A stretch of DNA of 28,425 nt from the IMG/VR virus record IMGVR_UViG_2619619134_000010. The stretch is one strand, 5' to 3'. The DNA is from a virus (taxonomy: Duplodnaviria > Heunggongvirae > Uroviricota > Caudoviricetes). Below, piece by piece: positions 1 to 28,425 of the stretch. The notes beneath the pieces are model-generated. The model was not told the origin of the DNA. It was given only the letters and a program-made list of their open reading frames with translations, and did no database searches. The translations under genes and the position numbers were made by a program. The number at the start of each line of letters is the position of its first letter. Within the stretch, counting starts at the first letter, position 1.

Positions 1-246
1 TCATTACCGGAAGATGAATATTCAGCAGAGCAAGTGGCTGATTGTTACCGTCTGCGATGGCAAATTGAACTGGCTTTTAAGCGGCTCAAAAGTTTGCTGC
101 ACCTGGATGCTTTGCGTGCAAAGGAACCTGAACTCGCGAAAGCGTGGATATTTGCTAATCTACTCGCCGCATTTTTAATTGACGACATAATCCAGCCATC
201 GCTGGATTTCCCCCCCAGAAGTGCCGGATCCGAAAAGAAGAACTAA
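1..246 (+). mobile_element. 3' fragment of an IS-element DDE transposase gene (5' part lies outside the window)
   Basis: Frame open from nt 1 to TAA at 244-246; translation ...ADCYRLRWQIELAFKRLKS... carries the Y-x2-R-x3-E-x6-K (YREK) signature of IS4-superfamily transposases. Exact IS family and the terminal inverted repeat not determined. Confidence 0.6.
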
Positions 247-605
247 CTCGTTGTGGAGAATAACAAAAATGGTCATCTGGAGCTTACAGGTGGCCATTCG
301 TGGGACAGTATCCCTGACAGCCTACAAAGCGCAATTGAAGAACGCGAGGCATCGTCTTAACGAGGCACCGAGGCGTCGCATTCTTCAGATGGTTCAACCC
401 TTAAGTTAGCGCTTATGGGTAAAACTCCCCGGTCTTGAGGCCCGCCGTTCGGCGGATGAATGGTTATGTCGCTACGATTTGCCGAAAGTCTGAACCGCTT
501 CTGGCGACCACTCATGATTGCGCTGTTGTGTGTCGTTGTGGTGCTCCGGGGTGTGCTGTGGCTGCGGTGAATAATCCCTTACCGGCCCTGATTGCCGGAG
601 GGTGT

Positions 606-956
606 ATGGCGGCGCTGGGGGTGATGAGCGTGCTGGCTGCCGTGGTATGGGGAATGCACCAGAAGACACAGCGTCTTGAAGACAATAATCATGTGCTTGT
701 GCGTGAACGGGACGAAGCCCGTCTGGTGCTGGCAAACCAGCAACGTACCCTGCAACTCATTTCACAAATCAGTAAGGCGGCCACGAATGAAAAACAGCAG
801 AACATGCAGCACAGCGAGGAACAGCAGAGCATTGTCCGCCGGTCGCTGGCAACGGTGCCTGCGGCCTCTGTTCCTGTGCCTGATGATGTGGCTGACCGGG
901 TGCGGCGGGCCGTCTGTGAAATACGTGCCGGTGAAGCCGGTGCCGATCCCCGCTGA
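606..956 (+). CDS. i-spanin (Rz-like inner-membrane spanin); start uncertain (ATG 606 with GGAGG 4 nt upstream; alternatives GTG 567, ATG 456)
   Basis: N-terminal hydrophobic helix MAALGVMSVLAAVVWG followed by charged coiled-coil-like region; a lipoprotein ORF overlaps in the +1 frame, the classic spanin arrangement. Confidence 0.6.
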   Translation: MAALGVMSVLAAVVWGMHQKTQRLEDNNHVLVRERDEARLVLANQQRTLQLISQISKAATNEKQQNMQHSEEQQSIVRRSLATVPAASVPVPDDVADRVRRAVCEIRAGEAGADPR

Positions 957-1158
957 ATGGCTGGCTGACTGTCTGGTTCCTCCTGTGCCGCAGCCGTTCA
1001 CGTTTGGCGCATCGGTCACTTACAACCTGCAACTGCTGGCGGTGATTAAGAACTGCAACGTGGACAAGGCCAGCATCCGCCGTCTGGAGGCACAGCGACA
1101 GCATGAATTTACTGATATGGCCGGAACGACTGCTGTTCCGGCAGGAAAGACGAAGTAA
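787..1158 (+). CDS. o-spanin (Rz1-like outer-membrane lipoprotein), overlapping the i-spanin in the +1 frame
   Basis: Lipobox LTGC after hydrophobic stretch LFLCLMMW; mature part proline-rich (VKYVPVKPVPIPAEW...PPVPQP) with conserved Cys; AAGG about 8 nt upstream of ATG 787. Starts inside the i-spanin gene and extends past it. Confidence 0.6.
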   Translation: MKNSRTCSTARNSRALSAGRWQRCLRPLFLCLMMWLTGCGGPSVKYVPVKPVPIPAEWLADCLVPPVPQPFTFGASVTYNLQLLAVIKNCNVDKASIRRLEAQRQHEFTDMAGTTAVPAGKTK

Positions 1159-1168
1159 GGAAAAAGGT

Positions 1169-1396
1169 ATGGATGATTCAGATTGTGCTCAGGCAGTCGT
1201 GGAGCGGGCAACAGAACGCGCCCTTTGTGACCGGCTGACACGTAAGTGCCGGGTGGAGGAGACTCCGGGCAGGCGTGTATGCGCAGACTGCGGGGGTGAC
1301 ATTCCGGCCGCCCGTCTGGTTGCCGTGCCGGATGCCATCCGTTGTGTGAACTGCCAGAGCATCATGGAGGCCGGTCATGTGGGTCAGCATCGTTAA
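1169..1396 (+). CDS. TraR/DksA-family C4 zinc-finger protein
   Basis: MDDSDCAQAVVERATERAL...CADCGGDIPAARLVAVPDAIRCVNCQ: CxxC-x17-CxxC zinc finger with the DksA/TraR-like spacing; AAGGAAAAAGG just upstream of ATG 1169. Listed ORF 1103..1396 begins at an upstream alternative start. Confidence 0.7.
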   Translation: MDDSDCAQAVVERATERALCDRLTRKCRVEETPGRRVCADCGGDIPAARLVAVPDAIRCVNCQSIMEAGHVGQHR

Positions 1397-1688
1397 AGAT
1401 TATGTCGTGCCGATCCTGTCGGCAACAGCCACGGCCGGGGGGATCTTTATGGCGCTGATGCGCAAAACCTTTGTCCCCCGCGAGGCCTTTGAAAAACTCT
1501 CCGACCGGGTTGAGCGGGTGGAGAGCCGGATTTCCGGCCTGCCCACGCAGCAGGAGGTGAACAGACTCAATATCGAAATCACCACCCTGCGCGGTGAGCT
1601 TAAGGCCACCAATGCCACCCTGAAATCCGTCTCCCACCAGAACGAACTGCTGCTGGAGCAGGCTGTAAGGAAAAAACACAATGAGTGA
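1377..1688 (+). CDS. Small membrane-anchored coiled-coil protein (Mu lysis-region gp25-like; possible endolysin-release factor)
   Basis: N-terminal hydrophobic segment VVPILSATATAGGIFMAL followed by a heptad-rich region; position between the spanins and the packaging genes. Function assigned only by position and architecture. Confidence 0.55.
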   Translation: MWVSIVKDYVVPILSATATAGGIFMALMRKTFVPREAFEKLSDRVERVESRISGLPTQQEVNRLNIEITTLRGELKATNATLKSVSHQNELLLEQAVRKKHNE

Positions 1689-1971
1689 TTTCATTACTGA
1701 AGATCAGCGTCTTGTCATTCTGCGGTCGCTGGCGGATTACAACGGCGAACTGGGCGAATCCGTGCTTCAGGACTGCCTGGATGATTACGGCCACCGCGTG
1801 TCCCGCGACACCGTTCACACCCACATTGCCTGGCTTGCTGAGCAGGGACTGGTGCGTAAGCGCACGCTTGTTAACGGTTATTTCATCGCTGAACTGACCG
1901 GCCGGGGTCAGGATGTGGCGGAAGGTCGTGCCACTGTTCCGGGTGTGAAGAAACCACGCGCAAGGGGGTAA
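1681..1971 (+). CDS. Conserved Mu-like phage protein (gp26-like), probable winged-helix fold
   Basis: ORF overlaps the upstream stop; 96 aa; sits immediately before the small-terminase-like gene as in Mu-like late regions. Confidence 0.55.
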   Translation: MSDFITEDQRLVILRSLADYNGELGESVLQDCLDDYGHRVSRDTVHTHIAWLAEQGLVRKRTLVNGYFIAELTGRGQDVAEGRATVPGVKKPRARG

Positions 1972-1973
1972 CG

Positions 1974-2555
1974 ATGGATAAGCCGACGCGTGGCCGTGTA
2001 CGCAAGGTGGATTTGCTCCCCGACAGCATCCGTAAGCCGCTGCTGGAAATGCTGCGTGAAAAACGTCTGACGCAGGTCCAGATCCGCGAGGAAATCAACC
2101 GTCTGATCCGTGAAGCAGGTCTGCCGGAAGAGCAGCAGCTCTCACCGGCGGCCATCAGCCGGGAAGCCTCCCGTAATGAGCTGATTGCCCGTAATCTGCG
2201 TGATTTACGCGAGCAGACAAAAGCCATGATGGCCGAACTGGGGGATAAGCCGACCGGTGAAACCACGGCACTGATTCTGGAGATGTCCCGTGCCCTGATG
2301 TACCGCCGTCTGCGTGCCGCCACCGAATCCCTGAACAGCGACAGCGATGTGGATATGCGCCTTATTAAGGACATCCTCCTGTCGGCACAGCGTGCAGAAA
2401 GTGCCGCCGAGCGCAGCATTAAGCGTGAAAAAGAAATCCGGGCCGCATTTGCTGAAGAGATGGCGAATGCGGTCACCGATGAGTTGCGCGGCGTGGATGG
2501 CATGAGCGAGCAGATCGAATTCCGTATCAGGCAGATGCTGCTGGGTAAGGCGTAG
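1974..2555 (+). CDS. Terminase small-subunit-like protein (Mu gp27 family)
   Basis: 193 aa, Arg/Glu-rich helical protein directly upstream of the large terminase gene; start ATG 3 nt after the previous stop. Confidence 0.65.
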   Translation: MDKPTRGRVRKVDLLPDSIRKPLLEMLREKRLTQVQIREEINRLIREAGLPEEQQLSPAAISREASRNELIARNLRDLREQTKAMMAELGDKPTGETTALILEMSRALMYRRLRAATESLNSDSDVDMRLIKDILLSAQRAESAAERSIKREKEIRAAFAEEMANAVTDELRGVDGMSEQIEFRIRQMLLGKA

Positions 2556-2565
2556 GAGGTGAATC

Positions 2566-2814
2566 ATGGCAACAGATAACCGCTCACTGATGAGCAGTGC
2601 CCATCAGAAAGCATTCAGTCTTGCAACACAGTTACCTCCTGAAACCATAAAGGTATGTCGTGAGTTGACTGAACTCAGCATTGCCGGGGAAATATCCCTG
2701 GAACAACTGCATTCGCTGCTGGCAGAGGCTGCCACTGATGAGTTGAGCGGCGTGGACGTGATGACTGAAGAGCTTGAGTCCCGAATCAAAAGCATTCTGA
2801 CAGGTAAAGCATGA
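2566..2814 (+). CDS. Small protein whose C-terminal 26 aa duplicate the C-terminal tail of the upstream small-terminase-like protein
   Basis: C-terminus TDELSGVDVMTEELESRIKSILTGKA versus TDELRGVDGMSEQIEFRIRQMLLGKA in 1974..2555; GGAGG upstream of ATG 2566; stop overlaps the TerL start (ATGA). Confidence 0.6.
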   Translation: MATDNRSLMSSAHQKAFSLATQLPPETIKVCRELTELSIAGEISLEQLHSLLAEAATDELSGVDVMTEELESRIKSILTGKA

Positions 2815-4478
2815 TGAACAAAGCCAGAGAAACGTCGCCTTCACTGATGCAAATGACGCCTCCCCGCAAAATTGATCTGTCCGGTGAAAAAGCCCTGCTG
2901 GGCGTGGATGTGCCGGACAGCCTTGATTTGCCCGGTGATATGCCGGTGTTTCTGGATTATCAGGCCCGCTGGTTTGCAGATGAAAGTCAGGTCTGCATCG
3001 CGGAGAAATCCCGCCGCACCGGTCTTACCTGGGCGGAAGCCGGGCGTAACGTCATTACTGCTGCAAAACCGAAGCGTCGTGGTGGCCGCAATGTGTTTTA
3101 TGTGGGATCAAAGCAGGAGATGGCGCTGGAATATATTTCTGCCTGCGCGCTGTTCTCCCGTGCCTTTAACCAGCTGGCAGATGCTGATGTGTATGAGCAG
3201 ACATTCTGGGATCGGGATAAAAAAGAAGAAATTTTGACCTACATGATCCGCTTTCCGAACAGTGGATTCAAAATTCAGGCATTGTCTTCCCGTCCGTCAA
3301 ACCTGCGCGGCCTTCAGGGGGATGTGGTGATTGATGAAGCCGCGTTCCACGAGTCACTGGATGAGCTTCTCAAGGCGGCAATGGCGCTCACTATGTGGGG
3401 CGCGCGCGTGCGTATTATCTCCACGCATAACGGCGTCGATAATCTGTTTAATCAGTACATTCAGGAAGCCCGCGAGGGGCGCAAGGATTACAGCGTCCAC
3501 CGCATAACCCTGGATGATGCCATTGCGGACGGGCTGTACCGTCGTATCTGTTACGTCACCGATCAGGAATGGTCACCGGAAAGCGAGCAGAAATGGCGTG
3601 ATGATCTCTACAAAAACGCCCCGACCCGTGAGGATGCCGACGAGGAATACGGCTGTATCCCGAAAAAATCCGGCGGTGCCTATATCCCCCACGCGCTTAT
3701 TGAAATGGCGATGATCCGCGACATCCCGATTCTGACGTTTGAAGCCCCGGACAACTTCATCAGCCGTGCCGCATGGCTGCGTGAATCGGAAGTTTTAACC
3801 TGGTGTGAAGAACATTTAAAACCGCTTTTAGAGAAATTAAATCCCCGTTCCCGCTTCAGCTTCGGGGAAGACTTTGCCCGCACCGGTGACCTGTCCTGCT
3901 TTATGCTGCTGGAAATCACCGAATCCCTGGCAAAGCGCGAGGTGTTTCGCGTGGAGCTGCGCAACCTGCCGTATGCCCAGCAGGAACAGGTGATGATGTA
4001 CATCCTGACCCGCGTTCCGGCGCTGGTCGGTGCGGCGTTCGACGCCACCGGTAACGGCGGCTATCTGGCAGAGGCCGCACTGCTGGCCTTTGGCCCGGAT
4101 ATCATCGACTGCGTGATGTTGTCGCCGAAGTGGTACGGCGAGTGGATGCCAAAACTGAAAGCCGAGTTTGAAGATCAGAATATCCTCGTCGCCCGCCATC
4201 AGACCACGCTTGATGATTTGCGCCATGTGAAGGTAGTGAATGGTATCCCGCAAATCGACAAGGGGCGCACGAAGGACCAGAACGCAACGGCTGCGAACGC
4301 CCGCCGCCATGGTGATTTTGCCGTGGCGCTCTGTATGGCAAACCGGGCGTCATACATGGAGGGCTTCATCCTGGATGAATCAGCCTGTCAGGCGCTACCG
4401 GAGCGGTCGCGGGCAATGGAGGGCGGTTATCGTGATGACGATGAGGCATATCATGAATTTGATCGGGGGGGCTGGTAG
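2811..4478 (+). CDS. Terminase large subunit (Mu gp28-like)
   Basis: 555 aa; Walker-B-like VVIDEAAF motif; position and size match Mu-type TerL; translationally coupled to flanking genes. Confidence 0.85.
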   Translation: MMNKARETSPSLMQMTPPRKIDLSGEKALLGVDVPDSLDLPGDMPVFLDYQARWFADESQVCIAEKSRRTGLTWAEAGRNVITAAKPKRRGGRNVFYVGSKQEMALEYISACALFSRAFNQLADADVYEQTFWDRDKKEEILTYMIRFPNSGFKIQALSSRPSNLRGLQGDVVIDEAAFHESLDELLKAAMALTMWGARVRIISTHNGVDNLFNQYIQEAREGRKDYSVHRITLDDAIADGLYRRICYVTDQEWSPESEQKWRDDLYKNAPTREDADEEYGCIPKKSGGAYIPHALIEMAMIRDIPILTFEAPDNFISRAAWLRESEVLTWCEEHLKPLLEKLNPRSRFSFGEDFARTGDLSCFMLLEITESLAKREVFRVELRNLPYAQQEQVMMYILTRVPALVGAAFDATGNGGYLAEAALLAFGPDIIDCVMLSPKWYGEWMPKLKAEFEDQNILVARHQTTLDDLRHVKVVNGIPQIDKGRTKDQNATAANARRHGDFAVALCMANRASYMEGFILDESACQALPERSRAMEGGYRDDDEAYHEFDRGGW

Positions 4479-6067
4479 TGGGACGCATCATTGATACTGA
4501 CGGAAAACCTTTCTCCTTTGACCCGGAGATGCAGAGTGCCGCGCTGGATATTCCGCAGATTGCCAGCCGTTATATTGAACATCCGGCTTCGGGTATCACC
4601 CCGAACCGGGCGGCGCAGTGCCTTCGCGGGGCTGAACGTGGCGATCTGATTGCCCAGTCCGATCTGGCCGCTGATATTGAAGAAAAGGACACCCACCTTT
4701 TTGCGGAGCTGGGCAAGCGACGTCTTGCCATTCAGGGGGTGCCATGGAGTATTGAGCCGCCACCGAACGCCAGCGCGAATGAGAAAAAGGACGCGGAAAT
4801 GCTCGACGAATATCTGCATTCCGCAGACTGGTTTGATGCCATGCTGTTTGACGCCACGGATGCCATCCTGAAGGGCTATTCCTGCATGGAAATTGAGCAC
4901 GGGATGCTCGGTAAAATGCACATCATCCGCGCCATCCGCTGGCGTGACAGCGGGCATTTCTGCCTTAACCCGGATGATTTGAGCGAACTGCGGCTGCGTG
5001 ACGGCAGCCATGCCGGGGTGGCGTTTCAGCCTTTTGGCTGGATAGTGCATCAGTCACGTTCACGGACCGGTTACGGTGGCGCAACGGGGCTTGTCAGGAC
5101 GCTTATCTGGCCGTTCATTTTCAAAAACTATTCCGTGCGCGATCTGGCCGAATTTCTGGAGGTGTACGGACTGCCGATGAAGGTCGGGAAATACCCGTCC
5201 GGGGCAACACCGGAGCAGAAAAGCGCCCTGATGCGGGCGGTGATGGATATCGGGCGACGTACAGGCGGGATCATCCCGGCCGGGATGTCGCTGGAATTTC
5301 AGGCGGCAGCAAACGGGCAGGCCGATCCATTTGAAACCATGATTTCGTGGGGGGAGCGTTCCATCTCCAAAGCAATACTCGGCGGCACGCTGACCACGGA
5401 AGCCGGAGACAAAGGCGCGCGCTCGCTGGGTGAGGTGCATAACGAGGTGCGCCGGGAAATCAGGGATTCTGATTTACGGCAGCTGGCTGCAACCCTGAAC
5501 CGCGATCTGGTGTATCCGCTGTACGCCCTGAACACCACGCACACTATTGATATCCGCCGTCTGCCACGTATCTGCTTCCAGACCAAAGAACCAGGTGATA
5601 TCACCAAAATCACCAGTGCGGTGATGCAGCTCAGTACGGGGATGGATATTTCTGATCCCTGGATACGGGAGCAGACCGGTATTCCGCAGCCCACGCCCGG
5701 TGAAGCCATATTCCGTGTCCGTCAGAGTGGCAATGAACCGGCTCAGACCGACAGGGAAACACCACCGGAAAAACAGGAAAAAACAGAGCAGACGGCGCTG
5801 TCAGCCAGACTGCCGGAAGCGAAAAGCACGCCGCGTGATGAACTGGATGATATGGGGGACGCGGTGCCTGCCCGCCGCTTACAGGAGGCCATCGACCCGG
5901 TACTGGAGCCGGTCATTGATGCCATCAGAACGCGGGGGCTGGCGGATGCGCTGGCAGACCTGCCTGCCCTTTATCGTGAAATGGATGATTCCCGCCTGAT
6001 GACGCTGCTCAGTGATGCCATGTTTGCTGCGGAAATGAAGGGGATGCTGGATGACACAGGGGATTGA
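4478..6067 (+). CDS. Portal protein (Mu gp29-like)
   Basis: 529 aa ORF immediately after TerL, start overlapping the TerL stop; acidic C-terminal region typical of portals. Confidence 0.8.
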   Translation: MGRIIDTDGKPFSFDPEMQSAALDIPQIASRYIEHPASGITPNRAAQCLRGAERGDLIAQSDLAADIEEKDTHLFAELGKRRLAIQGVPWSIEPPPNASANEKKDAEMLDEYLHSADWFDAMLFDATDAILKGYSCMEIEHGMLGKMHIIRAIRWRDSGHFCLNPDDLSELRLRDGSHAGVAFQPFGWIVHQSRSRTGYGGATGLVRTLIWPFIFKNYSVRDLAEFLEVYGLPMKVGKYPSGATPEQKSALMRAVMDIGRRTGGIIPAGMSLEFQAAANGQADPFETMISWGERSISKAILGGTLTTEAGDKGARSLGEVHNEVRREIRDSDLRQLAATLNRDLVYPLYALNTTHTIDIRRLPRICFQTKEPGDITKITSAVMQLSTGMDISDPWIREQTGIPQPTPGEAIFRVRQSGNEPAQTDRETPPEKQEKTEQTALSARLPEAKSTPRDELDDMGDAVPARRLQEAIDPVLEPVIDAIRTRGLADALADLPALYREMDDSRLMTLLSDAMFAAEMKGMLDDTGD

Positions 6068-7382
6068 TTTAGGTTATGCCGCCACGCTTCCCTCAAAAGA
6101 GGCGGTAGCATACTTCCGTGTCAAAGGGGCGCATATCAGCTGGAACTGGTTCGAAACAGCCGCGGATGTTCATGCCCGCTCATTCACGGCAGCAAAAGCG
6201 GCACGCCTGGATGTGGTGACCACGTTACAGGCCGAAGTGCAGCGGGCCATTGATGAGGGAATTTCACAGAAAGCATTTATCCGCACGCTGACGCCACGCC
6301 TGCAAAAGCTGGGATGGTGGGGAAAGCAGATTGTGGTGGACAGCGACGGTAACGCGGAAGAAGTGCAACTGGGCAGTCCCCGTCGTCTGGCGCTGATTTA
6401 CAACGTGAACACCCGTGTGGCTTACAATGCCGGGCGTTACACGCAGATGATGAACAACACGGACACGCATCCGTTCTGGCAGTATGTGGCGGTCATGGAC
6501 AGCCGTACCCGCCCGTCGCATTCCGCCCTTAACGGTCTGGTATTCCGCTATGACGATCCGTTCTGGAAAACACACTACCCACCTAATGGCTGGAACTGCC
6601 GCTGCCGTGTGCGGCCATTGTCTCAGGCTCGTCTGGATGCAATGGGGTTATCCGTTTCATCCGGTGAGGATCATCTCTCCACCCGCAATGTTGAGGCTGG
6701 CGTGGATAAACAGACCGGAGAAGTCAGAGAAATGCCGGTGACCACATATTCAGATGGCACCAGAACCATGACACCGGATGTGGGCTGGTCATATAACCCC
6801 GGCTCGGCAGCGTTCGGCACAGACCAGGCGCTGATCCGCAAACTGATCGAGGTGAAAAGCCCGGCGTTACGGGAAATGGTGGTTCAGGAGATGAACAACA
6901 GCCCGGAGCGGCAGCTGGCGTTCCGCATCTGGGCAAAAAACATCATGCAGACCCGGCGAGGTGGTAACGATATCCGCACGCTGGGCTTTATGACTGAAAG
7001 CATTGCGCAGGCAGTGGAAAGCCGGACGGGAACGCCACCGGCCCGCCTGCTGGCGATGAGCGGTAAAAATGTGCTCCATGCAGACAGTGTGAAACATCAG
7101 AATGACGGCATCGCCCTGATGCCAGAGGACTTCGGGCGCTTACCGGCAATGCTGGCAAAGCCAAAAGCGGTGCTGTGGGACAAACGGCACAAAAATCTGA
7201 TGTATATCGTGGAAAATAAGGATGGCAGTGTGCAGATTGCCGTTAATGCACCGTACAGTCTGAAACGTCAGCCCGACAAACTGGATGTGATTGTGAATGC
7301 TTACCGGGTTATCAATATGGATAAGCTGAAATCGGATATCCGGGGCGGAATGCTTGAGGTGCTGGAAGGACAAATTGATTAA
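6051..7382 (+). CDS. Head morphogenesis protein (Mu F / gp30-like)
   Basis: 443 aa ORF overlapping the portal 3' end; conserved position after the portal in Mu-like phages. Confidence 0.75.
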   Translation: MTQGIDLGYAATLPSKEAVAYFRVKGAHISWNWFETAADVHARSFTAAKAARLDVVTTLQAEVQRAIDEGISQKAFIRTLTPRLQKLGWWGKQIVVDSDGNAEEVQLGSPRRLALIYNVNTRVAYNAGRYTQMMNNTDTHPFWQYVAVMDSRTRPSHSALNGLVFRYDDPFWKTHYPPNGWNCRCRVRPLSQARLDAMGLSVSSGEDHLSTRNVEAGVDKQTGEVREMPVTTYSDGTRTMTPDVGWSYNPGSAAFGTDQALIRKLIEVKSPALREMVVQEMNNSPERQLAFRIWAKNIMQTRRGGNDIRTLGFMTESIAQAVESRTGTPPARLLAMSGKNVLHADSVKHQNDGIALMPEDFGRLPAMLAKPKAVLWDKRHKNLMYIVENKDGSVQIAVNAPYSLKRQPDKLDVIVNAYRVINMDKLKSDIRGGMLEVLEGQID

Positions 7383-7503
7383 CGGTCAGTGGCGGGGGGC
7401 GAACCCGCATACATGATCCACCCGGAGGCAGGCACCGACTTTACCAGTTAAGCGTACACTGACCGCCTGTTTATTTTATATTCATCCTTTATGCGGAGGC
7501 AAT

Positions 7504-7977
7504 ATGTCATCCATTGATGCCGCTGTCGTTGTTGACGTTACGCGTCTCCAGCGGGTGTTTGCCCGGCTTCAGTTTGTGGGCGGCGGAAAAGACCTGGCCC
7601 GCAGTGTGGCGGAGAGTCTTCTGTCATCGTCAGAAATGGCGTTTGAACAGGAAAAAGAGCCGGACGGCGAACGCTGGCATGACTGGTCAGATCCTTACCG
7701 CAAGTGGCGTACCCGTAAGGGATACACGCCCGGCAAAATCCTGACACTGAACGGCGATCTGGCCCGCCGCCTGACCACGGATTATGGCGATACCTGGGCG
7801 CTGATTGGATCAAATGAACCTTATGCGGCCATTCATCAGTGGGGTGGCCTGCCTGGTATGCCACCGGGACCGGCGGCCATTGGCGCACGTCCGTATATGG
7901 GCTTTGATCAGGTGGCAGAACAGGAGATCATGGACGAAATCAGAAAACGCTTTAAAAAGGCCACAGAAACGCCGTAA
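7504..7977 (+). CDS. Virion morphogenesis protein (Mu G-like)
   Basis: 157 aa; GGAGG 5 nt upstream of ATG; position between F-like and I-like genes. Confidence 0.7.
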   Translation: MSSIDAAVVVDVTRLQRVFARLQFVGGGKDLARSVAESLLSSSEMAFEQEKEPDGERWHDWSDPYRKWRTRKGYTPGKILTLNGDLARRLTTDYGDTWALIGSNEPYAAIHQWGGLPGMPPGPAAIGARPYMGFDQVAEQEIMDEIRKRFKKATETP

Positions 7978-8154
7978 TGGTTTAAGGTATACAAACGCAT
8001 TACCTTACCCTCTTCAGGCGCGTGTCGTGATTTTCTAACCTGTATTTAACGGGCTTTAAAATCTGCGTGAAGCGCCTTTCTCATTTTTCCCCTGTCAGCA
8101 CTTTCTGAAGTCCCGCAAAACCGGCCCCGAAAAACACCGGCTTATGCTGCCGGA
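7978..8154 (+). promoter_or_regulatory. 177-bp intergenic gap upstream of the I-like gene: candidate late promoter region
   Basis: Largest non-coding gap inside the otherwise tightly coupled head operon; in Mu a C-dependent late promoter precedes gene I. No sequence motif confirmed. Confidence 0.3.
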
Positions 8155-9279
8155 ATGAAGACGAAAAACACGCCCAAACTTGCTTATGCCATTCTGAATG
8201 CCATCAGCCTGTCCGCAGACGGGGACGGTGACTGGTGTCAGATCATGCCAGCCGGTCGGGTAAAGGCCCGTGACGGTCGCCCGGAAAAACCGGCGGAAGG
8301 CTGGCTGATTAACCATGCGGCCGTTGAGCGCATGGTATCCCGGGTTGTGGCGCTCAATCAGCCGGTAAAAATTGACTACAACCACCAGACCCTGATTAAG
8401 GGGCATCCGGCACCGGCTGCCGGTTTTGTCATGGCCTCACCGGAAAACTTCCGCTTCAGTGAAGAGCGGGGTTTTGAAGTGCGTCCGGACTGGAACCCTC
8501 CGGCCATTGAACACCTGCGCAATAACGAATTTCCCTGGTTTTCCCCGGTGATTGGTTATGACGAAATCACCGGTGAACCTGTTGAGCTTCGGATGCTGGC
8601 TATTACCGGTGACCCCGGTCTGACTGGCATGAATCCTGTCGCCGCACTGTCGGCGGATGACCTTTATAACGCCTTAAACCCTCCTTTAAAGGACACCTCC
8701 ATGAATGAGCAATTACGCCAGTTGCTGACGGCGCTCGGTCTGACCGTGGCCGACGGTGACGAATTTACACCGGAACTGGGCACGGCGGCGCTGTCTGCCC
8801 TTACCGGGATCAAAACCCGTGCGGATGCGCACGACACCCTGAAAACGCAGGTTGCCAGCCTGTCGGCAGAGCTGGAAACCGCAAAAGGCACACCAACTGG
8901 CGGCACTATTGATCTGACGAAATACGTGCCCGTTGAGACGTATAACGCCCTGCGTACCGAATATGTCGCGTTGTCGGCACAACACGGCAGCACCACGCTG
9001 GAGCAGTTGCTGGATAAGGCCGAGTCCGAAGGACGCATTTTCAAAAGCGAACGCGGATACATGGAAGGACTCGGACAACAGATTGGTGTTGCGGCACTTT
9101 CTGCACAGCTTGACGCCCGCCAGCCGGTTGCGGCTCTGACCACTCTTCAGACCGACACCGTAACCGTGCCGGATAAAAAGACCGCCACCGCTGCGCTGTC
9201 GGCTGAAGATATCGCCGCCGCCCATCTGCTGGGTAAAACCGAAGCCGAGTTCCTGAAAATGAAAGAGGAAATGCAATAA
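8155..9279 (+). CDS. Head maturation protease / scaffold polyprotein (Mu I-like)
   Basis: 374 aa; N-terminal protease-like part and Ala/Leu/Glu-rich C-terminal part; directly upstream of the major head gene with ATGA overlap-type junction. Confidence 0.8.
   Translation: MKTKNTPKLAYAILNAISLSADGDGDWCQIMPAGRVKARDGRPEKPAEGWLINHAAVERMVSRVVALNQPVKIDYNHQTLIKGHPAPAAGFVMASPENFRFSEERGFEVRPDWNPPAIEHLRNNEFPWFSPVIGYDEITGEPVELRMLAITGDPGLTGMNPVAALSADDLYNALNPPLKDTSMNEQLRQLLTALGLTVADGDEFTPELGTAALSALTGIKTRADAHDTLKTQVASLSAELETAKGTPTGGTIDLTKYVPVETYNALRTEYVALSAQHGSTTLEQLLDKAESEGRIFKSERGYMEGLGQQIGVAALSAQLDARQPVAALTTLQTDTVTVPDKKTATAALSAEDIAAAHLLGKTEAEFLKMKEEMQ
8701..9279 (+). CDS. Nested in-frame scaffold protein (Mu Z-like), from an internal start of the I-like gene
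   Basis: Internal ATG at 8701 preceded by AAAGGA at about 9 nt; downstream part is helical and Ala/Glu-rich. Mu expresses scaffold Z from an internal start of I. Confidence 0.5.
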   Translation: MNEQLRQLLTALGLTVADGDEFTPELGTAALSALTGIKTRADAHDTLKTQVASLSAELETAKGTPTGGTIDLTKYVPVETYNALRTEYVALSAQHGSTTLEQLLDKAESEGRIFKSERGYMEGLGQQIGVAALSAQLDARQPVAALTTLQTDTVTVPDKKTATAALSAEDIAAAHLLGKTEAEFLKMKEEMQ

Positions 9280-10226
9280 TGCCTACCCCGATCACACCGG
9301 CGATGATCACCGCCCTGATGACGGGCTACCGTTCTGATTTTCAGGCCGGGATGTCCATGGCTCCGTCTCAGTACCAGAAAATTGCGATGACCGTACCGTC
9401 CACGTCGAAATCCAACACCTACGGCTGGCTGGGGCAGTTCCCGCAGTTCCGTGAGTGGATCGGCTCCCGCGTCATCGAGAAGATGAAAGCCTATGGCTAC
9501 GCCATCGTGAACAAAACCTTTGAAGGCACCGTTGCCATTAGCCGCGATGACTTTGAAGACGACAATCTTGGCATCTACTCCCCGTTGTTCCAGGAGATGG
9601 GGCGCGCTGCGGCGGCACAACCGGATGAACTGGTCTTTGCTGCACTGCGTGATGGTCTGAATGCGGCCTGCTATGACGGCCAGAACTTCTTTGATACCGA
9701 ACACCCTGTTTACCCCAAAGTGGATGGCTCCGGTGATGCACAGATGGTCAGCAATATGTTTGTGGCAAAAACCGGCTCTGTCGGTGCACAGGCGGATTAC
9801 AGCGGCCCGGCCTGGTATCTGCTTGACTGCTCCCGCGCGGTAAAACCGCTGATTTATCAGGATCGCCGCAAGGCCGAACTGGTTGCCCAGACAAAAGTCG
9901 ATGAAGGCCGTGCGTTTACTGATAACGAGTTTGTGTTCGGTGCTTCCGCCCGTCGCAATGTGGGCTACGGCTTCTGGCAGATGGCCTACATGATGCAGTC
10001 ACCGCTGACGCTGGATGCGCTGTGGCACGGCTGGTCAGCCATGCGTGACTTTAAGGCTGACGGTGGCCGCAAACTCGGCATCAAACCCACCCATATTGTT
10101 GTCCCCACCTCGCTGGAAAAACAGGCGGTGCAGCTGCTGGAGCGCGAGCTGTTCGCGGACGGTAACACCACCGTCTCTAACGAGATGAAGGGCAAGCTGG
10201 AGCTGGTTGTCGCGGATTATCTGTAA
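9279..10226 (+). CDS. Major head (capsid) subunit (Mu T-like)
   Basis: 315 aa; strong SD GAGGAAA upstream; start overlaps the stop of the protease/scaffold gene; position and size match Mu gpT. Confidence 0.85.
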   Translation: MPTPITPAMITALMTGYRSDFQAGMSMAPSQYQKIAMTVPSTSKSNTYGWLGQFPQFREWIGSRVIEKMKAYGYAIVNKTFEGTVAISRDDFEDDNLGIYSPLFQEMGRAAAAQPDELVFAALRDGLNAACYDGQNFFDTEHPVYPKVDGSGDAQMVSNMFVAKTGSVGAQADYSGPAWYLLDCSRAVKPLIYQDRRKAELVAQTKVDEGRAFTDNEFVFGASARRNVGYGFWQMAYMMQSPLTLDALWHGWSAMRDFKADGGRKLGIKPTHIVVPTSLEKQAVQLLERELFADGNTTVSNEMKGKLELVVADYL

Positions 10227-10233
10227 ACGGTGA

Positions 10234-10252
10234 GCCGGGCTTACGGCCCGGC
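10234..10252 (+). other. GC-rich hairpin immediately after the major capsid gene stop
   Basis: gccgggc-ttacg-gcccggc, 7-bp GC stem, 8 nt after the TAA of the capsid gene; no T-tract. Confidence 0.4.
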
Positions 10253-10269
10253 CCCTGCGGAGGGCAAAT

Positions 10270-10623
10270 ATGAATGAACATCACACTGTGGCAGCAACAG
10301 ATGATTCAGGCCTTCAGGTCAGTGGTGACAGTCCTGTCACGGTACTGGCAGAAGTGCGTTGCAGTCGTGCGCAGTTTCGTCGTGCGGGGTTCCTGTTCAT
10401 GCGGGGACGCCAGCAGGTTGACGTCACCCCGGAGCAGCTTGCCCGACTGGAAGCGGAGCCATGCCTCACTGTACGAATACTACAGACGCCTGGTGATGAT
10501 GCGGGAGCCGTGGCGGGTGTGGTTCATGCAGAGACCGGTGCAGATTTAGCCGAAGCCGGACAGGATGCTCCCCGGAAAAAGACCGGCAATAACGCCAGAC
10601 AGGCGAAAAAGGCTCGCGCATGA
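10270..10623 (+). CDS. Hypothetical Mu-like head-region protein (gp35-position)
   Basis: GGAGGG SD before ATG 10270; stop overlaps the next start (ATGA at 10620-10623), indicating translational coupling; chosen over the overlapping alternative frame 10274..10549. Confidence 0.6.
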   Translation: MNEHHTVAATDDSGLQVSGDSPVTVLAEVRCSRAQFRRAGFLFMRGRQQVDVTPEQLARLEAEPCLTVRILQTPGDDAGAVAGVVHAETGADLAEAGQDAPRKKTGNNARQAKKARA

Positions 10624-11039
10624 ATTACGCCACCGAAACCGATATGCGGGCACGTTACCGCGAGGATTTGCTCAGGCCATTACTGGCCGTGCCCCGTTCG
10701 GATGAGCCGGACGCGCGCAAGCTGAACCGGGCACTGACGGACGCGTCTGCCCTTATCGACAGTTACCTGTCTGCCCGTTACACGCTGCCGCTGGCGGTGG
10801 TTCCGGCGGTCCTTGTTCAGCATTGCTGCACGATTGCCTTTTATTACCTGTGCGATCAGCGGGCATCCGATCAGGCGCGTGACCGTTACCGTGAGGCGCT
10901 GGCCTGGCTGAAAGATGTCATGAACGGTAACGTGCCGGTCGGCGTGGATACAGACGGTGCGGCCCCTGAATCCGGGGATTTACCGCAGGTGCAGTCTGAT
11001 GCGGCGGTGTTCGGGCGCAACCAGAAGGGCTTTATATGA
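10620..11039 (+). CDS. Head-tail joining protein (Mu J / gp36-like)
   Basis: 139 aa, coupled to neighbours by overlapping start/stop codons; conserved position after the capsid gene. Confidence 0.65.
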   Translation: MNYATETDMRARYREDLLRPLLAVPRSDEPDARKLNRALTDASALIDSYLSARYTLPLAVVPAVLVQHCCTIAFYYLCDQRASDQARDRYREALAWLKDVMNGNVPVGVDTDGAAPESGDLPQVQSDAAVFGRNQKGFI

Positions 11040-11599
11040 TTACGGAAACCGAGCAAGCGTACATCGCCCGTATCCGTGAGTATTTCGGGAATGAACTGGT
11101 GTCAGTTGACACGCATCCCGGCGACTGGAGCGACAGTGTGCTGCGCACCATGCTGATTAGCGCCCCGGCGATCTACGTTGCCTGGCTGGGTGCCGGTGAA
11201 GGCCGTACCCGTGGGCGTCTGGTCAGCCACTGGGTGTTCTACGTCATCGGCGACATGCTCAATGGCCGTGAGGTCAGCCGTCCCGGGCTTTATCAGATTG
11301 TGGCCCGCCTGATTACCGTGCTGGACGGCTTCAGAACCGAAAAAACCTCACCGCTTTACTTTGAAAAGGCGGTCAACGGTTACACCGAAACGCAGGCCGA
11401 CAGTGGCGCGGTGATGTATGCGCTTTATTTCTCCTGCGAGGAAATGATCGCACCGCTGACTGATATCAGCTCGCTGGATGATTTCCTGCGCCATTACGAA
11501 ACCTTCACCGAACCGGAAGGCACACCGGAATTTAAGGCGCACATCAGCCTGCCAGGTGCAACCGCCGCCGGTGAAAAAGCCGGACCGTCAGAGGAATAA
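11036..11599 (+). CDS. Head-tail joining / tail completion protein (Mu K / gp37-like)
   Basis: 187 aa; ATGA overlap with the upstream gene; conserved position. Confidence 0.65.
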   Translation: MITETEQAYIARIREYFGNELVSVDTHPGDWSDSVLRTMLISAPAIYVAWLGAGEGRTRGRLVSHWVFYVIGDMLNGREVSRPGLYQIVARLITVLDGFRTEKTSPLYFEKAVNGYTETQADSGAVMYALYFSCEEMIAPLTDISSLDDFLRHYETFTEPEGTPEFKAHISLPGATAAGEKAGPSEE

Positions 11600-11602
11600 C
11601 AG

Positions 11603-11890
11603 ATGACAACCATTTTTATCAAACCCGCGCCGGGATGCCTGATCCGCGATCCGGACACCATGAAACCGCTGGCGCAGGAGGGAGAGGAAAAACCCTTCAC
11701 CCCGTTCTGGTGCCGCCGTCTTAATGACGGGGACGTCATTGTGGTGGAAAAAGCGGCTGAAGCAGCACCGGCAGCAGCGTCTGCAACGACTGATGCCGCC
11801 GGAAAACCCGCGGGAGCGGCAGCAGAAAAACCTGCGACTGAAAAACCCGCGACTGAAAAACCCGCAGCATCAGACAAGGGGACGTCCTGA
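11603..11890 (+). CDS. Small protein with C-terminal (EKPAT)x3 repeat (Mu gp38-position)
   Basis: 95 aa; C-terminal Ala/Pro/Lys-rich low-complexity tail encoded by three tandem 15-bp repeats; stop overlaps the sheath start. Confidence 0.6.
   Translation: MTTIFIKPAPGCLIRDPDTMKPLAQEGEEKPFTPFWCRRLNDGDVIVVEKAAEAAPAAASATTDAAGKPAGAAAEKPATEKPATEKPAASDKGTS
11825..11869 (+). repeat. Three tandem 15-bp direct repeats (gaaaaacc[c/t]gcgact-like) inside the 11603..11890 gene
   Basis: Read directly: gaaaaacctgcgact / gaaaaacccgcgact / gaaaaacccgcagca; encodes EKPATEKPATEKPAA in frame. Confidence 0.8.
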
Positions 11891-13392
11891 TGATTAACTT
11901 TGATTATATCGGCGATAACAATCGCATTCCGCTGGTACAGATTGAAATCAATAATTCAATGGCCGTGACCGGCACTCCACCACAGCGTCAGGCGGTACTG
12001 TTGTTTGGTCAGGCTGCAATGAAAGACACCACCATTCAGGGGCGCGGTCAGCTTGATGTACCAGTACGTATTACCCGAGCTTCACAAGCAAGAGAACTCT
12101 GGGGGCGAGGTTCCATGATTGCACTGATGGTAGAGGAATTTATCGCCATTAACCCTGACACAGAGTTATATGCCATTGCACAGGGGGCTGGAACAGGTCA
12201 GTCCAGGGCATGCGTGATGAATATCATTGGAACAGCATTGGCAGACGGGGTGTTAAGTGTTTACATCGGCGGTCGCCGTTACCTCCTGCCCGTCAGTAAG
12301 GGGAAAAAAGGTAAAGAGCTTGTGGAAGAGCTGGCTAAGGTCATTAACGCTGACACTGATGCGCCATTCACTGCTATCGCAGCTGAAGTCAGTGGTGATA
12401 ATGCTGAAGGACTTAAAGGGAGCATGGGGGTTAACGCCCGCTTTATCGGTGAATGCTCAGCTCATGATTTACGGGTGAACTATTATGACGGTGAAACTAC
12501 ACCGGCCGGTCTTACGCTGGAGCTCGTCGCGCCAACACAGAAGGCAACAAACCCCGATATCACCCGTAGCGTCTCAGGGATGGGGAATCGTCAGTACAAC
12601 TACATCGTCATGCCCTATAAGGATGCGACAAATCTCAAAATTCTGGCGGATGAACTGCTGAAACGCTGGGGACCGGTAAAAATGTCGGACGGTATGGTCT
12701 GGATGGCGCATACCGGCACCTTCGGTACGGCAACCAGTTTTGGTGAATCCCGTAATGACTTCCTGTTTACCTGCACTTCTATTCCTAAAGCACCAGAGCC
12801 GGATTATGTCTGGGCGGCCTCCATTTGTGCGGTCTGTGCGCCCTCCCTGTCAACGGATCCGGCCCGACCATTACAGACACTGGCGCTGCCTGCCCGTATG
12901 GCACCTGAAGCACCGGCTCGTCTGACGCGGGAAGAGCGAAACAGCCTGCTTTATACCGGCATGTCCACGGTGACCGTTGCGGCCGCTGATGTGGTGCAGA
13001 TTGAACGTCAGGTGACGATGTACCGTCAGAATGCATACGGCGAAAGCGATCCCAGCTATCTGGATGTAGAAACCATCTACACCCTGTCATATCTGCGTTA
13101 TTCCCTGCGCACCTTTATCACGCAGCGTTTCCCGCGCCACAAACTGGCCGATAACGGTACTCCCGTCCGGCCCGGTCAGAATATCGTGACGCCGGAGATT
13201 ATGACGCTCCAGCTGATTGCACTGGGGGAAGAATGGGTGGAACTCGGGCTGGTCGAAAATCTGGACACCTTTAAAAAGAATCTGCTCGTGGAGCGCAACA
13301 CAAAAGACCGTAACCGTCTGGATGTGATGTGTACACCGGATCTGGTTAACCAGTTCCGCTTCATGGCCGCGCAGATCCGTTTCATTTTGTGA
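11890..13392 (+). CDS. Contractile tail sheath protein (Mu L-like)
   Basis: 500 aa ORF preceding a ~120-aa tube gene; size and order typical of myovirus sheath/tube pairs. Confidence 0.85.
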   Translation: MINFDYIGDNNRIPLVQIEINNSMAVTGTPPQRQAVLLFGQAAMKDTTIQGRGQLDVPVRITRASQARELWGRGSMIALMVEEFIAINPDTELYAIAQGAGTGQSRACVMNIIGTALADGVLSVYIGGRRYLLPVSKGKKGKELVEELAKVINADTDAPFTAIAAEVSGDNAEGLKGSMGVNARFIGECSAHDLRVNYYDGETTPAGLTLELVAPTQKATNPDITRSVSGMGNRQYNYIVMPYKDATNLKILADELLKRWGPVKMSDGMVWMAHTGTFGTATSFGESRNDFLFTCTSIPKAPEPDYVWAASICAVCAPSLSTDPARPLQTLALPARMAPEAPARLTREERNSLLYTGMSTVTVAAADVVQIERQVTMYRQNAYGESDPSYLDVETIYTLSYLRYSLRTFITQRFPRHKLADNGTPVRPGQNIVTPEIMTLQLIALGEEWVELGLVENLDTFKKNLLVERNTKDRNRLDVMCTPDLVNQFRFMAAQIRFIL

Positions 13393-13400
13393 GGTAAGGC

Positions 13401-13766
13401 ATGAGCGGAAAACAGCATCAGGGCACGGCCACCATCCGTGTGAACGGACAGGAGTACGCCACCCTTGAGGGAGCCACGTTCTCCCCGTCCGGCTTTGAGC
13501 GTGAAGTGGTGAAAGGCGCGAAAGTTTACGGCTATCGCGAGAAACCCCGTGAGGCGACGCTGGACTGTAAATTCCCGGCGGGCGGAGAAGGTTCACCGGC
13601 TGCCGATGAAATCAACACCTGGACTGCGGTCACGATTGAGTTCGTGGCCGATACCGGTGAAGTCCACATGATGACGAAGGCCTGGAGCAGTGAACCGGCC
13701 TCGCTTGACGGTGGTGGTGATATCTCCGCGAAGTTCGCCAGCGCCACCAGTACCCGTGTCCAGTAA
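13401..13766 (+). CDS. Tail tube protein (Mu M-like)
   Basis: 121 aa immediately after the sheath gene. Confidence 0.75.
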   Translation: MSGKQHQGTATIRVNGQEYATLEGATFSPSGFEREVVKGAKVYGYREKPREATLDCKFPAGGEGSPAADEINTWTAVTIEFVADTGEVHMMTKAWSSEPASLDGGGDISAKFASATSTRVQ

Positions 13767-13780
13767 TCAGGAAAAATGTA

Positions 13781-14257
13781 ATGAGCACACGTAAGAAAAA
13801 AACGGCGGTTTCTGACGAGGCCGTGATGGAGGCTATCCGGGATGCACTTGAAGACGGCGATCCCCGCACCGCCGGGCTGGCTGAACAACTGGCGAACGGC
13901 TATGTGGATCTGCTCGACGGTCTGCCGTTCGGGGAATCCCGTGAATACCGCGTCACCTTCCGCGAACTGACGGCAAAAGACAGCATTGATGCGGAGAGCG
14001 AGGCCGAGCGTCTTATGGAAACCCGAAACGGTCCGGTTCTTGTGGCCTCACCGGCACTGCGCGGCATTGCGCTGCTGCGCCGTCAGATTGCCGCTGTCGG
14101 CCAGATTGAGGGGCCATTGTCTCCGCGTCAGATAGGACAGCTCAGCGAGCGCGATCTCTCCCGACTGATGGCGGCAGTAAGCCTGCTTGATTCCGCGATG
14201 GCCGGAAAGCTGGTCGCTGAACGGGGGCGATCAGATGCAGTGCCGGGATCAGATTGA
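13781..14257 (+). CDS. Tail assembly chaperone-like protein (Mu Y / gp41-position)
   Basis: 158 aa acidic protein between the tube and tape-measure genes, the usual chaperone position. Confidence 0.6.
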   Translation: MSTRKKKTAVSDEAVMEAIRDALEDGDPRTAGLAEQLANGYVDLLDGLPFGESREYRVTFRELTAKDSIDAESEAERLMETRNGPVLVASPALRGIALLRRQIAAVGQIEGPLSPRQIGQLSERDLSRLMAAVSLLDSAMAGKLVAERGRSDAVPGSD

Positions 14258-14381
14258 AGAAGCCGCAATTGTGCTGGGGATGGTGACAAAAAGCGGCCCG
14301 GAGTGGGCGCTTAACCTCCCCTTATCGCAGCTTTACCGGCACTGCCGACAGACCGAAAAAATTCTCAGAACGAAGCAGTAA
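14235..14381 (+). CDS. Small ORF overlapping the 3' end of the chaperone-like gene in the +1 frame (independent start at ATG 14235, or frameshift extension)
   Basis: ORF 14187..14381 is open in the +1 frame across the stop of 13781..14257; ATG 14235 preceded by GGGGG; ends 3 nt before the tape-measure start. Confidence 0.4.
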   Translation: MQCRDQIEEAAIVLGMVTKSGPEWALNLPLSQLYRHCRQTEKILRTKQ

Positions 14382-14384
14382 CCC

Positions 14385-16442
14385 ATGGCAAAAAACCTGA
14401 AAGCCTCCCTGATTGTCGATTTACTCGGCAATATTTCTGCCAAATCCCGCCAGTGGTCACAGGAGCTGGGGGCATTCTCCCGTTCCGGCAGGACGGGGCT
14501 GGGTGGTCTTGGAAATGCAGCACGTCGTGCCGGTCAGGAGACAGAACTTGTCGGCTCCCGTATGCAGCGAACGCTTGCCGGTGTTCGTGGCAGTATCCGC
14601 ACGGTGACGTCAGATTTTGACCGCCTTCAGGGCAGCATTACCGGCACCATCGGGCGGATAAGCAACCTTTACGGGATGCTGGCGGGAGGGGCTGCGGTCT
14701 ACGGGTTTAATAAAGCCTTTATCCGCCCGGCCGCAGAGATGGAGAACTATATTCTGCGTCTCAACGCCATTAATCATGGCGATACGGCAAAAACGGAAGC
14801 AGTGAAAGCCTGGGCGGTACAGAACGCCAAAGACACCACCTGGGGGCTGGCGGGGGTTATGCAGGAATACGCCTCCAGTCGCGGGTTCGGTATGAGTGAC
14901 AGGGAAGCCCGTCGCTTTATTACCATGCTTCAGGATCAGGGCGGCTATCACGGCTGGTCACTGTCAGATGCACAGGGTGCGTCCCTGCAACTCAAACAGA
15001 TGTTTGCCCGCCAGAGTATCCAGGCAGCGGACGCCAATATTCTGACCGGATACGGGATTAACGTTTACCAGTTGCTGGCCGATAAGCTGGGTGTAAACCA
15101 GAAGATCATCCGTGAGAAAGGCGAGAAAGGAAAACTGGGACCGGACAGCATTCGCCTGTTATTTCAGGTGATGGCCGAACAGGCAAAAGGTGCCCAGAAA
15201 AACGCCATGAACTCATGGACGGGAATGACGTCCATGATGGGTGACGTCTGGGATCAGTTTGCCCGTGACGTGATGGCGAAGGGACCGTTTGACAGCCTGA
15301 AAAAGAGCCTGAAAGGCTTTCTGGATTATGCCGATGCGGCACAGAAAAGCGGCTTACAGGATAAGCTGGCCACACAGACGGCCTCAGCACTGAATCAGGG
15401 ATTTGAGTATGCCAGAGATGCTGCGACCGGCTTTTACCGGGCCATTCAGAAAGTCAGGGAAACGCTTCAGGCACTGCGCGACGCCGGTTATGGCGATGCG
15501 CTGGATCGTATTGGTCAGGGTGCGCAGACCGCCGCAAAGTACCTGATGTATATGTATCTCGCCTCCCGTGCGCTGAAGGTGCTCAGGTTTGCAGGGACGG
15601 GGGCATTACGTCTCGGCGCAACCCCCTTACGCTATGGCATGGCGATGACCTCCGTGCTGACGTCGCCCTTCCGCAAACCGCAGACCACTGTACCGGGAAC
15701 GCAGCCCGGACGCGCTGGCCGGTTCCTGAATTTCCTTACCGGGGTAAATCCGGCTGCCGTTCAGCCCGTGCTGGTCACCAACTGGCCTGCGGGTGGCCTG
15801 GCCTCAGGTGGCGGGGATGTGGTGGTCAGCGGTGACGGCAAAACCGTGCGCGGCCGTAAAAAACGCGGCCCCGGACGTGGACGGGGTGTCACGACCGTCG
15901 TGACTGCCGGTGAGCAACTGGCGGAGAGTGCCGGTAAACAGGGCTTCTTCGGTCGTATGATGAGCCGTGCCGGTGGTCTGCTAACGGCGGCCGGAAACCG
16001 CATGGGGCTGGGGCGTTTTGCCGGGCTGTTCCGTGGTGCCGGTCGGCTGGGTGGTGGTGCCCTGTGGGCCGGTGCCATGGCGGCTCCTGTACTGCTGGAC
16101 AGCAGCGCCAGTGCAGCCGATAAAGCCGGTGCCGTGGGTTCTCTTGCCGGAAGTATCGCCGGTGGCGCGCTGGGGGCGGCTGCCGGTCCGGTCGGGGTTG
16201 CCATTGGTTCCACGGTGGGCAGCTATCTCGGTGATTATCTGGGGGGCTGGCTGACGCAGGCCTGGCAGAAACTGCGTGGCAGCAGTGACGAAAACGGCGG
16301 ACAGGCCACCGCGAAAACCGCCGCACGGGTGGAGCTTGTGGCCCCTGAAGGCTGGCGGGCGCGCAGTATTGATGTGGATGATACCGCACAGCATGGCCTG
16401 GATGTGAACGTCTGGAACGGAGGGAACTATGGCCTCTACTGA
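14385..16442 (+). CDS. Tail tape measure protein
   Basis: 685 aa; Gly/Ala-rich C-terminal region; follows the chaperone position and precedes baseplate genes. Confidence 0.8.
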   Translation: MAKNLKASLIVDLLGNISAKSRQWSQELGAFSRSGRTGLGGLGNAARRAGQETELVGSRMQRTLAGVRGSIRTVTSDFDRLQGSITGTIGRISNLYGMLAGGAAVYGFNKAFIRPAAEMENYILRLNAINHGDTAKTEAVKAWAVQNAKDTTWGLAGVMQEYASSRGFGMSDREARRFITMLQDQGGYHGWSLSDAQGASLQLKQMFARQSIQAADANILTGYGINVYQLLADKLGVNQKIIREKGEKGKLGPDSIRLLFQVMAEQAKGAQKNAMNSWTGMTSMMGDVWDQFARDVMAKGPFDSLKKSLKGFLDYADAAQKSGLQDKLATQTASALNQGFEYARDAATGFYRAIQKVRETLQALRDAGYGDALDRIGQGAQTAAKYLMYMYLASRALKVLRFAGTGALRLGATPLRYGMAMTSVLTSPFRKPQTTVPGTQPGRAGRFLNFLTGVNPAAVQPVLVTNWPAGGLASGGGDVVVSGDGKTVRGRKKRGPGRGRGVTTVVTAGEQLAESAGKQGFFGRMMSRAGGLLTAAGNRMGLGRFAGLFRGAGRLGGGALWAGAMAAPVLLDSSASAADKAGAVGSLAGSIAGGALGAAAGPVGVAIGSTVGSYLGDYLGGWLTQAWQKLRGSSDENGGQATAKTAARVELVAPEGWRARSIDVDDTAQHGLDVNVWNGGNYGLY

Positions 16443-17787
16443 CACGCCGGGGCGTGGCTCCTTTCGTGGCGTACCGTTCCTGGTTTATCAGGAGCAGCGG
16501 GAACGGGGCGGACGTAACATTGTGCGCCGTGAATACCCACTGCGTGAAAGCGGCGGTGCGGATGATCTGGGGCCAAAACTCCCGGAGTTCACATTCACGG
16601 TTCTAGTGACCGGAGACGATCTTCAGACACAGCGAAGCCGCCTGCGTGATGCGCTGCGTGCACCCGGTGCCGGTGAACTGATGCACCCGGATTACGGCAC
16701 GTTAAACGTGCTGATAAACAGCTTTGAAAGCCGTTATAACGCCAGCGAGCAGGGAACGGTTGAGTTCACGATCAACGTGATCCCCGCCAGTGACGATACC
16801 GCCCCTTCGGTGGCAGAAGATACGGCAGCTGCGCTGGAGCAGAAAAGCGGCTCAGCAATGAATCAGCTGTTTAACACACTTTCAGACGGCTGGACGGTGA
16901 TTTCAGACGGTCTGCATGATGTACAGGCCATGACCGACACCATCAGCGATAAAATTGATGCGCTGGAGAATGCCGTTTCAGGGATGGGGATTGTGCAGGA
17001 TATCAGTGCCTTTACGGCCAGTTTTACTGCCCTGAAAGGGAATGCCGCCGCCCTGATTAATGCGCCCCGTCGCATGGCTGAATCGCTGGCCGGAATGTTT
17101 GCCGTGCTGGCGGGGCTGCCCGGCGATCCTTCCCTGTCGCTGACCGGAAAAGCCGGAACGCCGTCCGGCAGCCTGACCACAAACCGTGACAGCACGACAG
17201 AGCAGGCCATGCCGCAGCTGTACCGCACACTTTCTTCCCTGCGTTACACCCTCAGCGAACAGGATGATCCGCAGCGCCTGATTGGTCTGACGCCTGCGGC
17301 ACAGAACAATATCCGTCTGCTGCGGAGCGTCATGCAGAGTGCAGCCCTGGTGTCGCAGGCGCAGACGGTCGGAAAACTGCTGGATCAGGTCATCCGGCAG
17401 AATACGACGCACGTTCAGGATACTGACCGTGCGGGCGGACTGGCCTGGCTGGAAAGTTCTGCTGATGTGCAGCGTATCAACCGGGATTTGAGCGATGCCA
17501 TGGAACAACAGGTGCTGGATCTGTCCGCACAGGGCCATACCGGCACCGCCCTTGCATTACGTGATGCAGGGCTTGCGCTGACAGAAGATTTAACCACGCG
17601 GAGCGTGCATCTTCCCGGTGCTTTTCAGGTCATGGTGCGAACCACCGAACCGGCACTGGTCACGCTGTACCGTGCCACCGGTAACAGCCGCCGCTGGCAG
17701 TATTTTGTCCGCAGAAACAATATCCCCGATCCGGTTTTTGTTCCGGGTGGCCGCCGCGTGGAGGTGATCAGTGAGCAGCAGGATTGA
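16429..17787 (+). CDS. DNA circularisation protein (Mu N / gp43-like)
   Basis: 452 aa ORF overlapping the tape-measure 3' end; conserved position in Mu-like tail modules. Confidence 0.7.
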   Translation: MASTDTPGRGSFRGVPFLVYQEQRERGGRNIVRREYPLRESGGADDLGPKLPEFTFTVLVTGDDLQTQRSRLRDALRAPGAGELMHPDYGTLNVLINSFESRYNASEQGTVEFTINVIPASDDTAPSVAEDTAAALEQKSGSAMNQLFNTLSDGWTVISDGLHDVQAMTDTISDKIDALENAVSGMGIVQDISAFTASFTALKGNAAALINAPRRMAESLAGMFAVLAGLPGDPSLSLTGKAGTPSGSLTTNRDSTTEQAMPQLYRTLSSLRYTLSEQDDPQRLIGLTPAAQNNIRLLRSVMQSAALVSQAQTVGKLLDQVIRQNTTHVQDTDRAGGLAWLESSADVQRINRDLSDAMEQQVLDLSAQGHTGTALALRDAGLALTEDLTTRSVHLPGAFQVMVRTTEPALVTLYRATGNSRRWQYFVRRNNIPDPVFVPGGRRVEVISEQQD

Positions 17788-18895
17788 ACTGTATATCGGC
17801 GGCAGTATTTTTTCCGGCTGGCTGACGGTCAGCGTCCGTCGCTCGCTGGAGCATCTGGCCGGGTCGTTTGAACTGGGGCTGATGCTGCCCGGTGAGCGCA
17901 TCCCCTCAGCCCTGCGGACCGGTCAGTCCCTGACGCTCAGAATTAACGGGCAGACGGTCATCAGTGGCTGGCTGGATCAGGTCAGTCAGCGGATCAGTGC
18001 AACCCGTCATCAGATCAGCATCAGCGGTCGGGATAAAACCGGCGACCTGGTGGACTGTGCCGCCATCCATCCCGGCAGCCAGTGGCGCAACCGGACGCTG
18101 GCACAGATTGCCGCAGATTTATGTGCGCCCTTCGGGATAGCCGTGCGCTGGCAGGTTAACGACGACACGGCTGCACGCCCCTTCAGCTCTTTTACGCTGG
18201 AAAACTCAGAAACCGTGGCGGATGCGCTGACCCGTGCTGCCCGGCATCGCGGGGTGCTGGTGACCAGTAATGCTGACGGCGATCTGGTGTTCACCCAGGC
18301 AGGAAGCCAGCAGACGGACAGACTGGTGCTGGGAGATAACCTGCTTGATGCCGATTACAACACGGACTGGCGAGGACGATACAGCGAATACCGTGTCCGG
18401 GGACACGGGCGCGGTGGTGGCAAACGGGGAGACAGCGAATCCGCCGCCCGTCTGGCAGCACCTGTGGGCGTCATCAGTGATGAGCAGATCGGCCGCTACC
18501 GGCCGAAAATCATCCTCGCCGATCAACAGACAGACATCACCGGTGCACGGCAGCGTGCCCTGCGTGAAATGCGCCGTGCGATTGCCCGTTCAGAACGGTT
18601 TTCTGCCACCGTGCGTGGCTGGTTCCGGGATGATGGCCGGTTATGGGATGTCAATCTGCTGACCGGTGTTTCAGCCCTGCGTTTCGGTATAGAACAGACT
18701 GAACTGCTGGTCTGTCAGGTGGAGTTTTTACTTGATGAGCATAACGGGGAAGTCACCCGGCTGGTACTGGCACCGCGTGACGGCTTTATCGTTCCGGCAG
18801 AGCCGGACAGTAAGGGCCGGGGTGGTTCCGGTGACGATGTTGATGCCTTTATTCGCCAGCAGATGAAAAAACAGGGGATCAGCTTTGATGAATGA
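17771..18895 (+). CDS. Baseplate hub / tail protein (Mu P / gp44-like)
   Basis: 374 aa; GTG start overlapping upstream stop; conserved position. Confidence 0.7.
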   Translation: MSSRIELYIGGSIFSGWLTVSVRRSLEHLAGSFELGLMLPGERIPSALRTGQSLTLRINGQTVISGWLDQVSQRISATRHQISISGRDKTGDLVDCAAIHPGSQWRNRTLAQIAADLCAPFGIAVRWQVNDDTAARPFSSFTLENSETVADALTRAARHRGVLVTSNADGDLVFTQAGSQQTDRLVLGDNLLDADYNTDWRGRYSEYRVRGHGRGGGKRGDSESAARLAAPVGVISDEQIGRYRPKIILADQQTDITGARQRALREMRRAIARSERFSATVRGWFRDDGRLWDVNLLTGVSALRFGIEQTELLVCQVEFLLDEHNGEVTRLVLAPRDGFIVPAEPDSKGRGGSGDDVDAFIRQQMKKQGISFDE

Positions 18896-19499
18896 TGAAG
18901 TGTTCAGCCGCCTGATTGCCCCGGTAACGCGCGGTATTCGCCTGTTGTTTGGCCGGGGCGTTCTGACCGGCACACATGACGAACTGAAAATGCAGAATGT
19001 GCAGCTCACCGGCATGGACGGCGAAACCTTTGATGATGTGGAGCGTCCCCAGCAGTACGGGCAGATCAGCGTTCCCCTGCCGGGTGCGGAAACCTTTTTT
19101 GCCTGTCTGGGCGGACAGCGGGATCAGACTGTGGTGCTTGTGGTGGAAGACCGGCGCAGCCGCCCGACCGGACTCACAGCCGGAGATACGGGGGTGTATC
19201 ACCATGAGGGGCACCGGATACGGTTAACAAAGGATGGCCGCATTATTGTGACATGCAAAATGCTGGAGATTTACGCCGACGAGGGGATGCGGGTGGATAC
19301 GCCGGAAGCCACCTTTACGGGCAATGTGACGGTGGATAAGAACCTGCATGTTAAGGGTAATTTCGCGCTTGAGGGTACGGGGAAATCTCAGGGACTGTTC
19401 ACAATGTCGGATGCCGTTATTGCAGGGATACGGTATTCCGGCCATGTGCATCATGATAACGGCGAAGGCAGTAAGACAGGAGTGCCGGAGAATGGCTGA
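18885..19499 (+). CDS. Baseplate central spike / assembly protein V-like (Mu gp45-like)
   Basis: 204 aa; overlaps neighbours at both ends; position before the gp46-like gene. Confidence 0.7.
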   Translation: MMNDEVFSRLIAPVTRGIRLLFGRGVLTGTHDELKMQNVQLTGMDGETFDDVERPQQYGQISVPLPGAETFFACLGGQRDQTVVLVVEDRRSRPTGLTAGDTGVYHHEGHRIRLTKDGRIIVTCKMLEIYADEGMRVDTPEATFTGNVTVDKNLHVKGNFALEGTGKSQGLFTMSDAVIAGIRYSGHVHHDNGEGSKTGVPENG

Positions 19500-19929
19500 T
19501 ATTGCAATTGTGTGGGATCAGGGATGCGGTTCGCTGCAACTGAACGGTGCCGACCTGCTGACGGATGACAGTCTGCTGACGGCCGTTCTGATTTCGCTGT
19601 TTACTGACCGCCGGGCGCTGGCATCGGATGAAATCCCTGACGGTACGCGCGACCGCCGGGGATGGTGGGGAGACAGTTTTCGCCCGCGCCCCATTGGCTC
19701 CCGTCTGTGGCTTCTCAGCCGGGAAAAAACGCTGGCCTCGGTGATAAGCCGTGCCCGTGCTTACGCGGATGAGGCGCTGGGCTGGCTCAGTCAGGATGGC
19801 GTGGCGTCATCCGTGGTCTGTCATGCAGAACGTGTGGGACACGCGCGGCTGGCGCTTTCGGTGCGCATAACCCTGCCTGATGGTTCAGTGAGGCCCATGA
19901 TTTTTTATGCTGATCTTAAGGGGGAGTAA
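19493..19929 (+). CDS. Baseplate protein, phage GP46 family
   Basis: MADIAIVWDQGCGSLQLNGADLLTDDSLLTAVLISLFTDRRA matches the GP46-family N-terminal signature; ATG 19493 overlaps the upstream stop (ATGGCTGA). The longer listed ORF 19348..19929 is an upstream extension. Confidence 0.8.
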
Positions 19930-21011
19930 TGCCTTATCAGCCTTTACCGCTGGCACAGTTAATCACGCAGACACAGCAGGATATCAGCCAGCGCCTGCCC
20001 GGCTCGCAGCCGGGTGTGAATGAAACCACCCTGAATGCCATTGCTTACGCTCAGGCAGGGTTATCTGCTCAGGAGCATGAGCATCTGGCCTGGATTGCGC
20101 GTCAGATCATCCCGACCGAAGCCGATGAAGCCGAACTGCTGAAACACTGTGCATTCTGGGGCGTCATGCGTAAGCCTGCCTCTCGGGGGGACGGGCCGGT
20201 TCAGCTGATGCTGACCACGGATGCGGGGATCAAGGAAGGTGTGCTTCTCCAGCGAAGTGATGGCGTGGTTTACCGTATCACCACCTCCCTGACCGGTAAG
20301 GCCGGTACGCTGAATGTCAGTGTGGAAGCCGAAAGTGCCGGTCGTGCGGGGAATGCCCCGGCAGGGACAAAACTGACATTTATCACACCGCAGGCGGGGA
20401 TCAACCAGACGGCCACGGTGACCGGAACGGGGATCACCGGTGGTGCGGATGTGGAAACCGTGCCGGAGCTGCTTTCCCGTCTGGTTTTCCGGGTGCAGAA
20501 TCCACCGTCCGGCGGCACGCAGTATGATTTTGAACGCTGGGCGCGTGAAGTGCCGGGCGTGACGCGGGCATGGTGCCGCCCGGAATGGCCGCAGGCGGGC
20601 AGCGTGGGGGTAACGTTTGTTCAGGATAATAACCCGGATATTTTCCCCGGTGACGGTGATGTTCAGCGGGTGGCGGATTATATCCGCAGTCATGATGATC
20701 CGGCGACCGGCCAGCCTGTCGGACAGCCTCTGGGGCCGACGGTGACCGTGTTTAAACTGACCAATAAGCCGGTGCCCTTCAGCATCAGGATCATCCCGAA
20801 AACACCGGAGAATCAGGCGGCCGTAAAACAGGCGCTGACCGACCTGTTGTATAACGAATCCCGGCCCGGCGGTCTGGTTCTGCCGTCGTCTTTCTGGCGG
20901 GCGGTGGCAGGGGTGAAAAATCTGGAGGATTTTGAAGTGCGCAGTCCGCTGACGTCAGTTCAGGCGGGAGACAGTGAGCTGCTGACGGTAGGAGAAATCA
21001 CATGGCTGTAA
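19929..21011 (+). CDS. Baseplate J-like protein (Mu gp47-like)
   Basis: 360 aa; start overlaps the gp46-like stop; conserved order gp46 / J-like / gp48. Confidence 0.8.
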   Translation: MPYQPLPLAQLITQTQQDISQRLPGSQPGVNETTLNAIAYAQAGLSAQEHEHLAWIARQIIPTEADEAELLKHCAFWGVMRKPASRGDGPVQLMLTTDAGIKEGVLLQRSDGVVYRITTSLTGKAGTLNVSVEAESAGRAGNAPAGTKLTFITPQAGINQTATVTGTGITGGADVETVPELLSRLVFRVQNPPSGGTQYDFERWAREVPGVTRAWCRPEWPQAGSVGVTFVQDNNPDIFPGDGDVQRVADYIRSHDDPATGQPVGQPLGPTVTVFKLTNKPVPFSIRIIPKTPENQAAVKQALTDLLYNESRPGGLVLPSSFWRAVAGVKNLEDFEVRSPLTSVQAGDSELLTVGEITWL

Positions 21012-21562
21012 CCCTGACCCCGCATCAGCGCGCCCTGTTGCAGTTACTGCCTGACGGGCTGGCATGGGACAAGCGTCCGTCATCCGTACTGGCATCATTA
21101 TGTCTGGGCCTCAGTCATTCGACAGCGCGTGTATCCTGGACGGGTAAACAGCTGCTTGCCGAGCGTTTCCCTGACACGTCGCGCCTGCTGCTGGAAGACT
21201 GGGAGCGTTATCTCGGGCTTCCCGAGTGTGATATGGCCGGAGCCACCCTCACGGAGCGACAGCGTTATGCCGGAAATAAATACCGGATGAAGCCCTCGCT
21301 GAACCGTGAATTTTATATCCGGTTTGCGGCGGAGTTTGGTTATCAGATTGACATTCAGCCCTCACCGGATTCGCAGTGGGTCAGTATTGTCACGATTAAC
21401 AGTGAAACCGGCTACCGGAATATGAATGTGCTGGATGATATTCTCACGCCGCTGCGTATTTATGAAGGCGGTGCGCTGGAATGTATTCTGAACCGTTATA
21501 AGCCTGCATGGCAGACGTTTATTTACGTTTATGCAAACAGCCATGAAGAGGAGACTATTTAA
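21002..21562 (+). CDS. Tail/baseplate protein (Mu gp48-like)
   Basis: 186 aa; overlaps the upstream gene; immediately precedes the tail fibre gene. Confidence 0.7.
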
Positions 21563-22452
21563 TGTTTCATGTTGATAATAATTCCGGCGTGGCGAATATG
21601 CCTGCGCTGGCACCGGCGCAGAGTAATACCACCACCTGGTTTACCGAAGGTGACGGACAAAAAGGTATCAGCTGGATTGGTCAGGACTGGCTGAATATTC
21701 TCCAGGCCGAACTGCTGAATATTCTGGCTGAAGCCAGTATTCAGCCGGATAAGGCGCAGTTAAACCAGCTTACGCTGTCCATTAAAGCCATTATCGCTGC
21801 GAATGCCTTTTCCCGGAAAAATAACCTGAAAGAAATTGCTGATGCCGGTGCGGAGGCCCAGCGTCTGGCCCGTGGTTATCTTGGTCTGGGGACGCTTGCC
21901 ACAAAAAACAGTCTTGGTCCCGCTGACGTTAATGCCCTGGCGAAGGATCAGAATCTCGCCGACCTGGAGAATAAGGGAACCGCCCGTAATAATCTGGATG
22001 TTTACAGCAAAAGCGAAGGTGATAACCGTTACCTGCGCAGGGAGCAGAACGGCGCAGACATTCCGGATAAAGGGGCTTTTATCGATAACGTCGGTTTACG
22101 GGAAACGGTAAACAGGGCGGCGAATGCCCTGCCATCGGACGGCACCGCCGTTGCCGCGAATAGACTCGCCACCCCAAGAAATATTAATGGGGTTCCCTTT
22201 GACGGGACGCAGGACATAAACATCACTTCTGGTATAACACAGCAGGATGCGGATTCCCGATATATCCAGGATATCAGGCTGGGAGCAGAGAACAGGCAGG
22301 TAATGTACGGTGGGGCATATTACTCTGCGTACGGTAATGTTATGGCAGGCCTGCAGATTGACAGTAAAGTTGATGCTTCAAACGATTTTATAGCATTCAG
22401 ACCCCTGCAAAAATTAGTCGGAGGTACATGGATTACGGTATCTCAGTTATAA
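21562..22452 (+). CDS. Tail fibre protein: constant N-terminal part (to about 22091) fused to the variable tip Sv currently in the expressed orientation
   Basis: 296 aa; the crossover site lies inside the ORF; C-terminus ...[15 protein letters not shown] parallels the alternative tip on the minus strand (...LQYLLNGAWVTAASI). Confidence 0.8.
22079..22104. other. gix-like crossover site (left) for the Gin-family invertase
   Basis: TTATCGATAACGTCGGTTTACGGGAA matches the remembered Mu gix sequence TTATCCAAAACCTCGGTTTACAGGAA at about 22 of 26 positions; lies inside the tail-fibre ORF. Confidence 0.7.
22092..22214. repeat. Left copy of ~123-bp inverted repeat at the inner side of the left crossover site
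   Basis: Reverse complement reappears at 23286..23408; the mirror-frame ORFs 22029..22226(-) and 23181..23474(+) share the identical peptide ...[26 protein letters not shown]. One ~10-bp diverged patch (about 22170-22181). Confidence 0.85.
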
Positions 22453-22503
22453 ATAGTCAGTAAATAATATATTTTAAAACAGATTTATTTCCAGGAGGAT
22501 TTT

Positions 22504-23025
22504 ATGGAACTAAAAAATATAACCCGTTATTATCCTGAAAATATGCCATATGGTAATAATGTTCAGTATTTCCAGAGTGAAGATGGTAAGGATTTCTACG
22601 AATCCCTGCCATTATTCACCAAAAAATATAAACTTTGCATAACACCTGACAGCGGCGTTATCTGCTCAATATCACAGGACGCCTCGGCGCTGTATCCTGC
22701 GGGGTTTTCTGTGGTTGAGGTCGATGAACTCCCTGAAGGCACGGATATTTCAGGAAACTGGAAGTTTGATAATGGCATAATCTCCCGTATTCCGGTTAAC
22801 TACGCAAGAAAACTGGAAGCAATGCGCCAGTCATATCTTAATCAGGCATATGAAAAAATTAATGACTGGAGAACGGAGCTACAACTGGGCACCATCAGCG
22901 ATGAAGACAGAGCAGCACTTACCCAATGGATGGCATACATCAGTCAGGTGAAGAAAATGGAACTCCCCGCCATTAAAACAGAAGCTGAATTTAACGCCAT
23001 TAAATGGCCTGAGCAGCCACAGTAA
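22504..23025 (+). CDS. Tail fibre assembly protein (chaperone, Mu U / lambda Tfa family)
   Basis: 173 aa; C-terminus ...LTQWMAYISQVKKMELPAIKTEAEFNAIKWPEQPQ resembles the Tfa-family C-terminal signature; AGGAGG upstream; AT-rich relative to flanks. Confidence 0.8.
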   Translation: MELKNITRYYPENMPYGNNVQYFQSEDGKDFYESLPLFTKKYKLCITPDSGVICSISQDASALYPAGFSVVEVDELPEGTDISGNWKFDNGIISRIPVNYARKLEAMRQSYLNQAYEKINDWRTELQLGTISDEDRAALTQWMAYISQVKKMELPAIKTEAEFNAIKWPEQPQ

Positions 23026-23028
23026 TAA

Positions 23029-23048
23029 AGAAGGCCGGAAGGCCTTCT
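23029..23048. terminator. Hairpin between convergent U and S'v reading frames (candidate bidirectional terminator)
   Basis: agaaggcc-ggaa-ggccttct: 8-bp stem with tetraloop, AT-rich flanks on both sides. Confidence 0.5.
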
Positions 23049-23056
23049 GAATATCA

Positions 23057-23408
23057 TTATATACTTGCAGCCGTCACCCATGCTCCATTTAACAGATACT
23101 GCAACGGCCGGTAATACACGCCGCCGACGTTATCTGCCGTATTCTTACCGACATCCTGTACTTTAATTCCGGTAAGAACATTGCCGCCCCCCAGATTCAG
23201 ATCCCAGCTTTCCCATGTTCCGGGCATATGTGCGGTCACCGACCCCAGTCTTATGGCGGTTACTGTTCCTGATGAGATAGTGATATCCTGCGTCCCGTCA
23301 AAGGGAACACCATTAATTGTGTGGGCATTTGCCAGCCTGTTCGCGGCAACGGCGGTGCCGTCCGATGGCAGGGCATTCGCCGCCCTGTTTACCGTTTCCC
23401 GTAAACCG
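23057..23408 (-). CDS. Alternative tail-fibre variable tip S'v: promoterless, start-less cassette in the silent orientation
   Basis: Minus-strand frame open from the right crossover site to the stop at 23057; translation ...[46 protein letters not shown]...YYRPLQYLLNGAWVTAASI is in frame with the constant tail-fibre part after inversion. Listed ORF 23057..23239 is its 3' portion. Confidence 0.75.
23286..23408. repeat. Right copy of ~123-bp inverted repeat
   Basis: Reverse complement of 22092..22214 (see left copy). Confidence 0.85.
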
Positions 23409-23421
23409 AGGTTTTCAGGAA
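23396..23421. other. gix-like crossover site (right)
   Basis: TTCCCGTAAACCGAGGTTTTCAGGAA, near-palindromic, about 22 of 26 matches to the Mu gix sequence; sits about 65 bp upstream of the invertase start. Confidence 0.7.
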
Positions 23422-23486
23422 AGCCAGGATTAACTCTGTTTTATTCCTCATGCGACAATTCCGGCTTTTTATAATAAGGAAATCGT

Positions 23487-24059
23487 ATGCTGATTGGGTA
23501 TATCAGGGTGTCAACAAATGACCAGAATACGGCGCTACAAAGAAATGCGCTGGAATGTGCAGGATGTGAGCTGTTTTTCGAAGACAGAATAAGCGGTAAG
23601 ACAAGGGAGCGTCCCGGACTTAAACGCGCATTAAAGCGACTCCGGCCAGGGGATACCCTGCTGGTCTGGAAACTGGATCGCCTTGGACGCAGTATGCAGC
23701 ACCTTGTCCTTTTAACAGAAGAACTCCGGCAACGCGGCGTTAACTTCCGCAGCATTACGGACAATATTGATACATCCACTCCCATGGGACGTTTCTTTTT
23801 CCATATAATGGGCGCGCTGGCGGAAATGGAGCGGGAACTCATTATTGAACGTACACGCGCGGGTCTTGCTGCTGCCCGTGCTCAGGGGCGTCATGGCGGC
23901 AGACCTCAGAAACTGACAGAGAAAGAGCGGGAGCAAATCGCCCGTTTGCTGGCTAATGGCGAGTCCCGTAAACAAATCGCACTGATATTTGATATTGGCC
24001 TTTCCACCCTTTATCGTTATTTTCCTGCCTCACCAGCTCCGTCACCAAAAGTACCGTGA
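23487..24059 (+). CDS. gin: Serine recombinase DNA invertase (Gin/Pin/Cin/Hin family)
   Basis: MLIGYIRVSTNDQNTALQRNAL...LVWKLDRLGRSMQHL...MGRFFFHIMGALAEMERELIIERT...: catalytic Ser in the YxRVST motif and C-terminal HTH; near-identical over long stretches to remembered Mu Gin. Confidence 0.95.
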   Translation: MLIGYIRVSTNDQNTALQRNALECAGCELFFEDRISGKTRERPGLKRALKRLRPGDTLLVWKLDRLGRSMQHLVLLTEELRQRGVNFRSITDNIDTSTPMGRFFFHIMGALAEMERELIIERTRAGLAAARAQGRHGGRPQKLTEKEREQIARLLANGESRKQIALIFDIGLSTLYRYFPASPAPSPKVP

Positions 24060-24144
24060 CGCTTTTTTGAATTTCCGCAAAACACATATTTTTCAGCGGT
24101 CGCTATTCTGACTCTGTTTAATTCAGAAACAGGCAGAAAAGACG

Positions 24145-28425: not shown

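Follow-up and report, generated by a model that had tools for sequence, protein, structure and literature searches.

We interpret the 28,425-nt stretch of DNA analysed here (IMG/VR virus record IMGVR_UViG_2619619134_000010, hereafter the window) as a Mu-like E. coli prophage whose endolysin gene has been hit in its 3' part by a simple insertion of IS186, at a consensus target of the element, and give this reading a probability of about 85%. IS186 entered a GGGG(N7)CCCC target in the same orientation as the late operon, thereby duplicating 11-13 bp (GGGTAAAACTCCC). The left terminal repeat of the element supplied an in-frame TAA after endolysin codon 146, and the last 24 endolysin codons were cut off on the other side of it, where they now occupy window positions 419-493. 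Neither the element nor the type of phage nor its lysis cassette is of a new kind, and the case is an ordinary IS knock-out of a prophage gene. The insertion looks recent and sporadic, and the rest of the prophage looks intact. A literature search revealed no paper connecting IS186 with prophage endolysins.

The IS186 end and the right junction

The first 605 positions of the window hold the following features.

1-246, + strand: 3' end of the IS186/IS421 transposase gene, comprising the last 81 codons and the stop codon at 244-246 (PF01609, nucleotide identity)
247-394, + strand: 3' non-coding stretch of IS186, from the transposase stop to the terminal repeat (identity to the copy in E. coli C9)
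395-417, + strand: right terminal inverted repeat of IS186, 23 bp, CAACCCTTAAGTTAGCGCTTATG (matches inverted repeat I1 of the complete copy L002)
417-429, + strand: GGGTAAAACTCCC, right copy of the target-site duplication, up to 13 bp (also present in front of the left end of IS186, at L014:10425-10437)
419-493, + strand: 3' remnant of the gene for the putative SAR endolysin (lysozyme), encoding residues 143-166, VKLPGLEARRSADEWLCRYDLPKV, and ending in its stop codon (identity to WP_032188641.1)
494-605, + strand: native endolysin-spanin spacer, 112 bp (identical in uninterrupted prophages)

The initial annotation had described a transposase fragment ending at position 246, and this is borne out by a Pfam match to PF01609 (DDE_Tnp_1, E=8e-14) in the C-terminal 81 residues encoded by window 1-246. 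Window 1-417 is 100% identical at the nucleotide level to E. coli copies annotated as 'IS4-like element IS421 family transposase', and the element corresponds to IS186 (IS186A/B/C of E. coli K-12; isoform IS421; IS4 family), to which all 417 visible bp, those of the 23-bp repeat among them, are 100% identical. Compared with known IS186, there is no difference in kind; the location alone is new, the junction being present in no complete E. coli RefSeq genome. Copies of IS186 occur in 2,187 of 5,426 complete E. coli genomes, with a median of 3 copies per carrier genome.

The arithmetic of the initial annotation had let the IS end at the transposase stop, which is too early: the element runs on for another 171 bp (247-417) up to the end of its right repeat. 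This follows from comparison with the complete IS186 copy of E. coli C9 (L002), which lies between hokE and entD, the position of IS186A in K-12. That copy has inverted repeats at both ends, with a 10-12 bp direct repeat outside them, and its positions L002:1747-1894 are collinear with and 100% identical to window 247-394. The terminal inverted repeats of IS186 measure 23 bp (CATAAGCGCTAACTTAAGGGTTG); the right one lies in the window and the left one in L014, a metagenome scaffold from ENA that is described below. Sequence comparison, the route that had been proposed for placing the IS end, thus located both the inverted repeat (395-417) and a copy of the duplication (417-429), which had been missed by eye. 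G417 is ambiguous and may belong either to the IS end or to the target duplication. Since each record holds a part of the element (its last 417 nt in the window, its first ~50 nt in L014), the complete 1.34-kb element is an assumption.

Homology to uninterrupted prophages starts at window position 417, where the sequence reads GCGCTTAT up to the junction and GGGTAAAACTCCCCGG from it. Positions 419-493 (24 codons and a stop, 75 bp) are 100% identical to the end of the 'lysozyme' CDS WP_032188641.1 of the AF39 prophage (L001:5577-6077), a CDS of 166 aa that ends at the equivalent of window position 493. The 3' endolysin fragment whose presence in 247-605 had been considered was thereby found, and it is correct that no complete endolysin gene separates the IS from the spanins: residues 143-166 alone are present in the window. 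Three pieces account for the ~360 bp that separate the transposase and spanin genes: the IS186 tail (171 bp), the endolysin end (75 bp) and the spacer (112 bp). Identical prophages are annotated with the same spanin start, at the equivalent of 606. Most of the space between the endolysin and spanin genes is taken up by an unannotated 36-aa ORF at 460-570 (MVMSLRFAESLNRFWRPLMIALLCVVVVLRGVLWLR), which also overlaps the 3' end of the endolysin gene, contains a hydrophobic stretch and has no Pfam or PHROG match.

A 43-mer across the right junction has no exact match in viral, genome or metagenome contig collections, and no complete E. coli genome spans the junction. When the 81-aa transposase fragment was looked up, the matches were other loci starting at the same IS186 position, with no phage contig among them. 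Many public draft contigs (L018-L025, at their position 1) begin at the IS186 position at which the window starts, or within 1-2 bases of it, and give the same 81-aa transposase fragment. As many contigs break at this one IS186 position, the window start is probably an assembly break in a repeat rather than a biological end.

Target site, left junction and prophage lineage

The insertion is located at nt ~424-437 of the 501 nt of the endolysin gene. The uninterrupted sequence around the target in the intact prophage is TTCAAAGGGGGTAAAACTCCCCGGTC, and the target itself, GGGGG-TAAAACT-CCCC, is a perfect fit to GGGG(N7)CCCC. A preference of IS186 for GGGG(N6/N7)CCCC is given in PMC6925257, which cites Chong 1985 and saiSree 2001. 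The uninterrupted site (GGGGTAAAACTCCCC, L001:6000-6014) is the sole GGGG(N6/7)CCCC match in the 14.6 kb scanned of the intact AF39 prophage, whereas the 28.4-kb window has zero matches because the insertion splits the site. With the sole consensus target in the scanned DNA lying in the endolysin gene, target preference alone explains the location of the IS.

The target duplication, which counts 11 bp (GGTAAAACTCC) instead of 13 bp if the IS ends are taken as C...G, covers endolysin codons 142-146. It was deduced from two records, the window providing the right junction and L014 the left one. Its length of 11-13 bp resembles the 10-12 bp duplications of IS186 at the hokE-entD copy and in L009, a related prophage locus with an IS186 insertion of its own. 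The arrangement that the initial annotation had set against its own reading, namely an intact endolysin gene upstream of an IS in non-coding DNA, was not seen, as the duplication falls within endolysin codons.

An insertion of IS186 at a hot spot located within the lon promoter of E. coli B was reportedly described by saiSree et al. in 2001. In that case, too, a gene was reportedly inactivated since a consensus target of G-run, AT-core and C-run falls in it; the target there is a host promoter, whereas here it is the coding sequence of a prophage endolysin. The endolysin gene that holds this consensus IS186 hot spot belongs to a Mu-like prophage family widespread in E. coli, so that the same knock-out is expected to recur.

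The left junction was predicted before it was looked up, by analogy with the hokE-entD copy. In this prediction, the endolysin gene runs to ...GTA AAA CTC CC and is joined to the IS left end C ATA AGC..., which gives CTC CCA TAA and a 146-aa product ending in GVKLP. A 146-aa product ending in ...GVKLP (P0016; Logan, ENA) was found in a collection of 15 billion proteins and was the sole match among five junction registers, the four others (with tails ...PISANLRVVVLRLI, ...LHKR, ...LPHKR and ...LISANLRVVVLRLI) being absent from the collection. P0016 is carried by six contigs, of which one, L014, was examined. Its junction reads ...TTCAAAGGGGGTAAAACTCCC up to the IS and ATAAGCGCTAACTTAAGGGTTG from there on or, at another extent, ...GGGGGTAAAACTCCC followed by ATAAGCGCTAACTTAAGGGTTGTGG..., and the contig ends ~50 nt into IS186. 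The orientation of the IS is equal on both sides, that is, at the left junction in L014 and at the right junction in the window.

Upstream of the truncated endolysin gene, L014 has a complete Mu-like early region with a repressor, a Ner-like protein, MuA, MuB, Kil, Gam, GemA and Mor, the last six of which are also present in AF39. That the IS interrupts the endolysin, as the initial annotation had proposed, is borne out by both records, residues 143-166 lying to the right of the element and the L014 counterpart stopping after residue 146. Its further suggestion that the early region or the 5' part of the endolysin gene had been deleted is not supported, as this complete early region stands in front of the left junction. 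L014 is 99.9% identical to the prophage of E. coli DLI.5a over 5.8 kb, and the DLI.5a prophage is 100% identical to the window at 417-1738 and 99.9% identical at 21156-28425. Since L014 and the window both match the DLI.5a prophage, the two halves represent one prophage lineage. Together, the left junction and the matching duplication are strong sequence evidence of a simple insertion, short of proof as this junction comes from other records than the window's own genome.

The DLI.5a prophage itself (L011, L013; NZ_CP103972.1) is a deletion derivative in which the DUF2730 region is joined to the tail-fibre region (window 1738 / 21156). It is devoid of ~19.4 kb of head and tail genes, and its Gin-like recombinase is frameshifted.

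Everything in the window from position 417 on belongs to a Mu-like transposable E. coli prophage. Gp27, Com and Mom are encoded in the window, and Portal_Mu and Mu_F are identical in related loci; past the DUF2730 gene, the gene order runs from gp27 through the large terminase and the Mu-type portal to com and mom at the window end. The prophage of isolate AF39, which is inserted in dcyD, is 100% identical to the window over 417-3000 and 99.9% identical over 417-9000, and window 417-6956 has a 100% identical counterpart in the 6.5 kb downstream of the insertion in L009. All late ORFs, the spanin genes through mom, are equal in length to those of the intact AF39 prophage. The prophage is not Mu: the Mu-type phages D108 and SfMu show ~71% nucleotide similarity to it, in short portal/MuF stretches only. 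Mu-like E. coli prophages such as that of AF39 and the 'inserted Mu-like phage' within the Stx phages LC727895 and LC727881 are collinear with it and 94-100% identical from the endolysin gene to mom, but these copies keep an intact 166-aa endolysin, which the prophage described here has lost.

Some further observations concern the late region. The tail-fibre and tail-fibre-assembly genes adjoin a gene for a Gin-like recombinase (190 aa) at window 21562-24059. AF39 and similar relatives match this segment in two pieces and have a partial tail-protein gene on the opposite strand, which is consistent with a Mu G-segment-type invertible host-range region in differing orientations. Between the recombinase gene and com/mom, window 24145-26199 encodes a 684-aa protein with SASA (sialate O-acetylesterase-like) and DUF6645 domains, likely a cargo or accessory gene of the prophage family. 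PGAP annotates a 'tRNA-OTHER' in AF39 (L015:23017-23096, corresponding to window ~7384-7463) between the MuF-like and virion-morphogenesis genes; tRNA (ARAGORN) and Rfam scans of the window returned nothing.

Lysis cassette and predicted effect of the truncation

Downstream of the spacer, the following genes were identified.

606-956, + strand: Rz-like i-spanin, 116 aa, with an N-terminal transmembrane segment (phrog_214, E=1e-29; PF10828, DUF2570; AF39 CDS)
787-1158, + strand: Rz1-like o-spanin (LysC), in a different frame from the i-spanin gene, which it overlaps and in which it is embedded (PF23793, E=1e-16; phrog_3001, E=1.5e-39)
1169-1396, + strand: TraR/DksA-type zinc-finger protein (PF01258, E=2e-11; phrog_54; AF39 annotation)
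1377-1688, + strand: DUF2730 protein with an N-terminal transmembrane segment, candidate releasin and counterpart of Mu gp25 (PF10805, E=1e-22)

The two spanins form a two-component Rz/Rz1 pair, consisting of an inner-membrane subunit with a transmembrane segment and an overlapping lipobox lipoprotein. The o-spanin's lipobox, LTGC, was read in the ORF at 676-1158, with its Cys codon at 901-903. In identical prophages, PGAP places the o-spanin start at the equivalent of window position 940; this start is past the lipobox and so deprives the annotated protein of its lipoprotein signal. Translation probably begins inside the i-spanin gene, at ATG 787 or at a TTG near 826.

In phage Mu, gp22 is the SAR endolysin, gp23 and gp23.1 are the spanins and gp25 (DUF2730) is the releasin (PMC9239132). 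The cassette described here is like that of Mu in that an endolysin gene is followed first by overlapping Rz/Rz1 spanin genes and next, within five genes, by a gene for a DUF2730 membrane protein, with no holin gene evident; it differs from that of Mu in its extra TraR/DksA gene and in the truncation of its endolysin. Mu-type releasins are recognized by a whole-length DUF2730, an N-terminal transmembrane domain and a gene position within five genes downstream of the endolysin (PMC9239132). The DUF2730 protein of the window would qualify by these features, as PF10805 covers residues 6-97 of its 103 and its gene is the fourth after the endolysin.

The intact endolysin homologue (166 aa) matches PF00959 (Phage_lysozyme, GH24) with E=7e-36. 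Its best sequence match among solved structures is the SAR endolysin of phage P21 (3HDE, E=4e-26); the homology spans the whole protein, N-terminal segment included, with an alignment from residue 5. The endolysin has a basic N-terminus (KLPAPLRKK), then a Gly/Ala-rich hydrophobic stretch that may be a SAR segment (LIALVLAGAGTFTIA), both read from the sequence, and an E-D-T triad; the latter was read in the intact homologue as E-x8-D-x5-T, with E34, D43 and T49 as catalytic residues.

Translation of codons 1-146 yields an endolysin without its last 20 residues (147-166, GLEARRSADEWLCRYDLPKV). The lost segment is nearly invariant across homologues of 64-96% identity and corresponds, in the alignment, to the C-terminal part of the P21 endolysin structure, and its removal takes away positions 113-125 of the PF00959 model, the end of the Pfam domain. 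The 146-aa form keeps the triad and 88% of the protein and still matches PF00959 with E=8e-31. As 20 conserved C-terminal residues of the GH24 domain are lost, the truncated enzyme has probably become inactive or unstable. The annotation of the whole late region of the intact AF39 prophage contains no other lysozyme gene. Being the only peptidoglycan-degrading enzyme of a Mu-type cassette, the truncated endolysin would leave the prophage unable to lyse its host on induction, and we consider the prophage to be probably lysis-defective. In Mu, the 22::cam endolysin mutant shows no lysis even 3 h after induction (PMC9239132).

The 1.34-kb insert would also come between the late promoter, presumed to lie in the mor-endolysin gap, and the genes for the spanins, releasin, terminase and portal. 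A crude scan of window 1-1200, including the IS end and the endolysin-spanin spacer, found no outward sigma-70-like promoter. It is a matter of speculation that polarity of the IS lowers the expression of these downstream genes; as the IS points in the same direction as the operon, read-through is possible.

The window offers a natural endolysin-truncation allele in a holin-less, releasin-type cassette, which could serve as a ready-made mutant for lysis studies. For annotation purposes, the locus would best be flagged as an endolysin pseudogene (lys::IS186) in a probably lysis-defective prophage, and neither as an endolysin-less phage nor as a loss of the early region.

Alternative explanations and other endolysin lesions

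The window begins inside the IS, with its left flank outside view, IS186 is multicopy (median 3 per carrier genome), and PMC6925257 reports that it mediates recombination and rearrangements. These points could suit an IS186-mediated rearrangement (a deletion, an inversion or recombination between copies) by which the IS came to connect the late region with unrelated DNA, while the 5' part of the endolysin gene and the early region were lost or moved. We consider this very unlikely, since the predicted reciprocal junction was found, in six contigs, with the matching duplication, the same orientation and a complete early region upstream, and since L014 and the window are each at least 99.9% identical to the DLI.5a prophage. 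The chance that an IS186 end and phage sequence were misjoined at the repeat during assembly is next to negligible. Many draft contigs do start at the same IS186 position as the window, but the join lies exactly at the IS terminal repeat and a consensus target, and independent assemblies hold the reciprocal junction with its matching duplication, which a chimera would not yield.

The phenotype of the insertion might be mild, with a 146-aa endolysin that is active enough, read-through from the IS expressing the downstream genes and the prophage remaining lysis-competent. The retained triad, the 88% of the protein that is kept and the remaining PF00959 match fit this view, as do the spanin and releasin genes, which are intact and have their own start sites. 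It is nevertheless unlikely given the near invariance of GLEARRSADEWLCRYDLPKV among the homologues, the alignment of this segment to the P21 structure, the missing Pfam positions and the absence of an outward promoter-like site in the crude scan of 1-1200. Alternatively, the loss of the endolysin could be favoured in lysogens, IS186 being merely the commonest route to such a domestication. Lesions in other prophage copies agree with selection of this kind, namely an independent IS186 insertion at a non-consensus site in the same 501-bp gene (L009) and a lysozyme::LysC deletion-fusion allele (P0005). This is quite unlikely all the same, because the endolysin gene is intact (at least 80% coverage) in 232 of the 232 complete E. 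coli records carrying it, because the insertion in the window is at the sole consensus hot spot of the scanned DNA and needs no selection, and because no further late-gene decay is seen. Domestication had also been raised in the initial annotation, and it does not agree with late ORF lengths equal to those of AF39, flanks 99.9-100% identical to intact prophages and the intact endolysin in all of these records.

That IS186 knock-outs of the endolysin are both recurrent and selected in this Mu-like prophage family is most improbable, although a small sample already contained two independent IS186 insertions and one deletion-fusion allele. If it were true, E. coli lineages would repeatedly disarm an inducible, lethal prophage, which would stay on as a non-lytic resident with its particle genes, Mom and cargo genes retained, and the consensus IS186 target in the endolysin gene would be a built-in and possibly reversible off-switch.

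The other lesions are distinct from that of the window. A look-up of contigs encoding the i-spanin did not return the window allele, but brought up the insertion in L009 (L009:4181-5519; GCA_052766285.1, CM127658.1). This second, independent IS186 insertion is located at nt ~142-152 of the endolysin gene, in the opposite orientation, with a duplication ACCGGCACCC(C) at a GC-rich site off the GGGG(N6/7)CCCC consensus. The possibility that the window and L009 hold one and the same allele was rejected, as position, orientation and duplication all differ. P0005, encoded on a Logan contig, is a lysozyme::LysC fusion of 196 aa that joins endolysin residues 1-126 to the C-terminal part of the o-spanin, and implies that another copy of the prophage has a deletion allele in which most of the i-spanin gene is missing along with the 3' end of the endolysin gene.

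Follow-up and report, generated by a model that had tools for sequence, protein, structure and literature searches.

A putative chimeric accessory gene carrying a second copy of the gp27 tail between the terminase genes of an Escherichia coli Mu-like prophage

Why should a small ORF lying between the genes for the two terminase subunits end in the same residues as the protein encoded just upstream? The question is raised by an 82-codon ORF (ORF82) that separates the gene for the small terminase-like protein gp27 from that for the terminase large subunit (TerL) in an Escherichia coli Mu-like prophage. The original prediction, made from the nucleotide sequence alone, was that ORF82 carries a copy of the gp27 C-terminal tail behind an unrelated N-terminal part, and that it might compete for or modulate TerL, or be a partial gene duplication. 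The window analyzed here is the whole 28,425-nucleotide stretch of IMG/VR record IMGVR_UViG_2619619134_000010 and carries the late region of the prophage, whose endolysin gene contains an IS; an almost identical prophage (99.9%) is present in E. coli AF39 (NZ_OZ547136), where RefSeq lists ORF82 as the hypothetical protein WP_000179787.1. The features that bear on the question are as follows.

435-1158, plus strand: spanin-like genes
1103-1396, plus strand: TraR/DksA zinc-finger protein
1377-1688, plus strand: DUF2730 protein
1681-1971, plus strand: winged-helix protein
1974-2555, plus strand: gp27, Mu gene-D-type small terminase-like protein, 193 amino acids (PF11985, phrog_426, Mu_27)
2460-2555, plus strand: gp27 C-terminal tail, codons 163-193 and TAG, left copy of the repeat, the rare 'X' allele ...MSEQIEFRIRQMLLGKA
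2554-2560, plus strand: Shine-Dalgarno AGGAGGT of ORF82, 5 nt before the ATG, read from the sequence
2566-2814, plus strand: ORF82, 82 amino acids, ATG start
2566-2718, plus strand: ORF82 N-module, codons 1-51, slot-gene part, predicted three-helix bundle (hhalign, BLASTP, AF2)
2719-2814, plus strand: ORF82 tail, codons 52-82 and TGA, right copy of the gp27 tail, ...LAEAATDELSGVDVMTEELESRIKSILTGKA
2811-4478, plus strand: TerL, 555 amino acids (phrog_2, terminase large subunit, E = 1e-42)
2811-2870, plus strand: first ~17-20 codons of TerL, within the variable cassette; N-terminal alleles co-vary with the adjacent tail allele
4478-6067, plus strand: portal
6051-7382, plus strand: gpF
7504-7977, plus strand: gpG

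The order TraR/DksA zinc-finger protein, DUF2730 protein, winged-helix protein, gp27, TerL, and portal is that of Mu genes 24-29. The assignment of gp27 is straightforward: PF11985 (Phage_Mu_Gp27) matches it over its whole length (E = 3e-33; 116 bits against a cut-off of 28), phrog_426, 'terminase small subunit', matches it with E = 9e-55, and it is 57% identical to Mu_27. With a profile score above the gathering threshold and a position immediately 5' of TerL in a Mu-type late operon, gp27 belongs to the PF11985 family. In the GenBank record of Mu, gene D (Mu_27) is listed as terminase small subunit and gene E (Mu_28) as terminase large subunit; a PDB sequence search with the gp27 profile gave nothing below E = 0.2, and thus no solved relative by sequence, and a limited literature search found nothing relevant on the biochemistry of the Mu gp27/gp28 terminase.

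Pairwise alignment of the two proteins bore out the claimed resemblance. BLASTP gave a single significant segment, gp27 residues 163-193 against ORF82 residues 52-82 (E = 3e-10), in which 18/31 residues were identical and 24/31 positive, without gaps; the rest of the two proteins gave no alignment. The length originally proposed for the common tail, 26 residues, was slightly short, as the actual stretch comprises 31. An independent check came from phrog_30922, a PHROG profile made from ORF82-like proteins: gp27 residues 162-193 match its positions 51-82 (E = 6e-8), and ORF82 itself matches positions 2-82 of 82 (E = 6.9e-52) and so belongs to this family of unassigned function. At the DNA level, the two 96-nt copies of the tail are identical at 63/96 positions; an exact-seed repeat at 2485-2499 and 2744-2758 places them in register with a spacing of 259 nt.

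The tail is a conserved element of the gp27 family. The motif TDELRG-x-DGMSE-x-LE-x-RI-x-x-[VI]LLGKA is common to 120 listed E. coli and Salmonella gp27 homologues, Mu gp27 ends in ...EELRGQDGISEELEQRIRDVLLGKA, and more distant relatives end in ...ILGIA. ORF82 shows this conserved family motif: its last 31 residues carry DEL-x-G-x-D-x-M-[ST]-E-x-L-E-x-R-I-x-x-[IV]-L-x-G-K-A, and of the 12 positions at which gp27 tails do not vary, 10 are kept, including the hydrophobic face of the terminal helix. The two that are not are represented by the changes G176V and S178T, and a third change, R172S, affects a nearly invariant position. By a hand count, the ORF82 tail has about 0.21 changes per conserved site versus 0.30 per variable site, i.e., there is no enrichment of changes at positions that vary in gp27, a result that favors none of the explanations considered below. 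However, the likeness to gp27 ends with the tail. ORF82 lacks everything equivalent to gp27 residues 1-162, and PF11985, whose full-length profile spans ~173 positions, does not match it even at E <= 1; for both reasons, ORF82 is not a terminase subunit.

The remainder of ORF82 has relatives of its own. A profile-profile comparison (hhalign) aligned residues 4-51 of the ORF82 family with residues 6-53 of a 65-amino acid protein family of Salmonella and Citrobacter (probability 75%, E = 2.5e-5), and BLASTP aligned ORF82 residues 4-46 with a 65-amino acid protein at 35% identity (E = 4e-7). Homology to that family stops at ORF82 residue 51, and similarity to gp27 starts at residue 52. The 65-amino acid ORF occupies the same gp27|TerL slot in Citrobacter braakii and in many Salmonella enterica Mu-like prophages, where it overlaps the TerL start by 4 nt; its location was confirmed in three loci (L004, L044, and L045). 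The 65-amino acid proteins terminate in their own ...ALSVLEDKVKKV (...LEDKVKKV) and have no gp27 tail. ORF82 therefore shares with the family the N-terminal ~48 residues and the slot, but not the C-terminus or the 65-residue length, since from residue 52 onward it has the gp27 tail. P0012, another slot protein, resembles ORF82 in the same ways (slot, orientation, N-terminal ~48 residues, and an overlap with the start of TerL) and differs from it in the same way: it ends in a short C-terminus of its own (...SSRRGKT) and lacks the gp27 tail. The slot proteins of both types are basic, with pI values of 9-10, as opposed to 4.7 for the acidic ORF82. The GC content of the N-module is 47.7%, lower than those of gp27 (58.1%) and TerL (55.5%), which argues for a foreign origin of the N-module. 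These alignments show ORF82 to be a chimera of a slot-gene part of ~51 codons and the last 31 codons of a gp27 allele; within the family of small slot proteins, it is an offshoot that bears a tail.

The slot itself is highly variable. The gp27 stop overlaps the TerL start in most of the loci read, and a minority hold one of several small cassettes. P0012, at 67 amino acids, is found in L034-L037, where the upstream gp27 tail, the Shine-Dalgarno sequence, and the first ~34 residues are identical to those of the ORF82 locus, the C-terminus is different, and a 120-nt spacer and a different TerL N-terminus follow. The leader AGGAGGTGAATCATGGCAACAG is common to the ORF82 locus, the P0012 cassette of L034, and a remnant in L050; the latter retains only the Shine-Dalgarno sequence and ATGGCAACAGA, a 9-codon remnant, before the TerL allele seen with P0012. 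An 87-amino acid ORF in L069 has only its first eight codons in common with the 65-amino acid family, and prophages of Vibrio, Enterovibrio, and Plesiomonas contain unrelated ORFs of 50-68 amino acids in the slot. The slot is thus hypervariable, with cassettes swapped and boundaries kept.

ORF82 itself is patchily distributed. The 1101-nt gp27-TerL region was found in 230 of 5426 complete E. coli genomes, and DNA specific to ORF82 (2556-2715) in 25 of these about 230, leaving ~89% of close relatives without the gene. In a spread sample of prophages lacking ORF82, the region was exactly 259 nt shorter, and in all four of the shorter loci examined, the gp27 stop overlaps the TerL start by 1 nt. 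ORF82 is absent from Mu, D108, and SfMu; in Mu, a 7-nt gap without an ORF separates the gp27 and TerL genes. A tblastn search of ORF82 against 50,697 phage records returned gp27 tails only, and no isolated phage with ORF82; a profile search run exhaustively over 1.84 billion protein representatives returned four clusters, all of them close relatives or truncations; and ORF82 had no match in Pfam. Three IMG/VR matches (L086-L088; 41% identity to ORF82 residues 34-81) lie inside a 492-amino acid protein of a high-GC phage and were rejected as chance matches between acidic, alanine-rich sequences. A gene of this kind is not universal among Mu-like phages, and its tail similarity is significant, so the original prediction is refuted on neither count. 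ORF82 is an accessory, lineage-restricted gene and is probably dispensable for the phage.

In these respects, ORF82 behaves like a moron or a mosaic-joint gene, an idea that is reportedly the concept of Hendrix and Juhala. It lies between genes that are adjacent in relatives, is patchily distributed, has a lower GC content, and sits in a slot that holds varied cassettes. It differs from a moron in lacking a promoter and terminator of its own, in being part of the late operon and translationally linked to TerL, and in having a 3' third that duplicates the end of the upstream gene. Pseudomonas Mu-like phages contain anti-CRISPR loci in the head-gene operon, between G and the protease/scaffold genes. 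Those loci are similar in being hypervariable small accessory ORFs between conserved Mu-like late genes, but they occupy a different slot, have no sequence or fold similarity to ORF82, and nothing in ORF82 indicates an anti-defense role.

A fusion of gp27 and ORF82 by frameshifting or read-through was ruled out, as ORF82 lies in frame +1, which a TGA at 2560-2562 closes just 5' of the ATG. No sigma-70-like promoter, plus-strand terminator, or RNA element was found between gp27 and TerL, and ORF82 would therefore be read from the late transcript; there are also no inverted repeats around it. The TGA of ORF82 overlaps the ATG of TerL (ATGA). All 15 complete loci read, representing 10 distinct alleles with either an ATG or a GTG start, keep exactly 82 codons, although the database proteins P0003, P0004, P0010, and P0011 are shorter or altered variants of ORF82. 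ORF82 is probably translated, because it has an AGGAGGT site, overlaps the TerL start, and keeps its 82 codons. Late transcription would then yield ORF82 protein from the strong Shine-Dalgarno sequence, and translation of ORF82 would deliver ribosomes to the TerL start.

The AlphaFold2 (AF2) model of ORF82 (pLDDT 69.7) contains helices at residues 3-22, 25-39, and 45-60 (pLDDT 71-84), beyond which residues 60-67 form a disordered loop and residues 68-79 a short helix at the C-terminus; the likely fold is a small bundle of helices whose terminal helix is flexible. The gp27 model was of low confidence (pLDDT 57.6; shallow alignment) and was used for its secondary-structure pattern only. Within residues 1-162, it shows two short N-terminal helices and then long helices, the last of which runs to residue 171 and is followed by a loop and a helix at 179-189. 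The terminal pattern of helix end, loop, and short helix is the same in the two models, both being of low confidence in this region. Fold searches with the ORF82 model against BFVD and the PDB gave no meaningful match (best E values of 0.9 and 1.7, respectively).

Selective constraint was assessed from mean pN/pS values across seven genomes. These were 0.015 for the gp27 core, 0.0 for the gp27 tail (pS 0.21), in which no nonsynonymous change was found among the seven loci, and 0.07 for the TerL core (amino acids 21-360), versus 0.52 for the ORF82 N-module, 0.39 for the ORF82 tail, and 1.1 for TerL residues 1-20. Polymorphism within ORF82 amounts to 15 synonymous and 30 nonsynonymous variants, which cannot be distinguished from neutrality (p = 0.09). 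When the ORF82 tail is compared with the closest gp27 tail, dN/dS is 0.31, and nonsynonymous changes are under-represented (Fisher p = 0.04). Constraint on ORF82 is weak, and much weaker than that on the genuine gp27 tail, but perhaps non-zero, and its tail may still have some function.

The second tail is not simply a copy of the one next to it. The resident gp27 tail ends in ...IEFRIRQMLLGKA and the ORF82 tail in ...LESRIKSILTGKA. The resident stretch IEFRIRQML is found in none (0/44) of the distinct tail variants represented by the 120 listed gp27 homologues, and among the loci read, a tail of the resident type is confined to those in which gp27 and TerL do not overlap. The ORF82 tail is of a common-looking type; its best match is the gp27 tail of those E. 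coli prophages that are without ORF82 (22/31 amino acids and 75/96 nt identical, versus 18/31 and 63/96 with the resident tail); the ~50 nt of TerL that follow the ORF82 tail show the same affinity. In terms of synonymous divergence, the resident gp27 tail differs from that of prophages without ORF82 with a pS of 0.71, versus 0.19 for the gp27 core; for the ORF82 tail, pS is 0.42 with respect to the tail of prophages without ORF82 and 0.66 with respect to the resident tail. The divergence of the tails relative to the gp27 core supports a mosaic joint inside the tail, and the pattern as a whole identifies the second tail as an allele from another lineage and not a fresh tandem duplicate. The second tail, together with the ~17 codons that open TerL behind it, belongs to another allele lineage than the resident gp27 tail. 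The suggestion of a partial gene duplication is consequently correct in that there is a second gp27 tail, but this is not a recent copy of the resident one (pS 0.66), and an in-frame fusion joins it to the first ~51 codons of a separate slot gene.

The simplest history would be one illegitimate, in-frame crossover between codon ~51 of the slot gene and codon ~163 of gp27 in two phages, joining a phage that bore a slot gene to the gp27 3' end of a phage without one. Such a crossover would have left TerL with its native upstream ~90 nt, including the Shine-Dalgarno-like stretch GGTAAAGC and the stop/start overlap. The reverse course, in which ORF82 is ancestral, the 259-nt-shorter form arose by homologous deletion between the tail repeats, and an old gene is being lost, seems to us unlikely. 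The size of the indel is indeed the repeat spacing, 259 nt, and the gp27 tail of the shorter form looks like a hybrid, its 5' half being nearer to the resident tail (14/15 nt in the first 15-nt block and 12/15 in the second) and its 3' half nearer to the ORF82 tail (13/15, 13/15, and 11/15). That 3' half, however, is only ~79% identical to that of ORF82, whereas the flanks are 90-97% identical, and any deletion between the tail repeats is therefore not recent; in addition, Mu has a 7-nt gap and no ORF, most of the distant relatives have the overlapping arrangement, and the low GC content of the N-module points to acquisition. An ancestral ORF82 concerns history only and is compatible with the explanation of ORF82 given below; it is not favored, although events may have run in either direction, by insertion or fusion or by deletion between the two repeats.

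What, then, would ORF82 do? On balance, we judge it likely that ORF82 is a chimeric accessory gene in the slot, with a tail that is mainly a relic of recombination and not a dedicated regulator of TerL, because its slot homologues are tail-less and the gene is probably dispensable and only weakly constrained; the tail would have been kept for the TerL translation-initiation context carried in its DNA. The originally suggested competition with gp27 is mechanistically reasonable by analogy, because the TerS C-terminal region binds TerL in phage lambda, and TerS residues 140-162 bind the TerL N-terminus in P22 (review PMC9611059). By that analogy, the ORF82 tail would bind the partner of the gp27 tail, putatively the TerL N-terminus, and so compete with gp27, time the assembly of the terminase, or tether the N-module to the packaging motor. 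It is ORF82, not gp27, that carries the tail allele adjoining the N-terminal allele of this TerL, and the two alleles are inherited together; however, co-inheritance is a trivial consequence of their being adjacent on the DNA. The motif is conserved from Mu to these prophages, and strictly so locally, and the ORF82 tail keeps most of the invariant positions (10/12) and has a modeled ending like that of gp27, albeit at low confidence; against this stand the three substitutions G176V, S178T, and R172S, two at invariant positions and one at a nearly invariant position, and a constraint far weaker than that on the gp27 tail. Similarly, the ORF is intact in 15/15 complete loci with pN/pS below 1, but the database alleles P0003 and P0004 have in-frame deletions at the junction, homologues in the gp27|TerL slot do without the tail, and the gene is absent from Mu as well as from ~89% of close relatives. 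A role for the tail as decoy or adaptor thus strikes us as very unlikely. Equally unlikely is the wider proposition that a co-inherited, possibly co-adapted interaction module is formed by the final ~13 codons of the gp27 tail with the opening ~17 of TerL, that in phages bearing ORF82 the tail half of this module lies on ORF82 while the small terminase has a heterologous tail allele, and that ORF82 would thus be a natural decoy or adaptor.

A more prosaic alternative dispenses with the protein altogether: the frame would stay open for the sole purpose of having ribosomes terminate at the start of TerL (translational coupling), the amino acid sequence being neutral. The ORF82 stop overlaps the TerL start (ATGA), an arrangement that relatives without ORF82 show with the gp27 stop. 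The only Shine-Dalgarno-like stretch of TerL is a weak AGGT inside the last ORF82 codons (GGT AAA GCA), the first 15 residues of ORF82 differ widely among alleles, and the polymorphism ratio is not significantly non-neutral (p = 0.09). Neutrality, however, predicts a pN/pS of 1 and not the 0.4-0.5 found, and the comparison of the tail with its closest relative gave a Fisher p of 0.04. Furthermore, the N-module is 31-35% identical between E. coli and Salmonella/Citrobacter, a conservation that implies long-term selection on that protein, and L034 and L073 show TerL to be expressible after an untranslated spacer of 43-120 nt. A translated spacer of neutral sequence is accordingly improbable, and the mosaic accessory gene with a largely relict tail is the reading that we prefer.

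Small accessory proteins that act on terminases have precedents. SaPI Ppi and PICI Rpp are satellite-encoded proteins that target the TerS of the helper phage and redirect or interfere with packaging. Like ORF82, were it a decoy, they are small accessory proteins that bind a terminase subunit; they differ in being encoded by satellites, in targeting TerS, and in not being built from a copied TerS tail. If ORF82 did act as a decoy, it would represent a new mode of packaging regulation, in which a phage-encoded regulator derives from a copied subunit-interface peptide, and it would bind the TerL N-terminus and tune packaging or couple another activity to packaging; if not, the tail is ordinary mosaic-joint debris.

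Recombination events of this kind are well known in phage genomics; within a limited literature search, neither the chimeric make-up of ORF82 nor the cassette slot appears to have been described before. On the preferred reading of a mosaic accessory gene, ORF82 would be a clean, datable case of a new small protein created by phage mosaicism, by the in-frame fusion of an accessory gene to the putative interface peptide of an essential neighbor, and the terS|terL junction of Mu-like prophages would be a hot spot of cassette exchange. The natural alleles of the tail and of the TerL N-terminus, together with a protein that carries the tail only, could serve as reagents for mapping the uncharacterized Mu-type TerS-TerL interface. 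The variable cassette at this locus is made up of the tail's end and the ~17 codons with which TerL begins.

Comparison of the resident tail of gp27, the small terminase-like protein, in the window (2460-2555) with that of L001 (2336-2431), a relative of the type without ORF82, places a mosaic breakpoint inside the tail. Synonymous divergence between the two is 0.71 for the tail alleles vs. 0.19 for the remainder of gp27, where there are no amino acid changes at all. Across TerL, variation is also uneven: residues 1 to ~17-20 (window 2811-2870) are hypervariable, with a pN/pS of 1.1 vs. 0.07 in the core. In the window and the loci compared, these N-terminal variants are discrete alleles, each paired with an allele of the preceding tail. 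TerL (window 2811-4478) had no match in Pfam-A, even at E ≤ 1; only PHROG profiles recognize the TerL of this prophage type (phrog_2, E = 1e-42).

The second copy of the tail, carried by ORF82, varies as well. Several ORF82 alleles (L040-L042, L046, L048, L052, and L053) have ELEFRIK where that of the window has ELESRIK, and some start with GTG instead of ATG. The Phe of the ELEFRIK alleles is the same Phe found in the resident gp27 tail (IEFRIR); this common residue may reflect gene conversion between the tail copies.

Other small cassettes occupy the slot between gp27 and TerL in relatives:

L069, 3088-3351: an 87-amino acid ORF that has only its first eight codons in common with the Salmonella 65-amino acid family
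L050, 3083-3115: a nine-codon remnant of the ORF82 leader
L027/L028, 3582-3788: a 68-amino acid protein matching phrog_1761
L033, 3564-3740: a short hydrophobic ORF
L030, 3552-3704: a short hydrophobic ORF

The Citrobacter 65-amino acid ORF (L004, 3590-3787) matches phrog_220, "minor head protein and DNA pilot" (E = 2.5e-5), over positions 917-974 of the 1338 in the profile.

The left end of the window is part of an IS element:

1-416: 3' end of an IS element, in which ORF 34-246 matches the DDE transposase family PF01609 (E = 4e-10)

Homology to the intact prophage of E. coli strain AF39 begins only at position 417, inside the AF39 lysozyme gene; the endolysin gene is thus truncated in the window, and this copy of the prophage is, for that reason, probably defective.

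One database protein, P0014 (291 amino acids, from a single Logan contig), was called as a fusion of the winged-helix gp26-like protein and gp27, probably through a frameshift or an assembly error.

Follow-up and report, generated by a model that had tools for sequence, protein, structure and literature searches.

Tail-fibre tips and their chaperones set the host range of phages and tailocins, and they are swapped when phages are re-targeted. As a rule, each tip has its own chaperone gene just downstream. Several elements exchange the C-termini of their tail fibres by means of a serine invertase, including Mu (G segment, Gin), P1 (C segment, Cin), e14 (P segment, PinE) and p15B (Min). The Mu segment has the order S-U / U'-S', and e14 (stfP-tfaP / tfaE-stfE) and P1 (S-U / U'-S') also have one tfa per tip, unlike the locus described here.

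The window, by which we mean the whole 28,425-nucleotide stretch of viral DNA that was analysed (IMG/VR record IMGVR_UViG_2619619134_000010), contains the probable host-range switch of a Sp18-type Mu-like E. coli prophage. A Gin-like invertase joins the constant part of the tail fibre, Sc, to tip A in one orientation and to tip X1 in the other. The 1.3 kb invertible segment comprises tip A and one tail-fibre assembly gene, tfa, on the plus strand and an in-frame class X tip on the minus strand. No published analysis of this single-chaperone asymmetry was found in the literature searched.

Comparison of the locus with Mu, Sp18 and e14

The locus occupies the same place as the Mu G segment, after the gp47/gp48 baseplate genes. 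The fibre corresponds to S, tfa to U and the invertase to Gin, and com/mom lie downstream. As in Mu, a constant N-terminal part of the fibre is outside the segment and the alternative in-frame C-terminal parts are inside it. The two differ in the number of tfa genes (two in Mu, one here), in segment length (3 kb in Mu) and in fibre length (504 aa in Mu, 296/293 aa here). The window fibre is shorter because the middle of S is missing; its match to 5yvq_A covers the N-terminal 198 aa and the last ~70 aa. A further difference from Mu is a DUF6645/SASA gene between the invertase gene and com/mom.

The prophage was identified as Sp18-type by DNA similarity and by the gene order gp47 - gp48/YmfQ - short S-like fibre - tfa - invertase - DUF6645 - DUF1378 - com/mom. 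Sp18 of E. coli O157:H7 Sakai (Asadulghani et al.) has about 85% DNA identity to the window in Sc and in the invertase gene. Its architecture is identical, with Sc followed by a tip and tfa that converge on an X tip, then the invertase gene and DUF6645. The cassettes differ, being tip B, Tfa type 2 and X2 in O157 and tip A, Tfa type 1 and X1 in the window. Like the window, e14 has YmfQ/gp48-like baseplate genes upstream, and its pinE matches the window invertase gene at 76% of DNA positions. An IS interrupts the left end of the window prophage, which may itself be defective. Coordinates of all features are collected in Table 1.

Table 1. Features of the invertible fibre locus, in window coordinates.
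Feature	Position	Strand	Evidence and remarks
Tail-fibre gene as now assembled	21562..22452	+	296 aa; Mu S homolog, PDB 5yvq_A E 4.9e-51
Left crossover site (gixL-like)	22079-22104		26 bp; 22/26 positions as in Mu gix; central TC at 22091-22092
Extended inverted repeat, left arm	22084-22232		common start of both tips, RETVN...; repeat search and alignment
AT-rich spacer, tip A stop to tfa start	22453..22503	+	78% A+T; ends in strong Shine-Dalgarno AGGAGG
Single tail-fibre assembly (chaperone) gene tfa	22504..23025	+	173 aa; Pfam Caudo_TAP E 4.8e-19
GC-rich hairpin between convergent tfa and X-tip genes	23029..23048		palindrome; terminator-like on the minus strand
Class X1 alternative tip cassette, silent	23057..23408	-	ends ...ADNVGGVYYRPLQYLLNGAWVTAASI; no chaperone gene of its own; dN/dS 0.04-0.13
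Extended inverted repeat, right arm	23268-23416		repeat search
Right crossover site (gixR-like)	23396-23421		26 bp; 21/26 positions as in Mu gix; central GA at 23408-23409
Promoter-like element before invertase gene	23447..23475	+	perfect -10 TATAAT at 23470-23475, weak -35; crude PWM scan, consensus match only
Serine DNA invertase gene, intact	23487..24059	+	190 aa; Pfam Resolvase E 1.6e-51, HTH_7 E 4.9e-15

Crossover sites, reading frame and natural orientations

The left gix-like site reads TTATCGATAACG-TC-GGTTTACGGGAA and the right one TTCCCGTAAACC-GA-GGTTTTCAGGAA. Both have the central dinucleotide of Mu gix. The sequence-only reading had placed two such sites around a segment of ~1.3 kb, and its coordinates proved exact when examined by repeat search and by comparison with Mu gix. 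The sites are 26-bp imperfect palindromes in inverted orientation with identical cores, as in the Gin, Hin, Cin and Pin switches. As in those switches, the gene of a small serine recombinase with a catalytic N-terminal part and a C-terminal HTH adjoins the segment. This protein is 74% identical to Mu Gin over 184 aa (blastp) and contains the catalytic-serine motif YIRVST, and its gene starts about 60-66 nt beyond gixR, as in Mu. A Fis-dependent recombinational enhancer in the 5' part of the invertase gene is a further feature of such switches; here the gene aligns with Mu gin gap-free over its first 240 nt, which coding constraint alone explains. An Rfam scan of the region gave no match.

The sites are at the outer ends of extended inverted repeats that the common start of both tips makes up, as it does in P1. 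Block 1 (22084-22169 / 23331-23416) is 86 nt long and 94% complementary, and block 2 (22183-22232 / 23268-23317) is 50 nt long and 84% complementary. The junctions of the flip are at 22091/92 and 23408/09, and the flipped stretch is 22092-23408. Thus defined by the crossover, Sc extends from 21562 to 22091/92 and the class A variable tip from 22092 to 22452. The minus-strand cassette, read from 23408 down to the stop at 23057, is in frame with Sc, and inversion generates a 293-aa fibre. In a natural inverted copy exactly this 882-nt gene is annotated, followed by tfa in antisense. Both had been anticipated from the letters of the window, namely an in-frame alternative tip and an assembly gene left antisense to the late operon.

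The window and one E. coli copy (L010) differ at 812/2898 positions when compared directly, and 2/2898 differences remain once one of them is flipped in silico at the cores. For the two copies in strain DLI.5a the figure after such a flip is 1/2897. Among near-identical E. coli copies (>95% identity), about 5 are in the window orientation and 18 in the other; these counts compare genomes, and flipping inside one culture is a separate quantity. Three strains, DLI.5a, TOE17 and AST46, each contain two copies of the prophage in opposite orientations. Both orientations therefore exist in public genomes, and the locus is almost certainly a Gin-type switch that really flips.

The 86-nt repeats could also invert the segment through general homologous recombination. 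The repeats have a 68-bp perfect stretch in common, and the exchange point of one copy (L001) is in the second repeat block and not at gix. Some copies with a frameshifted invertase gene are also seen in either orientation, but invertases work in trans, so these copies are still flippable. An intact Gin homolog at the Mu distance from gixR and gix matches of 21-22/26 with matching cores argue for site-specific exchange instead, and so does the behavior of the flanking sequence. The outer half-sites never move between natural orientations, while a SNP 36 nt inside travels with the segment. Homologous recombination between the repeats is scarcely credible as the general source of the inversions.

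Tips A and X1 are strongly different in sequence when aligned. For the X1 C-terminus, homology was found to the tip of the phiTE fibre (9cuy_c, E 2.4e-10) and to that of Mu S' (8ju3_A, E 1.3e-4). X tips have dN/dS of 0.04-0.14 over dS up to >1, which indicates purifying selection, and the X-active orientation is the majority one. Because of the low dN/dS and the commoner orientation, the orphan X tip is regarded as functional, and very probably both tips are. The X orientation might instead be an OFF state, or the decaying remnant of a Mu-like four-gene segment that has lost U', producing particles without working fibres. Deletion of a second tfa could leave one, and the IS in the window prophage and the frameshifted invertase genes would fit decay. 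Constraint on the X tips and the majority of X-active copies argue against this, as do X-only locked derivatives inserted at four different host sites after deletion and the persistence of the asymmetry across six tip/tfa combinations. An OFF state or remnant is very improbable.

One assembly gene in the Sp18-type family

The tfa product is a Caudo_TAP member (PF02413, 69.2 bits versus a curated cut-off of 22.1) and is homologous to Mu U (PDB 5yvq_B, E 4.2e-16). The ORF list and Pfam search yielded no second Tfa-like ORF in the segment, which leaves one Caudo_TAP gene, co-oriented with the current tip. The sequence-only reading had noted this departure from Mu, and it holds beyond the window, since no family member examined has one assembly gene per tip. 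All variants examined have Sc followed by a tip and tfa, a convergent second tip and the invertase gene, an order that holds in 31 IMG/VR loci. The layout was found in 236 genomes. About 4% of complete E. coli genomes have it, as do nearly all Sp18-carrying O157:H7 strains, which makes material easy to obtain. Gene-level data on Sp18 are absent from the O157 transcriptome paper, and for the Mu-prophage inversion of EPEC E2348/69 (Goldberg et al. 2014) no coordinates were found for placing it in the Sp18-type family.

In the E. coli family, the 31 IMG/VR loci included, the tip linked to tfa is of class A, B or C and the orphan tip, the one with no tfa, is always of class X. As a general rule this fails outside E. 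coli, in the Mu-like prophage of Citrobacter braakii ATCC 51113 (L020). That prophage resembles the window in having a fibre switch, a Gin homolog and one tfa for several tips. It differs in having three gix-like sites and three tips, and a longer tfa (229 aa) that is linked to an X-type tip, while its orphan tips are not of class X.

Tfa type is not tied to the linked tip, since tips A and C are both seen with type 1, and B and C with type 2. The two types are 72% identical in the N-terminal 98 aa and 47% identical in the remainder. SfMu gp51 hardly differs from Mu U, and its neighbour is nevertheless an X-like tip. Because Tfa type does not co-vary with the linked tip, Tfa may well be a generalist. 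The gene is constrained, with dN/dS of 0.10-0.27 across the family.

The X tip might fold without any Tfa, with the single tfa dedicated to whichever tip is co-oriented with it (A, B or C) and silent in the X orientation. The layout is compatible with this, as tfa is always directly downstream of a co-oriented non-X tip and what comes after the X tip is a terminator-like hairpin. No promoter for tfa was found, and an orphan that is always of one class is what would be expected if class X had become chaperone-independent in this family. X tips elsewhere weaken the idea that they are inherently chaperone-free. In non-Sp18 phage loci with an X-type tip, a co-oriented tfa lies 2-18 nt downstream in 49/49 cases, X-type tips of SfMu, pPE4 and POP15 likewise have tfa just downstream, and in C. 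braakii the tfa-linked tip is the X-type one.

Relatives locked in the X orientation also bear on this question. These derivatives (7/5426 genomes, for example strains CI5 and S1-CAM-01-A) all have the same deletion, by which the linked tip, gixR and most of the invertase gene were lost; the X tip and the antisense tfa were retained. Four distinct host positions are occupied (xdhA, hsdR, next to citF, and bcsA). Although the supposed client tip has been deleted, their tfa is still 522 nt long, has no frameshift and has dN/dS of 0.10-0.23. In the lock-specific intergenic DNA, between tfa and DUF6645, divergence reaches 14/304. Among locked copies tfa divergence exceeds that of the flanking intergenic DNA, therefore part of the dN/dS signal may have come by recombination from unlocked relatives. 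With the constrained tfa of locked phages and the X-linked tfa of other loci on the other side, a chaperone-free X tip is rather doubtful.

Alternatively, the X tip might need a Tfa from elsewhere in the cell, supplied by co-resident prophages, by a second copy in the opposite orientation or by copies flipped in replicative transposition. E. coli genomes usually have several lambdoid tfa genes, and the three strains with two opposite copies show that the second source can exist. A chance helper would be a poor basis for an architecture kept in all variants and 236 genomes, the N-terminal halves of Tfa from other phages are strongly different, and the constrained tfa of locked X-only phages would be left unexplained. 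A borrowed Tfa is improbable.

Expression of tfa and a possible generalist chaperone

If Tfa serves the X tip, it has to be made when tfa is antisense to the late operon. The AT-rich spacer upstream of tfa had been put forward as a promoter, a proposal that finds no support because there is no good sigma-70 match and no conservation between tip classes. A consensus scan of 21500-24200 and a crude PWM scan detected no good sigma-70 consensus on the plus strand of 22453-22503. The best match, TTGACA-17-AACGAT at 22358, lies inside the tip gene with a poor -10, lacks conservation in a sister variant (L014), and was rejected. When the spacers upstream of tfa are aligned, those of classes A, B and C show no relatedness outside the ribosome-binding region, therefore no common promoter motif can be claimed. 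The Mu C-activator site (TTAT-N6-ATAA) does not occur in the segment, and its sole occurrence in the window is at 26537. No common late-promoter motif was seen by eye in the intergenic regions of the window; the lys promoter region lies outside it.

One comparative hint for a promoter carried by the spacer may be its length. The gap between tip and tfa is 51-121 nt in all one-tfa switches versus 2-18 nt in ordinary tip-tfa pairs (51 nt in the window versus 2 nt in Mu). The hairpin between tfa and the X tip has an 8-bp stem with 5 GC pairs and a T-rich tail on the minus strand.

From these comparisons we put at about even the chance that one Tfa serves both tips and is expressed independently of orientation. 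The invertase recombines the gix sites at the central TC/GA and flips the stretch between them. Tfa would act as a generalist whose conserved N-terminal half recognises a C-terminal motif, [YF]R[PQ]xQ..[IL]N..W, common to all family tips. Binding of Tfa to the tips is inferred from homology with the Mu S-U pair (5YVQ), and Tfa-tip binding was reportedly found by North et al. 2019. Whichever way the segment lies, expression of Tfa would start from a signal that moves with its gene or adjoins it, and would not depend on late-operon read-through. The X orientation makes tfa and the fibre gene convergent, with the hairpin as a putative terminator between them. Taken together, the constrained antisense tfa of locked relatives and the tfa genes that X tips have elsewhere lean towards orientation-independent expression.

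To DNA inversion itself the locus adds no new kind of mechanism. A wider reading, to which we give slightly less than an even chance, is that a Mu-like family has reduced its switch to flipping the tip alone. One generalist Tfa with its own orientation-independent signal would then fold four or more unrelated classes of tip (A, B, C and X), in half of the states tfa would be transcribed towards the fibre gene that depends on it, and the locked X-only pair would be a viable stand-alone design. A Mu-type tip that needs no chaperone, should that be the case instead, would also relax the rule of one chaperone per tip. If one chaperone does serve several tip classes, that rule would be relaxed and the family would offer a generalist chaperone for fibre engineering.

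Layout of the invertible fibre region

The window holds most of a Mu-like prophage, including the portal, head, sheath and tape measure genes, the gp45-gp48 baseplate genes and com/mom. On the left it begins with the last part (3') of a gene for an IS transposase (DDE_Tnp_1, E 8e-14), which adjoins the phage lysis region; this prophage copy is therefore cut on the left and possibly defective.

The short tail-fibre gene is homologous to Mu S over its first ~198 and last ~70 residues (PDB 5yvq_A, E 4.9e-51). The tfa product (Pfam Caudo_TAP, E 4.8e-19) is homologous to Mu U (5yvq_B, E 4.2e-16), and tfa is the only Caudo_TAP gene in the segment. The serine invertase has 74% identity to Gin. Repeats were located with a repeat finder. 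The 26-bp sites that terminate the repeat arms on their outer side match Mu gix at 22/26 (gixL) and 21/26 (gixR) positions, with central dinucleotides TC/GA. Reading the minus-strand cassette from the right-hand site gives a 293-aa fibre, in frame with the constant part (Sc). The sequence-only reading had described an asymmetric switch with two alternative tips and a single tfa; its sites were recovered at the exact coordinates, and the observation is fully confirmed.

Features of the window in and around the switch
Feature	Position	Strand	Remarks
IS transposase 3' end	1-246 (about 1-420)	+	
Tail-fibre gene, 296 aa	21562-22452	+	after gp48/YmfQ gene
gixL	22079-22104		
gixR	23396-23421		
Repeat arms	22084-22169 / 23331-23416		86 nt, 94%
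Second repeat block	22183-22232 / 23268-23317		
AT-rich spacer	22453-22503	+	51 nt, 78% A+T; tail-fibre gene to tfa
Promoter-like sites	22493-22464, 22556-22529, 22652-22625	-	consensus matches
tfa, 173 aa	22504-23025	+	Caudo_TAP
GC-rich hairpin	23029-23048		after tfa
Alternative tip open frame	stop at 23057	-	after hairpin
97-aa ORF	23181-23474	+	antisense across right repeat arm and gixR
Serine invertase, intact	23487-24059	+	Resolvase and HTH_7 domains
684-aa protein gene	24145-26199	+	SASA sialate-O-acetylesterase-like domain and DUF6645
TTAT-N6-ATAA dyad	26537-26550	+	just upstream of ORF starting 26563

In every family member the DUF6645/SASA gene separates the invertase from com/mom, a place where Mu has no counterpart, and its product may be an enzyme that modifies surface glycans or is associated with the tail. 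The 97-aa ORF is probably spurious; in each orientation its 3' part is listed by PGAP as a hypothetical protein (WP_071995513.1 / WP_071995466.1).

Inversion in sequenced genomes

Related DNA was found in 236/5426 complete E. coli genomes. Among copies >95% identical, ~5 have the window orientation and 18 are inverted. For the latter, PGAP calls an 882-nt tail-protein gene followed by antisense tfa. Both orientations thus occur in genomes, with the frame intact.

In-silico inversion, with cuts at both central dinucleotides, lowered the mismatches between the window and copy L010 of strain AST46 from 812/2898 to 2/2898. The two copies in strain DLI.5a differed at 1/2897 positions after the same operation. 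The outer half-sites are stationary in all copies and a SNP 36 nt inside the core moves with the segment. Together with the near-perfect match after flipping, this is the pattern left by Gin-type exchange at 22091/92 and 23408/09, and inversion by RecA alone is a less likely explanation.

One inverted copy is chimeric (L001; NZ_CM167690.1, strain NCCP 13905, 3518-4853). In it the ~90 nt from gix to a block of 12 protein letters (not shown) are unmoved on either side, which places the exchange point inside the second repeat block and not in the gix core; 36 clustered mismatches remain after a gix flip. This copy may reflect misassembly of reads from a culture with both orientations, a rare homologous (RecA-type) exchange or a secondary crossover site.

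Three strains carry two copies in opposite orientations, DLI.5a (L002/L011), TOE17 (L007/L008) and AST46 (L009/L010). The invertase is frameshifted in several of these prophages, as are the tips of L009, and flipping of copies without an intact invertase would need the enzyme in trans.

One tfa as a family trait

This prophage falls within the known Sp18 family, whose invertible region was previously described as 'distinct from Mu' (PMC2669165). Inversion has been shown experimentally for a Mu prophage of EPEC, possibly of the same family (PMC4272514). No published account of a one-chaperone design turned up in the literature searched.

Five further variants (the O157:H7 Sp18-type L003, and L004, L005, L006 and L014) share the order Sc, tip and tfa facing a second, convergent tip, invertase and DUF6645 gene, and each carries a single tfa. 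Three unrelated classes are represented among the tfa-linked tips (A, B and the Mu-S-like C), and the tfa-less tip in these E. coli variants is always of class X (motif ADN[IV]GGVY[YF]RP[LV]Q). An IMG/VR survey yielded 80 X-type tips, 31 in Sp18-family loci and 49 in non-Sp18 loci. tfa was convergent to X in 31/31 Sp18-family loci. X was active in 14 complete loci and silent in 6; another 7 were locked derivatives, and the remainder were cut by contig ends. The switch and its one-tfa asymmetry are real and conserved.

A Mu-like prophage of Citrobacter braakii ATCC 51113 (L020, 6819-9223) has three gix-like sites, three fibre tips and one 229-aa tfa. Unlike in the E. coli family, tfa is linked to the X-type tip, in a shufflon-like version of the design. 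One-chaperone switches are therefore not limited to E. coli.

Chaperone supply for the X tip

The sequence-only reading had offered the AT-rich spacer as a candidate site for a tfa promoter, but a consensus scan found no sigma-70 consensus there on the tfa strand. Crude promoter scoring for tfa gave weak or non-conserved candidates only, the spacers show no relationship between the three linked-tip classes and yield no common promoter motif, the invertible segment contains no Mu C-type site, and an Rfam scan of the region gave no match. The sole comparative hint of a tfa promoter is the length of the tip-tfa gap. Mu, SfMu, pPE4 and POP15 have gaps of 2-6 nt, and the median across 49 other loci is 2 nt, whereas the gap measures 51, 79 or about 120 nt in the E. 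coli switches and 69 nt in C. braakii.

The minus-strand promoter-like sites lie at the tfa 5' end and are directed away from tfa. In the flipped segment they would point toward gixR and the invertase gene, which could make invertase expression orientation-dependent. The dyad, of the Mu C-activator type, is the sole copy in the window (0.21 expected by chance).

The X tip is unlikely to be a decaying remnant, since the X1 and X2 cassettes have dN/dS of 0.04-0.14 (synonymous divergence 0.07 to >1) and in every type the X-active orientation prevails. That this orientation, in which tfa is antisense, is an OFF state is a less likely reading. Among the ~181 high-identity copies of the O157 type in complete genomes, practically every one is X2-active, with tfa antisense, and the opposite orientation was seen only in a few IMG/VR contigs (L102, L109), which points to a strong bias in orientation or to slow switching in O157.

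A locked derivative with one common deletion was found in seven IMG/VR loci (L044, L047, L066, L070, L071, L075, L079) and seven complete genomes, among them E. coli CI5, M18, JE86-ST05 and S1-CAM-01-A (L118-L121). The deletion took out the linked tip, gixR and about 160 invertase codons, leaving Sc-X, antisense tfa and the DUF6645 gene. Because the insertion sites differ (xdhA in CI5, hsdR in M18, beside citF in JE86-ST05, bcsA in S1-CAM-01-A), the locked form has moved since the deletion, to new sites and probably into new hosts. The 304-nt intergenic region specific to it diverges at up to 14 positions. A perfect TATAAT, a consensus match only, points toward tfa at the deletion junction.

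Decay would be expected of a tfa that is never expressed or whose sole client was deleted. The locked tfa is still 522 nt without frameshift, the single indel falling in an assembly rich in frameshifts, and sub-lineages differ at 20-56 positions with dN/dS of 0.10-0.23. Divergence in tfa exceeds that of the adjacent intergenic DNA, so some alleles were probably brought in by recombination with unlocked relatives. Supply of Tfa in trans to the X tip is a less likely account.

The main rival is that the X tip is chaperone-independent, which we consider rather doubtful. In 49/49 non-Sp18 survey loci a co-oriented tfa begins 2-18 nt (median 2) past the X-type tip, and one lies similarly close in SfMu, Actinobacillus phage pPE4 and Pectobacterium phage POP15, so tips of this class do not ordinarily go without a chaperone.

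Tfa type does not co-vary with the linked tip, type 1 occurring with A and C and type 2 with B and C. SfMu gp51, a near-identical counterpart of Mu U, adjoins an X-like tip; Mu U itself serves Mu S, which is class-C-like. Types 1 and 2 share 72% identity over the N-terminal 98 residues and 47% over the rest, and all tips compared end in a common C-terminal motif ([YF]R[PQ]xQ..[IL]N..W). The Tfa N-domain reportedly binds the fibre C-terminus (North et al. 2019). The lack of co-variation, the conserved N-terminal part and the common motif make a generalist Tfa plausible. One generalist chaperone, expressed regardless of orientation, is the likeliest mechanism for the switch, with about an even chance of being correct.
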